From an uncultured Actinomycetes bacterium (GTDB taxonomy: Bacteria > Actinomycetota > Thermoleophilia > UBA2241): a stretch of 64,000 nt of DNA. The stretch covers positions 1 to 64,000 of the forward strand of contig CAVYCN010000011.1 in assembly GCA_963767005.1 (NCBI GenBank). Reading direction: 5' to 3'. Made by a program: the position numbers and the translations under genes. Under the pieces are notes generated by a model, which was not told the origin of the DNA, searched no databases, and saw only the letters and a list, made by a program, of their open reading frames with translations. This document shows, one piece after another, positions 1 through 64,000 of this stretch (positions are counted from its first letter, which is position 1; each line of letters opens with the position of its first letter).

Positions 1-2025
1 GATCGCCTCGTCGATGGCGGCGGCGAACTGGGCGTTGTACAGGTCGAAGTAGAAGCCGCGCCTGGCGAGCAGCTCTTCGTGGCTGCCCTGCTCGACGATG
101 TGGCCCTGATCCATGCAGAGGATGATGTCGGCGCCGCGGATCGTCGAGAGCCGGTGGGCGATCACGAAGCTCGTGCGGTCCTTCATGAGCTCGCTCATGG
201 CCTGCTGGATCAGCACCTCGGTGCGGGTGTCGACCGAGCTCGTGGCCTCGTCCAGGATGAGGATGTCGGGGTCGGCCAGGAACGCCCGCGCGATCGTCAG
301 GAGCTGCTTCTCGCCCTGCGACACCGCCGTCGCGTCTTCGTCGAGCACCGTGTCGTAGCCGTGCGGCAGCGTCCGCACGAAGTGGTCGACCCGGGCCGCC
401 TTGGCGGCGGCCAGCAGCCGCTCCTCGGTCGCGCCGTCGCGCCCGTAGGTGATGTTGTCGCGCACGGTGCCGCTGAACAGCCAGGTGTCCTGCAGCACCA
501 TGCCGAACAGCCGGCGCAGGTCGCTGCGCGACATCTGCCGCGTGTCGATGCCGTCGACCAGGATGCGGCCGTGGTCGATCTCGTAGAAGCGCAGCAGCAG
601 GTTGACCAGGGTGGTCTTGCCCGCCCCGGTCGGCCCGACGATGGCGACCGTCTCGCCGGGCGCGACGTCGAGGTCGAGGTCGTCGATCAGCGGCTGGTCG
701 GCGACGTAGCGGAACGAGACGTCCTCGAGCGTGATGTGGCCCTGCGTGTGTTCGAGCCTCGCGGGCACGGCGGGATCGGGCTCCTCCTCGCTCTCGTCGA
801 GCAGCTCGAAGACCCGCTCCGAAGACGCGGCGGTCGACTGCAGGATATTGACGATGCTGGCCACCTGGGTGATCGGCTGGGTGAACTGCCGCGAGTACGA
901 GAAGAAGGCCTGCACGTCGCCGAGCGAGAGCGTCCCGCTGGCCACCTTGATGCCGCCGATGACCGCGATCGCGACGTAGTTCAGGTTGCTCACGAACATC
1001 ATGACGGGCTGGATGAGGCCACTGATGAACTGCGCCCCGAAGCTCGCCCGGTAGAGCCCCTCGTTGTGCTCGTCGAACTGCTCGATGGCCTCGCGCTGGT
1101 GGCCGAAGACCTTGACGATGTTGTGGCCGGTGAACATCTCCTCGACGTGGCCGCCCACGTCGCCGGTGCGCTCCCACTGCACGGCGAACAGCTTCTGCGA
1201 CCGCCGTGCGATCAGGATGGTGACCGCGAACGAGATCGGCACGACGATCACCGAGATGGCGGCCAGCAGCGGACTGATCCAGAACATCATGATGAGCACG
1301 CCGACGATGGTCAGCAGCGACGTGATCAGCGTGGTGAGCGCCTGCTGCAGCGACTGCGCGATGTTGTCGAGGTCGTTGGTGAGGCGGGACAGCACGTCGC
1401 CGTGGGGGTGGTCGTCGAAGTAGCGCAGCGGCAGGCGGCCCAGCTTCTCGTCTGCGGTGCGCCGCAGGCGGTAGACCGTGCGCTGCGCTACGCCCACCAT
1501 GAGGTACTGCTGGCCCCAGCTGAACACCGCGCTCGCCAGGTAGATGCCGAGAGCCAGCAGCAGGGTCGTCTCGAGCGTGTGGAAGTCGATGCCGTGGCCG
1601 GGGTGCAGGTGCATGCTCGCCATCATGTCGGCGATGCGCCCCTGACCATGCGTGCGTGCGTAGGCGATCGCCTGGGCCTTCGTCATGCCGGCCGGGATGC
1701 GCTTGGAGAACAGGCCCTCGAAGATGATGTTGGTGGCATCGCCCAGGATGCGCGGACCCAGCACGGCGAAGACAACGCTCACGATGCCAAGCAGGAACAT
1801 GCCGACGATGCGCAGCCTCTCCGGGCGCATCGTCCCGACGAGGCGCCGCATCGTGCCCCGGAAGTCGCGCGCCTTCTCGGTCGGCGTGACGAGCGCGTGG
1901 CCAGGCCCGCCGGGGCCACGACCCATCCTCCCGCGACCGGCGCCGGGGCCGCCAGTCGCCGGCCCGCCGGCGGGCGGAGCGCCGTTGCCGCGCGGGCCGT
2001 TGCCGCGCGGGCCGTTCACGCTCAC
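1..2025 (-). CDS. ABC exporter ATP-binding/permease subunit (3' end runs off the window)
   Basis: Read on the minus strand from GTG at 2025, overlapping the upstream stop. TM domain, Walker A GPTGAGKT, signature-like VSQGEKQ and Walker B ILILDEATS. Gly/Pro-rich N-terminus. Confidence 0.93.
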   Translation of the reverse strand, partial: MSVNGPRGNGPRGNGAPPAGGPATGGPGAGRGRMGRGPGGPGHALVTPTEKARDFRGTMRRLVGTMRPERLRIVGMFLLGIVSVVFAVLGPRILGDATNIIFEGLFSKRIPAGMTKAQAIAYARTHGQGRIADMMASMHLHPGHGIDFHTLETTLLLALGIYLASAVFSWGQQYLMVGVAQRTVYRLRRTADEKLGRLPLRYFDDHPHGDVLSRLTNDLDNIAQSLQQALTTLITSLLTIVGVLIMMFWISPLLAAISVIVVPISFAVTILIARRSQKLFAVQWERTGDVGGHVEEMFTGHNIVKVFGHQREAIEQFDEHNEGLYRASFGAQFISGLIQPVMMFVSNLNYVAIAVIGGIKVASGTLSLGDVQAFFSYSRQFTQPITQVASIVNILQSTAASSERVFELLDESEEEPDPAVPARLEHTQGHITLEDVSFRYVADQPLIDDLDLDVAPGETVAIVGPTGAGKTTLVNLLLRFYEIDHGRILVDGIDTRQMSRSDLRRLFGMVLQDTWLFSGTVRDNITYGRDGATEERLLAAAKAARVDHFVRTLPHGYDTVLDEDATAVSQGEKQLLTIARAFLADPDILILDEATSSVDTRTEVLIQQAMSELMKDRTSFVIAHRLSTIRGADIILCMDQGHIVEQGSHEELLARRGFYFDLYNAQFAAAIDEAI

Positions 2026-3752
2026 GTCGCCTCACCCTCTCCGAGCTGCGAGGTCACGATCTCGCGATAGGTCTCACAGCGTTCGAGGAGCTCCTCGTGC
2101 GTACCGAGGCCGACGATGCCGCCGTCATCGAGCACGACGATCTGCTGGGCGTGCATGATGGTGCCGACGCGCTGGGCGACCACGATGGTGGTGGCCTCGG
2201 CGGTCTCGTGCTGCAGCGCGGCGCGCAGGTCGGCGTCGGTCTTCACGTCGACCGCCGAGAAGCTGTCGTCGAAGATGTAGATCGAGGCCTTCTTGGCGAG
2301 GGCCCGGGCGATGGCCAGGCGCTGGCGCTGGCCGCCCGACACGCTGGCCCCGGCCTGGGCGACCTCGGTGTCGAGCTTGTCGGGCATCTCGCTCACGAAG
2401 TCGATCCCCTGAGCGACGTCGAGCAGGTGCCACAGCTCCTCGTCACTCGCGTCGGGGCGCCCGTAACGCAGGTTGTCGGCGACGCTGCCGCTGAACAGGA
2501 ACGCCGTCTGCGGGACGAGGCCGATACGCCGCCACAGCTCCTGCGGGTCGTACGCGCACACATCGACGCCGTCGACGAGCACCGTGCCCGCGGTGACGTC
2601 GTAGAGGCGCGGGATGAGGTTGATGAGGGTCGACTTGCCGCTGCCGGTGCTGCCCACGATGGCGGTCATCTGCCCCGGCTGCGCCGTGAAGGAGATGTGC
2701 GAAAGCACGGGTTCCTCGGCGCCCGGGTAGCGAAACTCGACGTCGCGAAACTCGATGAGGCCGGCCGTCGGCGCGCCCGTGACCGGCTGCTCGGGTGGGG
2801 CCACCGAGGGCACCGTGGTGAGCACGGCCTGGATGCGCTCCCCGGCGGCCGCCGCGCGCGGCACCATCACGAACATGATGGTCGCCATGATCACCGAGAA
2901 CAGGATCAGGTAGGTGTACTGCAGGAACGCCTGGAGGTCGCCGATCGCCATACCGTGATAGGCGATCTGGTTGCCGCCGAACCAGATCAGGACGACCGTC
3001 GTGAGCTGCATGATCAGCATGATGACCGGGAAGGTCAGCGCGAACATGCGGTTGACCCGCAGGGCCGTGTCGGTGAGGTCGACGTTCGCGTCGTCGAAGC
3101 GCTTCTCCTCGTACCTCGTGCGGTCGAAGGCGCGGATCACGCGCACGCCGGACAGCACTTCGCGCGTCACCTGGTTGACCCGGTCGATCTTGGCCTGCAT
3201 CGAGCGGAACAGGGGCAGGGCGCGCGTCACGAGGACGGCCAGGAAGACGCCCATGACGACGATCGCGACCAAGATGACGCCCGAGAGCGGCACGTTCAGG
3301 CGCAGCGCCATGATGATGCCGCCGATCGCCATGAACGGCGCCGCCAGCACGACGGTGAGCAGCATGAGCACCACCTGCTGGACCTGGTAGACGTCGTTCG
3401 TGTTGCGGGTGATGAGCGAGGCGGTGCCGAAGTGGTTGAGCTCGGCCAGCGAGAAATCCTCGACCTTGCGGAACAGCAGGGCGCGCACGTCGCGGCCGAA
3501 CGCCATGGCCGTCTTGGAGCCGAAGTACACGGTGATGATGGTAGCGACCACGAGGACCGCGCTCAGGAGCAGCATGAAGCCGCCCATGCGCTCGATGTAG
3601 TGGACGTCGCCCGTGGCCACACCGTTCGTGATGATGTCGCCGTTGATGGTCGGCAGCGACAGGTTCGTGATGGCCTGCACGAGCAGGAGCGCAAGGATGA
3701 TGGCGAGGTTCCAGCGGTAGGGCGCGAGGCGCTCCCAGAGCAGGCGGGTCAT
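2022..3752 (-). CDS. ABC exporter ATP-binding/permease subunit (heterodimer partner)
   Basis: 576 aa with 6 TM helices, GSTGSGKS, VSGGQRQR and a degenerate Walker B (FDDSFSA) typical of heterodimeric multidrug ABC exporters. Confidence 0.95.
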   Translation of the reverse strand: MTRLLWERLAPYRWNLAIILALLLVQAITNLSLPTINGDIITNGVATGDVHYIERMGGFMLLLSAVLVVATIITVYFGSKTAMAFGRDVRALLFRKVEDFSLAELNHFGTASLITRNTNDVYQVQQVVLMLLTVVLAAPFMAIGGIIMALRLNVPLSGVILVAIVVMGVFLAVLVTRALPLFRSMQAKIDRVNQVTREVLSGVRVIRAFDRTRYEEKRFDDANVDLTDTALRVNRMFALTFPVIMLIMQLTTVVLIWFGGNQIAYHGMAIGDLQAFLQYTYLILFSVIMATIMFVMVPRAAAAGERIQAVLTTVPSVAPPEQPVTGAPTAGLIEFRDVEFRYPGAEEPVLSHISFTAQPGQMTAIVGSTGSGKSTLINLIPRLYDVTAGTVLVDGVDVCAYDPQELWRRIGLVPQTAFLFSGSVADNLRYGRPDASDEELWHLLDVAQGIDFVSEMPDKLDTEVAQAGASVSGGQRQRLAIARALAKKASIYIFDDSFSAVDVKTDADLRAALQHETAEATTIVVAQRVGTIMHAQQIVVLDDGGIVGLGTHEELLERCETYREIVTSQLGEGEAT

Positions 3753-4378
3753 GCGGACTCCCTGCGCAGGTCGTCGCGCCCGGCCGTCTGCCCGGCCTCG
3801 CTGCCTTCGCCGGACGCGCCGGCGTCGGCGGGACCGGTGCGTGACTCGATGGCAGTCTCAAGGATCGCGGCAAAGGCACCGAGCAGTCTGATGAGCTCTC
3901 GGCGATCGGCCTCGGAGAGCCGCCCGATGGTGTCCTTGACGTAGCCCGCCACGACGCCGCGGAACTTCTCCTCGAGCGCGCGCCCGCGTTTGGTCACATA
4001 CACGCGGGTCACGCGCTGGTCGTGTTCGTCGTCGCGCCGTTCAACCAGGCCGTCCCGCTCCATGCCCTGCAGCATGCGGCTGATGCTCGGCGCCGCCACG
4101 TGCAGCTCGTCGGCGAGCTCGCGCTGGCTGATGCCGTCGTGCACGCCGGCGACGCGCAGGCAGAAGAACTGCCCGGGATGGATCCCCTCGCCGTCGCCGA
4201 CGAGACGGCCGATCAGCCGCGCGTGCAGGCGGCCCGCGGCGATGAAGGCGCGAAACGTGTCGGCCGAGAGCTGATCGACGCCGTCTTCTTCGAGGTGAGG
4301 TGAGAGGGCGCTGTCGCCGCGGCCGGCGCGAGCCGAGGACGCCTCGGGAGGAGGGCTGGATGCTGCGGGCGGTGTCAC
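3749..4378 (-). CDS. MarR family transcriptional regulator
   Basis: wHTH motif ISQRELADELHVAAPSISRMLQGMERDGLVERR-D--DQR; overlaps the ABC start (ATGA). Confidence 0.92.
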   Translation of the reverse strand: MTPPAASSPPPEASSARAGRGDSALSPHLEEDGVDQLSADTFRAFIAAGRLHARLIGRLVGDGEGIHPGQFFCLRVAGVHDGISQRELADELHVAAPSISRMLQGMERDGLVERRDDEHDQRVTRVYVTKRGRALEEKFRGVVAGYVKDTIGRLSEADRRELIRLLGAFAAILETAIESRTGPADAGASGEGSEAGQTAGRDDLRRESA

Positions 4379-4387
4379 GCGGAGAAG

Positions 4388-4416
4388 GTTAGCACACTAA
4401 CGGTTAGCAGGCAAAC
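4388..4416. promoter_or_regulatory. Tandem palindromic operators, probably MarR autoregulatory sites
   Basis: GTTAGCACACTAAC (4388-4401) and GTTAGCAGGCAAAC (4403-4416), about 10 nt upstream of the marR start. Confidence 0.65.
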
Positions 4417-4583
4417 CGATTGCCGCGTCTGTGCGAAGATCCCGCCGCGTTTGTGCGCAGATCGGGTAGAAAGGGGGCGCTGGAAGGAGCCGCCGGAGGA
4501 GACCCGCCGTGGTGCGGGATCGCCGGGAGGGAGGCCGGGCGCCGGGCCGGCGCGTAGGACGGAAGACGACGCCGCCAGCGACC

Positions 4584-4612
4584 TTGTCCTACGCAAACGT
4601 TTACACTATTAT
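4584..4612 (+). promoter_or_regulatory. Housekeeping-sigma promoter for cydABDC with a palindrome in the spacer
   Basis: TTGTCC-N17-TATTAT; the spacer contains GCAAACGTTTAC (LacI-like dyad). Confidence 0.5.
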
Positions 4613-4722
4613 CGTGAGGAATACTGGGCAGGGGGTCGGTCCGGCCACCCCCGCCCGGTCTGGACAGGTCCGCGGGGCAGGGAGTCCCCCGCCGGCCACC
4701 ACGCAAACGAGGGGGAGCGCAG

Positions 4723-6141
4723 ATGAGGAGCTCTGTCATCCTGGCCACGACGCAGCTGGACCTCGCGCGGCTCCAGTTCGCGGCGACGAGCATCTACCAC
4801 TTCCTGTTCGTGCCGGTCACGATCGGGCTCGCGGTGCTCGTCGCGGTGCTGCAGACCATCTGGCACCGCCGCGGCGACGAGGACTACCTGCGCCTGACGA
4901 GGTTCTTCGGCACGCTCCTGCTGATCAACGTCGCCGTCGGCGTGGTCACCGGCCTCGTGCAGGAGTTCCAGTTCGGCATGGCCTGGTCGTCGTACTCGCG
5001 TTTCGTGGGCGATGTCTTCGGCGCGCCGCTCGCCGTCGAGGGCCTCGCCGCCTTCTTCCTCGAGTCGACGTTCCTCGGCCTCTGGCTGTTCGGCTGGGGC
5101 CGCCTGCCCAAGGCCGTCCACCTCGCGACGATCTGGATCGTGGCCTTCGGCACGGTGCTGTCGGCGGCCATCATCATGGCGGCCAACTCGTGGATGCAGC
5201 ACCCGGTCGGCTACCGCATCGACCCGGCCACGGGCCGCGCCCAGCTCACCAGCATCTTCGCCGTCCTGCTCAACCCGCTCTTCCTCTGGGCCTACGCGCA
5301 CGTGCTCCTGGCGGCGCTCGTCACCGCCGCCGGCCTCATGCTGGCCGTATCCGCCTGGCACCTCAAGCACCGCTCCGACCACGACGTCTTTCGCAAGACC
5401 GCCCGCATCTCGCTGGTGGTGCTGCTGCCGGCCGCGTTCCTCGTAATGATCGTCGGCAGCGAGCTCGGCGTCTCCGGCGAGACCTACCAGCCCATGAAGA
5501 TCGCCGCCGGCGAGGCGCTCTGGAACACCCAGCAGCCGGCCTCGTTCTCGATCTTCCAGATCGGCGGCTTCAGCGCGAGCCACCCGACGCCGTCATTTGC
5601 GATCAAGGTGCCCCACCTGCTCTCGCTGCTCGCCACGAACTCGTGGAACGGCAGGGTGCCCGGCATCAACGAGGCGAACGCCCAGGAGCAGCGGCAGTAC
5701 GGGGCCGGCGACTACGTGCCCAGCGTCTTCATCAACTTCTGGTCGATCCGCGGCATGGCCTACCTCGCCGGCCTCGAGTTCCTGCTCGCGCTCTGGGGCC
5801 TGTGGGCGCTGCGCCGCAGCCGCGCGACCGTCTCGCCCTGGTTCCTGCGCATCGCCATCTGGGCGGTCGTGCTGCCCTTCATCATGAACACGCTCGGCTG
5901 GGTCCTCACCGAGGTGGGCCGCCAGCCCTGGATCGTGCAGGGGCTGCAGCTCACGAGCCGGGCGGTCTCGCCGTCGGTCGGCGCCACGACGATCGCCATC
6001 AGCCTCGTCCTGTTCGTGCTGCTCTACGGGCTCATGGCGATCATCGACGCCGCGCTCATGATCCGCTTCGCGCGCAAGCCCCTGGGGCCGCTGCCCGAGC
6101 TCGACGAGCAGGCCGTCCCCGTCCCCGCGATGACGTACTAG
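4723..6141 (+). CDS. cydA: Cytochrome bd ubiquinol oxidase subunit I
   Basis: LARLQFA..HFLFVP, QEFQFG, FFLESTF, QPMKIAA, GWVLTEVGRQPW motifs. Confidence 0.98.
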   Translation: MRSSVILATTQLDLARLQFAATSIYHFLFVPVTIGLAVLVAVLQTIWHRRGDEDYLRLTRFFGTLLLINVAVGVVTGLVQEFQFGMAWSSYSRFVGDVFGAPLAVEGLAAFFLESTFLGLWLFGWGRLPKAVHLATIWIVAFGTVLSAAIIMAANSWMQHPVGYRIDPATGRAQLTSIFAVLLNPLFLWAYAHVLLAALVTAAGLMLAVSAWHLKHRSDHDVFRKTARISLVVLLPAAFLVMIVGSELGVSGETYQPMKIAAGEALWNTQQPASFSIFQIGGFSASHPTPSFAIKVPHLLSLLATNSWNGRVPGINEANAQEQRQYGAGDYVPSVFINFWSIRGMAYLAGLEFLLALWGLWALRRSRATVSPWFLRIAIWAVVLPFIMNTLGWVLTEVGRQPWIVQGLQLTSRAVSPSVGATTIAISLVLFVLLYGLMAIIDAALMIRFARKPLGPLPELDEQAVPVPAMTY

Positions 6142-6210
6142 GCCTGCAACGATGTCACAACAGCCTGAGCGGCATCGACGAAGTCAAATGACGGACTAGG
6201 AGGTCCGGCC

Positions 6211-7272
6211 ATGACACTTGCGATCCTCTGGTTCATCGTCCTCGGCCTTCTGTGGTGCGGCTTTCTGTTCCTCGAAGGCTTCGACTTCGGCGTGGGCATG
6301 CTGCACGGCTTCGTCGGCGGCAACGACCTCGAGCGCCGCGTCGCGATCAACGCGATCGGCCCGGTCTGGGACGGCAACGAGGTCTGGCTGATCGTCGCCG
6401 GGGCCGGCATGTTCGCCGCCTTCCCCGAGTGGTACGCGACCATGTTCTCGGGCATGTACCTGGCCCTCGCCGTGGTGCTCATCGCGCTCATCATCCGCGG
6501 CGTCTCGTTCGAGTTTCGCACCCAGCTCGACCGCGCCGGCTGGCACTTTCTGTGGAGCGCCGCCCTCACCCTGGGCAGCTTCCTCGTGCCGTTGCTCGTC
6601 GGCGTGGCCTTCGGCAACCTCGTGCGCGGGCTGCCGATCGACGCCCACCACGAATACACCGGCTCGTTCTTCACGCTGCTCAACCCGTACTCGCTGTTCG
6701 CCGGCATCACCGTCCTGCTGCTCTGCGTCCTGCACGGCGCCACGTTCCTCGCCCTCAAGACCAGGGGCGTGGTCCAGGACCGCTCCGAGCAGGTGGGCGG
6801 CAGCGTCGGGCTGCTCGCCGCGCTCTTCAGCATCGGCTTTGCGATCTGGACGCCCATCGAGTCCGGACACACTGTCCGCACCGTGGTGCCGGCCGCCGCC
6901 GTCGTCGCCGTGCTCGCGGCCGTCTGGTTCGTCCGCGCGCGCCGCAACGGCTGGGCGTTCCTGGCCACGGGCCTGGCCATGCTGGCCACCGGCGCGACGT
7001 TCTTCGTGTTCCTGTATCCTCACGTGATGGTGTCGAGCACCAACGCCGCCTACAGCCTCACGGTGAGCAACGCCTCGTCGTCGTCGTACACGCTCAAGGT
7101 CATGACCGTCGTTACCGTGATCTTCTTCCCCCTCGTCCTGCTCTACCAGGGCTGGACCTACTACGTCTTCCGCCGGCGCATCGACGTCGGCGACCTGTCG
7201 CAGGGCGGTGGCGCGTCGCGCCCCGGGCCGGTGACCTCCGGCGGGCCCTCAGGGGCGCCGGCGGGGCGCTGA
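6211..7272 (+). CDS. cydB: Cytochrome bd ubiquinol oxidase subunit II
   Basis: LEGFDFGVG and IGPVWDGNEVWLI motifs; follows cydA. Confidence 0.98.
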   Translation: MTLAILWFIVLGLLWCGFLFLEGFDFGVGMLHGFVGGNDLERRVAINAIGPVWDGNEVWLIVAGAGMFAAFPEWYATMFSGMYLALAVVLIALIIRGVSFEFRTQLDRAGWHFLWSAALTLGSFLVPLLVGVAFGNLVRGLPIDAHHEYTGSFFTLLNPYSLFAGITVLLLCVLHGATFLALKTRGVVQDRSEQVGGSVGLLAALFSIGFAIWTPIESGHTVRTVVPAAAVVAVLAAVWFVRARRNGWAFLATGLAMLATGATFFVFLYPHVMVSSTNAAYSLTVSNASSSSYTLKVMTVVTVIFFPLVLLYQGWTYYVFRRRIDVGDLSQGGGASRPGPVTSGGPSGAPAGR

Positions 7273-7279
7273 CCGTGCG

Positions 7280-8947
7280 GTGAGGACGCTCGATCCGCGG
7301 TTGCTGCGTCGGGCGCGCGATGCGCGCCTGGCGCTCGCCGCCGACGTGGCCCTCGGGCTGCTGTCGACGCTGGCGCTCCTCGCTCAGGCGACCCTGCTGG
7401 CGTGGGCGGTGTCGCAGGCCTTCGCCGGGCGCCCACTGCGCCACGTCGCCCTCGCCCTCGCCCTGCTCGCCGCCCTGGCCGTCGCCCGCGGGGCGCTCGC
7501 CGGCGCCTTCGAGGCCACCGGGCGCCGCGCCGCCGCGGGCGTCATGTCGCAGCTCCGCCGCGAGCTCGTCGAGCGGCGCACGCGCGGCCTGCCGACCGCG
7601 GCCGACGGCGCCGAGTCGGGCGAGGTGGCGACCGCCGCGGTGCAGGGCGTAGACGCCCTCGAGGCATACTTCGCCCGCTACCTGCCGCAGCTCGTGCTGG
7701 CCTTCCTCGTGCCGGCGACCGTGCTCGTCTGGACGGTCTTCGTCGATCCCGTGTCGGCCCTCATCATGGCGGTGACGCTGCCGCTGCTGCCGATCTTCAT
7801 GTGGCTGATCGGGCGCGCCACCGAGCGCCGCACGCGGGCTCGCTGGGGCGCACTCGCGCGCCTCTCCAACCACTTCCTCGACATCATGCGCGGCCTGCCG
7901 ACGCTGCGCGCCTTCAACCGCGGCGAGGCCCAGGCCGAGCGCATCGCCGCCGTCGGCGAGGAGTACCGCCGCACCACCATGCAGACGCTGCGCCTCGCCT
8001 TTCTGTCGGGCGCCGTGCTCGACCTGGCCGCGACCCTTGCCACCGCGCTGGTCGCGGTGACGCTGGGGCTGCGCCTCGCCGGCGGCTCGCTCACGCTGCG
8101 GCCGGCGCTCACCGTGCTCCTGCTCACACCCGAGCTCTACCTGCCGATCCGACTGCTCGCCCTGCAGTTCCACGCGAGCGCCGACGGCCTCGCCGCCGCG
8201 GACCGCATCCTCGGCCTCATCGAGACGCTCCAGGCCGCCCCGGCGGGCGTCGCGCCGCCACCCGTCGACTGGCGCCGCCTGCGCCTGGTCGACGTCGCCC
8301 TCGGCAACCCCGGCCGCGCCGGCCGCGTGCTCGACGGCCTAGGTCTCGAGCTGCGGCGCGGCGAGGTCGTCGCCCTCGTCGGACGCAGCGGCGCCGGCAA
8401 GACGAGCCTCGCCGCGCTGCTGCTCGGCCTGCGCCGGCCCGACGCCGGCACCGTGCGCGTCGACGACGCCGACCTCGCCACGCTCGACCTCGCCGCCTGG
8501 CGCCGCCAGGTCTCGTGGGTGCCGCAGCGCCCCACGCTCTTCCACGGCAGCGTCGCCCACAACATCGCGCTCGGCGCCGGCGACGTCAGCGCCGAGCAGG
8601 TGCGGGCGGCGGCGCGGCTCGCCGGCGCCGACGAGTTCGTGCGCGACCTGCCGCGTGGCTACGACACGACGATCGGCGAGGGCGGCCGCGGCCTGTCGGC
8701 CGGCGAGACGCGCCGTGTCGCCTTGGCGCGCGCCCTCGTGCGCGAGGCGCCGCTGCTGATCCTCGACGAGCCTACGGCCGACCTCGACGCCGAGAGCGCG
8801 GCCCTCGTGACGGCCGCGGTCGGGCAGGCGCGCGAGGGCCGGGCGGTGCTCGTCATCGAGCACCGCCCGGCCCTCGCGCGCCTCGCCGACCGCGTCGTGC
8901 GCCTGGTCGACGGCCACGCCGTGGTCGAGAAGGGCGCGACCGCATGA
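7280..8947 (+). CDS. cydD: Thiol reductant ABC exporter subunit CydD
   Basis: YFARYLPQ, PLLPIFMWLIG, LLLTPELYLP, GRSGAGKT, LSAGE; cyd operon context. Confidence 0.93.
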   Translation: MRTLDPRLLRRARDARLALAADVALGLLSTLALLAQATLLAWAVSQAFAGRPLRHVALALALLAALAVARGALAGAFEATGRRAAAGVMSQLRRELVERRTRGLPTAADGAESGEVATAAVQGVDALEAYFARYLPQLVLAFLVPATVLVWTVFVDPVSALIMAVTLPLLPIFMWLIGRATERRTRARWGALARLSNHFLDIMRGLPTLRAFNRGEAQAERIAAVGEEYRRTTMQTLRLAFLSGAVLDLAATLATALVAVTLGLRLAGGSLTLRPALTVLLLTPELYLPIRLLALQFHASADGLAAADRILGLIETLQAAPAGVAPPPVDWRRLRLVDVALGNPGRAGRVLDGLGLELRRGEVVALVGRSGAGKTSLAALLLGLRRPDAGTVRVDDADLATLDLAAWRRQVSWVPQRPTLFHGSVAHNIALGAGDVSAEQVRAAARLAGADEFVRDLPRGYDTTIGEGGRGLSAGETRRVALARALVREAPLLILDEPTADLDAESAALVTAAVGQAREGRAVLVIEHRPALARLADRVVRLVDGHAVVEKGATA

Positions 8948-10641
8948 GCACGCTGCGCGCCCTCCTGCGCGACAGCCGCGTGCCGCCGGCCCGCGTCGCC
9001 GCCGCGGTCGCCCTCGGCGCCCTGTCGGTGCTGTCGAGCGTCGGCCTGCTCGCCTTCGCCGGCTACCTGATCTCGCGCAGCGCCGAGCGCCCGCCGGTGT
9101 TGTCGCTCACCGCCGTGATCGTCGCCGTGCGTTGCTTCGGCCTGGGCCGGCCACTCGCCCGTTACTTCGAGCGGCTCACCTCGCACGATCTCGCCTTTCG
9201 CACCCTGGCGCGCCTCCGCGTCGCCTTCTTCACGCGGCTCGAGCCCCTCGTGCCGGCCCGTCTCGAGGGCTATCGCCGGGGCGACCTGCTGGCCAGCATG
9301 GTCGGCGACGTCGACGCCCTGCAGAACCTGTTCCTACGAGGCCTCACGCCGCCGCTCGTCGGCCTCGTCGCCGGCGGCGCGGCGGTGGCCGTGTGTGCCG
9401 CCATCCTGCCGACCGCCGGCCTCGTTCTCGCCGCGGGGCTGCTCTGCGGCGGCGTCGCCCTGCCGCTCTATGCGGCCCGCGCCGGCCGGCGGTCGGGCGC
9501 GCGCCAGGCGCAGGCGAGGGCCGAGCTCACGGTCGAGCTCGTCGAGCTCCTGCGCGGCGCCCCCGAGCTCGTCGTGCTGGGCGCCGACGGCGCCGCCCTG
9601 GAGCGTGTCGCCGCGCTCGACGCCGAGCTCACAGGGCTGGCCCGCGCCGAGGCTCTGGTGAGCGGGCTCGTCGAGGGCCTGGGGGCCGCGGTCGTCGGCC
9701 TCACGGTGACCGGCGTGCTGTCGGCCGCCCTTTCGGCGCACGCCGACGGTCATCTCGGCCGCACCCTCATCGCCACCTTGGTGCTGCTCGCCCTGGGCTC
9801 GTTCGAGGCCGTCGCGCCCCTGCCGGCGGCGGCCCTGCGCCTGCGCGCGACCCTCGACTCCGGTCGCCGCCTGCTGGCGCTGGCCGGCCGCACGCCGGCC
9901 GTGACCGACCCGGCTGTGCCCGCCGCCGCGCCGGCCGCGGCGCCGGCCGCGGCGCCGGTCGCCTGCGAGGACGTCTCGTTCTCATACGGCGACGGCGAGA
10001 GCTGGGACCTGCGCGGCATCGACCTGAGCCTGCGGCCGGGGCGCCGGGTGGCGCTCGTCGGCCGCTCGGGCGCCGGCAAGAGCACGATCGCCGCGCTGCT
10101 CGTGCGGTTCCTCGACCCCGCGGCCGGCCGCGTGACGCTCGGCGACACCGACCTGCGCGACCTGCGCCAGGCCGACGTACGCGCCCGGATCGGCCTCGAC
10201 GCGCAGGATGCCTACCTGTTCTCGACCACGATCCGCGAGAACGTCCGCCTGGCGCGTCCCGGGGCGAGCGACGCCGAGATCGACGGCGCCCTGGCCGCCG
10301 CCCGCCTGTCGGACTGGGTGACGTCGCTGCCCGACGGTCTCGACACCTTCGTCGGCGAAGAGGGGACGCAGGTGTCGGGCGGCGAGCGGCGCCGACTCGC
10401 CCTCGCCCGCACCTTCCTGGCCGGCGCGCCGGTGATCGTCCTCGACGAGCCCACGAGCCACCTCGACCCCGAGACCGCCGCGGCGCTCGTGACCGACGCG
10501 CTCGGGGCGGCCGACACGCACACCGTGCTGCTGATCACCCACCGCCCCGAGGGCCTGGAGCTGGTCGACGAGGTCCTCACCCTGCGGCAGGGCCGCCTCA
10601 CACGCACGCCGGTCGGCACCCCCCTGCCGGCGCCCGCCTGA
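8944..10641 (+). CDS. cydC: Thiol reductant ABC exporter subunit CydC
   Basis: ATG at 8944 overlaps the cydD stop; RYFERLTSHD, GDLLASMVGDVD, GRSGAGKS, VSGGERRR. Confidence 0.93.
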   Translation: MSTLRALLRDSRVPPARVAAAVALGALSVLSSVGLLAFAGYLISRSAERPPVLSLTAVIVAVRCFGLGRPLARYFERLTSHDLAFRTLARLRVAFFTRLEPLVPARLEGYRRGDLLASMVGDVDALQNLFLRGLTPPLVGLVAGGAAVAVCAAILPTAGLVLAAGLLCGGVALPLYAARAGRRSGARQAQARAELTVELVELLRGAPELVVLGADGAALERVAALDAELTGLARAEALVSGLVEGLGAAVVGLTVTGVLSAALSAHADGHLGRTLIATLVLLALGSFEAVAPLPAAALRLRATLDSGRRLLALAGRTPAVTDPAVPAAAPAAAPAAAPVACEDVSFSYGDGESWDLRGIDLSLRPGRRVALVGRSGAGKSTIAALLVRFLDPAAGRVTLGDTDLRDLRQADVRARIGLDAQDAYLFSTTIRENVRLARPGASDAEIDGALAAARLSDWVTSLPDGLDTFVGEEGTQVSGGERRRLALARTFLAGAPVIVLDEPTSHLDPETAAALVTDALGAADTHTVLLITHRPEGLELVDEVLTLRQGRLTRTPVGTPLPAPA

Positions 10642-10796
10642 CACCTGCCTGCCCGCCCTGGCCTGACGCCTGCCTGCCCTGGTCTGACGGCGACACCGCG
10701 GCGCGCGTCACGATAGGCTTGGCCCGGACGGCTCAGTCGCTGCCCGGCGGGCCCACCGGGCAGCGCCGCCGGCGGCCACGACAGACGGAGGACGAG

Positions 10797-11306
10797 GTGG
10801 ACCTGTTCGAGGCGATCGCGACGCGCTACAGCGTGCGCGGCTACCGGCCCGACCCGATCGACGACGAGACGCTTGCCCGGGTGCTCGAGGCGGCGCGGCG
10901 CGCGCCCACGGCCTCCAACCGTCAGCCGTTCCGCGTCATCGTGGTCCATACGAAAGGGCGCGAAGACGAGCTCCTGCGCGTCTACGGGCGGCCCTGGTTC
11001 GTGCAGGCGCCGCTCGTGCTGGCCATGGTCGCGGTGCCGGGCGAGGCCTGGCGGCGCATGGACGACAAGCCCTACGACGAGGTCGACGCCACGATCGCCA
11101 TGGACCACCTGGTCCTCGCCGCCACCGCGCTCGGCCTCGGCACCTGCTGGATCGCCGCCTTCGACCCCGACGCCGCGCGCGCGGTGTTCGGCCTGCCCGA
11201 CGACGTCGAGCCGATCGCCTTCACCCCCCTGGGCCTACCCGACAAGCCCGCGGCCGCGACCGGCCGCCGGCCGCTCGAGGAGCTCGTGCGTTACGAGCGC
11301 TGGTGA
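10797..11306 (+). CDS. Nitroreductase family protein
   Basis: GTG after GGAGG; AIATRYSVRGY, APTASNRQP, ATALGLGTCWI. Confidence 0.92.
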   Translation: MDLFEAIATRYSVRGYRPDPIDDETLARVLEAARRAPTASNRQPFRVIVVHTKGREDELLRVYGRPWFVQAPLVLAMVAVPGEAWRRMDDKPYDEVDATIAMDHLVLAATALGLGTCWIAAFDPDAARAVFGLPDDVEPIAFTPLGLPDKPAAATGRRPLEELVRYERW

Positions 11307-11394
11307 GTCGAGGCACGCGTGGATGACCGTCCGCCGGTGATCGGAACGGATCGAGGGTCCCGTCGATGACGGACCGCGACCGGACGGTGGTCCG

Positions 11395-11877
11395 ATGAGC
11401 GGCGCCCCCTGGAGGCTGCCGCCGACCGCCAAGGTCTACGAGGCCTTCAGCGCCCTGGCCGACGGCCGCGTTCACCTGGGCCCACCGGGGCGAGCCGAGG
11501 TCGAGTCGTCGGGCCGCGACCGGCGCTACGAGGTGGAGTGGAGCCACGACTTCGGCGTGGTCGGCGCCAACGACAACGCCTCGTACTGGCAGGGCTACCT
11601 TGGTTATCCGGCGATCGCCGCGCTACTTGCGGCGGGGGGGCTGCAGGCCGAGGGCGCGATCGTCGAGCTGCTGGCCGGCGTGCCTTGGCATGAGCTCAAC
11701 CGGCGCTTCCGGCGCGACTATGCAGCCGCGGTCGACAGCGTGCTGGCCGACCTCGAGCGGCGTGGTGTCGACCGCACTCCGATCGTCGCCGCAGCCGACG
11801 CGGTACTGGCCCAGCTCGCAGCGCTCGCCCCGCTCAGGGGGCCGCGCCGGCGGCCACCGGCGCAGGCGCGCGGCTGA
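11395..11877 (+). CDS. Conserved hypothetical protein
   Basis: 160 aa with a plausible globular sequence (KVYEAFSALADGR, NDNASYWQGYLGYP) and GC3-biased codons. Confidence 0.75.
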   Translation: MSGAPWRLPPTAKVYEAFSALADGRVHLGPPGRAEVESSGRDRRYEVEWSHDFGVVGANDNASYWQGYLGYPAIAALLAAGGLQAEGAIVELLAGVPWHELNRRFRRDYAAAVDSVLADLERRGVDRTPIVAAADAVLAQLAALAPLRGPRRRPPAQARG

Positions 11878-11878
11878 C

Positions 11879-14119
11879 CTACACCAGGCTCAGGTCGGGC
11901 ACCTCGAGCTCTTCGGCGGCGACCACCGCGGCCTCTTCTTCGACCGGCTCGACCGACAGGTGCGGCAGGCCCCGCTCGAGCGCCGCCGGCAGCCACCAGT
12001 TGCGCCGCCCGAACAGATGCATGAGCGAGGGCACGAGCACGGTGCGGATGACCACGGCGTCGAGGAACACGGCCGAAGCGAGGCCGATGCCGGCCTCGGC
12101 GATGATGCGCTGACCGCCGAGCGCGAAGGCCAGAAAGACGCAGACCATGATGGCCGCCGCGGCCGTGATCACGCGTCCCGTGGTGGCCTGGCCGATCGTC
12201 ACCGCGCGCTCGTTGTCGCCGCCGTGCACCCACTCCTCGTGCATGCGGCTCACCAGGAACACCTGGTAGTCCATCGACAGGCCGAACAGGATGGCAAGCA
12301 TCATCACCGGCAGGAAGGCCTCGACCGGACCCGGCTTGCCGAGCCCGAGCAGCTTCGCGCCCCAGCCCCACTGAAAGAACACGACGAGCACACCGAACGA
12401 GGCGCCGGCGGAGAGCAGGTTCATGCAGGCCGCCGTGGCCGGCACCACCACGCTGCGGAAGGCGATCAGCAGCAGCAGGAACCCGAGGGCGATGATGACC
12501 CCGATGAAGAGCGGCAGCTTGTGACTGATGACCGCGGCGAAGTCGTCGAAGATGGCGGTGCTGCCCCCCACGTACACGCGCAGCGTCGTGCCGCGCTCGA
12601 TCGGCGGGATCACGTCGCGTCGCAGCCGGTCGATCAGCTGCGACGTGCGCGCATCCTGGGGCGACGTCGTCGGGAACACCTCGACGATCGCGAGCTTGGC
12701 GCCGGGCTGTCCGGGCAGGGGGTAGACGGCGGCCACTCCGGGCTGCTTCGTGAGCGTCTTCTCGAGTCGCTGCAGGGCCAGCGTGTTGACGAACTGAGCG
12801 TGGCTCGGGCCGCTGCCGGACTTGGTGCCTTTTGAGTCGGTCTGCGCGACCAGCACGAGCGGCCCGTTGAAGCCCGGGCCGAAACCGCTCGCCAGCATGT
12901 CGTAGGCCGTGCGCGTGGTCGTGCCGGCGCGGTCGTTGCCGGCGTCGGACAGGCCCTGACGCAGCGAGAAGAAGGGGATCGCCAGCACGAGCATGACCGC
13001 GACCGCGCAGGCGCCCAGCACGACGGGCCGGCGGGCCACGATGCGCGCCCAGCGCGACCAGAAGCCCGTCGCGTGCGCGTGCTCGGGGCCGTGCTCCGCC
13101 AGGCGGCGCCGCTCGCGCCCGCTCAGCAGGTTCAGGCCGAGAAAGCCGAACAGCGCCGGCAGCAGGGTGACGGCGCCCGCCATGGCGAGCAGGACGCTCA
13201 TCGCCGACGTGACGGCGAGGCCGTCCATGAACTTGAGACGCAGCACGAGCAGGCCGAGCAGGGCGATGCACACGGTGCCACCGGCGAACAGCACGGCCCG
13301 GCCGGCGGTGTTCAGGGCGCGCACGGCCGACTCCTCGGGCGGCAGGCCGGCGCGCATGCCGTCGCGGTGCCGGGTCACGATGAAGAGCGCGTAGTCGATG
13401 CCCACGCCAAGGCCGATCAGGTCGGCGAGCGTCGGAGCGAACGTGGTCACGCCCATGGCGTGCGAGAACAGGCCGATCCCGAAGGTGGCGGTGCCCAGGG
13501 CGGCGCTCGCCGTGATGAGCGGCAGCGCCATGCCGGGCAGCGAGCCGAAGGCGATGAGGATGATGACGGCCGCCGCGGCGACGCCGATCAGCACGCTGTT
13601 CGAGGGCGGCGTGTAGGTGGCCTGCTCGATGGCCTGACCGCCGATCGCGACCTCGAGACCGTGCTGGTTGGCCGCCTTCACCAGATCGACGACCTTGACG
13701 ATGTCGGGCCGCGGGATCTCGGGGGCGAGCTTGGTGAAGAGGATGGTCGCGTAGGCGGTGCGCCCGTCGCGGCTGACCTGCGCGGCGCCGACCTTGGAAT
13801 ACGGACTGGTCACGGCCGCGACCGAGGGCGAGTGCGAAACGAGCTGCAGGAGGGCGGTCATACGCGAGCGCACGGCCGGGTCTGAGACGCTGCCGCTGGC
13901 CACGTGCCAGACGAGCGAGTCGGAGTCGCCCGACTGCTTGGGCATGGCCGCCGTCAGCATGGAGAGCGCCTTCGACGACTCGGTGCCGGGCAGGTTGAAG
14001 CTGTTGGAGTAGGCGTTGCCGACGGCGCGATCGATACCGAAGAAGCTGGCCAGCACGGCGAGCCAGACGACGAGCACGACGACCCGATGCCGATAGCACC
14101 AGTGGGCAAATGAAGCCAT
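11879..14119 (-). CDS. MMPL (RND-like) family transporter
   Basis: GLGVGIDYALF, FGPGFNGP, FGLSMDYQVFLVSR, TGRVIT motifs; ATG after GAGGAG. Confidence 0.95.
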   Translation of the reverse strand: MASFAHWCYRHRVVVLVVWLAVLASFFGIDRAVGNAYSNSFNLPGTESSKALSMLTAAMPKQSGDSDSLVWHVASGSVSDPAVRSRMTALLQLVSHSPSVAAVTSPYSKVGAAQVSRDGRTAYATILFTKLAPEIPRPDIVKVVDLVKAANQHGLEVAIGGQAIEQATYTPPSNSVLIGVAAAAVIILIAFGSLPGMALPLITASAALGTATFGIGLFSHAMGVTTFAPTLADLIGLGVGIDYALFIVTRHRDGMRAGLPPEESAVRALNTAGRAVLFAGGTVCIALLGLLVLRLKFMDGLAVTSAMSVLLAMAGAVTLLPALFGFLGLNLLSGRERRRLAEHGPEHAHATGFWSRWARIVARRPVVLGACAVAVMLVLAIPFFSLRQGLSDAGNDRAGTTTRTAYDMLASGFGPGFNGPLVLVAQTDSKGTKSGSGPSHAQFVNTLALQRLEKTLTKQPGVAAVYPLPGQPGAKLAIVEVFPTTSPQDARTSQLIDRLRRDVIPPIERGTTLRVYVGGSTAIFDDFAAVISHKLPLFIGVIIALGFLLLLIAFRSVVVPATAACMNLLSAGASFGVLVVFFQWGWGAKLLGLGKPGPVEAFLPVMMLAILFGLSMDYQVFLVSRMHEEWVHGGDNERAVTIGQATTGRVITAAAAIMVCVFLAFALGGQRIIAEAGIGLASAVFLDAVVIRTVLVPSLMHLFGRRNWWLPAALERGLPHLSVEPVEEEAAVVAAEELEVPDLSLV

Positions 14120-14313
14120 AGTCACTCCTCGAGCGGCGGCGACCCGGTCGCCTCGGCTTGCGGGAGCCCCCGGCGGGGGCACCTCATTGTATCGGCCGCT
14201 GGGCCCGTGTGCTGCACCCCCGCCGTATGTGGGTAGAACGGCGGCGGGCGCGGGCCGCACACGGCGCCCCCGTGCCCACCGGCCCGGCGACGCCAACGAC
14301 TGGAGGGTGACCC

Positions 14314-15171
14314 GTGGACGAGGAGCTCATGCCGAGCGCGCCGGCGCGGCCGGCCGACCTCGAGGCAGCGGCCGCGGCGGTGGCGCGGCGCGCCGCGGCG
14401 GCCCAGGTCGAGGGCCGCATGCCGGCCCTCTACCTGGGCCACGGCGCGCCGCCGCTCGTCGACGACGCCCTCTGGGTCGCGCAGCTCGGCGCCTGGGCGC
14501 GGGCGCTGCCGCGGCCGCGCGCCGTCCTCATGGTCTCGGCTCACTGGGAGGCGGCGCCCGTCACCCTCGGCGCTACGCGCGACGGCGTCCCTCTGACGTA
14601 CGACTTCTACGGCTTCCCCGAGCGTTACTACCGGGCGCGGTACCCGGCCCCGGCCGCGCCGGAGCTCGCCGACCGCGTGAGCGAGCTGCTCGCCCCCGAC
14701 CTGATCGCCCGGCATCCGACACGTGGCCTCGACCACGGTGCCTACGTGCCGCTGCTCGTCATGTATCCCGACGCCGACGTGCCGGTGCTGCAGGTCTCGC
14801 TGCCCGGCCTCGAGCCGCAGCGCCTGCTCGAGCTCGGCGCGCGCCTGCGGCCGCTGCGCGACGAGGGCGTGCTGATCGTCGGCAGCGGCTTTCTGACCCA
14901 CGGCCTGCCGTTCCTGCGCGACTTCCGCGTCGACGCCCCACCGCCGTCGTGGTCGAGCGAGTTCGACGCCTGGGCGGCCGCCGCCCTCGAGCAGGGCGAC
15001 GTCGACACCCTGGCCGGCTTTCGCGCGGCGCCCGGTGGACGCTACGCCCACCCCACCACAGAGCACTTCGTGCCGCTCTTCGTCACGCTGGGCGCCGGCG
15101 AGGGCCCCGCAGTGACCACGATCGACGGCTACTTCCTGGGGCTCTCGAAGCGTTCGGTGCAGGTGGCCTGA
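14314..15171 (+). CDS. DODA-type (LigB family) extradiol dioxygenase
   Basis: YLGHGAP, SAHWE, YDFYGFP, RGLDHG, GSGFLTH, AHPTTEHFVPL. Confidence 0.9.
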   Translation: MDEELMPSAPARPADLEAAAAAVARRAAAAQVEGRMPALYLGHGAPPLVDDALWVAQLGAWARALPRPRAVLMVSAHWEAAPVTLGATRDGVPLTYDFYGFPERYYRARYPAPAAPELADRVSELLAPDLIARHPTRGLDHGAYVPLLVMYPDADVPVLQVSLPGLEPQRLLELGARLRPLRDEGVLIVGSGFLTHGLPFLRDFRVDAPPPSWSSEFDAWAAAALEQGDVDTLAGFRAAPGGRYAHPTTEHFVPLFVTLGAGEGPAVTTIDGYFLGLSKRSVQVA

Positions 15172-15235
15172 CCGGCGCTCGTGCGCCGCGGCGATCTCGG
15201 CGCTGCGCCCCGCGCGGAGCCACGCCGCGAAAGGG

Positions 15236-15691
15236 CTAGCTGCCCCGCTCCGCGTCGCGGCAGCGCGCGCAGACGCCGAAGACCTCGACCGCGTGGCTCA
15301 CGTCGCTGTAGCCGAGCGACGCGGCGACGCGCTCGGCCCAGCCGGCGAGCTCGGGGCACTCGGTCTCGGCGCTGCGCCCGCAGACGCGGCAGACGATGTG
15401 ATGGTGGTGCTCGCCGCTGCGACACCAGCGGTAGGCCACCTCGCCGTCGGGCTGACGCAGCACGTCGACGTCGCCGTCGTCGACCAGGCGTTGCAGGTGG
15501 CGGTACACGGTGGTCAGGCCGATGCGCTCGCCCGCGTCGCGCAGGGCGGCATGGATGTCCTGAGCGCCGCGAAACGAGGGCGAGACGCGCAGGGCGTCCT
15601 CGATCGCCTTGCCCTGGCGCGTGGCGCGTCGCGTCGCAGCGGCCTGATGAGCGGCGACGACGTGCCGCGGCCCGCCGGCCTGCCCGCTCAT
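15236..15691 (-). CDS. zur: Fur family regulator, probably Zur
   Basis: GLTTVYR, HHHHIVCRVCG and C-terminal CxxC; last gene of a metal ABC operon. Confidence 0.85.
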   Translation of the reverse strand: MSGQAGGPRHVVAAHQAAATRRATRQGKAIEDALRVSPSFRGAQDIHAALRDAGERIGLTTVYRHLQRLVDDGDVDVLRQPDGEVAYRWCRSGEHHHHIVCRVCGRSAETECPELAGWAERVAASLGYSDVSHAVEVFGVCARCRDAERGS

Positions 15692-16545
15692 GCCGCCATC
15701 CTCCCGGCCGCCGCGCCGGCGGCGCGGCCGGCCGCCGCCCTGGTCCAGCGCCCGACGAGACGCGCCACCACATAGATCGCGAAGCTGATCGCCACGATGA
15801 ACACGCTGGGCTTGACCGTGGTGCTCTCGAGCGAGATGAGCAGGCCCCCGTCGGCCGCGGCGAGGGCGAAGACGATCGACAGCACGGCCACCACGAGCGG
15901 GCTGTTCGCCAGGCGATGGGCGGCCGCGGCCGGCGTGATCGCCAGGCTGAGCACGAGCAGCGTGCCGACCACCTGGGCGGCTTCGGTCACGGTGAAGGCC
16001 AGGACGAACAGAAAGACGATGCCGAGCAGACGCACCCGCACGCCCCGGGCTACGGCCACCTCGGGGTCGACCGACGCGAACAGCAGCGGCCGGTAGATCG
16101 CGATCATGGCGACGGCCACCGCCACGGCGATCGCGCCGAGCAGCAGCAGTTGCCGGCTGCTCACGCCGAAGATGTTGCCGAACAGGATGTTGGTCGCCTC
16201 GCTGGCAAAGCCATGGTAGAAGCTCAGCAGCAGCACGCCGAGGCCCATGCCGGCCGCCAGGATCACGCCGATCGACGAGTCGCGCTCGCGCTCGCGCACG
16301 CCGAGCGCCCCGATCAGGCCGCCGACCACGACCGCACCCACGAGGGCGCCGGCGACGGCGTTGCCGGCGACGAGCAGACCGGCCGCCGCGCCGGTGAAGG
16401 CGAGCTCGCTCGTGCCGTGCACGGCGAAGGCCATGCCGCGCGTGATCACGAAGGGGCCGATCAGGCCGCAGGCGAGCGCCACGAGCGCGGCCGCGAGCAG
16501 GGCGTGCTGGGCGAACGGCTGGCCGAGGTACTGGCCGATCGTCAT
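15688..16545 (-). CDS. Zn/Mn ABC transporter permease
   Basis: ABC-3 type: FAVHGTSELAFTG, LFGNIFGV, VGTLLVLSL. Confidence 0.92.
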   Translation of the reverse strand: MTIGQYLGQPFAQHALLAAALVALACGLIGPFVITRGMAFAVHGTSELAFTGAAAGLLVAGNAVAGALVGAVVVGGLIGALGVRERERDSSIGVILAAGMGLGVLLLSFYHGFASEATNILFGNIFGVSSRQLLLLGAIAVAVAVAMIAIYRPLLFASVDPEVAVARGVRVRLLGIVFLFVLAFTVTEAAQVVGTLLVLSLAITPAAAAHRLANSPLVVAVLSIVFALAAADGGLLISLESTTVKPSVFIVAISFAIYVVARLVGRWTRAAAGRAAGAAAGRMAA

Positions 16546-17477
16546 GGCTCCTCCCAGGGGGGCTGCTCGGGGCACACGGGTCCGTGGTGTCCGTCGGCGA
16601 CGGCGTCGTCTTCGGGGGTCAGCACGACGAGACGGCCGCCAAGCCGCACGACGTCGACCTCGGTGCCGTAGAGCCCGCTCAGGCGCTCGCGTGTGAGGAT
16701 CTCGTCGGGCCGGCCGACGGCGAAGCGCCCGCCGACCAGGTACAGGACGCGGTCTACGTAGGGCAGGACCGGGTTGATGTCGTGCGTGACGAACACGACG
16801 GTCGTGCCGGACCGCCGGCGCCGCTCGTCGAGCAACCCCGTGATGACGCGCTGCTGGGCGACGTCGAGCGACAGCAGGGGCTCGTCGCAGAGCAGGATGG
16901 CCGGGTCGCCGAGCAGCGCCTGAGCGATGCGCAGGCGCTGCTGCTCGCCGCCCGAAAGGCGGCCGACGGGCGCGGCGGCAAAGGCCGCCGCGCCCACCGC
17001 CGCGATCACCTCGTCGACCCGCCGCCGGGTCTCGCGACCGCCGGTCAGCACGCCGGGCCGGTGGCCGTCGAGCCCGAACCGCACGAGGTCGCGGCCACGC
17101 ACGGGCAGGTCGCGGTCGAAGGCGCGCTGCTGCGGGATGTAGCCGATCCGCCCACTGCCGCGCCGCGGCGGCCGGCCCTCGATCTCGACACGTCCGCTCG
17201 AGGGGCGCTCGAGGCCCAGGACGACCTTGAGCAGCGTCGTCTTGCCGGCCCCGTTCGGACCCAGCACGGCCAGGAACTCGCCGCGCGCGACGGTCAGGTC
17301 GAGGCTCTCCCAGATGCGGCGCCCGCCGTACGACATGGCGGCGCCCTCGAGGCGGATGGCCGGCGGGGCGGCCGGCGCGCCGGCCGCCCCGCCGGCCGCC
17401 CCGCCGCGCGCCTCGAGGCCGCCGCAGGCGGGCTCGGGGGTCTCGTCGCGCCGCGGCTGTCCGGCGGCCTCAGCCAC
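16542..17477 (-). CDS. Zn/Mn ABC transporter ATP-binding protein
   Basis: GPNGAGKT, LSGGEQQR, LLCDEP. Confidence 0.93.
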   Translation of the reverse strand: MAEAAGQPRRDETPEPACGGLEARGGAAGGAAGAPAAPPAIRLEGAAMSYGGRRIWESLDLTVARGEFLAVLGPNGAGKTTLLKVVLGLERPSSGRVEIEGRPPRRGSGRIGYIPQQRAFDRDLPVRGRDLVRFGLDGHRPGVLTGGRETRRRVDEVIAAVGAAAFAAAPVGRLSGGEQQRLRIAQALLGDPAILLCDEPLLSLDVAQQRVITGLLDERRRRSGTTVVFVTHDINPVLPYVDRVLYLVGGRFAVGRPDEILTRERLSGLYGTEVDVVRLGGRLVVLTPEDDAVADGHHGPVCPEQPPWEEP

Positions 17478-18471
17478 CGAGGGCTCGCAGGATGGCTCTC
17501 GCCTGGCTTGCCTGCCAGGCCTGGAAGGTCTCGCCGAGGGGCTGCGTCTCGGTCACGGCGACGACCGGCACGCCGGCCTGCCGGGCGAGCGCGAGCACGT
17601 GCTGCGTGACGGCGCTTGTCGCCTGCGTGTTGTAGAGCAGCAGGCGGATCGCGTGACGGCTGATCAGGCTCTCCATCGCCACGGTGTCGCCCGCGCTCGG
17701 CTCGTTGCCGTTCTCGACGGCGGTGGCGAAACCGGGCGGCGTGACGTTCGCGAGGCCGGCGTCGGCCACCAGGTAGCCCGGCACGCGCTCGGTGTAGGCG
17801 ACCGGCTGGCCCCCGTACCCGGCCGCGATCCGCTCGACGACCGCGAGCGCCGGCCGCAGCGACGCGTCGAACCGGGCGAGGCCGGCGCGGTAGGCCGTCG
17901 CGCCGGCCGGATCGGCGGCCACCAGGGCGCGCTCGATCGCGGCGGCCACGAGCGGCACGCGCCGCAGGTCGTACCAGAAATGGGGGTTCACGTCGCCGCC
18001 GGTCGCGCCGAGCACGCTCTGCACGGTCACGACCCGCGGGTGCGCCCCCGACGCGGAGAGGAGCTGACCCATGAAGTCGTCGTACCCCGCACCGTTGACG
18101 ATGACCACCGCGGCGCCCGCGACGGCGCCCGCGTCGGCGGCGTCGGACTGGTACAGATGAGGGTCGGCATTCGGGCTCGTAATGAACGAGGTCACGTGCA
18201 CGCGCGCGCCGCCGATCTGGGTCGCGACGCCGCCCCACACGTCCTCGCCGGCCACGACCTGCAGCTTGCCGGCGCCGGCGTTGCCGGTGCCCGTGCCGCA
18301 GGCCGCCAGCACGAGCGCCGCCCCGAGTACGAGCGCCGTCGCCAGCACGAGCGCCGCCCCAGGCACGAGGGCTCGGGCAGACACGAGGAGCCCGGCAAGC
18401 GCCTTCGAGCGGCCGGCGGCGAGGCGGTCGGACGAGTCGTACTTCCATGACGGGATGCAGACGGGCGTCAT
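17470..18471 (-). CDS. Zn/Mn ABC transporter substrate-binding lipoprotein
   Basis: Lipobox LAAC, DPHLY, NGAGYD, NPHFW; the start position is approximate. Confidence 0.9.
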   Translation of the reverse strand: MTPVCIPSWKYDSSDRLAAGRSKALAGLLVSARALVPGAALVLATALVLGAALVLAACGTGTGNAGAGKLQVVAGEDVWGGVATQIGGARVHVTSFITSPNADPHLYQSDAADAGAVAGAAVVIVNGAGYDDFMGQLLSASGAHPRVVTVQSVLGATGGDVNPHFWYDLRRVPLVAAAIERALVAADPAGATAYRAGLARFDASLRPALAVVERIAAGYGGQPVAYTERVPGYLVADAGLANVTPPGFATAVENGNEPSAGDTVAMESLISRHAIRLLLYNTQATSAVTQHVLALARQAGVPVVAVTETQPLGETFQAWQASQARAILRALGG

Positions 18472-18477
18472 GGCCGA

Positions 18478-18497
18478 AATGATAACCGTTTTCACTA
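18478..18497 (-). promoter_or_regulatory. Zur/Fur box
   Basis: 7-1-7 dyad TGAAAAC-G-GTTATCA (minus strand), about 8 nt upstream of the binding-protein ATG. Confidence 0.8.
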
Positions 18498-18643
18498 AGC
18501 GTCCAAACCTGGAGCTCTCCCGGGAAGGTCGGCGCCCCGCCGTCCGTCGTGCGGCGTGAGAAGCCCGACGAGCGGGAACGAGGCTCGCACAGGGGCAGCC
18601 CGGCGATGGGAGCGATGGACGCCATGCGGCGCACCGCGAACGC

Positions 18644-19229
18644 ATGAAGGCAGGGCTGGCGGCCGAGGCCCTCGGCCAGGCGTCGCTCGGAGAGGCGCGC
18701 GCCGAGCTGCTCGCCTTCGTCGTCGGCCTGCTGCTCACGTTCCTGGGCGTGCGCCTCAACACCCGGCTGATCCGGGCCCGGGTCTCGTGGTGGTTCCACG
18801 ACATCGAGCGTGGCGGCACGCACGTCCACCACATGGTCTTCGGCGTCGATAGTCGATGCGTGGCGATCGCCGTGGCTCGACTGTTCGCTCTTTGCGCCGG
18901 ATGGCTGCGGTCGTCAAGGGCTAGAGCCTTCTGCTCGGCGTCGGCGTGGCGCTGACGTCGGCGATTGGCGCTCGTCGCCATTCGAGGATGTGCGACTCGG
19001 TCGAGCAAGCCGGTCGCGTCTCGGCGCGCCGGGTCTCGCTCTCGGCGCCAGGACGCCCAGATACGCGCACCGGCCCGCCAAGCAGGCGCGCGCCGAGGAG
19101 CGAGAAGCCCGCCGCCACGAGCACGCCGCGCGGCTCAAGCTGCGGTTCTACGACGCGATCGCCGGCCGGCCGTCGGCCACGGCACTCGAAGATCCACCCG
19201 ACGAGCACGACGGCGGTGGCCGAGGCTGA
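18644..19229 (+). pseudogene. Decayed actinobacterial integral membrane protein gene
   Basis: N-terminus TRLIRARVSWW...HVHHMVFGV, middle LLGVGVALT...EQAGRVS and C-terminus RYAHRPAKQARAEERE...DAIAGRP lie in different frames, with TM segments apparently missing. Confidence 0.6.
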
Positions 19230-19242
19230 GGCGCAGCCGGCT

Positions 19243-20010
19243 CTAGACCAGGCGGCTGTGCTCGAACCAGGCCAGGCTGGCCATAGCCGAGGCCTCGTCC
19301 AGGTGCTCGAGGATGACGGTGGCGCCGGCGGCGCGCGCCACGGCCAGGACCGGCGCCGCCTTGACCACGCCCTCGCCCAGCGGTCGGTGCGGGTCGCCGG
19401 TGTCGCTCGGCCCGAGATTGCTGTGCAGGTGCACGTGGGCGAGCCGGGCGTGGGGGTCGACCAGGAACGCCGCGAGCGTGCCGCTGATCGCGGCGTGACC
19501 ACAGTCGAGCGTCAGGCCGAGCTCGCCGAGGTCGAGGTCGCCGGGCGCCGTGAAGTGCGACGACCCGACGCCCGGCATGTTCTCGATGGCGACCGGCACG
19601 CCGGTGTCGCGCTGGATCTCGGCGAGGTCGGCGATGGTGCGCTGCAGGGCGGAGACCACGAGCGGGTCGCGCGCGCCCGGCGGGTCCATGTAGTCGGGGT
19701 GCGCCACGTACAGGAGCGCGCCCATGTCGGCGGCCGCCTCGAGGTGGCGGCGGTGCAGGTCGACGGCCTTGCGGCGCACCGCCTCGTCGGGGCTGCCGGG
19801 GGCGATGTCGTACCCGTACGGGCCGTGCACCGTGAGGCGCAGCCCGCTTGCCTTCGCCGTGCGGCGGTTGAGCGGCGACAGCACGGTGTGCAGGCCGAAC
19901 GAGTCGATCTCGACCAGCTCCGTGTACGCCGCCAGGCGCTCGAGCAGCTCGGCGAGCGGCAAGTCGGGGCGGATCTGGCTGGACAGTCCGATGTCGGGCG
20001 GCAGGATCAC
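19243..20010 (-). CDS. Sugar phosphate isomerase/epimerase (AP endonuclease 2-like TIM barrel)
   Basis: TVHGP, IENMP, LDCGHA, HVHLHSN, DPHRPLGEG, ILEH metal-ligand pattern. Confidence 0.88.
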   Translation of the reverse strand: MILPPDIGLSSQIRPDLPLAELLERLAAYTELVEIDSFGLHTVLSPLNRRTAKASGLRLTVHGPYGYDIAPGSPDEAVRRKAVDLHRRHLEAAADMGALLYVAHPDYMDPPGARDPLVVSALQRTIADLAEIQRDTGVPVAIENMPGVGSSHFTAPGDLDLGELGLTLDCGHAAISGTLAAFLVDPHARLAHVHLHSNLGPSDTGDPHRPLGEGVVKAAPVLAVARAAGATVILEHLDEASAMASLAWFEHSRLV

Positions 20011-20140
20011 GCGGCAAGCATACCGGTCGACGGGGCCGCGGTCACCGCCGCGACGTCGCGCTCGACGTTCTTGCCCGCCGTGGTCACGTCGTAAGATGAG
20101 CGGCACGAGCACCGACCGGCACGACGAGGGGGGGTCCGTC

Positions 20141-21799
20141 ATGGCAACGGCATCAGGGCTTCGCAGGGGACTGCTGACCGTGGCCGCGCTGGTGGTGGCC
20201 GCATTGGTGGTGGCCGCGCTCGCGCCGGCGGTAGCGCGAGCGACCGGCACGACGGCCGTGCCTGCGACGCCGGCGCCGGCTCCGCAGGCGACGACCGCCG
20301 CAGTCACCCTCAACGTCATGGTCTTCAACATCGAGGACGGCGGCACCCTGGTGAGCTTCGCCAAGGTCGTGCAGGCCATCAGGGAGAGCGGCGCCGACGT
20401 GGTCGGCATCGAAGAGGCCGAGGGCCACATCCCGCGCCTCGCCCACGACCTCGGCTGGCCGTACTACTCGACGCGCTACCAGATCGTGTCGAAGTACCCG
20501 CTCATCGACCCGCCGTCCGACCACAACCTGTACGTGCTGGTCGAGCCCGCACCCGGCAAGGTCGTCGCCCTCATGAACGTCCACCTGCCGTCCGACCCGT
20601 ACGGGCCCTACTGGGTCCGTGACGGCAAGTCGGCGGCCAAGGTGATCGCGCTCGAGAAGAGCGTCCGCCTGCCGGCGATCGCGCCGCGCCTCGCAGCCCT
20701 GCCGGGGCTGCTCTCCCAGAGCATCCCGGTCTTCCTGACCGGCGACTTCAACTCGCCGTCGTTCCTCGACTGGACGCCGGCCGCGATCGACAGCCGTACC
20801 TACGACAACGGCAAGAAGCCCTGGCCGCCGATCGCCCTCGCCTGGCCCGTGAGCGAGGCGGTCATCGCCGCCGGCTTTCGCGACTCGTACCGCGATGTCT
20901 ACCCCGACCCGGTCGCGCACCCCGGCGTCACCTGGTGGGCGCGCAAGCCGCACGTCGCCGTGTCCGACGAGAACTTCGGCCCGCTCGACGTCAGGGACCG
21001 CGTCGACTACGTGTACGCGGCCGGCGCGTCGACCACGACCGCGAGTCGCATCGTGGGCGAGACCCAGGCCGCCGTGGTGAACGTCCACGTCTCGCCGTGG
21101 CCGTCGGACCACCGCGCCGTCGTGTCGACCTTCCAGGTCACACCGGCGACGCCGCCGGTCTTCGTCGCCACGCGGCAGCGCCTGCTCAACGTCGGCACGC
21201 ACCTGACCGTGACGTTCCACTCGCCCGGCGGGCCGAACGAGTCGGTGGCGATCACGCAGCTGACCGGTGCGCCACCCACGACTCCGGACACGTCCGCGCC
21301 TACGCCTACCGCCGCGCCCATGCCCATCATCGTCAAGCCTACCGGGCCCGATGCACCGACTGACGGCACCCTGACGTTCGCAACGGCGGGCCTGAGCCCC
21401 GGCCGCTACCTGGTCACGCTGCGCGACGGGATCGGCGCCGCGCTCGCGCACTGCACCTTCTGGCTCAAGGCGCCGCGCACGCAGCCGCGCGTGTTCGCCG
21501 CGCGCCGCGTCTACAAGGTCGGCCAGCCGATCGTCGTGAAGTGGCGCGACACGCCGGGCGAGCGCTGGGACTGGGTCGGCGTCTACGACCGCGGCGCCGA
21601 CCCGAACGTCGCCTATTACTACCTGTGGGGCTACACCTATGCCACGATCGCCGGCCAGTGCACGCTCGACCGCACGCCGCCCTACGTCAGCTACGGCCCG
21701 CAGCCCTGGCCGCTCAAGGCCGGCACCTACAGCGTCTACCTGCTGCGCGACGACGGCTACTCGATCATCGCCCGCAACGTGTTCCGCGTCGTGAAGTAG
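20141..21799 (+). CDS. Secreted endonuclease/exonuclease/phosphatase (EEP) family protein with C-terminal beta-sandwich domains
   Basis: Signal peptide; VMVFNI, DVVGIEE, NVHL, TGDFN, RVDYV, SDH motifs. Confidence 0.9.
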   Translation: MATASGLRRGLLTVAALVVAALVVAALAPAVARATGTTAVPATPAPAPQATTAAVTLNVMVFNIEDGGTLVSFAKVVQAIRESGADVVGIEEAEGHIPRLAHDLGWPYYSTRYQIVSKYPLIDPPSDHNLYVLVEPAPGKVVALMNVHLPSDPYGPYWVRDGKSAAKVIALEKSVRLPAIAPRLAALPGLLSQSIPVFLTGDFNSPSFLDWTPAAIDSRTYDNGKKPWPPIALAWPVSEAVIAAGFRDSYRDVYPDPVAHPGVTWWARKPHVAVSDENFGPLDVRDRVDYVYAAGASTTTASRIVGETQAAVVNVHVSPWPSDHRAVVSTFQVTPATPPVFVATRQRLLNVGTHLTVTFHSPGGPNESVAITQLTGAPPTTPDTSAPTPTAAPMPIIVKPTGPDAPTDGTLTFATAGLSPGRYLVTLRDGIGAALAHCTFWLKAPRTQPRVFAARRVYKVGQPIVVKWRDTPGERWDWVGVYDRGADPNVAYYYLWGYTYATIAGQCTLDRTPPYVSYGPQPWPLKAGTYSVYLLRDDGYSIIARNVFRVVK

Positions 21800-22018
21800 C
21801 GCTCGCCGCATCCACGCACGCCCCACCCCGCCCGCGCCGCGCCGTCGTCAGCCCCGGCGACGCCTGTGACCTCGCTGGCCCGCTCAGGCAGCCGTCACGC
21901 CTGTCACAGAAGCCACCCCACCGGCACCTACTGGACATGAGCCGGGTGGTACGGCGATGTCGGTCGGCGATGCCGGCGGCAAGGTCTTTCGGGTGCGCAC
22001 CCCGCCCCTGAGGGCCGC

Positions 22019-22032
22019 TGTCAGATCTGACA
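22019..22032. promoter_or_regulatory. Perfect 14-bp palindrome upstream of the pilin cassette (putative operator)
   Basis: TGTCAGATCTGACA. Confidence 0.45.
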
Positions 22033-22053
22033 ACGCTTTCTTGGGCCCCCGGC

Positions 22054-22080
22054 TCAATCGGCCCGGTCCGCGGCCGAGTA
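22054..22080 (+). promoter_or_regulatory. Sigma-28 (FliA/WhiG)-like promoter
   Basis: TCAA-N15-GCCGAGTA versus the consensus TAAA-N15-GCCGATAA. Confidence 0.5.
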
Positions 22081-22187
22081 GATGAAGGTAGACGATTCGT
22101 CGCCTTCGGCTGTCGCGGGCATGGCCGGGCACGGCAAGGCTCGGCACCGAGGGCGCGGCGACACGGTCGCCCGCCGCACGAGGAGAC

Positions 22188-22997
22188 GTGAGGACCATGG
22201 GAGGGAGCGTGGGCGTCATCACCGCATATCGAGCGGGCGCGCGTCGCGAGCAGCGGGGCTTCAGCCTGATCGAGCTGCTCGTCACCGTGACCCTGGCCGG
22301 CATCATCTTCGTCGCGATGGTGCCGATGTTCGTGAGCGTGCTCAAGGGCACCTCGACGAGCGAGCGTCGCGTGATCGCGACCAACCTCAGTCAGGCGCGC
22401 CTCGAGGACGCCCGCATGCTGGGCTACGCCAACCTCAGCGCGGCCAGCCTGCAGAGCAACTTCGGCACGACCTTCACGGCAGCCCACGGCGGCGCCATCT
22501 ACAACATCACCTACTCGGTGTCGCCGGGGCCGACCAGCTCGGCCACGCCCACCCCCGCTTACAAGCAGGTGACGGTGAGCATCAGCCGCACAGGCCAGAG
22601 CTTCCCCGTGGCCAGCACCATCGTCCAGAACCCCGCCGTCCTGAGCACTGCCGCGTACTCGAGCCTGAGCGGCGGCGGCGGCCCGTACTCGATCACCGCC
22701 GCCTTCAAGGACGCGACCGAGGTCAAGTCGCCGGGCGTCTACGTCGTGCAGTACTGGATGAACGCGACGGCCACCCCGACCCCCACGCCGACCAAGACGG
22801 TCACGCTCTCGCCGTCGCTCATGCCGGCGGCGATCAAGACCGCGACCGTCCTGTTCACCAACATCCCGGGCGGCACGGCGTACGAGTACTCGGTCTTCTG
22901 CAACAGCAAGGACTGGACCGGCGCGCTCTACACGCCGCCGTTCCACCTGCTCAACAACGGCTGGGTCAAGTTCGACACCAACCCGGGCGGCTCGTGA
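22188..22997 (+). CDS. Type IV prepilin-like protein (PilV-like minor pilin)
   Basis: Class III signal RG|FSLIELLVTV with Glu5; Thr/Pro-rich body. Confidence 0.88.
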   Translation: MRTMGGSVGVITAYRAGARREQRGFSLIELLVTVTLAGIIFVAMVPMFVSVLKGTSTSERRVIATNLSQARLEDARMLGYANLSAASLQSNFGTTFTAAHGGAIYNITYSVSPGPTSSATPTPAYKQVTVSISRTGQSFPVASTIVQNPAVLSTAAYSSLSGGGGPYSITAAFKDATEVKSPGVYVVQYWMNATATPTPTPTKTVTLSPSLMPAAIKTATVLFTNIPGGTAYEYSVFCNSKDWTGALYTPPFHLLNNGWVKFDTNPGGS

Positions 22998-23806
22998 TGC
23001 GCGCCGCCCGCCGGTTCACCGCCATCAGGCCCGGCAAGCGCCGGTCGCGCGACGACGGCTTCACGCTCATCGAGCTCCTCGTGTCGATGGTCATCATGGG
23101 CGTGGTCAGCACGATGCTGATCGGCATCTGGATCGTGCTCACGCACACGGCCGCCTTCGCCCAGGCCGACAACACCGCGGGCGCCACGGCGCGCGACGCC
23201 TCCAACCGCATCTCGGCCGAGCTGCGTGACTGCCAGCCGTCCTCCTCGAGCAGCGTCAACCCGTTCATCTTCTCGATGGCGTGCACGTACCCGTTCAACG
23301 CCGGCACCGTCACCTGCGACGCCAACGACTGTGTCTTCTACTCCTCCTACAATAGCGCCGGCACCATGCTGAACAGCGACATCACCCCCAGCCCGGGCAC
23401 GACCGACTCTGGCGAGGCAGCGGTGCTGCCGACGGCGATCATCCTCGACACGTCGGGCACCGCCGCGCAGAAGACGCTGTGGTGGGTGCGTGACACGAAC
23501 AACGACGGAAAGTTCGACGCCGGCGACAAGGCGATCAAGCTGGCGACCAACGTCGTGAACACGGCGGCGAGCGTCAACAAGCCGATCTTCACCTACAACT
23601 TCGCGGCGACGAGCGGCAGTACCACGACGTACAGCGCGGGCAGCAGCCTGACCGCAGCGAACGTGTGGAACCCGCCGACGTCGTCGCTCGTCTCCATCAA
23701 CGTCGAGCTCGTCATCGATGCCAACCTGAGCGACAAGCCGGCCTACGTCGATCTCGTCTCCGTCGTGCGCCCGCGCAACGTGGGCACCAGCACGTCGGGC
23801 AGCTAA
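22997..23806 (+). CDS. Type IV prepilin-like protein (PilW-like minor pilin)
   Basis: DG|FTLIELLVSMVIMG; TGATG coupling to the previous gene. Confidence 0.88.
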   Translation: MRAARRFTAIRPGKRRSRDDGFTLIELLVSMVIMGVVSTMLIGIWIVLTHTAAFAQADNTAGATARDASNRISAELRDCQPSSSSSVNPFIFSMACTYPFNAGTVTCDANDCVFYSSYNSAGTMLNSDITPSPGTTDSGEAAVLPTAIILDTSGTAAQKTLWWVRDTNNDGKFDAGDKAIKLATNVVNTAASVNKPIFTYNFAATSGSTTTYSAGSSLTAANVWNPPTSSLVSINVELVIDANLSDKPAYVDLVSVVRPRNVGTSTSGS

Positions 23807-23810
23807 GGGA

Positions 23811-25697
23811 GTGGCCATGCGCAGGCACAGTAACCAGGACGGCTTCGCGCTGATCCTCCTGATCGGCATCGTGGCCGCCCTCGCGATCCTCGCGTCGATG
23901 CTCGTCGTGATGCTCGACAACCAGCAGCACGCGACCGAGAAGGACCAGCACAGCAAGACCTCGATCTACTACGCCGACGCGGCCCTGAGCAGCGCGGCCA
24001 GCGCGGCGATGAACGACACGAGCTGGCTGAGCACCGGCTATACGGTGAGCCAGACGACCCTCAACCAGAGCTTCAGCGCGTCGATCGGATCGGCGGTCAC
24101 GCCGGTCTACAGCGTCTACGACAACCTCTCGCCGGTGAACACGGCCATCAACTACGACTCCAACGGCGACGGCGAGGTGTGGGTGCAGGCCTCGGTGACC
24201 TACCCGACGACAGGGCCGAACAAGAAGACCAGCATCGTGCGCGAGCTCGTCTCGTCGTCGACCAAGACCTCGATCCTGCCCAAGGCAGCCGCCTGGACCG
24301 ACACCAACATGGCGCTCACCGGCACGAGCAACATCTACGGCGTGAACAACGACGGCACGTCCGACGACTCGGGCGCGCCGTACGTGACGAGCATCATGTG
24401 CGGCGGCGACTTCACCGGCAACAGCAGTACGAACCTGGCCTACCCCGGCCACACGGTGCAGTCGCTCGGCCTGCAGGTGAACGGCAAGGTGTCGGGCACG
24501 CCGACCCTGTCGTGGACCAAGGGCGGCGTCGGCATGCTCTCCGACTACTTCGACCAGGCCCATCAGGCCGCGCTCATGACCGAAGCGCAACTCGCCATCG
24601 CGGCCTACACAAACCCGTCACCGACGAACCCGGTCTTCAATGTGGACTCGAGCCACAATCCGACCGGCACGAGCGTGAGCAGCACCAGCACCGTCGATCC
24701 CTTCAAGACCTGGCTGTCATACCTGTCGAGCAGTGGGAACACGTGGACGGCGCCGACCGGCACCAACTACATCGTGTCCAGCAGCTTCAACTACACCAGC
24801 GGGGGCTGGGGTGCCGGCAACCTGACGCTGAGCGCAGCGAGCGGCAAGTCAGCCACCTTCAACTTCAACAAGCTCTACGTAGCCGGTAACCTCACTATCT
24901 CGGGCAACGTGACGCTCAACACCACCGGCCTCTACGTGGGCGGCAACCTCACGATCACCGGCACCACGGCGGCGAGCGTCAGTGACCACCTGGGGCCGCT
25001 CTATGTGGGCGACGGCACGACCGGCCACGGCAAGGTGCTCTGGGAGGGCTGCACCAACAGCAACGCGACGACCCTGAGCGTCAGCACGGCCACCGTGGCG
25101 GCCCCGACGTTGCCGCAGCCGATGTACTGCAAGATCCTCTCGGTCGACGGCGACCTCACCTCGGGCTCGGCCGACAACAGCACCTACGACACGACCAACA
25201 AGCCCGGCCCGACCAACATCACGCTGGGCGATATCTGGGTCGACGGCGACGCCGGCACCGGCGACGTGGCCGTCAACTTCTCCGGACCCTCGGCGGTGGC
25301 CTCGACTGTGCTGTGCACCGTCCTAGCGACCACCGAGCAGTCGCACTGGAACGGCGACGTCAACTGCGGGACCCTCGCTCAGCCCATGGTCTACTTCATG
25401 CAGTGCGACAACGACGGCCTGTACAGCAACACGATGCAGTACAGCTCGACCGGCACCTTCACCGGCCTCATGATCCTCTTCGAGGCCGAGTGCGACATCA
25501 ACTCCGGACAGATCATGGGCGCGGTCATGGAGGGCACTCCCGCGGCGAGCGACGACACCGGCACCGACCTCACGCTCTCGGGCAGCGCGACGATCTGCTA
25601 CAACCAGACGGTGATCAACAACTGCACGAGCGACTCGCTCACGACGACCAGCACCGGTGTCGTGGCGGGCTCCTGGCAGCAGCTCACGTCGTACTGA
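23811..25697 (+). CDS. Large PilX-like minor pilin with Ser/Thr/Asn/Gly-rich C-terminal domain
   Basis: DG|FALILLIGIV lacking Glu5, plus YYADAAL, as in PilX N-termini; 628 aa. Confidence 0.8.
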   Translation: MAMRRHSNQDGFALILLIGIVAALAILASMLVVMLDNQQHATEKDQHSKTSIYYADAALSSAASAAMNDTSWLSTGYTVSQTTLNQSFSASIGSAVTPVYSVYDNLSPVNTAINYDSNGDGEVWVQASVTYPTTGPNKKTSIVRELVSSSTKTSILPKAAAWTDTNMALTGTSNIYGVNNDGTSDDSGAPYVTSIMCGGDFTGNSSTNLAYPGHTVQSLGLQVNGKVSGTPTLSWTKGGVGMLSDYFDQAHQAALMTEAQLAIAAYTNPSPTNPVFNVDSSHNPTGTSVSSTSTVDPFKTWLSYLSSSGNTWTAPTGTNYIVSSSFNYTSGGWGAGNLTLSAASGKSATFNFNKLYVAGNLTISGNVTLNTTGLYVGGNLTITGTTAASVSDHLGPLYVGDGTTGHGKVLWEGCTNSNATTLSVSTATVAAPTLPQPMYCKILSVDGDLTSGSADNSTYDTTNKPGPTNITLGDIWVDGDAGTGDVAVNFSGPSAVASTVLCTVLATTEQSHWNGDVNCGTLAQPMVYFMQCDNDGLYSNTMQYSSTGTFTGLMILFEAECDINSGQIMGAVMEGTPAASDDTGTDLTLSGSATICYNQTVINNCTSDSLTTTSTGVVAGSWQQLTSY

Positions 25698-25732
25698 CCG
25701 ACGGCTCGCCGCACGGCGAGGAGAGAGACAAC

Positions 25733-25766
25733 AAGGCGGGCGGCCTTACGGGCCGCCCGCCTTTTT
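25733..25766 (+). terminator. Rho-independent terminator of the pilin cassette
   Basis: AAGGCGGGCGGCC-TTACG-GGCCGCCCGCCTT followed by a T-run. Confidence 0.85.
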
Positions 25767-25909
25767 CGTGCGCCGACGCGGTCGCGCCATCGCCACCACC
25801 GGCCCGCCACCGCCATCGGGGTAGGGCCGGGCAGCCGACGGGCACCATGCTGGGGCGGAAGGGGCGCCACAGGCCCTCCCCGCGAAGCACGCCATCGACG
25901 GGAGGACGC

Positions 25910-26305
25910 ATGGACAACGTGATCGTGTGGGCAGACATCCCGGTCGTCGACCTCGACCGGGCCTGCAGGTTCTACAGCGCGGTGCTGCAGGTAGAGGTCA
26001 AGCCGGTCGAGGGCATGGACGGCATCGCCCTGCCGGGCGGCGGCGGCGACCCTCAGGACACGCAGGGACCGATGCCGGTCGCCTTCGACCTGGCGCGCGG
26101 CGAGAACCAGAAGCCGAGCACCCAGGGCTGCACCATCTACCTGAACAGTCACGGCGACCCGGAGGGCCTGCTGCAGCGCGCGGTCGACGCCGGCGGGCAG
26201 CTCCTCATGCCCGTGACCGACATGGGCCCGATGGTGGGCAGCATCGGCTTCTTCCTCGACACCGAGGGCAACCGGATCGGCGTGCACAAGCCGCCGCAGA
26301 TGTAG
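25910..26305 (+). CDS. VOC (glyoxalase/bleomycin resistance) family protein
   Basis: [16 protein letters not shown]...[10 protein letters not shown]; GGAGG RBS. Confidence 0.9.
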
Positions 26306-26358
26306 GGCGGCGCGGGCGGCGGGGCGGCCGAAAAGGCCGCCCCGCCGCCCGCGCCGCC
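26306..26358. repeat. Perfect 24-bp GC hairpin between the VOC genes
   Basis: GGCGGCGCGGGCGGCGGGGCGGCC-GAAAA-reverse complement. Confidence 0.8.
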
Positions 26359-26372
26359 GGAAAGGAAGGCCC

Positions 26373-26753
26373 ATGCTGGGCGACAGTCACAGCTTCGCGA
26401 GCTTCTCGGCGGGCGACATCGCCGCCGTGCGGCGCTTCTACGCCGACACGCTCGGTCTCGAGGTGACCGAGGCCGACGGCCTGCTCACTCTCCACCTGCG
26501 CGACGGTGCGCGGGTGCTGATCTACCCGAAGGCCGATCACCGGCCGGCCGACTTCACCGTCCTGAACTTCGCCGTGACCGACCTCGACCGCACGATCGAC
26601 GAGCTCAGCGGGCGCGGCGTGCGTTTCGAGCGCTACGACGGCTTCGACCAGGACGAGCGCGGCGTCGTACGCCCCGAGGGCACGCGCGGCGGTCCGCGCA
26701 TCGCCTGGTTCAAAGACCCGGCCGGCAACATCCTGTCGGTGCTGCAGGAGTAA
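26373..26753 (+). CDS. VOC family protein
   Basis: [28 protein letters not shown]. Confidence 0.92.
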
Positions 26754-26757
26754 CGGG

Positions 26758-28462
26758 CTACTCCCCCTGCAGGTCGCGGCGCGCGAACAGCAGGACGCCG
26801 GCGAGGCCGGCGCCCACCCCGATCGCGACCATCACGGCAGCGCTCGTCCAGTCGGGCGCCACGGCCGGCGCCGCGGCCATCTCGTGGAACACCGAGCTGT
26901 CGAGCACCCAGTGGCTCACCTTGACCGTGCCGGCGAGCACCTCGACCAGCACCGACCAGGTGAGCAGCGCGTAGACGGCGAGCGCGGTCACGCGCGGCCG
27001 CAGACCGAGCACGAGCGTGCCGGCGCCCAGGATGCAGAGCGCCGGCGGCACCACGTTCAAGCCCGCGGCGAGCAGGGTCGGCAGGGGCACATGCCCCGCG
27101 TGACCCACCCCGCCGAGCCAGGCGCAGAGGCCGGCCAGCAGGCCGCCGGCCACCGTGGCGGCGACGGCCAGCGCCAGGCGGCCGGCCAGCCACGAGCCCC
27201 GCGAGACGGGCCGCACCAGCAGGTTGTCGAGGCGGCCCTGGGCCTCGTCGTCCCGGGCGGCGCCGAGCTGGCCGGTGCCGACCAGCGCGACGAGCACGGC
27301 CAGCATGAGGAAGGTCACGCCCAGGTAGGCGCGCGCCCCGGCGCCGGGCGCGCCGAGCCGCGAGAAGACACGCGCGATCGTCGGCGAGCTCGTGATGGCG
27401 CGCTCGGCCGACCACGCCACCGCCCCCACGACCACGGCGAGCGCGGCGATCGCCGCGGCCCAGCCGGCGAGCGTGCCGCGCGAAAGACGCAGGGCAAGAC
27501 CGAGAGGACCGAAGAGCAGCCGGGTGCGCGGCGGCCCGCCGGCGCGGTCGGGCAGCAACGCGGCGCCCAGGTCGCGGCGGCCGGCCAGGACGCACGGTGG
27601 CCGCGCAGAGCACGGCCACCGTGGCGGCGGCCGGCAGCAGCGCGAGCGGTCGCGGCGCGGTGAGCGGTCGCAGCTCCTCGACCCAGCCGAGCGGCGACGC
27701 CCAGCGCAGCCACTCGACGCCGACGCCCGAGTCGGCCACGAGGCGCAGGGCGTAGCTCGCGCCGAGCACCGCGGCCGCGTAGCCGGCCGCCTGGCGGGCG
27801 GTCGCGGCGAGCTGGCCGGCGAGCGCTCCGACCGCCAGGAACACGACGCCGCTGGTGACGAGCGCGAGGGCGAAGTAGGCGGCTGCTCCGGCGCCGATGC
27901 CGACGCTCGCCGAGCGCCCCACGGCGGCGAGGATGACCGCGGTCGCGGCCCACAGGCAGAGGGCGCCGAGGCCCAGGCCGGCGAGGGCCTGGGCGGCGGC
28001 CCGCCGCCGCGTCGTGACGCCGGCCAGCAGCAGCTCCCAGCGCCCGGCGTCCTCCTCGCCGCGCAGCAGGCGCGAGCCGGTGAGCAGCCCCCAGACCGCG
28101 ACGATCAGGCTCGACGAAGGCGAGGTACTTCCAGGCCGTGAAGCCGCCGACGGTGTCGAGCCGGCGGGCCGGTCCGACCAGGGCGTTCAGGCCGACGTTC
28201 GCGCCGAAGAGCTGCACCAGTCGCGCGCGCTCGGCCGGCGTCCTGTAGCTCGTCGAGTACGTGAGCGCGCCGCTGCCGATGTACAGGCCGAACACGACGC
28301 CCCAGACCAGGCCCCAGCGGGCCGCGCGGCGCGCCGTCCAGCGCGCGATCAGCAGGCCGGGGAAACGGCCGCTGGCGGCGGGCGCGGGCGCCGCGTCGCG
28401 GGGCGGCGCCCGCCGCGCCCGTGCCCGCCGCCCGCCGCGCCCGGGCGCGCGTCAGTCGCCAT
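26758..28462 (-). pseudogene. ABC-2 type exporter permease, frameshifted (pseudogene or sequence error)
   Basis: RGEEDAGRWELLLAG, WASPLGW, RRDLGA and the final FARRDL are split over several frames, with breaks near 28400, 28112 and 27592. Confidence 0.8.
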
Positions 28463-29348
28463 GACCGCCGGCGCCGTAGTGAGCCAGGAACAGCTCCTCG
28501 AGCGAGGGCTCGCGGCTGAGCAGGCGCTGCACCCCGGCCTCGCCCAGGGCCTTGAGCAGCGGCTCGGCGGGGCCCTGCACCTGCAGGCGCACGACGTGCC
28601 CGTCGCGCTCGACGCGGGTCACCCCGGGCACGCCCGACAGGTCGGGGACGGTGCCGTCGAAGGTGGCCTCGACCGTGAGCGCCGACAGGTGGCGCAGCTC
28701 GGCCAGCGTGCCGCTCTCGACGAGGACGCCGTCGCGCAGGATCGCGACGCGGTCGCACAGCGCCTCGACCTCGCTCAGGATGTGCGACGACAGGAAGATC
28801 GTCTGGCCGCGCTCGCGCGCCTCGGCGACGCAGCCCCGGAAGGCCTGCTCCATGAGCGGGTCGAGGCCGGCCGTGGGCTCGTCGAGCAGCAGCAGCTCGG
28901 CCCGGGTCATGAGCGCCGCGATCAGGATCAGCTTCTGGCGGTTGCCCTTGGAGTAGGTCCGCACCTTGCGCGACGGGTCGAGCGCGAACCGCTCGATCAG
29001 CTCGTCGCGATACGCCGCGTCGACCCGGCCGTGCACGCGCCCGAGCAGATGCAGGGTCTCGGCGCCGGTGAGCGAGGGCCACAGGCTGGCCTCGCCGGCC
29101 ACGTAGGCGAGGCGGCGGTGCGCCTCGACGGTGCGCCGCCAGCAGTCGAGGCCGAACACCTCGGCGCGTCCGCCGCTCGGCCGGATGAGGCCGAGCAGCA
29201 GGCGGATCGTCGTGGTCTTGCCGGCGCCGTTCGGGCCGAGGTAGCCGACCACCTCTCCCGGGGCAAGCTCGATGTCGAGGTCGCGCAGCGCGACGATGCG
29301 GCCGTAGCGCTTCGTCAGCCCCTTGGTGCGGACCGCGGGGGCGCTCAC
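28452..29348 (-). CDS. ABC transporter ATP-binding protein
   Basis: GPNGAGKTT, YSKGNRQK, LDEPTAGLDP. Confidence 0.94.
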   Translation of the reverse strand: MSAPAVRTKGLTKRYGRIVALRDLDIELAPGEVVGYLGPNGAGKTTTIRLLLGLIRPSGGRAEVFGLDCWRRTVEAHRRLAYVAGEASLWPSLTGAETLHLLGRVHGRVDAAYRDELIERFALDPSRKVRTYSKGNRQKLILIAALMTRAELLLLDEPTAGLDPLMEQAFRGCVAEARERGQTIFLSSHILSEVEALCDRVAILRDGVLVESGTLAELRHLSALTVEATFDGTVPDLSGVPGVTRVERDGHVVRLQVQGPAEPLLKALGEAGVQRLLSREPSLEELFLAHYGAGGHGD

Positions 29349-30103
29349 CGTCCCGCCTCCAGCGCGGTGCGGCGGTCGGCCCCGATCGGGGCACCGAGGG
29401 CCGCGACCAGCTCGATGAGCCACGCGCGCAGCCCCTCGAGGTCGCTCAGGCCGAGCGAGCCCGCGGGCGCGCCGAGGATGCGCTCAGAGGCGCGCTCGGC
29501 GGCGCGCGAGGCGGCGAGCAGCTCGTCGGCGACGGCCGCGGGGTCGCCCGGGCCGAGCATGCGCGGCATCATCCACTCGCCGACGCCCTCCCAGAGCCAC
29601 ATCATCGCGCGCGTGGCCTGCACCGGGTCGGAGGCGGCGAAGCTGCCCTCGCCGCAGCCCTCGGCGACGATGCCCGACAGCAGCGGCACGAAGGCGTCGA
29701 GCGAGCGCCGCAGTCGCAGGCGCAGCGCCTGGTTCTCGTCGGCGTAGAGCACGCGCGAGTACTGCTCGGCGATCGCGAGGTTCTCGCGCTTCCAGCCCCA
29801 CATGAGCCCGATCACCGCACGGAGGCGCGCGGGGGCGTCGCCGGGCGTGTCGCGGACGAGCGGCTCGGCGGCGGCCAGCAACGCCGCCGTCTGGCGCTCG
29901 CAGACCTGCGCGAGCAGGTCGGCTTTCGAGGCGAAGTAGTGATAGAAGGTGCCCTTGGCGACCTGGACCGCGTCGGTGATGTCCTGCACGGCGACGCGCT
30001 CGTAGCCCCTCGTCAGGAAGAGCTGCAGGGCGACGTCGAGCAGCTCGGCGCGGCGGTCGTCGGCCGCCTTGACGACCCGCGGCCTGGCCCGATGCTCCGC
30101 CAT
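29345..30103 (-). CDS. TetR/AcrR family regulator
   Basis: ALQLFLTRGYERVAVQDITDAVQVAKGTFYHYFASK. Confidence 0.95.
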   Translation of the reverse strand: MAEHRARPRVVKAADDRRAELLDVALQLFLTRGYERVAVQDITDAVQVAKGTFYHYFASKADLLAQVCERQTAALLAAAEPLVRDTPGDAPARLRAVIGLMWGWKRENLAIAEQYSRVLYADENQALRLRLRRSLDAFVPLLSGIVAEGCGEGSFAASDPVQATRAMMWLWEGVGEWMMPRMLGPGDPAAVADELLAASRAAERASERILGAPAGSLGLSDLEGLRAWLIELVAALGAPIGADRRTALEAGR

Positions 30104-30113
30104 GTGCGCCTCC

Positions 30114-30168
30114 GGAAGTAGACTGACCGACGGTCGGTCACCGACCGACCGTCGGTCAGTCTACTTCC
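30114..30168. promoter_or_regulatory. Perfect 26-bp inverted repeat with nested palindromes (probable double TetR operator)
   Basis: GGAAGTAGACTGACCGACGGTCGGTC-ACC-GACCGACCGTCGGTCAGTCTACTTCC. Confidence 0.75.
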
Positions 30169-30201
30169 CCATCAGGCGCGCGACAACCCGCGGTCGGTCC
30201 C

Positions 30202-30906
30202 TCAGGCGGCCATCGGCTCGCCGCTCTCGGTACGCGGCATGCCCCGGTAGCCGACGACGAGCTCGGGACGGCCGGCGAACAGGAAGCTCGCGTTCATGTG
30301 GTCGCGCTCATCGAGACCGATCCGGCGGAACACGTCGGCCCAGGAGCGAAACGAGCCGAACTCGCCGACCAGACCGCTGCCCACGGGCTGGTCCTCCCAC
30401 TCGGGGTGGTCGGCCACGAGCTCGGCGTAGTAGTGCTCGGAGTGGTCCTCGAACTCGGCGTTCAGCAGGTACGCGCGGCCGACGCCAAGGCGCGCCATCG
30501 TCCACATCATGGCCGTGTAGCCCGCGAGCATCAGGAACGGGATCGGGCGCGTCATGTAGCGCGGGTCCTCGGTGCCCTCCTGCCGCAGCTTCTCGTTCAC
30601 GACGAGCAGGTGCCAGTACTCGTTGTCCTGGGCCTCGCGCGCCCAGCGCACGACCTCGCGCCCCTCGCGATAGAGCACGGGGTCGTCGTAGGCGAGCGAC
30701 ATGCGGCCGAGCTGGTGGCGCTCCCAGGCGCGGTAGGGGATCGACGCGAGCGCCTCTACCATGCGCGCCTTGGCGAGCGTCGTCTCGGGTCCCGCGAGCC
30801 TGTCCATCGCGCCGAAGAAGACGCGCGCGGCCGCCGAGTACGGGTAGCGCGGCCGGGCCGCCGTCGCCTGCTGCTCTCCGCGAAGATCGATGCCTTCCCG
30901 TTTCAT
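30202..30906 (-). CDS. Alternative oxidase/PTOX-like di-iron carboxylate protein (C-terminal part of ORF 30202..32031)
   Basis: VEALASIPY, DNEYWHLL, AYLLNAEFEDHSEHYY, DVFRRIGLDERDH match the four AOX/PTOX iron-ligand motifs; own ATG with a G-rich RBS. Confidence 0.78.
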   Translation of the reverse strand: MKREGIDLRGEQQATAARPRYPYSAAARVFFGAMDRLAGPETTLAKARMVEALASIPYRAWERHQLGRMSLAYDDPVLYREGREVVRWAREAQDNEYWHLLVVNEKLRQEGTEDPRYMTRPIPFLMLAGYTAMMWTMARLGVGRAYLLNAEFEDHSEHYYAELVADHPEWEDQPVGSGLVGEFGSFRSWADVFRRIGLDERDHMNASFLFAGRPELVVGYRGMPRTESGEPMAA

Positions 30907-32025
30907 CGTGACCCCCCTTGCCCCCGACTCTCCGTGCGCGCCAGCCTTTCCGCTGCGTGCAGCGCGAAAACCGTTGCCGGGCGCCGAGCCGGGTGGCCCT
31001 GCCGCCCCGGCCTCGCCGCCTGCCCCGGCCTCGCCGCCTGCCCCGGCCTCGCCGCCCGGCCCGGCCGTCCGTTCCTCGGCGAGGGTCGTGCGGACCTCCT
31101 GCCCGTGGCGGCGCTCCTCGACCTTCGCGAGGCGCCGCAGCGCGCGCCGGTCGGCCGCGGTCGGGGGGCGGTGCAGGATGCTGCGCGGCCACAGCCGCTC
31201 AGCGGTGACGACGTTGAGCTCGGCGGCGTAGAGCGTGACCTGCCCTCCCACGTACAGCCAGCCGAGCAGCCCGATCACGACGGCGAAGGTGCCGTAGGTG
31301 TTCGACGCCCCCCTCACCTCGTGCCCGACGTAGTAGCCGCCGAGCGCCTGCAGGACGGTCCACGCCGCGCCGGCGACGAGCGCGCCGGGCAGCACGGTCG
31401 ACCACGTTACCCGGGCGACCGTGAGCACGCGGAAGGCGAGCAGGAACACCGCGACGTTCAGCAGGAGCGAGAGCGCGACCCCGCCCACCGTCCACCACCA
31501 GGTGCCGCTGCCGCCGCCGAGCCCGCCCACGGCCGCGGCTACGACCAGGATCACGCCGAGGATCGCCAGCATGCCGACGCCGCGGGCGGCCGACATCATG
31601 ATGCTGGGCCGCCGCTTGAACGGCACGTTCCAGACCGTGTTGAGCGCGTTCTCCAGTTGACGTACGACCTGGGTGCCCGCCCAGAGCGCGATCGCGATGC
31701 CGAGCGCGAGCGAGAGCGCGGTGTGGCCGCCCAGGCTGTGCACGTTGCGGCGCAGGTCGTTGCCCACCACCGGGAAGTTGACGAGCGCCGAGTCGAGGAC
31801 GCGGTGCTGCAGGCCGGGGTGACCCGCGAGCACGATACCGAGCACGCTCACGAGCACGAGGAGCAGCGGAAAGATCGAGAAGAAGCCGTAGTAGGCGATG
31901 AGCGCGGCCAGGTTCCCGGCCTGGTCCTCGCTGAACTTGCGCCACGTGGCAAACGTGAAGGCGGGCACGCGGTGGCGTTGCTGCAACCTGTCGACGCCCT
32001 CGCCGATGCGACGGATCACGCCCAT
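30907..32025 (-). CDS. YihY/virulence factor BrkB family membrane protein (no stop; in frame with the AOX-like domain)
   Basis: LAALIAYYGFFSIFPLLL, ALNTVW, YGTFAVVIGLLGWLY, AAELN. Confidence 0.88.
31004..31056. repeat. 18-bp tandem repeat x3 encoding GGEAGA
   Basis: (T)GCCCCGGCCTCGCCGCC repeated three times in the YihY-AOX linker. Confidence 0.85.
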
Positions 32026-32033
32026 GTCCACGC

Positions 32034-32059
32034 ATACCCGCGGCTGCGGGAGAGCAAGC
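32034..32059 (-). promoter_or_regulatory. SigB/SigF-type stress promoter candidate
   Basis: GCTT-N16-GGGTAT ending 8 nt before the yihY ATG. Confidence 0.45.
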
Positions 32060-32067
32060 GGAGGACG

Positions 32068-33474
32068 TCAGGTGCGCCGGCGCGAGCGCTTGGTGGCGTA
32101 CATGCGGCGGTCGGCCTCGCGCAGCAGGTCGCCCAGGTCGGCGCCGCCGGCGCTGTGCAGGCCCATGCTCGCCGAAAGACGCTCGGCGACAGGCGCCGTC
32201 TCGTTGTGGCGGGCGATCGCCTCGTCGACCTTGCCCCCCACCCGGCGGGCGCCGTCGGCGTCGGTGCCGGGCATGAGCACCACGAACTCGTCGCCACCGT
32301 ACCGCGCCACGACGTCGGTCTCGCGGCAGCTCTCGACGAGCAGGCCGGCGAGCCTGCGCAGCAGCGTGTCGCCGGCCTCGTGACCGTAGCCGTCGTTGAC
32401 CTGCTTCATGCCGTCGAGGTCGAGGAACAGCACGCTGGCGACGCCACCGTTGCGGCGCACCTCCTTGGTGGTGCGCGACAGCGCGAGCTCGAGGTAGCTG
32501 CGGTTGTAGACGCCGGTCAGGCCGTCGCGCACCGCCATCTCGTCTTTCTCGCGGATCAGGCGGCGGTTGTCGAGGGCGATCGTGGCGTGCGCGGCGAACG
32601 TGCGGAACACGGTCTTCTGGTGGTCGCGGTAGCGCCGCGGGCGGGTCGAGAAGACACACAGCGCCCCGTAGGTGCCGCGATAGCTCTGCAGCGGCGTGGC
32701 GAGCAGTGTGCGCCAGCCGGCGGCGGCGAGCGCGCCGCCGGCGGTCGGGTCGCGCCCGTCGACCGCGACCGTCTCGCCGCTCAGCACGGCGCGTCCGAAC
32801 ACCGAGTCTTCGAGCGGCACGACGAACAGCCGTGCCGTGCGCTCGTCGAGGCCGTAGGCTTCGCTCGCGACCAGCACGTCGCCGCGCAGCACGAGCAGGA
32901 CCGCCTGCCGGGCGTCGAGCAGGCGCGCCGCCTCGGCCAGGATCGTGGTCTCGAGCGAGCCCGACACGACGCTGCGGGCCACCGTCTCGACGGCGGCCAG
33001 CAGACGCTGCTGAAGGTCGAGGTGGTCGAGCTGCTCGCGCAGGCGCACGGTCTGCTCGACCCTGCCGGCCAGCCGGTCGCACGCGGCCTCGGCCTGGGCC
33101 AGGCGTTCGCCGGAGCACGCCGCGGCGGCCTCGCCGAACGAGACGGCGACGCCGAAGACGCCGCGCTCGGTCCGCAACGGAAGAGCGAGCAGCGCCGCGC
33201 CGGCATCGGGGGCGGCCGGCGCTGCCGCGCCGGCCGCGGCATGCCAGGCCACGGCGCGGCGGGTGGTGAAGGCCTCGCCGGCGGGCCCTTCGTCGGTGCG
33301 AGCGCCTTCGACGACCGCCGCGAGCTCGTCGACCAGACCGCGCCGGCAGGCCAACTCGAAGACCGGTCCGTCGCTGAGCGCGATCCAGCCGGCGTCGCCA
33401 TGGGTCAGCGCGAGGATCTCGTCGAGGCCCGCGACGAGGGCGGCGTCGAGGTCGAGCGGCGAGGCTGCGGGCAG
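32068..33474 (-). CDS. GAF-domain diguanylate cyclase (GGDEF)
   Basis: DGLTGVYNR, DLDGMKQVNDGYGHEAGD, RETD I-site and RYGGDEF; two GAF-like domains; the start is uncertain. Confidence 0.9.
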   Translation of the reverse strand: MPAASPLDLDAALVAGLDEILALTHGDAGWIALSDGPVFELACRRGLVDELAAVVEGARTDEGPAGEAFTTRRAVAWHAAAGAAAPAAPDAGAALLALPLRTERGVFGVAVSFGEAAAACSGERLAQAEAACDRLAGRVEQTVRLREQLDHLDLQQRLLAAVETVARSVVSGSLETTILAEAARLLDARQAVLLVLRGDVLVASEAYGLDERTARLFVVPLEDSVFGRAVLSGETVAVDGRDPTAGGALAAAGWRTLLATPLQSYRGTYGALCVFSTRPRRYRDHQKTVFRTFAAHATIALDNRRLIREKDEMAVRDGLTGVYNRSYLELALSRTTKEVRRNGGVASVLFLDLDGMKQVNDGYGHEAGDTLLRRLAGLLVESCRETDVVARYGGDEFVVLMPGTDADGARRVGGKVDEAIARHNETAPVAERLSASMGLHSAGGADLGDLLREADRRMYATKRSRRRT

Positions 33475-33478
33475 AACG

Positions 33479-35206
33479 TCAGCTCCAGTGGTGCCCGGAG
33501 CCCGAGTGTCGCGAGCGACCGCCGTGCCGGCCGCCGCCGCCCTCGTGACCACCGTTCCCGCCGCCGTGACCACCGTTCCCGCCGCCCCAGTGATGGCCGA
33601 TCGACGGACCCGAGCGACCGCCGGCCTGGCCGTGCGACCAGCCCCCACGCGACTGCCGCGACGCGTGCCGGCCGCCCTCGTGAGACCTGGCGTGCCGGCG
33701 CGCGGCCGATGACCCGGCGGGCTCGCCGCCGTTGCGGCCGCGGTGGCGGTCGCCGTGGCGTGAGCCGCTCGACTCGTGACTCCGTGACCAGCTCTTGTGA
33801 GTGGGGCCGATCCGGTGAGCGAGCAGGGCCACCGGCGTGGTGGACCAGCTCCACAGCGACTCGCCGCCGGCGTGACGGCCGCCGCCCGAGCCATGACCGC
33901 CCAGCGCCGAGCCGCCCGCGCCGCCGCCCGACGCGCCGCCGCCGGAGCCGCTCGACGAGCCGTTCGATGCTGACGCGCCGCCCGAGGCCGACGTGCCGCC
34001 GGGATCCGCCGTGGACGAGCTCGTCCTGACCAGGCTCACGGTGCGCACGACGGCGACGGCCGGTCCGCTCGAGGTGCCCGCGCCGCTCGTTGCCGCGGTC
34101 TGTGAGCCGGTGCCCTGGGAGCGGGACGTGCTCGCCGCGGGACGGCGCGAGGAGGCCGGAGTGGGGACCTGAGCGGTCGGCGAGTGCGACGCCGCCGCCG
34201 ACGGTGCCGGTGGTGTGGCCGGCCGCAGATCGAGCTGTGAGACGTAGGCCGCCATGCCGGCGACGGCCACGAGGCAGGCCGCCGCGACGGTGTAGGCAGC
34301 GGCCCTGCTCGCCAGGGCGCGGCCGACCCTGGTCATGACGAGCGTCACGGCGGCAAGCGCCCCGCCCGTGGCGAGCGCCGAGCGCGCGCCCGGGGCCGCC
34401 TCGCGTCGTGGGGCGGCGACCGGTACGAACACCGGCGGTACCCGCAGAGCGGCAGGCAACGGGGCTGGAGCCGCCACGAGGGCGAGGCCGAAAGGCCCGG
34501 CCGGCCACGAGCGGGTGACTTTGCGGCAGACCCTGCAGTACGAGGCGTGCTCGTGGAGCCTGCGATCCTCGTCGCCGTCGCCCGCGGGGCGGCCGACGCC
34601 GCCGGCGGCGACCTGCTCGGCGAGCCGGCAGGCCGCCGGTCGCTCGGGCTCGGTCGCTTCGAAGGCCGCGAGGAACGCCTCGCGCGCCTTGAACAGGAGC
34701 GCCCTGGCGGCATCGACCGACAGGCCGAACACCTGGGCGAGCGCCTGGGGACGAAGACCGTGGATGTCGTGCAGCAGGAGAGCGACCGCGAGAGGCTCGT
34801 CGACCGTACGCAGCGCCTGCCCGAACCGGCGGCCGAGATCGGTGTCGTCGCTCAGGGCGAGCGCGCCGGCGGGCAGCGCCTCGCCTCGCGAGCCGGCGGG
34901 CGCCGCGTGCTCGCGGCAGGCGGCGAGGGCGGCGCGGTAGAGCCGCGCCTCGAGGTCGACGGCGCCGTCGTCGAGCAGGATCTGCCGGTAGGCGACGACG
35001 AAGGTCTCGTTCACGACGGCGGCGGCCTCGTCGGCGGGCACCAGGCAGCGTACCAGGCCGAACACCGAGAGCCGGTGGGTTTCGAAGAAGCGGATGAACG
35101 CGTCGCGTTCGCCGGAACGCAGAAGGGTCACGAAGGCGTCGGGGGGCTGGCCGGCGTTGCCGCCGGGCAGATCGCGTTCGCCGGGGGGTTCGAACGGTCT
35201 AGCCAT
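33479..35206 (-). CDS. ECF-type sigma factor fused to a zinc-finger (ZAS-like) domain, TM helix and low-complexity tail
   Basis: Region-2-like AFIRFFETHR...VVNETFVVAY, region-4-like LLLHDIHGL..QALAQVFGLS...LLFKAR, then HASYCRVC, a hydrophobic helix and a Ser/Gly/His-rich tail. Confidence 0.72.
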   Translation of the reverse strand: MARPFEPPGERDLPGGNAGQPPDAFVTLLRSGERDAFIRFFETHRLSVFGLVRCLVPADEAAAVVNETFVVAYRQILLDDGAVDLEARLYRAALAACREHAAPAGSRGEALPAGALALSDDTDLGRRFGQALRTVDEPLAVALLLHDIHGLRPQALAQVFGLSVDAARALLFKAREAFLAAFEATEPERPAACRLAEQVAAGGVGRPAGDGDEDRRLHEHASYCRVCRKVTRSWPAGPFGLALVAAPAPLPAALRVPPVFVPVAAPRREAAPGARSALATGGALAAVTLVMTRVGRALASRAAAYTVAAACLVAVAGMAAYVSQLDLRPATPPAPSAAASHSPTAQVPTPASSRRPAASTSRSQGTGSQTAATSGAGTSSGPAVAVVRTVSLVRTSSSTADPGGTSASGGASASNGSSSGSGGGASGGGAGGSALGGHGSGGGRHAGGESLWSWSTTPVALLAHRIGPTHKSWSRSHESSGSRHGDRHRGRNGGEPAGSSAARRHARSHEGGRHASRQSRGGWSHGQAGGRSGPSIGHHWGGGNGGHGGGNGGHEGGGGRHGGRSRHSGSGHHWS

Positions 35207-35215
35207 GCAACCTCT

Positions 35216-35242
35216 CTATCGGCAGCGGCGTCGCCGACATGA
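35216..35242 (-). promoter_or_regulatory. Sigma-28-like promoter for the ECF fusion/GGDEF operon
   Basis: TCAT-N15-GCCGATAG ending 9 nt before the ATG. Confidence 0.55.
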
Positions 35243-35476
35243 GCGTTTCGTTAGCGCTCCGCGACGCACCACCGACAGTTTTTGATTATACAGAGCGCCC
35301 GAAGCCGCGCATATCGACCGACGGCGCGGCCACCGCGGACCGCGCCGGGCCGGGGGCGACCGCGACCGTTCTCGCGGCGGCACGGATGCTGATAGCCTTG
35401 ACGCGGCCGTCGTCGCGAGCCCCGTTTCGGTGCTCGCGGCGAGGTCGCCTGGGTCGGGCGGACGGGAGTGCGGGCG

Positions 35477-36013
35477 ATGGGTGCGGACCTGAAGGAATGG
35501 TGCGAGCGCGCGGTGGCGATGGGCGCCGGCGCCGCCACGGAGACGGCGACGAGCAGGGTCGTGGTCGCCGAATGGGTGCGACTGAAGTGCCTGTACGGCT
35601 GCGACGAGCCCGGTGTCCACCGTACCTGCCCGCCCCACGCACCGCCGCTCGATCAGACGCGCCGCCTGCTCGGCGAGTTCACGCGCTCCCTCCTGCTCGA
35701 GACCGACCCGATCACCGGCTACGAGCGCAGCGACGACGAGTCACGCCACCTCAACACGGTCGGGCTGGCGCTCGAGCGCGAGCTGTTCCTGGCCGGCTTC
35801 TACCGCGCCTGGTTCATGGGCGCCGGGCCCTGCGACCTCTGCCGTGCCTGCGTGCGCGGCGACGAGTGCCCGACACCCGAGCGGGCGCGCCCTTCGATGG
35901 AGGGCTGCGGCCTCGACGTGTACGCCACGGCGCGTGCCGCCGGCCGCCGGATCGAGGTGGTACGCAGTCACGACGACGTCTATCGTTTCTTCGCACTCGT
36001 GCTGGTCGACTGA
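35477..36013 (+). CDS. DUF2284-like Cys-rich metal-binding protein
   Basis: KCLYGC...TCPP, AGPCDLCRAC...C, ARPSMEGCGLDV. Confidence 0.85.
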   Translation: MGADLKEWCERAVAMGAGAATETATSRVVVAEWVRLKCLYGCDEPGVHRTCPPHAPPLDQTRRLLGEFTRSLLLETDPITGYERSDDESRHLNTVGLALERELFLAGFYRAWFMGAGPCDLCRACVRGDECPTPERARPSMEGCGLDVYATARAAGRRIEVVRSHDDVYRFFALVLVD

Positions 36014-36031
36014 CGCAGCCCGCACTGCGCC

Positions 36032-36060
36032 TTGACAGCCGTCGTGGCCCTGCCAATACT
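36032..36060 (+). promoter_or_regulatory. Housekeeping promoter giving a leaderless transcript
   Basis: TTGACA-N17-AATACT, followed by ATG 6 nt later. Confidence 0.65.
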
Positions 36061-36066
36061 GCGCCC

Positions 36067-36177
36067 ATGGAGGACCGACGCAGACTGCTGGCCGAAGGCA
36101 CGCTCGTGAAGAGTTGGGTCGACTCGCTCTACACCGTCACCGTGCCGCCCAGACGCCCGCCGCGCCGGCGCCTCTAG
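36067..36177 (+). CDS. Putative 36-aa leader peptide (uORF)
   Basis: MEDRRRLLAEGTLVKSWVDSLYTVTVPPRRPPRRRL*, placed at the predicted transcription start. Confidence 0.55.
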   Translation: MEDRRRLLAEGTLVKSWVDSLYTVTVPPRRPPRRRL

Positions 36178-36284
36178 CCGCGTCGATCCCTCCCGCGCCC
36201 GCTTTCACCGACACGGCGCGGGCTACTCGCGCGTTCCTCGAGCGTCATCCACGCGCTGACCGCCGTGCACATGAAGGGGGAGCC

Positions 36285-38105
36285 ATGAGCCACCGCGTTC
36301 GCCGTATCTCACGCCGCCTGCCGCTCCTGCTGGCCGGCGTCCTTCTGGTCGGGCTCGCGCTCGCCGGTCCGGGTGCGGCGCAAAGTCCGAGCCCGACAGC
36401 CGGACAGACCGCGCTCAAGGTCGGCTGGGACATCGAGCCCGACAACCTGAACCCGTTCGCCGGCATCCAGCAGTCGTCGTATGAGATCTACCACCTGGAG
36501 TACGACTTCCTGACCAACTACGGTGCCGCCCACCTCGAGACCGAGCCGGGGCTCGCCACGAGCTGGACCCACTCGGCGAACGGCCTGGTGTGGACGTTCA
36601 AGATCAGGAGCGGCGTGAAGTGGCAGGACGGCGTGCCGCTCACCGCCCACGACGTCGCCTTCACCTATACGTTCATCATGAAGTACAAGCTGCAGGCGTT
36701 CCTGTCGGCGCTGTCCGGCATCAAGACGGCGACGGCGCTTAACGACACCACCGTCGTCATCACCTGCTCGCGACCCAAGGCCGACATCCTGGCCATGTGG
36801 GTGCCGATCCTGCCGCAGCACATCTGGGGCAGGTTGCACAGCTACGAGCAGGCCTTCAACTTCGCCAACAAGCCGCCGATCGTGGGCTCGGGTCCCTTCC
36901 AGGTGGTCCAGTGGGTCCACGGCCAGTACATCCGCTGCGTGGCCAACAAGAGCTACTGGGGCGGGGCTCCCAAGGTCGACCAGCTCTACTTCAACCTCTA
37001 CACCGACCCCACGACCATGGCGAGCGATCTGCGCAGCGGCGCCATCCAGCTCGCCATCGACCTGCCGCCGGCGCAGGTCAAGGGGCTGCAGTCCGTATCC
37101 GGCATCTCGGCCCAGGCCTGCGCACAGAAGGCCTTCGACTACCTGGGGTTCAACTGCTACACCGGTCCATCGGGCGGCAACCCGGTGCTGCGCGACTGGA
37201 AGTTCCGCAACGCGCTCAACTGGGCGGTCGACAAGCAGAAGCTCGTCGACCTCGCCTACAACGACTACGCGACGCCGGGCTCGACGCTCTTCGAGCCGAA
37301 CTTCTACGACCCGAAGCTCGACTGGCACTGGACCCCGCCGGCCAGCGAGGCCTACTCGTTCGACCTGCAGAAGGCGAGCGCCATGCTCACAGCGGCGGGC
37401 TACCCGCTCGTCAACGGCGTGCGCCTGAACAAGCAGGGCAAGCCGATCGTGCTGCGCCTCTGGGCGCGCACCGACTCCGACCCGAGCCAGGTGGCAGGCA
37501 AGCTCATCACGCAGTGGTTCCGCGATCTCGGCCTGAAGATCCAGTACTCGGTGCAGAGCGAGGCGACGCTCACCAACGCCGCCTGGAACTACGTCGGCAA
37601 GGTCTACAAGCCCGACTACGACATGTACCTCTGGTTCTGGCAGCCGAGCGGTTCAGACCCGGCGCGGCGAGTCGGCTACTTCACCACGGACCAGATCCAG
37701 GGCAACAACGACGCCTGCTGGTCCGACGCGCAGTACGACAAGCTGTTCCAGGAGCAGTCGACCACGCTCGACCAGCAACAGCGCAAGCAGATCGTCTGGC
37801 AGATGGAGCGGATCTTCTACGAGCAGACGCCGTATATCGTGCTCGACTATCCCAAGCTGCTCGAGGGCTGGGACGTCGGCACGTGGACCGGCTGGGAGCG
37901 TATCCCGACACCCGACGGCGCCGTCGCCTACATCAGCGACAACGTCGACAACTACCGCCTGGTCGGTCCTAAGCCGGTGACAGCCACAAGCTCGGGCACG
38001 TCGGCCGCGAGCGTCGCGGGCATCGTGATCGTCGTGGTCGCCGTCGTGGCGGTGATCGTGGTCGTGCTCCTGCGCCGGCGGCGCAAGGGCGCGGTCGAGG
38101 TCTGA
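36285..38105 (+). CDS. Peptide/nickel ABC substrate-binding protein (family 5) with C-terminal TM anchor
   Basis: Signal peptide; PGLATSW...WTFKIRSGVKWQDG.PLTAHDVAFT, VGSGPF; C-terminal hydrophobic helix then RRRRK. Confidence 0.93.
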   Translation: MSHRVRRISRRLPLLLAGVLLVGLALAGPGAAQSPSPTAGQTALKVGWDIEPDNLNPFAGIQQSSYEIYHLEYDFLTNYGAAHLETEPGLATSWTHSANGLVWTFKIRSGVKWQDGVPLTAHDVAFTYTFIMKYKLQAFLSALSGIKTATALNDTTVVITCSRPKADILAMWVPILPQHIWGRLHSYEQAFNFANKPPIVGSGPFQVVQWVHGQYIRCVANKSYWGGAPKVDQLYFNLYTDPTTMASDLRSGAIQLAIDLPPAQVKGLQSVSGISAQACAQKAFDYLGFNCYTGPSGGNPVLRDWKFRNALNWAVDKQKLVDLAYNDYATPGSTLFEPNFYDPKLDWHWTPPASEAYSFDLQKASAMLTAAGYPLVNGVRLNKQGKPIVLRLWARTDSDPSQVAGKLITQWFRDLGLKIQYSVQSEATLTNAAWNYVGKVYKPDYDMYLWFWQPSGSDPARRVGYFTTDQIQGNNDACWSDAQYDKLFQEQSTTLDQQQRKQIVWQMERIFYEQTPYIVLDYPKLLEGWDVGTWTGWERIPTPDGAVAYISDNVDNYRLVGPKPVTATSSGTSAASVAGIVIVVVAVVAVIVVVLLRRRRKGAVEV

Positions 38106-38109
38106 GGAG

Positions 38110-39039
38110 GTGGCGGCACAGTACCCGCCGGTCCTCGTCGAGGTATGGCGCGGACCGGCGGTCGAGAGCCTGCACACGCTCGTGGCGAGCCTGGTCGACG
38201 AGGCCGGCCGCGAGGTCGCCCGCTACGGCGACCCCGGCTTCGTGACCTACTGGCGTTCGTCTGCCAAACCGTTCCAGGCGCGCCCCTGGGTCGACGACGG
38301 CACCATCGACCACTTCGGCTGGGGCGACCGTGAGACGGCCATCATCTGCGCGTCGCACGTGGGAGCCGACGAGCACGCGCAGCTCGTACGCCGCATGCTC
38401 GCCGACATCGCTTGCAGCGAGGCCGACCTGCGCTGCGACCACGAGCTCAAGGCACGTCACAACTGCTCGGGCAACCACACCGGCATGCTCGCGGCCTGCG
38501 TGCACCACGGCTGGGAGCTCGCTACCTACCAGCGGCCCGACCACCCCGCACAGCGAGCCGGCGTAGCGGCGGTCTCGGAGGCCTGCGGGCTACCGCCCGA
38601 CGAGATCCCGCGCGGCATCGACGGCTGCGGCATCGTGGTGTGCGCCACGCCGGTCGTCGCCGCCGCGCGCGCCTACGCCACCCTGCCGGGGCTGGCTCCA
38701 CGCATCGCCCGCGCCATGATGGACAACCCGGTCCTGATCGAGGGCGAGGGCGAGCTCGACACGGTGGTCATGCAGTCCTTCCCCGGCGCCGTCTCCAAGG
38801 CCGGCGCCGAGGGCCTGGGCTGTGTAGCGCTGCCCGGCGGAGGCGGCCTCGCGGTGAAGGCGCTCGACGGCGGCGACCGCGCCGTCGGGCCGGCGATGAT
38901 CGCCCTGCTCGTGCGACACCTCGGCCTCGACGGCGTGCCGGCCGGGGCCGAGTCGCAGGCCCGCCCGCCGGTCAGAAACGACGCCGGCGACGTCGTCGGC
39001 GAGCTTGCGGCCCGCCTCCCGGCCGGCCGCGAGGGTTAG
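38110..39039 (+). CDS. Asparaginase II (Rhizobium AnsA-type) family protein
   Basis: RSSAKPFQA, CASH, HNCSGNHTG, IDGCG, SKAGAEG, KALDG. Confidence 0.9.
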   Translation: MAAQYPPVLVEVWRGPAVESLHTLVASLVDEAGREVARYGDPGFVTYWRSSAKPFQARPWVDDGTIDHFGWGDRETAIICASHVGADEHAQLVRRMLADIACSEADLRCDHELKARHNCSGNHTGMLAACVHHGWELATYQRPDHPAQRAGVAAVSEACGLPPDEIPRGIDGCGIVVCATPVVAAARAYATLPGLAPRIARAMMDNPVLIEGEGELDTVVMQSFPGAVSKAGAEGLGCVALPGGGGLAVKALDGGDRAVGPAMIALLVRHLGLDGVPAGAESQARPPVRNDAGDVVGELAARLPAGREG

Positions 39040-39043
39040 CGCC

Positions 39044-39445
39044 GTGAGCGTCGAGAAGATCAACCCACCCGACCTCCACCGGCCAGTCGGCAACATGTAC
39101 GCCCATGTTGTGCGCGCCACGGGGAGGGTCAGCTACCGCATCGGCGGCCAGGTGCCGGTCGACGGGGAAGGCCGCAACCTGTTCCTCGGCGACATGGCGG
39201 CACAGCTGCGTTCCTGCTACGAGCAGGTCACCACCGCCCTGTCTGCCGTGAGACTCGGCTGGCAGGACGTCGTCCACATCTACACCTTCACGACGGACAT
39301 GGACGAGTACGTCCGCGTCGAACCGCCGATCGCGAAGGCGTTCTTCGGCGAGACGCCGCCCGCCTCGACGCTGGTCGAGGTACGTCGCCTGGTCGATCCG
39401 GACTGGCTCGTCGAGGTGCAGGTCGACGCGGTCGCCGATGCCTGA
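39044..39445 (+). CDS. RidA/YjgF family protein
   Basis: YAHVV...IGGQV, PPASTLVEV..L..PDWLVEV. Confidence 0.9.
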   Translation: MSVEKINPPDLHRPVGNMYAHVVRATGRVSYRIGGQVPVDGEGRNLFLGDMAAQLRSCYEQVTTALSAVRLGWQDVVHIYTFTTDMDEYVRVEPPIAKAFFGETPPASTLVEVRRLVDPDWLVEVQVDAVADA

Positions 39446-39457
39446 ACGGCGCCCTCA

Positions 39458-39501
39458 GGCGAAGCGCGGGGAGGCTGGTACCAGCCTCCCCGCGCTTCGC
39501 C
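39458..39501. repeat. Perfect 44-bp loopless palindrome (terminator-like hairpin)
   Basis: GGCGAAGCGCGGGGAGGCTGGT|ACCAGCCTCCCCGCGCTTCGCC. Confidence 0.85.
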
Positions 39502-39599
39502 ACGACCCCTTGCCCCGCCCCGGCGTCCTGCTGGGCATCGGCGTGGCCTCCTTCACCCTCCTCGTGGCCCGGCACCTCGGACCCTAGACCGCGCAGACG

Positions 39600-41132
39600 G
39601 TGAGCATGGCGAAGACCTACATCGTGGCCCACGACACCGGCACCGGCGGCGACAAGGCCGTGCTGACCGACCTCGAGGGGCGCGTCGTGCGAACGGCCTA
39701 CCGGCCCTACGACGTCCACTACCCGCGCGCCGACTGGGCCGAGCAGGACCCCGACGAGCTCTGGCGGGCCTTCGCCGCGACCACCCGCGAGGTGCTCGCC
39801 GGCGTCGACCCGGCCACCGTGCTCGGTGTGGGCGTCTCGGCCCAGATGTTCAACCTGCTGCCGGTCGACGCGCAGTGCCGGCCCGTCACGCCCATGCTCT
39901 CCTGGCAGGACGTGCGCAGCGTGGCGCAGGCCGACCGCCTGCTCGAGCCCGCCACGCGCGCCTTTCTGTTCGAGCGCACCGCCAACGTGCCGACCGCCAA
40001 GGACGTGATCCCCAAGATCCTCTGGCTCAAGGAGGAGCGCCCCGACCTGTGGGACCGCACCCGCTGGCTGCTCGACTGCAAGGAATACCTCATCTTCAGG
40101 CTCACCGGCGTGGTCGGCATCGACTGGCACGGGGCGAGCGTGTTCTTCTTGTTCGACCCGCGCGGCAAGACCTGGGACCGGGCGGTGTGCGACCGGCTCG
40201 GTATCCCTGTCGAGAAGCTGCCGCCGGCGTACCCGCCGACCGAGGTGATCGGCGCGGTCAGCGCCGAGGCGGCCGCGCAGACCGGCCTCGCGCCCGGCAC
40301 GCCGGTCGTGATCTGCGCCGGCGACGTGGCTGTGGCGCAGTCGGGCTCGGGGGCCAATCGCGAGGGCAAGGCCCACCTGTGCATCGGCACGGCGACCTGG
40401 GTCGGCGTTTCGAGCGCGACCCTGCGCAACGATCCCGACACGCCGTTCTGGGCGCTCAACCACATCGACCCGGGCAAGTGGGTCATCGCCGGCGAGATGG
40501 AGTCGGGCGGCGGCGCCCTGCAGTGGTACCGCAACCTGCTCTGCGCCGACGAAGCCCGCGAGGCCCGCGAGCGAGGCGTGTCGACCTACCGCGTGCTCGA
40601 CGAGCAGGCGGCGGCGGTGCCGGCCGGCAGCGACGATCTCGTCTTCACGCCCTGGCTGGCCGGCGAGCGCGCGCCCGTGCTCGACCACTACGCCCGCGGC
40701 GGCTTCACCGGCCTGTCGCTCGGCCACAGCAAGGGGCACCTGACCCGGGCCGTCATGGAGGGCGTCGCCTACCACATCCGCTGGATCGTCGAGGCGATGG
40801 AGCACACCGGCTTTCGCATCGAAGCGATGCAGGCGATCGGCGGCGGCAGCGCGAGCCCGCTGTGGACGCAGATCATCGCCGACGTCACCGGCCGCCGGCT
40901 GAACGTGGTCGAGCACCCGCTCGAGGCGGGCGCCATGGGCGCCGCCCTGACGGTCGCGGTGGGCCTCGGCGTCTACCCCGGCATGGACACGGTCGACGAC
41001 CTCATCGCCGTCGCCCGCACCGTCGAGCCGCGTGGCGCGAACGAGGCGGTCTACGCCCGCGGCTACCGCACCTTCCGCGACCTCTACGCCACCCTTGCGC
41101 CGATCTACCGCGGCGCAGCGCGCGAGAACTGA
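39600..41132 (+). CDS. FGGY-family carbohydrate kinase (xylulokinase-like)
   Basis: HDTGTGGDKA, EQDP, WQDVR, PKILWLKE, PWLAGERAP, RAVMEGV, GGGS. Confidence 0.92.
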   Translation: MSMAKTYIVAHDTGTGGDKAVLTDLEGRVVRTAYRPYDVHYPRADWAEQDPDELWRAFAATTREVLAGVDPATVLGVGVSAQMFNLLPVDAQCRPVTPMLSWQDVRSVAQADRLLEPATRAFLFERTANVPTAKDVIPKILWLKEERPDLWDRTRWLLDCKEYLIFRLTGVVGIDWHGASVFFLFDPRGKTWDRAVCDRLGIPVEKLPPAYPPTEVIGAVSAEAAAQTGLAPGTPVVICAGDVAVAQSGSGANREGKAHLCIGTATWVGVSSATLRNDPDTPFWALNHIDPGKWVIAGEMESGGGALQWYRNLLCADEAREARERGVSTYRVLDEQAAAVPAGSDDLVFTPWLAGERAPVLDHYARGGFTGLSLGHSKGHLTRAVMEGVAYHIRWIVEAMEHTGFRIEAMQAIGGGSASPLWTQIIADVTGRRLNVVEHPLEAGAMGAALTVAVGLGVYPGMDTVDDLIAVARTVEPRGANEAVYARGYRTFRDLYATLAPIYRGAAREN

Positions 41133-41200
41133 CGCCCCACACCGGACGGTTCGCCGGACCCCCGTTCCGGAGAAAGTGGGGCCGACGGCAAGGAGGAATC

Positions 41201-41698
41201 ATGCAGACGATGAGCTACTGCCTGTGGTTCGACGGTGTGGCCGAAGAGGCCGCCCGCTTCTACGCCTCGGTGTTCAAGGACTCGCGCATCGTGAACGTGT
41301 CGCGCTACCCCGAGGGCTCACCCGGCACGCCCGGCACGATCATGAGCGTGCAGTTCGTGATGAACGGCCAGGACTTTCTGGCGCTGAACGGCGGACCACA
41401 GTACAGCTTCACGCCGGCCATCTCGTTCGTCGTGACCTGCGATACGCAGGACGAGATCAACGAGCTCTGGGAGCGACTCACCGACGGCGGCCAGGAGGTG
41501 GCCTGCGGCTGGCTGACCGACCGCTTCGGGATCTCCTGGCAGATCGTGCCGCGGGCGCTCGGCGCGATGATGGTCTCGCCCGACAGGGACGCGAGCCAGC
41601 GCGCCTTCTCGGCGATGCTGGAGATGAAGAAGCTCGACCTCACCGCCCTGCGCCGCGCCTTCGAGGGCGCCGACGACGCCGGCGAGGCGGTCGCCTAG
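41201..41698 (+). CDS. VOC family protein (PhnB/3-demethylubiquinone-9 MT-like)
   Basis: CLWFDG.AEEAA.FY, ALNGGP, CGWLTDRFGISWQI. Confidence 0.92.
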   Translation: MQTMSYCLWFDGVAEEAARFYASVFKDSRIVNVSRYPEGSPGTPGTIMSVQFVMNGQDFLALNGGPQYSFTPAISFVVTCDTQDEINELWERLTDGGQEVACGWLTDRFGISWQIVPRALGAMMVSPDRDASQRAFSAMLEMKKLDLTALRRAFEGADDAGEAVA

Positions 41699-41722
41699 AC
41701 CAGCGCGACCGACGCGCTGGTC
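41698..41722. terminator. Hairpin between convergent genes
   Basis: GACCAGCGCG-ACCGA-CGCGCTGGTC between two facing stop codons. Confidence 0.6.
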
Positions 41723-41724
41723 GC

Positions 41725-42315
41725 CTAGGCCCGCGTGACCGACGCGGCCCACGACGTGAGCGCCGGCGCGGCCCGGCGCAGGGCGAGCCAGGCGCGTGGG
41801 GCGGCGCTCAGGGCGGCGAGCGGGCGCTGGGCCTCGTGTCCGGGCGCGTCGAGCACCACGCGCAGCACCGCGAAGGGCGCGTCGCCTGCCGCCGCGGCGA
41901 GCCACACCGACTCCATGTCGGCGCCGAGGACGCCCTGGGTCGCAAGCGCGCGCCGCCGCGACCCGTAGACGACGTGCCTGGTGCTGGCGACGGGTCCCAC
42001 GGCGACACGGTCGAGGCCCAGCACCGTGAGGGCCTCGACAAGCCCCTCGGTCGAGCACAGCAGCGTCCCCTGCGGGCCGCGCACCTCGCTCGCCACGATC
42101 ACGTCGCCGGCGCGCAGGCCGGGGTCGACCGCTCCGCACAGCCCGGCCACGGCAACCGCGCCCGCCGGCGCAACGGCGGCCGCGGCCCTGCGGGCGCGGG
42201 CCGCCCCCATGCCGCAGCGCACCACCCGCACGCCGGGCAGGGCGCGGCGGACGGCGATCCGCTCGACGCGCAGCGGCGTAAAGACGAGCAGCGATCTGTC
42301 GGAGGTCTCCATCAC
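41725..42315 (-). CDS. Nucleoside phosphorylase-like protein (HpnG-like)
   Basis: CGMG, AGLCGAVDPGLRAGDV, ADMES, LRVVLD. Confidence 0.75.
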   Translation of the reverse strand: MMETSDRSLLVFTPLRVERIAVRRALPGVRVVRCGMGAARARRAAAAVAPAGAVAVAGLCGAVDPGLRAGDVIVASEVRGPQGTLLCSTEGLVEALTVLGLDRVAVGPVASTRHVVYGSRRRALATQGVLGADMESVWLAAAAGDAPFAVLRVVLDAPGHEAQRPLAALSAAPRAWLALRRAAPALTSWAASVTRA

Positions 42316-42429
42316 GGTTCCTCACCGCGCATCGTATCGCGGCGTAGCGCGGCGGAGGTGGCTCACCACCGAACCTGCCGGGCGGACTGCGGTGGCCCGC
42401 CTTTCAGGCGGGGCGCGACGGCAGGCCGG

Positions 42430-43401
42430 TCAGGCGCGCCGCGCCGCGGCGGCGGGCGCCTGCGCCACCGCCCCCCGACGCCCGTCGGCCGCCACCAGCG
42501 TGATGCCGGCCACGACGACGACCCCGCCCAGTACGAGCCTCAGGCTCGGCGTCTGGCCGGTCACGAAGAGGCTCAGGGCGATCGTCCAGAGCACGTAGGT
42601 GCTGTTGGCCGGCATCGCCCGGGCCGGGCCGAGCAGGTCGAGCGACCGGTAGTAGGCGAGGTAGGCGCCGGCGCCGCAGAGGCTCGCCGCGATCAGGATG
42701 ACGATCGTCGGCGAGGTCACGGTGCGCAGCGTGACGCCGGTCGCGGCGAACAGCGGCAGGACGAGGGAGAGGAAGACCGCGCCCGACACGGCCTCGCGGA
42801 TGTTGAGCGCGGCGAGCGACGGCATGCGCTGAAGGCTGCGGGCGACGAGCACCCCCTCGACCGCCCAGCCCGCCGCCGCCACGATCGCGCACAGGGCGCC
42901 GAGCAGGTAGTGCGGCGAGGCGCCGCCCGCGGGAGCGTACGTCGCGAAGATCGCGCCGGCCACGGCGAGCGCCACGCCGGCCCAGCCGACACGACGCAGG
43001 CGGTCGCCCAGCACGGCGAACCCCAGGGCGGCGCCGAGCGCCGGGTAGAGGGCGGAGATGGCGACCGCGTACGGCGCGCCCGCCCAGGCGATGGCGAGCA
43101 GGTACGCCGACATCGCGACGGGGCCGCCGAGCAGGGCGGCGAAGCACACCACGAGGCCGTCGCGAGTGCGCAGGGCGCGCCAGGCCTCACCCAGCCGCCC
43201 GGCGGCGCGGTCGGCCACCGTCACCCAGACGAAGGCGAAGCAGTCGTGCAGGGCGGCCGCCGCGAGCGGCGCGGCGAAGAGCGCGCCCGCCGCCGAAAGC
43301 GGCGGGCGCGCGAGCGCCTCGCCGAGCACGACGGCGGCGGCGCCCCACAGGGCGCCGCTTGCGAGCGCGAGGGCGATCCCTCTGCTGTGCCGGTCTTTCA
43401 C
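42430..43401 (-). CDS. DMT family transporter, LicB (choline permease)-like
   Basis: SGALWG, ALHD, LLGGPVAM, ISALYPA, GWAVE, NIR, YLAYY, NSTYVLW run parallel to pneumococcal LicB as recalled. Confidence 0.8.
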   Translation of the reverse strand: MKDRHSRGIALALASGALWGAAAVVLGEALARPPLSAAGALFAAPLAAAALHDCFAFVWVTVADRAAGRLGEAWRALRTRDGLVVCFAALLGGPVAMSAYLLAIAWAGAPYAVAISALYPALGAALGFAVLGDRLRRVGWAGVALAVAGAIFATYAPAGGASPHYLLGALCAIVAAAGWAVEGVLVARSLQRMPSLAALNIREAVSGAVFLSLVLPLFAATGVTLRTVTSPTIVILIAASLCGAGAYLAYYRSLDLLGPARAMPANSTYVLWTIALSLFVTGQTPSLRLVLGGVVVVAGITLVAADGRRGAVAQAPAAAARRA

Positions 43402-43644
43402 GCCCCGCGCTACGCCGTTCGACGTCTGTTCTTTTGGATCAGGACCTGTCTCCCGCGTGCGACCGGCACCGCATCTGCCGACCGGCCGGGCCGCCGCCTC
43501 GCGCGCCCGCCGCGGTGCCCCGCGGACTCTTTCTGCACCCTTCCCCGTCGAGCCGGACCACGACACCTTGCGACATCGCGCCGCTCCCGGCTGCACGCAC
43601 CACGACCGCTACGACGTCCGAAATCGCCCGTCCGCGCCGGACGC

Positions 43645-44496
43645 TCAGCCGGCGCGCAGCAGCGTGAGCGCAGCGACGCCGACGATGATGCAGCCCACAC
43701 CGCCGAGCTGCAGGCGGGTGAGCCGCTCGCGAAAGAGCAGGAACGCGGCCACGCCGGCGACCGCCGCGAACTGCGACGAGAGCACGGCCGTGATCGCGAC
43801 GTCGTGGCGCGCGCCGGCCACGTAGGCGAGAAAGCCGCCCACCTCGGCCAGACCCGACGTCGCCACCAGCGGCAGGGAGCGCCGGGTGATCTCGAGCCGT
43901 CCGGTGACCGCGAGCGGGACGGTCACGACGAGGACGCCGACCAAGCGCGGCGGCAAGGCGGCCCAGCCGGCCGGCAGCGACGCGCCGAGCCGGGCCGTCG
44001 CGTACAGGCCGCAGCCGAACGAGAGGGCGGCCAGCAGCGCGAGCCCGACCGACGGGCGCGGGCGCTCGCCAGGCGCCGGCCGCTCCTCGCGCGCGACGGC
44101 GGCGATCACGATGCCGGCGGCGATCACGCCGAGCAGCGCGGCGGTGTCGGGACCGAGCCGCTCACCGGCGGCGACGGCGAGCAGGGCGGCGACGGCCCCT
44201 TCGGTCGAGACGATCGGCGCGACGAGGCCGACCTTGCCGCGCCGCAGGGCCGTGTAGGCCAGCAGCAGGCCGCCGACGTTCCCGACGCCGGCGACGACCA
44301 TCCAGCCGGCGTCGGCGGCGCTGGGCGCGATCCCTTCGCGGCCGACGGCGATGACGCCGACGTTGGCCGCCAAGCCCACGAGCGCGACCCAGGCGACGAC
44401 CGAGGCCGGCCTGATGAGGCGGCTCGAGCGGGCCGAGCAAAGCGTGCTGACGCCCCAGATGAGCGCCGCGCCAAGGCCGCCGAGAAGCGCGATCAT
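43645..44496 (-). CDS. EamA/DMT family transporter
   Basis: Ten hydrophobic segments; ALRRGKVGLVAPIVSTEG, FRERL. Confidence 0.88.
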   Translation of the reverse strand: MIALLGGLGAALIWGVSTLCSARSSRLIRPASVVAWVALVGLAANVGVIAVGREGIAPSAADAGWMVVAGVGNVGGLLLAYTALRRGKVGLVAPIVSTEGAVAALLAVAAGERLGPDTAALLGVIAAGIVIAAVAREERPAPGERPRPSVGLALLAALSFGCGLYATARLGASLPAGWAALPPRLVGVLVVTVPLAVTGRLEITRRSLPLVATSGLAEVGGFLAYVAGARHDVAITAVLSSQFAAVAGVAAFLLFRERLTRLQLGGVGCIIVGVAALTLLRAG

Positions 44497-44645
44497 CGCG
44501 CGTCGTCGCGCACGCGATGGGACCGCCGTCCTGTGAAGCTCGTGGGTCGTCCGCGGCTCGTGGGCCCTCCTTTGCGCCGTACGGCCGCGCCCTCCAGGCG
44601 CCGCCGCCCGCGGACGATGATATCCCGCCGCTCGCCGCTCGACGC

Positions 44646-44676
44646 TTGACCTTGCCCCTGGCGCCAAGTCCACAGT
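44646..44676 (+). promoter_or_regulatory. MerR-type promoter candidate (19-bp spacer with dyad)
   Basis: TTGACC-N19-CACAGT containing CTTG...CAAG. Confidence 0.4.
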
Positions 44677-44791
44677 CGAGCCGTCATGTCACGGTCAGAC
44701 AGCGGAGCACGACGAAGCCTTCGCGCTGCCGCTGCGCTGACGGACGGTACGGCCTCTGGCGCGGGGGCGGCCGGCGAGGCGCCGGAGCCGA

Positions 44792-45094
44792 TCAGCGGTC
44801 GCGCCGTGCTCGGCGCGCGCGGCGCCGGCTGTCCAGGTCGACGACCTGACCGCCGCCCGTCGGCGGGCGCCCGCCGTCCGCCCGACGGCGGGCGCCGCCT
44901 TGCGAGCGGCCCACCACCGACCGGCACGCGAAGCCGGCGCCCAGGGCGACGAGCGCCACGGCGATCGGCCACAGCCACCAGGGCAGCGGTCCATACGGGG
45001 CGATCCGGCCGGGGCTCGAGAGGGCGTGCCACATCCCGGCGGGGCCGTTCTTCACGGCCAGGGCCACGTCGATCGCAAGCGCCTGCGGCGCCAC
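44792..45094 (-). CDS. Small hypothetical membrane protein
   Basis: 100 aa, single TM (WWLWPIAVALVALGAG), basic C-terminus with VVDL..RR; GGAG upstream of the GTG. Confidence 0.45.
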   Translation of the reverse strand: MAPQALAIDVALAVKNGPAGMWHALSSPGRIAPYGPLPWWLWPIAVALVALGAGFACRSVVGRSQGGARRRADGGRPPTGGGQVVDLDSRRRARRARRDR

Positions 45095-45276
45095 CGCTCC
45101 GCCCCCTGCCTGGGTCGCCTCTCATCGCCATCCTAGTCGCGCCGCCGGCCGGCGCAATCGTTGCGGCGCTCGGCGCGTCGGGATCGAGGGCACGTCGGAT
45201 CCGTGCGAGCAAGGGCGCGCGCTCGAGCGGCGCTGAGAGGGGCCCGGGCCCCTCTCAGCGCCTCGCGAGCGTGCGC

Positions 45277-46332
45277 TCAGCGCTCCGCGAGCGCCCGCTC
45301 GAGCAGCGCGAAGCCGGCCGCGGAGGGTACGGTGACCCGCACCGTGCCGGGGCACTCGAGCGCGGCGCCCGGCCGCACGCTCACGCCGCCCCGTTCGAGC
45401 CGGCCGGCGAGGTCGTCGGCGCCGCTGAGCACGAGCACGAAGTTCGTCTGCGAGGGCACCACGGCATAGCCGTGCGCCGCGAAGAGGGCGGCCAGGCGCT
45501 CGCGCCCGGCGCGCACCTGGACGCGGGTGCGCTCGCGCCAGGCCGCGTCGTCGACCGCGGCCTCGGCGGCTGCCTGGTTCAGCGTCCCCACCGAGAACGG
45601 CGGCCGGATGCGGCGCAGGTACTCGACCAGACGGGGGTCGCCGACCAGGTAGCCGACGCGCGCCCCCGCGAGGCCGTAGGCCTTGGACAGGGTGCGTGTG
45701 ACGACGAGGCGGCCGCCGGCCTCGGCGGCCAGGCTCGTGCCGTCGGGGTCGTCGACGAAGTCGATGTAGGCCTCGTCGACGACGACGAGGCGGGCCCGCG
45801 ACGCGGCTACGAAGGCGCGCAGCGCCGCGCGCGAGACGGCCGTGCCGGTAGGGTTGTGGGGGTTGCAGACGAAGGCGACGTCGGCCGCCACGGCCGCCAT
45901 CGCGTCGAGGTCGTGCACCCAGTTCGCCAGGGCGACCCTGGTGACCGCGGCGCCCAGCATGCGCGCGGCGATGTCGTGGATGCGGTACGGCGGGTCGGCG
46001 CAGACGACCGCGCCGCCGCCGGCGGCGTAGGCCATGACGAGCAGGTAGACGAGCTCGTCGGAGCCGTTTGCCACGAGCACCGCGTCGGGGTCGACGCCCA
46101 GGCTGGCGGCGAGCCGGTCACGCAGCCGGCTCGCGAGCGGGTCGGGGTAGCGGTGCAGCCGCGCGACCGCCGCCGGCAGCGCCGCCGCGACCGCCGGCGA
46201 GGCCCCGAACGACGACTCGTTCGACGCCAGGCTGCCGTCCTCGCTGCCGGCCGGCCGGCCCGTGATGTACGGGTGGAGCTCCGTCACCTCGGGCCGCGGC
46301 TCGGGCGCGTCGCCGTAGCCGCCCGCGCCCAC
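45277..46332 (-). CDS. HisC-like (histidinol-phosphate/aromatic amino acid) aminotransferase
   Basis: LASNES, RYPD, NGSDE, CNPHNPTG, DEAY, RTLSKAYGLAGARVGY. Confidence 0.9.
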   Translation of the reverse strand: MGAGGYGDAPEPRPEVTELHPYITGRPAGSEDGSLASNESSFGASPAVAAALPAAVARLHRYPDPLASRLRDRLAASLGVDPDAVLVANGSDELVYLLVMAYAAGGGAVVCADPPYRIHDIAARMLGAAVTRVALANWVHDLDAMAAVAADVAFVCNPHNPTGTAVSRAALRAFVAASRARLVVVDEAYIDFVDDPDGTSLAAEAGGRLVVTRTLSKAYGLAGARVGYLVGDPRLVEYLRRIRPPFSVGTLNQAAAEAAVDDAAWRERTRVQVRAGRERLAALFAAHGYAVVPSQTNFVLVLSGADDLAGRLERGGVSVRPGAALECPGTVRVTVPSAAGFALLERALAER

Positions 46333-46334
46333 CG

Positions 46335-47708
46335 CTAGACCGCCGCGACGGGGCGCTCGCGCTGGACGATCTTCGTGGCGGCGGCGATCACCTCGAGGCT
46401 CGCGTCGACGTCGGCCTGTGTGTGCGCCGTGCTCGCGAAGAACCGCTCGAAGTTGAAGTTGTGGAAGTAGACGCCGCGCGCCTGGCACTCGGCCTGCAGG
46501 CGGCCGAAGAAGTCGGTGTCGCTGGCGCGCGCCTGGCGGTAGCGGGTCACCGGCTCCTCGTGGCCGAAGAACACCTGCCACATGGGCCCCACCTGGTTGA
46601 TGACGGCCGGCACGCCCTGCTCGGCGAAGATCGCGCGCAGGCCGCTCACCATGGCGTCGGCGATCGCGTTCAGGTGGCCGTAGACGCGCTCACGGTCGCC
46701 CATGAGGATGTCGAGCGCGGCGTTCATGCCGGCCAGGGTCATGGGGTTGCCGCTGTAGGTGCCGCCGTGCAGCACGACGCCGTCGGCCTCGAGCTCCATG
46801 ATGTCCTTACGGCCGCCGAAGGCGGCCGCGCCGGGCGTGCCGCCGCCCACCGCCTTGGCGACGCAGGTGATGTCGGGGATCACGCCGTAGAGCTCCTGGG
46901 CGCCGCCCAGCGACACGCGAAAGCCGGTGATCACCTCGTCGAAGATGAGCAGCACGCCGTGCTCGTCGCAGATGCGCCGCAGCCCCTCGAGAAAGCCGGG
47001 TGCCGGCGGGATGATGCCGGCGTCGGCGAGGATCGGCTCGGCCAGTACCGCCGCGAGCTGATCGGCGTTGCGGCGGATGAGCTGCTCGGCGCTGTCCAAG
47101 TCGTTGAAGCAGCCCACGATGACGTTGTCCTCGAAGGTGCGCGGGATGCCGGCCAGCGAAGGCAGCGTGCGCGGGAACTTCTCGGTGCCGGCCGCCTCGA
47201 GCGCCGGCACGTGCGAGAAGGCGTGGCAGTCGAGGAAGCCGTTGTAGCTGCCCTCCCACTTGAGGATCTTGTCCTTGCCGGTGAAGCCGCGGGCCAGGCG
47301 GATGGCCGCCTGCGTGGCCTCGGAGCCCGAGTTGGCGAAGCGGAGCTGCTCGATGCCCGGCACGCAGGCGACGATCTTGCGGCCGACCTCGTAGTCGAGC
47401 TCGTGCGGGAACGTGTAGAGCAGGCCGCGCTCGTTGATCTGCTCGGTGATGGCGTCGACGATGGCCCTGGGCCGGTGGCCGAAGATCATCGGTCCGTAGC
47501 CGATGCACCAGTCGATGTAGGCGTTGCCGTCGACGTCGTAGATGCGGGCGCCCTCGCCGCGGTCCATGACGATGGGGCGCGTGCCGGTGAGGCGCGCGTA
47601 GCTGCTCTCGCCGCCCGACACGACCTCCTTGCAGCGGGCGAACAGCGCGCTCGTGCGCGCGAGACGGCTGTCGTCGATGAGAACGTCGGTCGCGGGGGCG
47701 TCGCTCAT
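46335..47708 (-). CDS. Class III PLP aminotransferase (GSA-aminomutase-like)
   Basis: DVDGNAYID, NSGSEA, FDEVITGFR, AKAVGGG, HGGTYSGNP. Confidence 0.9.
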   Translation of the reverse strand: MSDAPATDVLIDDSRLARTSALFARCKEVVSGGESSYARLTGTRPIVMDRGEGARIYDVDGNAYIDWCIGYGPMIFGHRPRAIVDAITEQINERGLLYTFPHELDYEVGRKIVACVPGIEQLRFANSGSEATQAAIRLARGFTGKDKILKWEGSYNGFLDCHAFSHVPALEAAGTEKFPRTLPSLAGIPRTFEDNVIVGCFNDLDSAEQLIRRNADQLAAVLAEPILADAGIIPPAPGFLEGLRRICDEHGVLLIFDEVITGFRVSLGGAQELYGVIPDITCVAKAVGGGTPGAAAFGGRKDIMELEADGVVLHGGTYSGNPMTLAGMNAALDILMGDRERVYGHLNAIADAMVSGLRAIFAEQGVPAVINQVGPMWQVFFGHEEPVTRYRQARASDTDFFGRLQAECQARGVYFHNFNFERFFASTAHTQADVDASLEVIAAATKIVQRERPVAAV

Positions 47709-47756
47709 GGGGTCCTGCCTCCTTTTGCGGTCCGCCGGGGGTCCCCGGCGTGACGA

Positions 47757-49094
47757 TCAGCCTCGGCGCCTGTCGTCGACGCGGTGGCAGGCGGTCTTGC
47801 CCTGGCCACTCGTCACGCGCGGCAACGAGAAGGGTTCGTGCAGCTCGACCCGGGGGGTGACGCCCGCCGTCGCCTTGGTGGCCGCCGCGATGCGCTTGCC
47901 CAGGACCTCGCGAGCCTCGTCGCTCATCGCCCCGAGGCCGTTGACCTCGACCTGGAGCGTCAGGCGGTCGAGGTTGCTCACGATCTCGACCACCATGCAG
48001 AAGTTGTTGGCCACCTGCTCGAAGCCGACCAGCACCTCTTCGATCTGGCTGGGGAACACGACGAGGCCGCCGATCGACAAGGCGTCGTCGCTGCGGCCGG
48101 TGATGCGGCCGATGCGCGGGTGCGTGCGGCCGCAGGGGCACGGCTCCCAGGTGAGCGACGAGATGTCGTGGCTGCGGTAGCGGATCATCGCCATCGTGTC
48201 GCTCGTGAGCGACGTCCAGACGAGCTCGCCGGGCTCGCCGTCGCCGACCGGCTCGCCGCTGTCGGGGTCGATGCACTCGACGAGCAGGTGGTCGGACCAG
48301 ACGTGCATGCCCTGCTTGACCGGGCACTCGCAGGCCATGCCCGGTCCCAGGAACTCACCCATGCCGTACTCGTTGAAGGCGTCGACGCCGAGCGCGTCGG
48401 CCAGGCGCTGGCGCCCGGCCTCGGGCCATGGCTCGGCGCCGAACAGGCCGACGCGCAGCCTGGAGTCGCGGCTCAGGTCGATGCCGCGCTCGAGCGCCTT
48501 GTCGGCCAGGAAGAGGCCGTACGAGGGCGTCGTGCACACGGCGGTGACGCCGAGGTCGACGATCAGATCGATGAGCAGCTCGTGGCGGCCGATGCCGGCC
48601 GGCACGACGCCGATGCCGGCGTGCTGGGCGCCGTACTGCAGCCCGACGCTCGTGGCCAGGCCGTAGGCGAAGCAGTTCTGCAGCAGGTCGCCGGGGCGCA
48701 GGCCGACCATCCACATGGAGCGGGCGTTGCGCCGCGCCCAGGCGTCCATGTCCTGGCGCGAGGCCCAGATCGGCGTGGGCTTGCCGGTGGTGCCCGAGGT
48801 GCTGTGCACCTCGATCACGTTGTCGAGGCCGCAGGTGCGCAGGCCGTCGGGGTAGGTGTCGCGCAGCGTCGTCTTTTCGAGGAACGGCAGCCGCCTGACG
48901 TCGTCGAGCGTCGCGATGTGGCGCGGCTCGACACCGGCTTCGCGACAGAGCCCGCGGTAGGTCGCGCTGCCCGTGTAGGCCAGCTCGACCTGGCGCACGA
49001 GGCGCTCGAGCTGGTGCGCCCGCAGGGCGTCGGGCGCGAGCAGCTCGGCCGCCGGGTCGAAGCACACGCTGCGGTCGACGGCGGTCGTGGTCAT
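47757..49094 (-). CDS. paaK: Phenylacetate-CoA ligase family protein
   Basis: HSTSGTTGKPT, FGAEPW, YGMGE, RYRSHD, GRSDD, VFPSQIEEVL. Confidence 0.88.
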   Translation of the reverse strand: MTTTAVDRSVCFDPAAELLAPDALRAHQLERLVRQVELAYTGSATYRGLCREAGVEPRHIATLDDVRRLPFLEKTTLRDTYPDGLRTCGLDNVIEVHSTSGTTGKPTPIWASRQDMDAWARRNARSMWMVGLRPGDLLQNCFAYGLATSVGLQYGAQHAGIGVVPAGIGRHELLIDLIVDLGVTAVCTTPSYGLFLADKALERGIDLSRDSRLRVGLFGAEPWPEAGRQRLADALGVDAFNEYGMGEFLGPGMACECPVKQGMHVWSDHLLVECIDPDSGEPVGDGEPGELVWTSLTSDTMAMIRYRSHDISSLTWEPCPCGRTHPRIGRITGRSDDALSIGGLVVFPSQIEEVLVGFEQVANNFCMVVEIVSNLDRLTLQVEVNGLGAMSDEAREVLGKRIAAATKATAGVTPRVELHEPFSLPRVTSGQGKTACHRVDDRRRG

Positions 49095-49738
49095 GCTCCG
49101 GCCTCCCCGGTCGCGGCCACCGGCGCCGCCTCGCCGGCCGCCTCGCGGCCGGTCTGGAACGCCGTCAGGTTCATGCCCAGCCACGCCGCCGGCACGTTGG
49201 CGCGGATCGCCCGCTCCCACGTCTCGGACGCAAACGACAGGCAGCGCGACAGCGCGCCGAGCAGCACGACGCCGGCGACCTTCGCGTCGCCGACCCGCTC
49301 GGCGACGGCGTTGCCGTCGAGGGCGATCACCCGCCGGCCGCCGGCCGAGATGCGCTCGACGGCGTCGAACGGATACGCGAAGTCGCCCTGCGCGGCAAGG
49401 GGCGGCACGATCTGCTGGGTGTTGACGATAGCCACGCCGCCGGGCCGCACCGAGATCGCGTAGCGCAGGCCCTCGGCGGCCTCGAAGGCGAGCAGGTAGT
49501 CGGTCTCGCCGGGGCTGATCGACGGGGCCACGACCGTGCGCCCGATCCTGATGTGCGAGCAGACGCTGCCGCCGCGCTGCGACATGCCGCGCGTCTCGGA
49601 CAGCTTGACGTCGAGGCCGCCGTGGAGCAGCGCCGTGTCGGCGATGACGGCCGCCGCCAGGATCACGCCCTGGCCGCCGACACCGACCACCATGACGTTG
49701 TCGACGAGGCCGTCTGCGTAACGGTCGCGGCCGCTCAC
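49091..49738 (-). CDS. iorB: Indolepyruvate:ferredoxin oxidoreductase beta subunit
   Basis: VGVGGQGVIL, SETRGMSQRGGSV.SH.R. Confidence 0.92.
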   Translation of the reverse strand: MSGRDRYADGLVDNVMVVGVGGQGVILAAAVIADTALLHGGLDVKLSETRGMSQRGGSVCSHIRIGRTVVAPSISPGETDYLLAFEAAEGLRYAISVRPGGVAIVNTQQIVPPLAAQGDFAYPFDAVERISAGGRRVIALDGNAVAERVGDAKVAGVVLLGALSRCLSFASETWERAIRANVPAAWLGMNLTAFQTGREAAGEAAPVAATGEAGA

Positions 49739-51555
49739 GACACACCCGCCGCGGCGATCGCGCCGACCTTGCAGAGCTGAGCGCACAGCGAGCAGCCGCT
49801 GCAGGTGTCGGCGTCGATCGCCACCTTGTGGCGACCGCGGTGCTCGGCCTCGACGTGGCGCAGCGAGGGACAGCCCAGGCGCATGCACTGCTGGCAGGCG
49901 TTGCAGACCTCCTCGTCGACCGCGAAGGCGCCCGCGCCGGCGACCTTGCGCGGGAACAGCATGCAGGGCCGGTTGGTGACGATCACTGCCGGGCCCGTAA
50001 AGGCGAGGGCCGCCTTGAGGGCCGTGAGGCAGGCGTCGTAGTCGTAGGGATCGACGGTCTCGATGTGCTCGACGCCGAGCGCCCGGCAGAGGCCGACGAG
50101 GTCGAGCGGCATGGTCTCTGTCCCCGCCAGGGTGCGCTCGTTGCCGGGGTTGGTCTGGCCGCCGGTCATCGCCGTGATCGTGTTGTTCTGGATGAGCACG
50201 GCGACGTTCGCGCGCTGGTGCACGGCGTTCAGCAGGCCGGTGATGCCGCTGTGCAGGAACGTCGAGTCGCCGATCACGGCGACCGAGCCCTTGGCGCTGC
50301 CCCCGGCGCGCCAGAAACCTTGGTCGATGGGGATGCTCGCCCCCATCTCGAAGGCGCAGTGCATATGGCTCACCGGCGGCAGGCTGGTGAGGTCGTAGCA
50401 GCCGATGTCGCCGTGCACGTCGAGGTCGAGCTTCTTCATGGCGGTCGCCATGCCGCGGTGCGGGCAGCCGGTGCACAGCACCGGCGGCCGCGGGATCACG
50501 GTCGCGTCTTCGGCCTGCTTCTCGGCCGCCCAGCGCGGCACGTCGAGACCGGCGTCGTGGAAGCCGCGCCCCACGCGCACCGGCGTGAGCTCGCCCCAGG
50601 CCGGGAACCAGCGCTTACCTTCGCAGGCGATGCCGGCAGCAAGGACCTGCTCCTCGATGTAGGGCTCGAGCTCCTCGACCACGAACAGCCGATCGACGCC
50701 GGCGGCGAAGCGGCGGATGGCCTCGACCGGCAGCGGGTGGATGATGCCGAGCTTGAGGAACGCGGCGCCGGGCAGCGCCTCTTTGGCGCTCATGTAGGCG
50801 GCGCCGGCGGTCACCACACCGATGCGCGCGACGCCGCCGTCGCGCAGCGGCAGGCGGCCGCCACCGGCGGGCTCCTCGACGCGCGCCAGCGGGCTCGCCT
50901 CGGCGTAGACGCGCAGGCGCTCGAAGCGCTCGAGCAGGCTGCGGTGCAGGGGCCGCGAGAAGCGCGGCAGCATGCAGTACTTCTCGGTGCGCCGGTCGGG
51001 CGGCCGCCGGGGCGGCTCGGGGCGCGCACCGTCGGCGGCCAGCGTGACGACCGATTTCTGGTGCGCCGTCTGGGTGCTCATGCGCACCATGACCGGCACG
51101 TCGAAGGTCTCGCTCAGTTCGTAGGCGAGGCCGACGAACTCGTAGCACTCCTGGCTGTCGGCCGGCTCGAGCATCGGCATGCTCGAGATGCGGCCGAAGT
51201 AGCGGTCGTCCTGCTCGGTCATGCCGCTCGCCATGCCGGGGTCGCCGGCCAGGCAGACGACGAGGCCGGCGTTGACGCCGGTGTAGACCGAGGTGATGAG
51301 CGGGTCGGCGGCGACGCTCGCGCCGGCGCTCTTCATGGCCGTGAGGGCGCGCACGCCGCCCATGGCGGCCCCGAAGGCCACCTCGTAGGCGACCTTCTCG
51401 TTGGTCGACCACTCCGCATAGACGCCCTCGTAGGTGGCAAGACTGGTGACGATCTCGGTGCTCGGCGTGCCGGGATAGGCGGCCGCGACCTGCACGCCCG
51501 CCTCCCAGGCGCCGCGGGCGAGAGCTTCGTTGCCGAGCATGAGTCGAGTCGCCAT
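49735..51555 (-). CDS. iorA: Indolepyruvate:ferredoxin oxidoreductase alpha subunit
   Basis: LGNEALARGA, YPGTPSTEI, NEKVA, CTGCPH, GDIGCY, IGDSTFLHSG and two C-terminal 4Fe-4S motifs. Confidence 0.95.
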   Translation of the reverse strand: MATRLMLGNEALARGAWEAGVQVAAAYPGTPSTEIVTSLATYEGVYAEWSTNEKVAYEVAFGAAMGGVRALTAMKSAGASVAADPLITSVYTGVNAGLVVCLAGDPGMASGMTEQDDRYFGRISSMPMLEPADSQECYEFVGLAYELSETFDVPVMVRMSTQTAHQKSVVTLAADGARPEPPRRPPDRRTEKYCMLPRFSRPLHRSLLERFERLRVYAEASPLARVEEPAGGGRLPLRDGGVARIGVVTAGAAYMSAKEALPGAAFLKLGIIHPLPVEAIRRFAAGVDRLFVVEELEPYIEEQVLAAGIACEGKRWFPAWGELTPVRVGRGFHDAGLDVPRWAAEKQAEDATVIPRPPVLCTGCPHRGMATAMKKLDLDVHGDIGCYDLTSLPPVSHMHCAFEMGASIPIDQGFWRAGGSAKGSVAVIGDSTFLHSGITGLLNAVHQRANVAVLIQNNTITAMTGGQTNPGNERTLAGTETMPLDLVGLCRALGVEHIETVDPYDYDACLTALKAALAFTGPAVIVTNRPCMLFPRKVAGAGAFAVDEEVCNACQQCMRLGCPSLRHVEAEHRGRHKVAIDADTCSGCSLCAQLCKVGAIAAAGVS

Positions 51556-51614
51556 GCTCGTCAGTCAAGCAGGAACGGGGCCGTCAGTTCAAGCGCGGGT
51601 GGCCCCGGCGTGCC

Positions 51615-52736
51615 TCAGGCGCGCACCAGAGCGGCGCCCTCGACGAGCGCCGCGAGCTTCGCCCAGGCGACGCTCGGCGTGACCTGGCCGAGGCCGACGA
51701 AGGTGCCGAAGCCGCAGTCGGTGCCGGCGACGACGCGGCCGGCGCCGACGACCGACACGAAGCGCTCGATGCGCTGCGCCACGAGGCGCGGGTGCTCGAC
51801 GAAGTTCGTGGTCGAGTCGATCACGCCCGGTATCAGGTACTTGTCCGCGGGCAGCGGCCGCTCGGCGAAGAGCTCCCACTCGTGGCCGTGGCGCGGGTTG
51901 CTGGCTTCGACCGACAGGCCGAGCGGCCGGGCCGCCAGCACCACGTCGACGATGTCGGCGAGCGGCACGTCGTGGGTGTGGGGCCCTTCGTAGTTGCCCC
52001 AGCACAGGTGCAGGCGCATGCGCTCGGGCGGGATCGCGCGGGTCGCGTCGTTCAAGGCGGCGACGTTGCGCGCGATCTCGCGCCGGAACTCGTCGCCGCC
52101 CAGGCCGGCGAAGACCGTGTGCGCGCCCGCCGCCAGGTCGGGGCAGTCGAGCTGCAGCGTCACCCCCGCGGCCGCGATCGCCTCGTACTCGGGCCGCATC
52201 GCCTCGGCGAGTGCCCCGAGGTACTGCTCGCGGTCGCCGTAGTGGCGGTCTTCGAAGAACATCGCGATCACGCCCGGCGAGGCCGCCGTCATGAAGAGCC
52301 GGTCGCGCGTCACGCCGGACGCCCGCGCGGCCGCCAGCAGATCGTCGAGGTCGCGCCCGACGGCGCCGTCGTCGCGCCGCGTGACCGGACCGGTGCAGGC
52401 CGGCGCGCTCATGCGGATCTCGGCCAGCGCGCGGCCCATGCGCGGCACGTCGTCGGGAAAGTCGGCGAGCTCGGCCAGCGCGCTCAACGTGCCGGGCTCG
52501 CCTTCGAAGCCGGTCAAGCGGTCCTTCACGTACGTCGAGTAGCCGACCTTGCCCTGCTCGCCGTCGTTCAGCAGATCGAGGCCGATCTCGGCCTGGCGGC
52601 GCACCACCTCGACGACCGCCTCCTCCACGCGCGGCCTCAGGCCGGCGACCGCGATGCCCTCATCGCGCTGGACGATCAGGTCGACGAGGTCGGCGGGACG
52701 CGGCAGGCTGCCGGTGTGCGTGGTGCGAACGGCCAT
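51615..52736 (-). CDS. Cobalamin-independent methionine synthase II family (single-barrel MetE-like)
   Basis: TTHTGSLPRP, NDGE, QLDCP, HLCWGN, PGVIDS, TDCGF Zn ligands. Confidence 0.9.
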   Translation of the reverse strand: MAVRTTHTGSLPRPADLVDLIVQRDEGIAVAGLRPRVEEAVVEVVRRQAEIGLDLLNDGEQGKVGYSTYVKDRLTGFEGEPGTLSALAELADFPDDVPRMGRALAEIRMSAPACTGPVTRRDDGAVGRDLDDLLAAARASGVTRDRLFMTAASPGVIAMFFEDRHYGDREQYLGALAEAMRPEYEAIAAAGVTLQLDCPDLAAGAHTVFAGLGGDEFRREIARNVAALNDATRAIPPERMRLHLCWGNYEGPHTHDVPLADIVDVVLAARPLGLSVEASNPRHGHEWELFAERPLPADKYLIPGVIDSTTNFVEHPRLVAQRIERFVSVVGAGRVVAGTDCGFGTFVGLGQVTPSVAWAKLAALVEGAALVRA

Positions 52737-52832
52737 GGTCCACCTCACCCTGAGAGCCTCGGTCGACGCCGTGCGACTACCCCGCCGCGGTGAGCTCCAA
52801 GCGCGTTTGGGCCGTGGCCGCCTCCGCGGCGG

Positions 52833-52918
52833 CCCGACGGGCGACGGGGCGCCGCATCCGCGCCTGCCCGACGGGCGACGGGGCGCCGCATCCGCGCCTG
52901 CCCGACGGGCGACGGGGC
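52833..52918. repeat. 34-bp tandem repeat, 2.5 copies
   Basis: CCCGACGGGCGACGGGGCGCCGCATCCGCGCCTG at 52833 and 52867, partial at 52901; no spacers. Confidence 0.9.
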
Positions 52919-53000
52919 CGCGCCGGACGGCCGGTTCAGGGGGGCCGGTGCCGGCATACCGGCGCGGCCCCGTCGCCCGCGAGCAAGGAGCGCGCCGCCG

Positions 53001-54014
53001 TCAGCCGGCCTCGAGCACGAGCGGCTTGCCGTCGGCGCCGAACAGGGTGTCGTCGGGCAGATGGCAGGCGCGGCTGGTCGTCGCGTCGACGGCACGATGC
53101 TCGGGCGCGGTCGCCTCGCAGACGGCCATGCGGTAGGCGCAGCGCGGGTGGAACCGGCAGCCGGCCGGCGGGTGCACGGCGCTCGGCACGTCGCCCTCGA
53201 GCGCCTTGAGGCCGTGGCGCCGGTCGGGGTCGGGTGAGGGCACGCTGGCAAGGAGCGCCGCGGTGTAGGGGTGGCGGGGCCGGCGCAAGACCTGCGCCGC
53301 CGGCCCCCGCTCGACGATCTGCCCGAGGTACATGACGGCGACGTCGTCGGCCATCGACTCGACCACGGCCAGGTCGTGGGCGATGAACAGGTAGGCGAGG
53401 CCGAGCCGCTCCTTCAGCTCCTGCAAGAGCACGAGGATGCGGGCCTGCACCGACACGTCGAGCGCCGAGGTGGGCTCGTCGAGGACGACGAGCTCGGGAT
53501 CGAGGGCGAGGGCGCGCGCGATCGCGATCCGCTGGCACTGCCCGCCGCTGAACTCGTGCGGCCGGCGCCACAGGTGCTGCGTGCCCAGGCCGGCCATCTC
53601 GAGCAGCCCCAGGATGCGCTGCTCGAGCTCGCGCCCGCTCAGGCGGAGGTGCGCCCGCAGCGGCTCGGCCACGAGGTCGTGCACCGTCATGCGCGGGTCG
53701 AGCGACGAATAGGGGTCCTGGAAGACGATCTGCACGCGCCGTCGCAGCTCGCGGCGCGCGCGCCCCGCCAGCGTGCCCACGTCGCGGCCGTCGAACACGA
53801 CCGTGCCGGCCGTCGCCCGCGTGAGCTGCATCACGGTCTCGGCGACGGTCGTCTTGCCCGAGCCCGACTCGCCCACCAGGGCGAGGGTCTGGCCGCGGTC
53901 GATGGCGAAGGAGACCCCATCGACCGCGTGCACGACGTCCGAGGAGCTGCGCACGAAGCCGCGCCGGATGCGGAAGTGCACGGTCAGGTCGTCGACGGTC
54001 AGCAGCGGCGTCAC
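53001..54014 (-). CDS. Oligopeptide/dipeptide ABC ATP-binding protein (DppF/OppF-like)
   Basis: GESGSGKT, FSGGQCQR, DEPTSALDVSVQ, HPYT, GCRFHPRC. Confidence 0.94.
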   Translation of the reverse strand: MTPLLTVDDLTVHFRIRRGFVRSSSDVVHAVDGVSFAIDRGQTLALVGESGSGKTTVAETVMQLTRATAGTVVFDGRDVGTLAGRARRELRRRVQIVFQDPYSSLDPRMTVHDLVAEPLRAHLRLSGRELEQRILGLLEMAGLGTQHLWRRPHEFSGGQCQRIAIARALALDPELVVLDEPTSALDVSVQARILVLLQELKERLGLAYLFIAHDLAVVESMADDVAVMYLGQIVERGPAAQVLRRPRHPYTAALLASVPSPDPDRRHGLKALEGDVPSAVHPPAGCRFHPRCAYRMAVCEATAPEHRAVDATTSRACHLPDDTLFGADGKPLVLEAG

Positions 54015-55054
54015 GAGCCCACCTCGCGGGGCACGCCGGCGAGGCGCCGGGCGACGTCGTGACACGAGACCCAGTGGCCCTCCGCCACCGGCGTCGGCGC
54101 CGGCTTGACGGTCGTGCAGACGTCCATGACCCGCGGGCAGCGCGGATGGTACCGGCAGCCCGGCGGAGGCTCGATCAAGTCTGGCACCGATCCGGGGATC
54201 GTGTGCAGCTCGGCGGCCCTCTTGCCCTGGGGCAGGCATTCGTAGAGGGCGATCGTGTACGGGTGGCAGGGGTGCTTCATGACGCGCGCCGTGGGCCCCT
54301 GCTCCACGACCGTGCCGGCGTACATGACGGCGACCCGGTCGCAGGTCTGGGCGGCTACTCCGACGTTGTGGGTGATCAGCACCTGGGCGACGCCACGTTC
54401 CTCGCGCAGCCGCAGCAGCAGCTTCAGGATCTGGGCCTGGATCGTGACGTCGAGCGCCGTCGTCGGCTCGTCGGCGATGAGCAGCTCCGAGCCGCACGAG
54501 ATCGCCATCGCCATGCAGGCCCGCTGGCGCATGCCGCCGCTCAACTGATGCGGGTAGCTGTGCAGGATCTCGTCGGTCGGCGGCAGGCCGGTGGCAACGA
54601 GGGCCTCGCGCGTCATCTCGCGGGCCGCCCCGCCCGAGACACCGCGATGCAGGCGCACCACTCGGCTGATCTGCTCGCCGATGGTGAAGACCGGGTTGAG
54701 CGAGGCCAGCGGGTCCTGGAAGACCATCGAGATGGCCTTGCCGCGCAGCGCCCGCATCTCGTGCGCGCTCTTGTCGAGCAGATTCTCGCCGCGAAAGACG
54801 ACCTCGCCGCCGGTGTAGCGCGCGATCGGCCGCGGCAGCAGGCCGAGCACGGCAAAGCCGGTGACGGACTTGCCGCAGCCCGACTCGCCGACCAGACCGA
54901 GGATCTCGCGCGGCGCCACGGTCAGATTGACGCCGTCGAGCGCCTTGACCACGCCGCGCATGCTGCGGAACTCGACCTTGAGACCGACGACCTGCAGCAG
55001 GTCGGCGGGCGCGTCGGGCGACGCGGCGGCGGACGGCGGGGCGACGAGGCTCAC
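54011..55054 (-). CDS. Oligopeptide/dipeptide ABC ATP-binding protein (DppD/OppD-like)
   Basis: GESGCGKS, YPHQLSGGMRQR, DEPTTALDVTIQ. Confidence 0.94.
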   Translation of the reverse strand: MSLVAPPSAAASPDAPADLLQVVGLKVEFRSMRGVVKALDGVNLTVAPREILGLVGESGCGKSVTGFAVLGLLPRPIARYTGGEVVFRGENLLDKSAHEMRALRGKAISMVFQDPLASLNPVFTIGEQISRVVRLHRGVSGGAAREMTREALVATGLPPTDEILHSYPHQLSGGMRQRACMAMAISCGSELLIADEPTTALDVTIQAQILKLLLRLREERGVAQVLITHNVGVAAQTCDRVAVMYAGTVVEQGPTARVMKHPCHPYTIALYECLPQGKRAAELHTIPGSVPDLIEPPPGCRYHPRCPRVMDVCTTVKPAPTPVAEGHWVSCHDVARRLAGVPREVGS

Positions 55055-55058
55055 GGCG

Positions 55059-55973
55059 CTACCGTCGCATGCGCGGGTCGAGGACGTCACGCAGGCCGTC
55101 GCCCACGAGGTTGAAGGCCAGCACGAGCAGGAAGATCGCAACGCCCGGGAACGTGCCGATCCACCACTGCTGCAAAATGAAGCTCTGCCCGGTCGAGATC
55201 ATGAGGCCCCAGTCGGGCGTCGGCGGCTTGGCCCCGAGGCCGAGGAAGCTCATCGCGGCGACCGCCAGGATCACGGTGCCGACGTCGACCGTCATCTGCA
55301 CGATCACGGGGCCGAACGCGTGCGGCAGGATGTGCCGCAGGATGATGCGCAGGTCGCGCACGCCCATGGTGCGCGCCACCTTGACGAAGGGCCGCTGGCG
55401 CAGCGACACCGCCATGCCACGCACGAGGCGCGTGTACCAGGGCCACCAGGTGACGACGATGGCGATGCCGACGTTGCGCAGGCTGGCGCCGAGGAAGGCC
55501 ACGAGGGCCATCGTCAGGATGAGGCTGGGAAAGGCTAAGAAGACGTCGGTGACGCGCATCACCGCCTCGTCGACCATACCGCCGAAGTAGCCGGCGATGC
55601 CGCCGAGCGGGATGCCGATCAGCAGCACGCCGATCATGGTCACGAAGGGCATGATGAGCGCGATGCGACTGCCGTAGACTACGCGCGAGAGCACGTCGCG
55701 GCCGAGCTCGTCGGTGCCGAACAGGTGGTGCGCGCTGGGCGCCTGCAGCCGGATCGACACGTCGGGCTGACCCTGCCCCTGGGCCGGGTACGGCGCGATC
55801 AGCGGCGCGCCGACGGCGAGGATCACCATGAAGACGATCCAGACCACGGCGATCGCGGCCAACCGGTCGCGCGAGAAGACGCGCACGCTGTGGCGCCACT
55901 CCGAGAGCGAGGCGGCGTGCCGCACTCGCCAGTCGGAGAGGGCCCCGGTGCGCGTCTGTGCCGTCACGCTCAT
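55059..55973 (-). CDS. Peptide ABC permease (DppC-like)
   Basis: FGTDELGRDVLSR, RHILP, SFLGLG.KPPTPDWG. Confidence 0.94.
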   Translation of the reverse strand: MSVTAQTRTGALSDWRVRHAASLSEWRHSVRVFSRDRLAAIAVVWIVFMVILAVGAPLIAPYPAQGQGQPDVSIRLQAPSAHHLFGTDELGRDVLSRVVYGSRIALIMPFVTMIGVLLIGIPLGGIAGYFGGMVDEAVMRVTDVFLAFPSLILTMALVAFLGASLRNVGIAIVVTWWPWYTRLVRGMAVSLRQRPFVKVARTMGVRDLRIILRHILPHAFGPVIVQMTVDVGTVILAVAAMSFLGLGAKPPTPDWGLMISTGQSFILQQWWIGTFPGVAIFLLVLAFNLVGDGLRDVLDPRMRR

Positions 55974-55983
55974 CGCCCCCTCC

Positions 55984-57006
55984 CTAGCTCAGCACGATGC
56001 GCGGGTCGAGCCACGCGATCACAAGGTCGACGACGAGGTTGACGATCACATAGACCGAGGCGACGAGGATGGTCACGCCCATGATCGCCGGGTAGTCGAG
56101 GCTCAGGATCGACTGCAGCGCGTACGAGCCCAGGCCGGGCCAGGCGAAGATGAGCTCGATGAAGAACGCGCCGATGATCGAGTAGGCGAACATGAGCCCG
56201 AGCACGGTGAAGACCGGCGCGAGCGAGTTCTTCAGGGCGTAGCGGTAGATGATGACGCGCTCGGGGACGCCCATGGCGTCGGCCATGCGGATGTAGTCCT
56301 GGCCGAGCGCCTCGAGCACCGCCGAACGCGTCATGCGCATCATCACGCCGGTCGGATAGGCGGCAAGCGCCAGGCACGGCAGGATGAAGTGCATGAAGCT
56401 GTCGCGGAAGGCGACGAGGTTGCCGGTCACCAGGGCGTCGACGAGCGGCATGCCGGTGATGTGGGTGATCGGGTTCGCGAACTGCACATCGACGCTCATC
56501 GCACCCGCCACCGGCAACGCGTGCAGCACGCGGAAGAACACGATCTGCAGCATCATGGCCAGCCAGAACGACGGCAGCGAGACGCCGCCGATCGCGAAGA
56601 TGCGCAGCACGAAGTCGACGACGCCGCCCTTCAGGTGCGCGGTGAGCGCGCCGAGCGCGATGCCCACGATGGTCGCGACGATCATGGCGCCGGCGACGAG
56701 CTGCAGCGACAGCGGCGCGAAGCGCACGAGGTCGCCGAGGACCGAGCGGTGCGTGCGCAGCGACGTGCCCCAGTTGCCGTGCACGAGATCCCAGAGGTAG
56801 GCGACGTACTGCACGTAGAGCGGCTTGTCCATGTGCAGCATCTTGCGGGCCGCCGCGATCGCCGGGCCGCGCGCCTGGGGCCCGGCGTACAGGGCGGCCG
56901 GGTCGGCCGGTACCACGCGGGCCAGCAGGAACGTGATGAGCGAGATGCCGATCAGCACGAACACGAGGAGCAGGACGCGTCGCAGCAGGTAGGCGCGGAC
57001 GGTCAC
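55984..57006 (-). CDS. Peptide ABC permease (DppB-like)
   Basis: PADP, SLPSFW, DYIRMA, FAWPGLG, DYPAIMG. Confidence 0.94.
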   Translation of the reverse strand: MTVRAYLLRRVLLLVFVLIGISLITFLLARVVPADPAALYAGPQARGPAIAAARKMLHMDKPLYVQYVAYLWDLVHGNWGTSLRTHRSVLGDLVRFAPLSLQLVAGAMIVATIVGIALGALTAHLKGGVVDFVLRIFAIGGVSLPSFWLAMMLQIVFFRVLHALPVAGAMSVDVQFANPITHITGMPLVDALVTGNLVAFRDSFMHFILPCLALAAYPTGVMMRMTRSAVLEALGQDYIRMADAMGVPERVIIYRYALKNSLAPVFTVLGLMFAYSIIGAFFIELIFAWPGLGSYALQSILSLDYPAIMGVTILVASVYVIVNLVVDLVIAWLDPRIVLS

Positions 57007-57071
57007 GAAAACGGCTCCTTCCTCTCCGTGTCGGCCTCTCGGGCGTGGGCGTTGTCGGCGCGCGTGTGGTC

Positions 57072-57116
57072 GGGCGCGGCCGGGGCGGCGCCTGCGGCGC
57101 CGCCCCGGCCGCGCCC
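57072..57116. repeat. Perfect 21-bp intercistronic hairpin after the binding-protein gene
   Basis: GGGCGCGGCCGGGGCGGCGCC-TGC-reverse complement. Confidence 0.8.
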
Positions 57117-57121
57117 CGCTC

Positions 57122-58741
57122 CTACAGGGTGATGTAGTAGAAGCGGATGACGTTCGGGTAGGGCTGCGAAATGGCGTCGGGCCCTACCTTGAGCTTGGCG
57201 TTGCAGGCATAGACCGCCTTGAGGTCCCAGAGATAGATGATCGGGACCTGGTCGTGGATCATGACCTGGGCCTGGTCGTAGAGCTTCTTGGCGCCCGTGC
57301 GGTCGGTCGCCTCGGTCGTCCAGGCCGTGTCGATCAGCTTGTCGTAGTCGGAGTGGTACCAGTAGCTCAGGTTGAAGATCGGCGAGGCCTCGGAGTGCAG
57401 CTCCTCGGTCAGGCTGTCCTTGCCGTGTGAGTACGCCGGCCACCAGGTGATCGACAGCAGATCCTGGCGCTTGGCGCTGGGCCCCTTGGCCTTCTGCCAG
57501 GCCTGCGCCCAGAGCATGGGCTGCAGGTTGACCGTGATCCCGAGCTTGGCCCACGACTCCTTGATCAGCGTGCCCATGGTCGTGTCGGCCGGGTTCTCCT
57601 CGGTCGGGTAGGTCATGAGCAGGCTGAAGCCGCCGTTCGGGTAGCCCGCCTGGGCCAGGAGCTGTTTGGCCTTGGCGAGGTCGTACGGGTAAGGCGATAT
57701 GCTGTCGTCCCGCGGCCACAGGCCGGCCGGCATCGGGCCGTTGGACTGCGTGCCGAGGTTGTTGATGGCGGCCGCGATGATGTCCGTGTAGGGCGTCGCG
57801 TAGGCGAGCGCCTGGCGCACCAGCGGGTTGTCGAGCGGCTTGTGCTGCGTGTTCAAGTAGAGGATCTGCGACACGAGCGACGGCATCTCGACGACACGGA
57901 TGCCCGACTCGGCAGCCTCCGCCTTGACGGCGTCACGCGCCACCGACTCCTGCAGTTGCACGGCGCCCGACTCGAGCATCTGGCGCTGCGTGTTGGGATC
58001 GGCCGCTACCTGGAGCACGATCTTGCGGAACTGGTTGTTCTTCCAGCCACCCCAATAGTCGGGATCGCGCACGAGCACGATCTGCTGGTTGGGCGAGTAC
58101 GACTGCAGCTCGTAGGGACCGGTGCCGTCCTCGTGGCCCTTGTCCCACCACGACTGCGGCTTGCCGGCCGTCTTGGGGCTGAAGATCCAGGCCGCGTACT
58201 CCGACGAGACGAGCGGCTCGAGCGGCACCGGCTGGTCGAGGACGAGCTGGACGGTGTAGTCGTCGACGACTTTGACCTGCTTGAGGTCGCTCCAGATGTA
58301 GGCGAGACCCAGGCCCATCTTCTTGGTCGCGTCGTAGGAGTACTTGACGGCGGCCGCCGTGAACGGCGTACCGTCGTGGAACTTGACGCCCTGCCGCAGC
58401 TTGAAGGTCCACACCTTGCCGCCCTGCGAGGTCTCCCACGAGGTCGCGAGAGCCGGCGAGTAGGGCTCGGCGCTGCCCGGCGGGTTGGCCCAGATGAGCG
58501 GCTCGTAGAAGTTCCCCAGGACGCGGGACTCCGACGAGGAGCTCGCCCGCGGGTCCCAGGTCGTGATCGCGCCGGTGTCGGCGACGGCGAGGATGTTCGC
58601 CGTGGGCGCCGCGCTCGTCGATCCCGACGAGCCGCCCTTGCTGCCGCACGCGGCGAGCCCGAGCGCGGCGCCGAGCACGGCCAGGCACGCAAGCAGCAGC
58701 AACACCCGTGGTGCGTGCAGTCCGTTCGACCGTCTGCCCAT
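57122..58741 (-). CDS. Peptide ABC substrate-binding lipoprotein (DppA-like)
   Basis: Lipobox LAAC; PALATSW...WTFKLRQGVKFHDG, GTGPY. Confidence 0.94.
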   Translation of the reverse strand: MGRRSNGLHAPRVLLLLACLAVLGAALGLAACGSKGGSSGSTSAAPTANILAVADTGAITTWDPRASSSSESRVLGNFYEPLIWANPPGSAEPYSPALATSWETSQGGKVWTFKLRQGVKFHDGTPFTAAAVKYSYDATKKMGLGLAYIWSDLKQVKVVDDYTVQLVLDQPVPLEPLVSSEYAAWIFSPKTAGKPQSWWDKGHEDGTGPYELQSYSPNQQIVLVRDPDYWGGWKNNQFRKIVLQVAADPNTQRQMLESGAVQLQESVARDAVKAEAAESGIRVVEMPSLVSQILYLNTQHKPLDNPLVRQALAYATPYTDIIAAAINNLGTQSNGPMPAGLWPRDDSISPYPYDLAKAKQLLAQAGYPNGGFSLLMTYPTEENPADTTMGTLIKESWAKLGITVNLQPMLWAQAWQKAKGPSAKRQDLLSITWWPAYSHGKDSLTEELHSEASPIFNLSYWYHSDYDKLIDTAWTTEATDRTGAKKLYDQAQVMIHDQVPIIYLWDLKAVYACNAKLKVGPDAISQPYPNVIRFYYITL

Positions 58742-58884
58742 CTCTCCCCCTGTTCGACGTGGTCTGCTGTCGCGCCGGTTCGGTCCACACCTCGCACGGC
58801 GTGCCGGAAGCCCCCCGAGACGGACCGCGCGGGTCACCGCTCGACGCACCTCGAACAATAGTGAGGCGCGGCGGTCGGGGTCAC

Positions 58885-58900
58885 TCACCCATACGGGGGA
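58885..58900. promoter_or_regulatory. Imperfect dyad between divergent dppA and hydrolase genes
   Basis: TCACCC-ATAC-GGGGGA. Confidence 0.35.
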
Positions 58901-58993
58901 TTTCGCCGGCGGCGCGACGGTGTAGCGTTCGGGGCGGGCGCGGCGGCGGCCGCCGCCGCGCCGCCGACCGCCCCGCCGACCGGGAGGACCAGC

Positions 58994-60229
58994 ATGCCGT
59001 CTCGCACGACCCCGCCCACGGCCGCCGCGCTCGGCCTCATGCAGGGCAGCCGACCGCCGGCCGAGCGTCTCGTCACGCTCGCCAACTGGCAGGACCCGCC
59101 CTTCAGCCGCTGGGCCTTCCAGCACCTGCGCGAGCTCACGCCCACGGCGCCGATCTCGCGAGGCGACGGGCCGGTGGCCGAGCTTGCGCGCGCGCCGCGC
59201 GAGCTGGGCAGCCTGCGGCTGACCACGGCCAGCGGCCGGCGCACTACCCTCGACCGTCTCCTGGCCGCGACGTACACCGACGGCTTCCTCGTCCTGCACC
59301 AGGGCGCCATCGTCTGCGAGCAGTACTTCAACGGCATGACGCCGGCGACCCTGCACCTGCTGCAGTCGGTCTCCAAGTCGATCGTCGGCACGCTGGCCGG
59401 CATCTACGTCGGGCGCGGCCTGCTCGACCCGGCGAGGCCGGTCAGCGGCTACGTGCCCGACCTCGCCGGCACGAGCTTCGAGGGGGCCACCCTGCGCCAG
59501 GTGCTCGACATGCGCACCGGCACGCGGTTCTCCGAGGAGTACACCGACCTGCGGGCCGAGATCAGGCAGTACGAGCAGGTCATCGGCTGGCGCCCGCGGA
59601 CGGACCCGCAGACGGCCGCCGACCTCTGGGAGTACATCTGCCAGCTCGAGAACGCCCGGCCGCACGGCGCGCCCTTCGAGTACCGCTCCATCCTCACCGA
59701 CCTGCTCGGCTGGATCCTCGAGTGCGTCGGCGACGCGCGCCTGGCCGAGCTGCTCGGCCGCGAGCTCTGGTCGCGCCTTGGCGCCGAGCGTGACGCCGAG
59801 ATCTCGCTCGACGGCCACGGCCACCCGGTGGCCGACGGCGGCATCTCGGTCACGCTGCGCGACCTGGCGCGGTTCGGCCAGGCCTACCTGCAGAACGGCT
59901 CGTTCAACGGCGCCCAGGTGGTGCCGGCGGCCTGGGTGCGCGATTGCCGCCGCGGCGACGGCGCAGCCGTCGCCGCCTTCGCCGCCTCGGAGTCGGCCGC
60001 GCGCTACCCGCGTGGCCTGTACCGTGACCAGTGGTGGGTCGTCGACCGCCGCCGCGGCGTGCTGCTGGCCTCGGGCATCCACGGCCAGTCGGTCTACGTC
60101 GACCCGGCCGCGCAGACGGTCGTCGTCAAACTCTCGACCTGGCCCGAGGCCCTCGACCTGGAGCTCGCCGCCGACACGCTGCGCGCCTTCGCGGCGATCG
60201 CCGCCCGGCTGCGCCGCGACGACCGGTAG
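58994..60229 (+). CDS. Beta-lactamase-fold serine hydrolase (NylB/6-aminohexanoate-dimer hydrolase-like)
   Basis: NWQDPPFSRWAFQH, HLLQSVSKS (SxxK), LDMRTG, FEYRS, GIHGQ. Confidence 0.9.
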   Translation: MPSRTTPPTAAALGLMQGSRPPAERLVTLANWQDPPFSRWAFQHLRELTPTAPISRGDGPVAELARAPRELGSLRLTTASGRRTTLDRLLAATYTDGFLVLHQGAIVCEQYFNGMTPATLHLLQSVSKSIVGTLAGIYVGRGLLDPARPVSGYVPDLAGTSFEGATLRQVLDMRTGTRFSEEYTDLRAEIRQYEQVIGWRPRTDPQTAADLWEYICQLENARPHGAPFEYRSILTDLLGWILECVGDARLAELLGRELWSRLGAERDAEISLDGHGHPVADGGISVTLRDLARFGQAYLQNGSFNGAQVVPAAWVRDCRRGDGAAVAAFAASESAARYPRGLYRDQWWVVDRRRGVLLASGIHGQSVYVDPAAQTVVVKLSTWPEALDLELAADTLRAFAAIAARLRRDDR

Positions 60230-60275
60230 CGGGTCACCGGTCGTCAGGCGTCGCCGCCGACCCGGCTGCCGGCCT

Positions 60276-61910
60276 CTAGGCGTCGACGCCGACCCGGCTG
60301 CCGGCGTCGCGGAAGTAGACGTCGATGTCGGCGCCCTCGTGGCCCTCGCGGTACCAGCGGTAACCGAGCACCAGCGCAACCGGCGCGCCGTAGAGCACCG
60401 CCTGCGTGAGCAGCGAGTCACCGAGGTTGTGCGTCTCGGTCAGCGGCTGGAACTGCAGGTAGCGCCAGGCGAGGTACCCGGCAAAGACGGTGAAGGCGAG
60501 CCCCGCGACGCTGATCAGCGGCACGCCGAAGAGCTCGTAGGGCCCGGCCGACGACTCGCGGTAGAGCTCGCGCCGGGCAAACGGAAAAAGCGCGGCGGCC
60601 GCGCAGGTCACCCCGAAGGTGATGACGTTGACCAGGGTGGCGGCGATCAGCAGACGCCAGATGCCGAGCCGCAGCGTCGAGACGACGAGGACCGACGACA
60701 GCGCCGTGAAGCTCACGATGGCCAGCGTGGGAGCGCCGTTCACGGGGTCGAGGCACCCGAGCCAGCGCGGCAGCAGCCGGTCCCACGACATGGCGAGCAG
60801 CACGCGCGAGGCGGCCAGGGTGTGGTTGGGGACCCACAGCCAGAACCAGGCGTTGGCGGCGACCGCGAGGCTGAGCAGTGTCACCCAGGCCAGCCACGGC
60901 GAAGCCGAGGTGCTGAACAGCCGCGGCGCGAGCACCCAGAACGCCGCCGGGTGGTGCACGGCCAGGAACGCGCTCGCCCCGAACAGCTCCTCGCCCATGT
61001 GCGAGATCGGCAGGGGCAGCAGCACGAGGGCGAAGGCCACGCTCACGATCTTGCCGAGCACGATCGTCGCCGACTGCACCGGCAGGCTCGAGGCGCGTCG
61101 CACCTCGCCCGCCTGGAAGGCGATCCAGCCGGGGTAGATCAGGCCGAACGAGACGATCGGCAGGAGCTGGACGGCGGCGCTCAGGCCGCCGAGATGGCCG
61201 GTGCGCAGAAAGCCGTCGTAGTAGGCGCGTAGCAGCACCTCGCTGTAGGCCGAGTTGTTGGTGTCGAGCTTGGTCACCGCGAAGTAGGTGACGAGCACGG
61301 CCAGCGCCGCCCCGCCGGCCACGACGAGCACACGCTGCAGGCGCGCGTAGAAGGCCATGCCGCGCAGGTTGATGAACGCCGACCAGACCGCCGCCGCAAG
61401 GCCGAGGGCGACCAGGCCCAGCGGGGTCAGCACCCAGCGGCCGGCGGCCATCAGGGCGCCGTTGTGGGCGCGCACGCCGAGCAGCAGCAGGAACGGGCCC
61501 ACCGCGACGCGCGAGGCGAACCAGCCGGCGATCGCCATCCACAGGGCGCCGCCGACCACGATGCCGGTCGACCCGAAGACGGCACCGGCCCAGCGCGACA
61601 CGAGCCGCCGTTGAAAGAGGTAGTCCCCGCCGTTGCGCGGCATGCTCGACACCAGGAAGGCGTACACCACGGCCTCGCACAGGCAGAAGCCGCCGCTGAT
61701 GAGGATGGCCAGGGTCATGCTGCTCACGGGGAAGTAAAAGGCGGCGCCGGCGACCAGGAAGATGCCGAACGTCACGGCGACGTTGGTCGTCATGACGTTG
61801 TAGAGGAACGCGTCGAGCGGCGACCAGACGCGCGGCGGGTGGGCGACCTCGCGCAGCCGCACGACGACGCGCGGTGGGTCGTGACGCGGTCGTGCGCCGT
61901 CGGCCGCCAT
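60276..61910 (-). CDS. APC family amino acid permease
   Basis: MPRNGGDY, AGEV, SRVLLAMSWDRLLP; about 12 TM helices. Confidence 0.88.
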   Translation of the reverse strand: MAADGARPRHDPPRVVVRLREVAHPPRVWSPLDAFLYNVMTTNVAVTFGIFLVAGAAFYFPVSSMTLAILISGGFCLCEAVVYAFLVSSMPRNGGDYLFQRRLVSRWAGAVFGSTGIVVGGALWMAIAGWFASRVAVGPFLLLLGVRAHNGALMAAGRWVLTPLGLVALGLAAAVWSAFINLRGMAFYARLQRVLVVAGGAALAVLVTYFAVTKLDTNNSAYSEVLLRAYYDGFLRTGHLGGLSAAVQLLPIVSFGLIYPGWIAFQAGEVRRASSLPVQSATIVLGKIVSVAFALVLLPLPISHMGEELFGASAFLAVHHPAAFWVLAPRLFSTSASPWLAWVTLLSLAVAANAWFWLWVPNHTLAASRVLLAMSWDRLLPRWLGCLDPVNGAPTLAIVSFTALSSVLVVSTLRLGIWRLLIAATLVNVITFGVTCAAAALFPFARRELYRESSAGPYELFGVPLISVAGLAFTVFAGYLAWRYLQFQPLTETHNLGDSLLTQAVLYGAPVALVLGYRWYREGHEGADIDVYFRDAGSRVGVDA

Positions 61911-61987
61911 GTGTGACTCCGTCGCACGCCTGGTCCGCCGATCGACTTCGGCGTCGTCGCTCAGGCTTGTGTGACTTCGTCGCACGC

Positions 61988-62620
61988 CTAGTCGAGCTGT
62001 CCCTGGCGCAGCGCCGCGGCGACCGCGTGCGCGCGCCCGGCCACGCCGAGCTTGCGGTAGATCGTCGCCAGGTGCGTCTTGACCGTCTCGCTGCTCACGA
62101 ACAGGCGCTCGGCGATCTCGCGGTTCTCAGCGCCTGTCGCGACGAGCCGCAGGACCTCGAGCTCGCGGGCGCTGAGCGGCACCGGCGCGACCGGCGCCGG
62201 CGGCTCGCGCAGGATGTCGACGATCTCGGGGCTGAAGTAGAAGCCGCCCTCGGCCGCGGCGGTGATCGCGTCGACCAGCTCCTGGCGCGACGCCTGCTTG
62301 AGCACGTACCCGTGCGCCCCGAGACGCGCCGCGCCCAGCACGAGCTCGCGCTCGTCGTGGATGGTGAGCACCACCACGCGCGGCGGCTCGCGCAGCTTCT
62401 GCAGCTCGCGCAGGACGTCGAGGCCCTGCACGCCCGGCAGGCTCATGTCGAGCAGCACCACGTCGGGCCGGGCGACCGGCACTGTGCGCAGCGCCTGCTC
62501 ACCGTCGCAGGCCTCGCCGGTGATCGCGATGCCCGGGACGCGGGCCAGCATCCGCTTGATGCCCTCGCGCACGACCTCGTGGTCGTCGATCAGGAACACC
62601 CCTATCGCACCGTCGCCTAT
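61988..62620 (-). CDS. NarL/LuxR family response regulator
   Basis: LIDDH, PDVVLLD, GYVLK, LSARELEVL...NREIAERLFVSSETVKTH; start codon uncertain. Confidence 0.93.
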   Translation of the reverse strand: MGDGAIGVFLIDDHEVVREGIKRMLARVPGIAITGEACDGEQALRTVPVARPDVVLLDMSLPGVQGLDVLRELQKLREPPRVVVLTIHDERELVLGAARLGAHGYVLKQASRQELVDAITAAAEGGFYFSPEIVDILREPPAPVAPVPLSARELEVLRLVATGAENREIAERLFVSSETVKTHLATIYRKLGVAGRAHAVAAALRQGQLD

Positions 62621-64000
62621 GGCTGCACCCCCGTCCGTCCGGCCTTCGCCGCCTGCTGCGGCACGACCACCTCGACCGTCGTGCCGCTCTCCGGTCCCGT
62701 CTCGATCAGCAGCTCGCCGCCCACGAGGGCGGCCTGCTCGTCCATCATCGTCAAGCCGAAGTGGTCGTCGCGCTCCGCGACGCCGGGCTGCAGGCCGCGC
62801 CCGTCGTCGCGCACCGACAGGCGCACGACCTCGCCGGCGTCGGGGTCGTCGCCGGGGGCGAGACGCAGCTCGACGCGCCGCGCGCCGGAGTGGCGCAGGG
62901 CGTTGTGGAGCGCCTCGCGGGCGATGACGTACAGGCTGGTCTCGACGGCCGTGCTCAGCTCGGGGACGGTCGCAAGGTCGAGGCGCACCTCGCAGGCGCC
63001 GCCGTCGGCCTGGTCGGCGAGCGACTGCAGGGCGCCCCGCAGGCCCAGGCCGTCCAGAGCCGGCGGCCGCAGGTCGCGGATCACCCGGCGGGTGTCGCCG
63101 ATCGCGGTGCGCAGCAGGCCCGAGACGCGCTCGGCGTCGCTCGCCGTCTCGAGCGGCAACTCCGCCTCCATGCCCTGCACCTGGTAGAGCGCGGCGACCA
63201 TGGTCTGCACGATGTCGTCGTGCAGCACGGTCGCCCACTCCTTGCGCTTCTCCTGACGGAGCGTCGTGAGCCGGCGCAGCAGCCGCCTCGAGCGCTGCTG
63301 GCTGCGCTCGAGGTCGCGGTACAGGCGAGCGTTGCAGATGGCGCTCGCGGCCTGCTCGGCCACGATCTCGGCGCGGGCGACGTCGCGCGACGAGTAGCTG
63401 TCGCGCCGCTCCGACGAGTACAGTAGCAGCGAGCCGATGAGGACGTTGTCGGCGCGGATCGGCACGAAGAGCGCGGAGCGCAGGTGGAGCCGCTTGCGGG
63501 CCTCGGCGTCGATGTGCGTGCCCCAGGCGATGTCCTCGATCACGATGCTGCGGCCGTCCTGCAGGGCCTCGCGCGTGTTCTCCCGACCCTCGAACTTGAG
63601 TGCGACGCCGAGCAGCGGGTCGTCTTCGGGGCCGGAGCAGGCCACGACGATCAGGTCGTCGTCGTCGGGTCGCAGCTCGAGCAGCAGGCAGCGACAGTTG
63701 CCCATCACGCGGGCCGCGCTCGAAGCGATCTGCTGAAAGGTGTGCTCCAGGTCGAGGCTGCCCGAGATGGCGCGCGCGACGGCGCAGGCCGTGTCGAGGA
63801 CCACCTCGCTCAACTCCGACTGGCGCGACATGACGACGTGGTCGAGGGCGAGGCCCGTGCCGTCGGCCACGGCACGCAGAAAGTCGGCCTCGTGACCGGC
63901 GAGCGCCGCGGCGCGCCGGGCACCGAGCGCCAGAAAGCCGCGCAGGCGGTGACCGGCGAAGGCCGGCGCCAGCACCAGGCTGCCGACGGCACGCGGCGAG
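62617..64000 (-). CDS. GAF-domain sensor histidine kinase (HisKA_3 type; 5' end outside the window)
   Basis: LHDDIVQ, LRPPALD, EALHNALRHS, DDGRG, FGL; GAF domains; no TM helix in the visible part. Confidence 0.93.
   Translation of the reverse strand, partial: SPRAVGSLVLAPAFAGHRLRGFLALGARRAAALAGHEADFLRAVADGTGLALDHVVMSRQSELSEVVLDTACAVARAISGSLDLEHTFQQIASSAARVMGNCRCLLLELRPDDDDLIVVACSGPEDDPLLGVALKFEGRENTREALQDGRSIVIEDIAWGTHIDAEARKRLHLRSALFVPIRADNVLIGSLLLYSSERRDSYSSRDVARAEIVAEQAASAICNARLYRDLERSQQRSRRLLRRLTTLRQEKRKEWATVLHDDIVQTMVAALYQVQGMEAELPLETASDAERVSGLLRTAIGDTRRVIRDLRPPALDGLGLRGALQSLADQADGGACEVRLDLATVPELSTAVETSLYVIAREALHNALRHSGARRVELRLAPGDDPDAGEVVRLSVRDDGRGLQPGVAERDDHFGLTMMDEQAALVGGELLIETGPESGTTVEVVVPQQAAKAGRTGVQP

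Follow-up and report, generated by a model that had tools for sequence, protein, structure and literature searches.

A yihY reading frame that runs into the gene of a predicted di-iron oxidase in an uncultured Thermoleophilia bacterium: probable loss of a stop codon beside a candidate third branch of the AOX/PTOX superfamily

Does a reading frame that joins a YihY/BrkB membrane protein to a domain resembling alternative oxidase (AOX) or PTOX encode one working fusion protein, or are these two neighboring genes between which a stop codon has been lost? This question is raised by a stretch of 64,000 nucleotides from an uncultured Thermoleophilia bacterium, hereafter called the window, in which the open reading frame (ORF) listing places a single stop-free ORF of 609 codons on the minus strand at 32031..30202. 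The first-pass annotation of this DNA, made from the sequence alone, had described the ORF without its strand, and had left both answers standing. The ORF was confirmed and consists of an N-terminal YihY/BrkB part followed by a C-terminal di-iron part of 234 aa. The sequence elements that had been named were also recovered: the motifs VEALASIPY, NEYWH, EFEDH, and DERDH were all found in the translation, and the (GGEAGA)x3 linker, the separate ATG (30906) and G-rich ribosome-binding site (RBS) of the AOX-like part, and the GGGTAT hexamer could each be located, as listed here with the evidence for each assignment.

31006..32025, minus strand: yihY/BrkB gene proper, ORF residues 3-342 (PF03631, TIGR00765, identity to locus L004, hydropathy)
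31004..31066, minus strand: 18-bp tandem repeat, 3.5 copies with 95% matches, encoding (GGEAGA)x3
31003..31005, minus strand: GCG codon, residue 343, where loci L004, L128, and L130 have the yihY TGA (alignment, translations)
30907..31002, minus strand: putative former intergenic DNA, translated as ORF residues 344-375 (GC by codon position, gaps in relatives)
30965..30978, minus strand: conserved, apparently non-coding element GG(C/T)AACGGTTTTCG (retained in 5/5 aligned loci)
30911..30921, minus strand: G-rich RBS GCAAGGGGGGT, assigned to the oxidase gene (core invariant in 5/5 aligned loci)
30202..30906, minus strand: 234-aa di-iron protein of the AOX/PTOX superfamily, candidate third branch (fold, ligands, profile, tree)
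32034..32039, minus strand: GGGTAT hexamer, 8 nt ahead of the yihY ATG (sequence; L004 has GGGAAT there)

In the window, a GAF-GGDEF gene lies upstream of the ORF, and TetR and ABC transporter genes lie downstream.

The assignment of the first part to the YihY/BrkB family was well founded, as it passed both family cut-offs. ORF residues 35-279 matched Pfam BrkB PF03631 with an E-value of 1.8e-42 (146.2 bits, against a cut-off of 33.7), and the TIGR00765 YihY model was matched with 78.1 bits, above its cut-off of 73.15. This part is 90% identical to a stand-alone YihY of 345 aa at L004, a locus that is the same place as G011, a congener. A simple hydropathy scan gave five hydrophobic segments and then an Arg-rich tail, in which residues 276-310 hold 10 R/K and 4 D/E. 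What sets the protein apart from its family is that the stop is absent here and the frame enters the next gene. Because L004 keeps the ATG at 32025 but has GGG in place of the GTG at 32031, the true yihY start is likely to be 32025, which would give a product of 607 aa. The GGGTAT hexamer is possibly the -10 box of a leaderless, SigB/SigF-type yihY transcript. A second motif, GGTTT-N15-CGGAAA, precedes the oxidase gene and gave 11 matches at 9 places in a genome scan without shuffle control; both motifs fit what we take to be the SigB/SigF-type promoter consensus. One sigma factor of the SigB/F/G type scored above cut-off in the window's genome, and the SigB/SigF stress module suggested in the first-pass annotation may possibly exist.

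The history of the junction can be read from three other loci in which yihY stands directly upstream of the oxidase gene, namely L004 and the metagenome loci L128 and L130, with oxidases of 88-90% identity to that of the window. YihY ends ...RRAG-TGA in all three, and the distance from this TGA to the oxidase ATG is 128 bp in L004, 137 bp in L128, and 102 bp in L130, the TGA of L130 already being in frame with the oxidase ATG. In place of the TGA the window has GCG, at the end of the repeat, according to a codon-level placing that was judged by eye on the alignment. The 18-bp unit is not repeated in any of the three relatives, the junction region of the window is 21-47 nt shorter than theirs, and the segment around the stop consists of repeat copies with many substitutions, which is more than a one-base difference.

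The composition of the linker indicates that residues 344-375, its last 32 codons, are intergenic DNA with no codon pattern. GC by codon position is 0.73/0.80/0.70 for residues 346-375, and 0.71/0.48/0.96 and 0.71/0.47/0.94 in the two genes proper. Among the five aligned loci, the distance of the element GG(C/T)AACGGTTTTCG from the ATG is 70, 71, 71, 72, or 77 nt, which places it in all three frames; it probably serves as an operator or belongs to a promoter of the oxidase gene itself. With its own RBS and this upstream element, the oxidase probably continues to be produced from its separate start. Over the 160 bp that precede the internal ATG, GC is 82% and no stop occurs in any of the three frames, and a stop-free junction is the chance expectation once the yihY stop is gone. 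Thus a lost stop gives certain read-through here, and one in three such losses gives an in-frame join.

Beyond these close relatives, neither a fusion nor a stable pairing of the two genes was seen, although other YihY+AOX architectures had been thought worth looking for. No YihY-oxidase fusion protein appeared in three protein searches, one of them a profile search in which the best 150 of 647 matches were all 306 aa or shorter. Among 2,352 candidates of 128-410 aa there were 1,130 oxidase homologs, and among 4,041 candidates of 411-2,000 aa, in a weak search, there were none. Candidates of 334-1,066 aa (3,289) included two homologs; both have the oxidase at the N-terminus, carry no BrkB match, and are read-through of the oxidase gene into an SLT-type frame. 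At least 1.2 kb of DNA ahead of the oxidase gene was available in 71 GTDB loci and 42 metagenome loci, and a hand count placed yihY there in one locus of each set. Less than this was available for 9 GTDB and 38 metagenome loci, among them L128, which shows the end of yihY. At L194 a distant BrkB gene occurs, downstream of the oxidase gene only. Of 61 related genomes, 15 have the oxidase and 31 a YihY match; both genes occur in five genomes other than G000 and G011, at distant positions. The adjacency of yihY and oxidase is confined to loci of 88-90% identity to the window, and the fusion is present in none of the three relatives having adjacent genes.

The reading that we prefer, at a probability of about 0.6, is that two neighboring genes have been joined by a recent, unselected loss of the yihY stop, the oxidase still being started on its own and being predicted to oxidize menaquinol and reduce O2. 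This was the second option of the first-pass annotation, and the TGA of the relatives, the intergenic linker, and the RBS all favor it. The 18-bp repeat would have expanded over the end of yihY so that the stop was lost, and the read-through would have fallen in frame with the oxidase by the 1-in-3 chance; the long YihY-oxidase product may also be made, as a by-product. The other option, a true fusion tethering the oxidase to YihY, fared poorly. In its selected form, with YihY anchoring the oxidase or supplying its substrate and both acting as one protein, it must be considered very improbable. It would agree with an intact, in-frame ORF, with the adjacency of the genes in four close loci, and with the Arg-rich YihY tail. 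An Arg-rich tail marks the cytoplasmic side by the topology rule, so the oxidase would likely lie on that side, where AOX-type enzymes work. Nevertheless, the stop is retained in every relative with both genes, the protein searches gave no such fusion, yihY is upstream in just the few loci counted above, and the linker has no coding signature. The oxidase also has membrane-binding helices of its own, as predicted below, so it would need no YihY anchor.

An assembly error within the very GC-rich repeat, with an ordinary yihY stop and unjoined genes in the organism itself, is unlikely, but deserves more weight than a selected fusion. No sequencing run contained half of the stretch, and none of the runs listed was an RNA data set. 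No contig spans the junction among contigs compared from six sequencing runs, and the lost stop accordingly rests on one assembly. The junction is a tandem repeat of 82% GC, and, compared to the intact 586-codon frame of L004, indels near 28111 and 27591 change the frame of the ABC-permease gene of the window; an unbridged junction together with such indels is what keeps this explanation alive. The oxidase gene of L004 itself has a 1-bp deletion. Moreover, P0124, identical to the oxidase at 232 of 234 residues, is on record as a stand-alone protein of 234 aa on a 904-kb contig (a second protein, P0125, is identical at 231 of 234), and the two database proteins with read-through into an SLT-type gene point the same way. 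An error would, however, have to account for a change of many bases, with repeat copies replacing the stop segment and the region being 21-47 nt shorter. In addition, a 151-nt contig of a different run agrees with 31054-31204 at every position and enters the first repeat copy, although it falls short of the stop position.

The identity of the oxidase is the larger question. An AlphaFold2 model of the 234-aa protein (pLDDT 90.5) superposed best on trypanosome AOX, the structure against which a comparison had been proposed (3vv9; Z 18.6, rmsd 3.1, 204 aligned residues), at an identity to AOX of 11-14%. The next ferritin-like fold reached Z 12.1, and COQ7 reached Z 11.2 over 135 residues. In Foldseek, the top ten PDB rows were all trypanosome AOX, but with E-values of only 0.002-0.006, and three viral matches had E-values of 0.001 or lower, the one named being a cyanophage PTOX. 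The predicted iron ligands E51, E96, H99, E153, E200, and H203 (numbering of the 234-aa protein; 375 is added for ORF numbering), which follow the superfamily order E, ExxH, E, ExxH, are invariant in 154/154 homologs, a set obtained from 190 profile matches in the loci, of which 177 were full length and 154 unique. Y160, the predicted catalytic Tyr seven residues past the third Glu, is likewise invariant, D199 is kept in all 154, and N95 in 149. The six ligands and the Tyr align with those of cyanobacterial PTOX and proteobacterial AOX in 11/11 rows.

Profile searches of the C-terminal part gave a divided answer: the window protein itself had no match in Pfam or NCBIfam, while PF01786 was matched at E-values of 0.01 or lower by 30 of 53 diverse members of the family. 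Six homologs, chosen for their Pfam mark, scored 24.7-29.4 bits with PF01786, against a gathering cut-off of 22.7. In the three Atlas clusters shown, all with an AOX name at 0.96, PF01786 was assigned to 39-51% of the members. When the PDB was searched by sequence with the window protein, a homolog, and two profiles, AOX was not reached, and glutathione-transferase and R2lox came up at chance level; a plasmid search with a homolog gave no match, and the phage match was spurious. The 53 members share an amphipathic helix at 25-38 and a hydrophobic one at 122-140, and the hydropathy scan gave no transmembrane segment. This is what would be expected of an enzyme attached to one membrane face without an anchor. 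Fold, invariant ligands, and the PTOX profile match support the earlier call of a di-iron domain with PTOX-like motifs, and membership of the 234-aa protein in the AOX/PTOX di-iron superfamily is a supported prediction.

Where the family would stand within that superfamily was approached by signatures, profiles, and a tree. AOX/PTOX distinction is described in PMC4909761, and the AOX signatures ERMHLMT and LEEEA and the PTOX signatures GWxRR and HHLLxME are given in 10.1101/2021.01.20.427478, after Nobre et al. Neither ERMHL nor [LF]EEEA, and neither GWxRR nor HHLLxME, occurred in any of the 154 homologs (0/154 each). The AOX signatures were derived from plant sequences, yet are largely kept in the bacterial AOXs compared, and the PTOX test is a strict one since cyanophage PTOXs also depart from GWxRR and HHLLxME. 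Judged by these published signatures, the family is neither AOX nor PTOX. In hhalign the family matched PTOX with a probability of 98% (E 2.1e-13, 178 columns), and a profile comparison with AOX gave 32% (E 4.7e-4), compared to 99% for AOX against PTOX. A quick tree of 62 rows with 9 references (5 of them PTOX), long branches, and a midpoint root put the 53 family rows on one side of a branch with a support of 99 (SH-aLRT). The 4 AOX rows were separate (99) and the family was apart from 4 PTOX rows (97), while the joining of family and PTOX had a support of 45 where long branches meet. The family thus appears as a clade of its own, by profile closer to PTOX than to AOX.

This clade is widely spread. 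According to record titles, 80 GTDB loci include Thermoleophilia, Deltaproteobacteria, Syntrophaceae, Omnitrophota, Cloacimonadota, Bacteroidales, Anaerolineae, Planctomycetota, Lentisphaerota, and Nitrospirota, and a phylum search over 301 genomes, aimed at canonical AOX, returned this oxidase family only. No gene was shared as a neighbor by more than 5 of 86 groups (162 loci), and for this reason we propose no oxidase partner or operon. The gene after the oxidase encodes a flavodiiron protein at three related loci, where ferritin or Fur also occurs in the vicinity, and rubrerythrin and Fur lie near the oxidase at one scanned Bacteroidota locus; for this neighbor annotation 73 proteins were scanned, 71 of them from 105 listed.

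The other oxidases and quinones of the hosts were also considered. The genome of the window has CydA (window 4762-6078), COX1, and MqnC, the last of these above cut-off. A hand-picked, biased set of 25 carriers, all non-actinobacterial and mostly anaerobe-labelled MAGs of unstated completeness, contained cytochrome bd in 1 and heme-copper oxidase in 0. MqnA/D was present in 5 of these and MenA above cut-off in 9 others, leaving 11 with neither above cut-off; UbiA-family matches, found in 24 of the 25, were not counted for quinone synthesis because the family is broad. A strong CydA match (E<1e-100, hand count) was found in 1 of 9 carriers versus 130 of 301 genomes, with a Fisher p of 0.08, or 0.011 without the centre genome, in a comparison where kin are not independent and completeness is unstated. 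Mutual exclusion of the oxidase gene and cytochrome bd is only hinted at by these counts.

Whether or not the two genes are fused, the di-iron protein could be something other than a quinol oxidase, either a scavenger of O2 or peroxide with a soluble donor or a COQ7-like lipid or quinone hydroxylase. The residues of the quinol site differ from those of AOX, the ligand spacings are 45/57/47 versus 39/51/53 in trypanosome AOX, one member matches COQ7 weakly (E 0.0086, below cut-off), the 11 carriers named above have no menaquinone marker above cut-off, and flavodiiron protein, ferritin or Fur, and rubrerythrin stand near the oxidase in some loci. We nonetheless regard this as doubtful. AOX leads all other ferritin-like folds, COQ7 included, by 6.5 Z units; the catalytic Y160 and the residues N95 and D199, which precede the second and the last Glu, are conserved at the frequencies given; the membrane-facing helices are retained as well; and oxidative-stress neighbors are equally consistent with O2 reduction.

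For a menaquinol oxidase, the expected mechanism follows from AOX/PTOX chemistry. The enzyme would sit on the inner membrane face by its two hydrophobic helices, as AOX does, oxidize menaquinol at the membrane, and reduce O2 by four electrons to water at the di-iron site, with no proton pumping during turnover. Menaquinol is taken as the electron donor because the host has the futalosine pathway. In this host the enzyme may serve as an overflow valve or for O2 scavenging beside cytochrome bd and a heme-copper oxidase, and in anaerobes it may be an O2 scavenger. We lean slightly towards the wider interpretation that the family is a third AOX/PTOX branch, a single-gene, heme-free menaquinol:O2 oxidoreductase occurring in Thermoleophilia, Desulfobacterota, Bacteroidota, Omnitrophota, Cloacimonadota, Chloroflexota, Planctomycetota, and others, that it is the sole respiratory-type O2 reductase in many anaerobes, and that a newborn YihY-oxidase fusion has arisen in this strain.

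We know of no settled function for the YihY/BrkB family, and the fusion, being likely an accident, gives no handle on it. A structural link of YihY to mitochondrial carriers is proposed in a 2026 preprint (10.64898/2026.03.31.715626). The third branch is of more consequence. A 2025 survey of oxygen reductases (PMC7618691), whose dataset is largely without MAG-only taxa, reported AOX from no phylum but Pseudomonadota and PTOX from none but Cyanobacteriota, and a restriction of prokaryotic AOX to Pseudomonadota is repeated in bioRxiv 10.64898/2026.09.27.754813. A putative AOX in the genome of an anaerobe was dismissed as probable contamination in PMC6431628. PMC10955580 and 10.64898/2026.06.01.729305 contributed nothing further. 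Our literature search, which covered few subscription journals and main texts rather than supplements, returned no description of a third branch or of a YihY-AOX fusion. If a third branch is intact in other phyla, of which many are of anaerobe type, such surveys would have left an oxygen reductase out of their counts; the branch would also bear on the origins of AOX and PTOX and would extend their chemistry to menaquinol.

Compared to PTOX, the family has all six iron ligands in common with it, the same Pro-Tyr after the first ligand (154/154), and E-x-H-[AS]-x-x-x-Y at the third ligand (153/154). In contrast to PTOX, it carries additional N-terminal sequence that includes a conserved helix, and it occurs in non-photosynthetic lineages, the host here having menaquinone-pathway genes. 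With trypanosome AOX, printed alignments give the correspondence of E51/E96/H99/E153/E200/H203 and Y160 to E123/E162/H165/E213/E266/H269 and Y220. Of D100, R118, R96, and W247 of trypanosome AOX, presumably all quinol-binding residues, D100 corresponds to D35 of the family, whereas R118 is replaced by Lys in 154/154, R96 aligns to Phe, and W247 to Gly. Identity of the family protein to three bacterial AOXs is 15-18%. Another divergent lineage of the AOX fold is formed by AOX-L/AOX2 of trypanosomatids, in which AOX-L, described as inactive in bioRxiv 10.64898/2026.09.27.754813, is without five of seven active-site residues, whereas the family described here keeps the six ligands and the Tyr.

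The oxidase and TetR genes of the window are separated by a long inverted repeat, and similar inverted repeats were also found in L004 and L130, a congener locus and a metagenome locus that carry the same yihY and oxidase gene pair. The repeat is likely to serve either as an operator for TetR or as a terminator of the oxidase gene. Cytochrome bd subunit I is encoded about 24 kb away from the oxidase gene, in the sole copy found genome-wide.

Window 30117-30166: long inverted repeat, AGTAGACTGACCGACGGTCGGT...ACCGACCGTCGGTCAGTCTACT, directly upstream of the TetR gene
Window 4762-6078, plus strand: cytochrome bd subunit I gene

Frame damage was observed in two genes.

Window 26758-28400, minus strand: ABC-2 permease gene, broken across several frames
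L004:6001-6704: congener oxidase gene, 1-bp deletion after codon 169

When the ABC-2 permease gene of the window is compared with the intact 586-codon frame in L004, indels that shift its frame lie near 28111 and 27591, reflecting either an assembly error or a pseudogene. The deletion in the L004 oxidase gene accounts for the corresponding database entry, P0030, being a 174-aa fragment. In two other database proteins, P0126 and P0127, the oxidase continues into an SLT-like frame downstream, and these look like read-through artefacts from GC-rich assemblies.

Two further regions of the window were noted.

Window 33479-35206, minus strand: ORF
Window 22188-25697, plus strand: ORF cluster, type IV pilin-like

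The first ORF matched sigma-70 region 4 weakly (E 2.1e-5, below cut-off) and contains a CxxC stretch resembling a zinc finger, together with a long low-complexity tail; it is possibly an ECF sigma/anti-sigma fusion. The SigB/F/G model gave 11 matches in the genome (contigs C2, C3, C4, C12, C18, and C19), one of them over the cut-off: a high number of alternative sigma factors for a genome of 3.4 Mb. ORFs of the second region carry N-terminal GFSLIELL, GFTLIELL, and GFALILL motifs of the type IV pilin kind.

Elsewhere, oxidase-family genes were found clustered with genes for an Fpg glycosylase, a flavodiiron protein, and a ferritin at three loci, two of which (L043 and L053) additionally include Fur; L053 and L073 are labelled Cloacimonadota.

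L043:4759-9317: oxidase-family gene cluster
L053:4026-8058: oxidase-family gene cluster
L073:302-4957: oxidase-family gene cluster
L234:493-1116: annotated PTOX of Synechococcus phage S-N03

The S-N03 PTOX is very divergent among cyanophage PTOXs, with 28% identity to that of S-SSM7 and a long branch; AY replaces PY in its sequence, and EVEA stands at the position of the third ligand.

Follow-up and report, generated by a model that had tools for sequence, protein, structure and literature searches.

The leader locus and its operon

The window, a stretch of 64,000 nucleotides from the genome of an uncultured Actinomycetes bacterium (G000, GC content 71%), carries a short upstream open reading frame (uORF) ahead of genes for a family-5 solute-binding protein (SBP), an asparaginase II homologue and a Rid-family protein (Table 1). 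A DUF2284 gene lies upstream of this leader. The elements that a first-pass annotation had described here, namely TTGACA-N17-AATACT, a 6-nt gap between the -10 box and the ATG, a 36-codon frame and a 107-nt spacer with two hairpin arms (CCCGCGCC at 36192-99 and GGCGCGGG at 36215-22), are all present in the sequence. Among the sequencing runs listed as carrying the leader, none was of RNA. Between positions 34500 and 37000, the leader promoter was the only promoter-like site (10/12 matches; shuffle mean 0.2). Among other DNA runs, one contig spans 36064-36266 without any difference from the window, and two further contigs join the end of the uORF to the start of the SBP gene; because contigs from these runs carry the leader with 0-2 differences, the stop of the uORF is unlikely to be an assembly error.

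Table 1. Features of the leader and the operon (window coordinates; G004 is a second genome of the same genus)
Feature	Position	Strand	Remarks
-35 box TTGACA, sigma-70/SigA-type	36032..36037	+	identical in G004
-10 box AATACT	36055..36060	+	6 nt to ATG; leaderless geometry, predicted TSS 36067
Leaderless uORF, candidate arrest/leader peptide	36067..36177	+	36 codons, TAG at 36175-77
Conserved core, codons 8-32	36088..36162	+	invariant G11, L13, V14, K15, V18, D19, T25, V26, P27, P28, P31
TVPPRRPP, predicted stall segment	36139..36162	+	R29 has a rare AGR codon in G000 and G004
Non-coding C-rich spacer, 107 nt	36178..36284	+	candidate rut site; 8-bp hairpin 36192-36222; SD GAAGGGGGAG 36273-82
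Family-5 solute-binding protein (SBP)	36285..38105	+	PF00496 SBP_bac_5, E 4e-78
Class-3 (Rhizobium-type) asparaginase II homologue	38110..39039	+	PF06089 Asparaginase_II; PDB 8cly alignment
Rid (YjgF/RidA) family protein	39044..39445	+	PF01042 Ribonuc_L-PSP; start read from sequence
Perfect 44-nt palindrome	39458..39501	.	likely closes the SBP-asparaginase II-Rid operon

Across the order, the same leaderless geometry was matched 16 times in 13 of 89 genomes, with 9 of the 16 matches opening ORFs of at least 100 aa, and a reversed control gave no match. Other short ORFs adjacent to promoters of this geometry occur at L229 (G024:C9:51546) and on C2 and C18 of G000, with lengths of 25, 11, 14 and 33 codons.

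Pfam confirmed the identity given earlier to the three downstream genes, and the Rid protein scores under the NCBIfam cut-offs. As read from its sequence, the SBP has a signal-like segment at its N-terminus and a hydrophobic anchor at its C-terminus, and no ABC permease genes are adjacent to it. Its subfamily is expanded: G000 has 8 paralogues besides the window copy, and single genomes of the family contain as many as 14 matches at E<=1e-150. No similar uORF was found upstream of the 8 closest SBP paralogues in G000, and the six-frame translation of this genome contained no paralogue of the peptide, which is single-copy.

The asparaginase II homologue reads NCSGNH where the class-3 enzymes of Rhizobium read NCSGKH, Asn replacing a zinc-ligand Lys, and the same replacement was found in 6/6 homologues of the genus. 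In ReAV, the K138A substitution sharply slowed asparagine hydrolysis, according to the available part of PMC11024299. The metal site or the substrate of the window's protein may differ from that of the class-3 enzymes; asparagine is not assured as its substrate, since the zinc ligand is replaced in all six of these homologues and the K138A change impairs hydrolysis. In G004 the operon goes on with dimethylargininase-like and N-carbamoylputrescine-amidase-like genes, both scoring under curated cut-offs.

Conservation of the peptide

Protein searches returned nine database proteins of this family; repeating the search with a broader profile brought no more. The alignment of nine sequences used here comprises the window peptide and eight database proteins, P0002 being left out because it is 94% identical to the window peptide, and the nine stand for about four independent lineages. 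Total lengths range from 36 to 75 aa, and no insertion or deletion occurs from M1 to P32. Mean pairwise identity is 0.44 over residues 2-7, 0.76 over residues 8-32 and 0.22 over residues 33-36, and 12 positions are invariant. TVPP is kept in 9/9 sequences and RRPP in 8/9 (R29, R30 and P32 each 8/9). The exception, P0003, has KTPA after its TVPP and extends to 75 aa, as though its stop had been lost and the frame coupled to the following gene. Read past its TAG, the window frame runs for 73 codons to a TGA that overlaps the SBP ATG (36067-36288); G004 has no such frame. The calls of P0012 and P0016 begin at upstream starts, and RLD...NT-x-x-M occurs in these in-frame extensions at the same spacing, which would be the promoter pattern in translated form. 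In P0012, a cyclase-like N-terminal fragment (likeness by eye, no Pfam match) stands in frame with the translated promoter and uORF; this fusion suggests deletion of the cyclase gene, which in G004 lies upstream. P0017, in the P0015 cluster, proved to be an unrelated TPR-CHAT protein and was dropped.

A search of 89 genomes of the order detected the peptide in two: besides the window's own, the sole homologue is that of G004 (62% identity, E 5e-9). There the leader precedes orthologous SBP, asparaginase II and Rid genes, and the gene upstream differs from that in G000. The -35 and -10 boxes and the 17- and 6-nt spacings are identical in the two genomes, with the 17 nt of the promoter spacer themselves diverged. 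Over codons 8-32, pS is 0.54 and pN 0.24, and third positions account for 13 of the 24 differences (p=0.028), a bias not seen in codons 1-7. A contig from peat (run X9, 36058-36367; identity to the window about 90%) also joins the uORF to the SBP gene. Three of the four differences listed in its uORF (those at the contig end being unlisted) are synonymous and one is a replacement; its spacer has 10 substitutions and 3 deleted bases, and one stem pair is broken. The same SBP follows the uORF in 3/3 readable contexts (G000, G004 and the peat contig).

The check named in the first-pass annotation, conservation of the uORF before orthologous SBP genes with a synonymous bias, thus gave a positive result in both G004 and the peat contig, and the proposal of a leaderless, translated uORF ahead of the operon gains support from this conservation and from the kept promoter geometry. 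Judged from these comparisons, the uORF is a genuine small gene, translated and under peptide-level selection before the SBP-asparaginase II-Rid operon, and leaderless as far as promoter geometry indicates. The conservation of the peptide is the reason for this assignment; its Arg/Pro composition and its RRPP are not.

The same conservation largely refutes the reading of the uORF as the 5' part left over from a longer leaderless gene in decay, or as a neutral ORF behind a promoter that merely drives the SBP gene, which we consider very improbable. Its patchy occurrence, its absence from the closest relative (G011) and its faster divergence than the SBP gene (pN 0.24-0.35 in the uORF vs 0.12 in the SBP, G000 vs G004) would suit such a reading, but the synonymous bias and the frame kept intact across lineages argue against it. 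A HMMER search of 1.84 billion representatives of any length also speaks against a longer parent gene: its best three matches were short family members, and the other six were long or repetitive, with 4-7 partial stretches or none (P0007 alone inspected). Weak leads from ESM Atlas (0.89) pointed to the N-terminal domains of Nudix proteins; neither similarity to the three Nudix proteins of G000 nor a six-frame paralogue accompanied them, and a Nudix origin is unsupported.

The peptide could also act in trans, as a small protein encoded by the first cistron of the operon that binds, for example, the Rid protein, the asparaginase homologue or the ribosome. The invariant residues, among them those of the hydrophobic LVKxYVD stretch, are compatible with such a role, and a Rid gene lies 3' of the asparaginase gene in both uORF-bearing genomes and was not found at the other five loci fetched. 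However, the tail past P32 varies freely in both sequence and length, in contrast to the constant distance from M1, AlphaFold gave no confident fold (pTM 0.33), and no family or PDB match was obtained, which makes a trans-acting protein unlikely. Conservation from about residue 7 to Pro32, at a fixed distance from Met1 and with free tails, is the pattern expected of a peptide that acts in the ribosome exit tunnel.

No match to the peptide was found in Pfam, NCBIfam, PHROGs or PDB, and Rfam covariance models gave no match in the window at the gathering score (two chance-level matches, E 3.5 and 5), consistent with the earlier remark that no named leader peptide could be recognised. Literature searches on leader peptides, RRPP stalling and leaderless Thermoleophilia genes, supplements being outside their scope, led to known arrest peptides and to no description of this one. 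We regard the family as one of real small genes, narrow in distribution and, it appears, not described before, and as a good candidate for an arrest peptide.

Amino acid composition and codon usage

The first-pass annotation had taken the Arg richness of the uORF as a signal. Its count of eight Arg codons, with AGA twice and CGA once, is correct, and AGA makes up 0.7% of Arg codons in G000 (1,868 crudely called genes). The richness itself does not hold as a signal: only R29 and R30 of the eight Arg residues are conserved across the family, leaving six that are not, and among 13,248 stop-free stretches of 36 codons drawn at random from G000, 18% contain at least 8 Arg and at least 4 Pro (RxPP in 5%). 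The Arg/Pro richness of the uORF is therefore ordinary for a 71% GC genome and within chance. Trp and Asn, which had been considered as sensed codons, are excluded because W17 is Tyr or Phe in 8/9 aligned sequences and Asn is encoded in none of the nine.

At the level of the G000 proteome (the same crude set of 1,868 genes), RRPP is enriched 2.2x (28 observed vs 12.8 expected), and RAPP (4 vs 21.6, 0.19x) and RGPP (5 vs 14.5, 0.35x) are both depleted. The depletion of RAPP and RGPP in the bulk ORFs of G000 agrees with what the available part of PMC12992588 reports. Pro-Pro pairs are not avoided (0.99x).

These numbers bear on a codon-supply attenuator, in which ribosomes would pause at PP-RR-PP when charging of tRNA-Pro or tRNA-Arg, or EF-P, is limiting, with no ligand pocket involved. 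MgtL and the mycobacterial polycysteine leaderless sORFs offer precedents. The conserved PP-RR-PP places four Pro and two Arg codons in six positions, R29 is encoded by AGA in G000 and AGG in G004, which make up 0.7% and 3.6% of the Arg codons of G000, and EF-P is present in 3/3 genomes tested. The phylum also has known leaderless sORF attenuators, as the available part of 10.1101/834739 describes. Nevertheless, codon supply leaves the protein-level conservation of residues 8-26 unexplained, the Pro codons are of common type in G000 and mostly of rare type in G004, the proteome carries Pro-Pro at its expected frequency, and no SD-sequestering switch is predicted. We therefore regard a codon-supply attenuator as quite unlikely.

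Distribution and history of the leader

A tree of 12 SBP orthologues places G000 beside G011 (100/99), with the uORF-bearing copy of G004 joining next (92/96). G011 keeps the order DUF2284-SBP-asparaginase, with no Rid gene found alongside, and lacks the leader; its gap contains a dispersed repeat where G000 has the promoter and uORF. The simplest reading, we infer, is that the leader was ancestral to G000, G011 and G004 and was lost in G011. The uORF is absent before five SBP orthologues of the genus, those of G011, G006, G007 and G009 and the second copy of G004, and the leaders of the latter four are unrelated to that of the window.

The dispersed intergenic repeat is about 55-58 bp long and gave 96 blastn hits on 14 of the 19 G000 contigs, often in tandem, with locations at 61933-61983 of the window, L072:8757-8864 and L009:1613-1786. 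G002 has three tandem copies after DUF2284. In genus g10 (L027-L048), several loci upstream of the SBP orthologue carry a TTGC..N..TAGCCT-like promoter and GC-rich inverted repeats; the short leader that they share is oriented divergently from the upstream gene they have in common, and a conserved RNA element or operator is a possibility here.

A blastn search of 40 relatives with 35900-36400 matched the end of DUF2284 and missed the G004 leader. In a metagenome scan, 2 loci of 150 candidates belonged to the family, both near-identical to the G004 locus. A pattern scan of the genome collection yielded at least 122 stretches, and L114, which equals the P0001 peptide, was the sole homologue among the matches listed; the pattern would miss the P0011 subgroup, and the scan says nothing on absence. 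None of 61 candidates from viral contigs was homologous. Setting aside 17 weaker matches (E 0.001-0.01), 401 genomes of the class gave no further true match, the best other one, in G272, spanning the stop of a long gene. No homologue was found in 400 other genomes of the phylum, nor in two other orders (0/61 and 0/301 genomes, scanned without a positive control). Inspection of 13 loci traced the recurrent weak matches of the order search mostly to one antisense stretch that they share, within a conserved gene. The leader family is narrow and known so far only from uncultured organisms.

The spacer and its possible read-out

The spacer contains 42 C against 25 G in G000, a skew of 0.25 that is reached by 1.8% of 716 upstream regions of this genome. 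For G004 the skew is 0.19, a marginal value reached by 5.6% of the same G000 background. A Rho gene is present in G000. Rho-dependent attenuation is our preferred guess for the read-out, although a weakly supported one, because the spacer is C-rich, Rho is present and an SD switch is not predicted.

The structure of the spacer is not conserved. Its 8-bp hairpin is not shared with G004 (z -2.5 in G000, +0.6 in G004), and G004 has a terminator-like hairpin that is absent in G000. The stems noted earlier are there as far as the arms go, but a role for them as a ribosome-binding-site switch is not supported. Opening the SD costs 5.5-7.4 kcal/mol in G000 vs 9.6-10.0 in shuffled spacers, so that it is no more occluded than in shuffles. 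A stalled ribosome would change this cost by 1.9 kcal/mol in G000 (reached by 7/60 shuffles) and by 0.3 in G004 (22/60), and with no stall effect in G004 the SD-masking model gained no support.

An alternative in which a structured RNA leader, such as a riboswitch or sRNA, is the conserved item and the ORF is incidental could draw on the GC-rich spacer hairpins and on the terminator-like element in G004. It is scarcely credible, since the leader belongs to no Rfam family and as a whole folds worse than shuffles (z +1.29), changes gather at the third positions of codons, and conservation is lowest in the spacer.

A conditional arrest peptide as the proposed explanation

The interpretation that we favour, at slightly better than even confidence, is that the 36-codon gene encodes a cis-acting ribosome-arrest leader that turns on the SBP-asparaginase II-Rid operon in response to a nitrogenous metabolite. 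It builds directly on the promoter geometry, the peptide-level conservation and the place before the same SBP. Transcription would begin at the A of the uORF ATG. The capacity of the ribosome exit tunnel is the basis for assigning the P site to Pro31 and the A site to Pro32, in which case residues of about 7-31 would fill the tunnel, and the conservation profile is consistent with a stall near the Pro-Pro pairs. The stalled ribosome might then keep Rho off the C-rich ORF end and the adjoining first part of the spacer, and such shielding would let transcription proceed into the uptake and amidohydrolase genes.

The arrest would be conditional, depending on a ligand together with the upstream residues. 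A stall intrinsic to RRPP is unlikely, because Arg is not among the arrest-keeping middle residues and RRPP is enriched in G000; a conditional arrest of the TnaC/SpeFL kind is the better fit. For the ligand we can offer a guess, an arginine-, agmatine- or amide-type compound, with a guanidino or amide compound as the lead, because dimethylargininase-like and N-carbamoylputrescine-amidase-like genes follow in G004. Several observations count against the arrest model, among them the KTPA of P0003 and its length, the small number of independent lineages, the five SBP orthologues without the uORF, the spacer structure that is not conserved, the marginal C-skew of G004, and the divergence of the uORF, which outpaces that of the SBP.

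A more specific version holds that the family is a new class of metabolite-sensing nascent-chain arrest peptides, leaderless, with a beta-hairpin-like LVKxYVD sensor, a TVPPRRPP effector, a stall in mid-ORF and a guanidino or amide ligand. We put this forward tentatively, as possible and on balance doubtful. If true, SpeFL and TnaC would have a counterpart in Actinobacteria whose stall motif and ligand are both new, and there would be a pointer to the substrate of the divergent class-3 asparaginase. To our knowledge, only a handful of metabolite-sensing arrest peptides have been described, mostly from proteobacteria. The peptide presented here is a compact candidate in which natural variation marks the important residues, and its inducer, once found, would identify the substrate both of an orphan family-5 SBP and of the asparaginase II homologue, whose zinc site is altered.

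Comparison with known systems

RAPP/RGPP arrest peptides were the family with which the first-pass annotation had associated the uORF. In the available text of PMC12992588 (section 7), their core is R-[A/G; partly S/D/P/E/V]-P-[P/G], and Arg is not listed among the residues that keep arrest in ApdA/ApdP. Like the members covered there (ApdA, ApdP, CruR and a set from S. lividans), the window peptide has an R-x-P-P near its C-terminus, a predicted stall at the third and fourth residues of the motif and the setting of a small uORF in Actinomycetota. Unlike them, it has Arg at x, it is 36 aa long as opposed to 100-200, its motif is enriched in the proteome and not depleted, and it has no signal or transmembrane segment, with no long hydrophobic run in the nine sequences by inspection. 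The RAPP-like reading was therefore abandoned: RRPP (8/9) and KTPA (1/9) do not correspond to the arrest-keeping core, and neither the enrichment nor the missing membrane segment accords with it.

MgtL, the Pro-codon-rich leader of mgtA, is subject to Rho-linked control. The window peptide resembles it in its Pro codons and in the control proposed here, and differs in its greater length, its conserved non-Pro core and its downstream operon. The polycysteine attenuators, represented by Ms5788A (available part of 10.1101/834739), share with the window peptide a short first cistron, predicted to be leaderless here, in Actinomycetota; they sense codon supply through a run of Cys and unmask a ribosome-binding site, whereas here the whole peptide is conserved and an RBS duplex is unsupported.

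TnaC arrests at a Pro-stop site, which the window peptide does not have. It also differs from TnaC in lacking a conserved Trp, and no sequence similarity was detected. The likeness to TnaC, as far as the available part of PMC11890864 goes, lies in the model proposed here, in which a ligand induces arrest ahead of genes for a catabolic enzyme and for uptake and Rho-dependent attenuation takes place in the spacer.

SpeFL is a 34-aa ornithine-sensing arrest peptide encoded before speF, according to the available part of 10.1101/604074. As described there, it is of similar length to the window peptide, its uORF precedes an operon for metabolism or transport of amino acid derivatives, it has a tandem Arg pair with a rare codon, and its Rho/rut read-out matches the one proposed here. 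The two differ in that the HIRRXXH sensor motif of SpeFL is absent here, the Arg pair lies at 29-30 by the predicted stall vs 12-13 in SpeFL, SpeFL arrests at termination whereas here conservation stops 4-43 codons before the stop, and the window uORF is actinobacterial and predicted to be leaderless. No sequence motif of TnaC or SpeFL occurs in the nine aligned sequences, HIRRXXH being absent and Trp not conserved. By sequence, the peptide belongs to none of SpeFL, TnaC and the polycysteine attenuators, and it does not pass the tests of the RAPP family. What it shares with TnaC and SpeFL is the arrangement, in all three contexts that could be read, of a short uORF with a conserved peptide directly before a metabolic and transport operon. 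Most plausibly, and by analogy, it works like SpeFL and TnaC within the leaderless architecture of the mycobacterial polycysteine attenuators.
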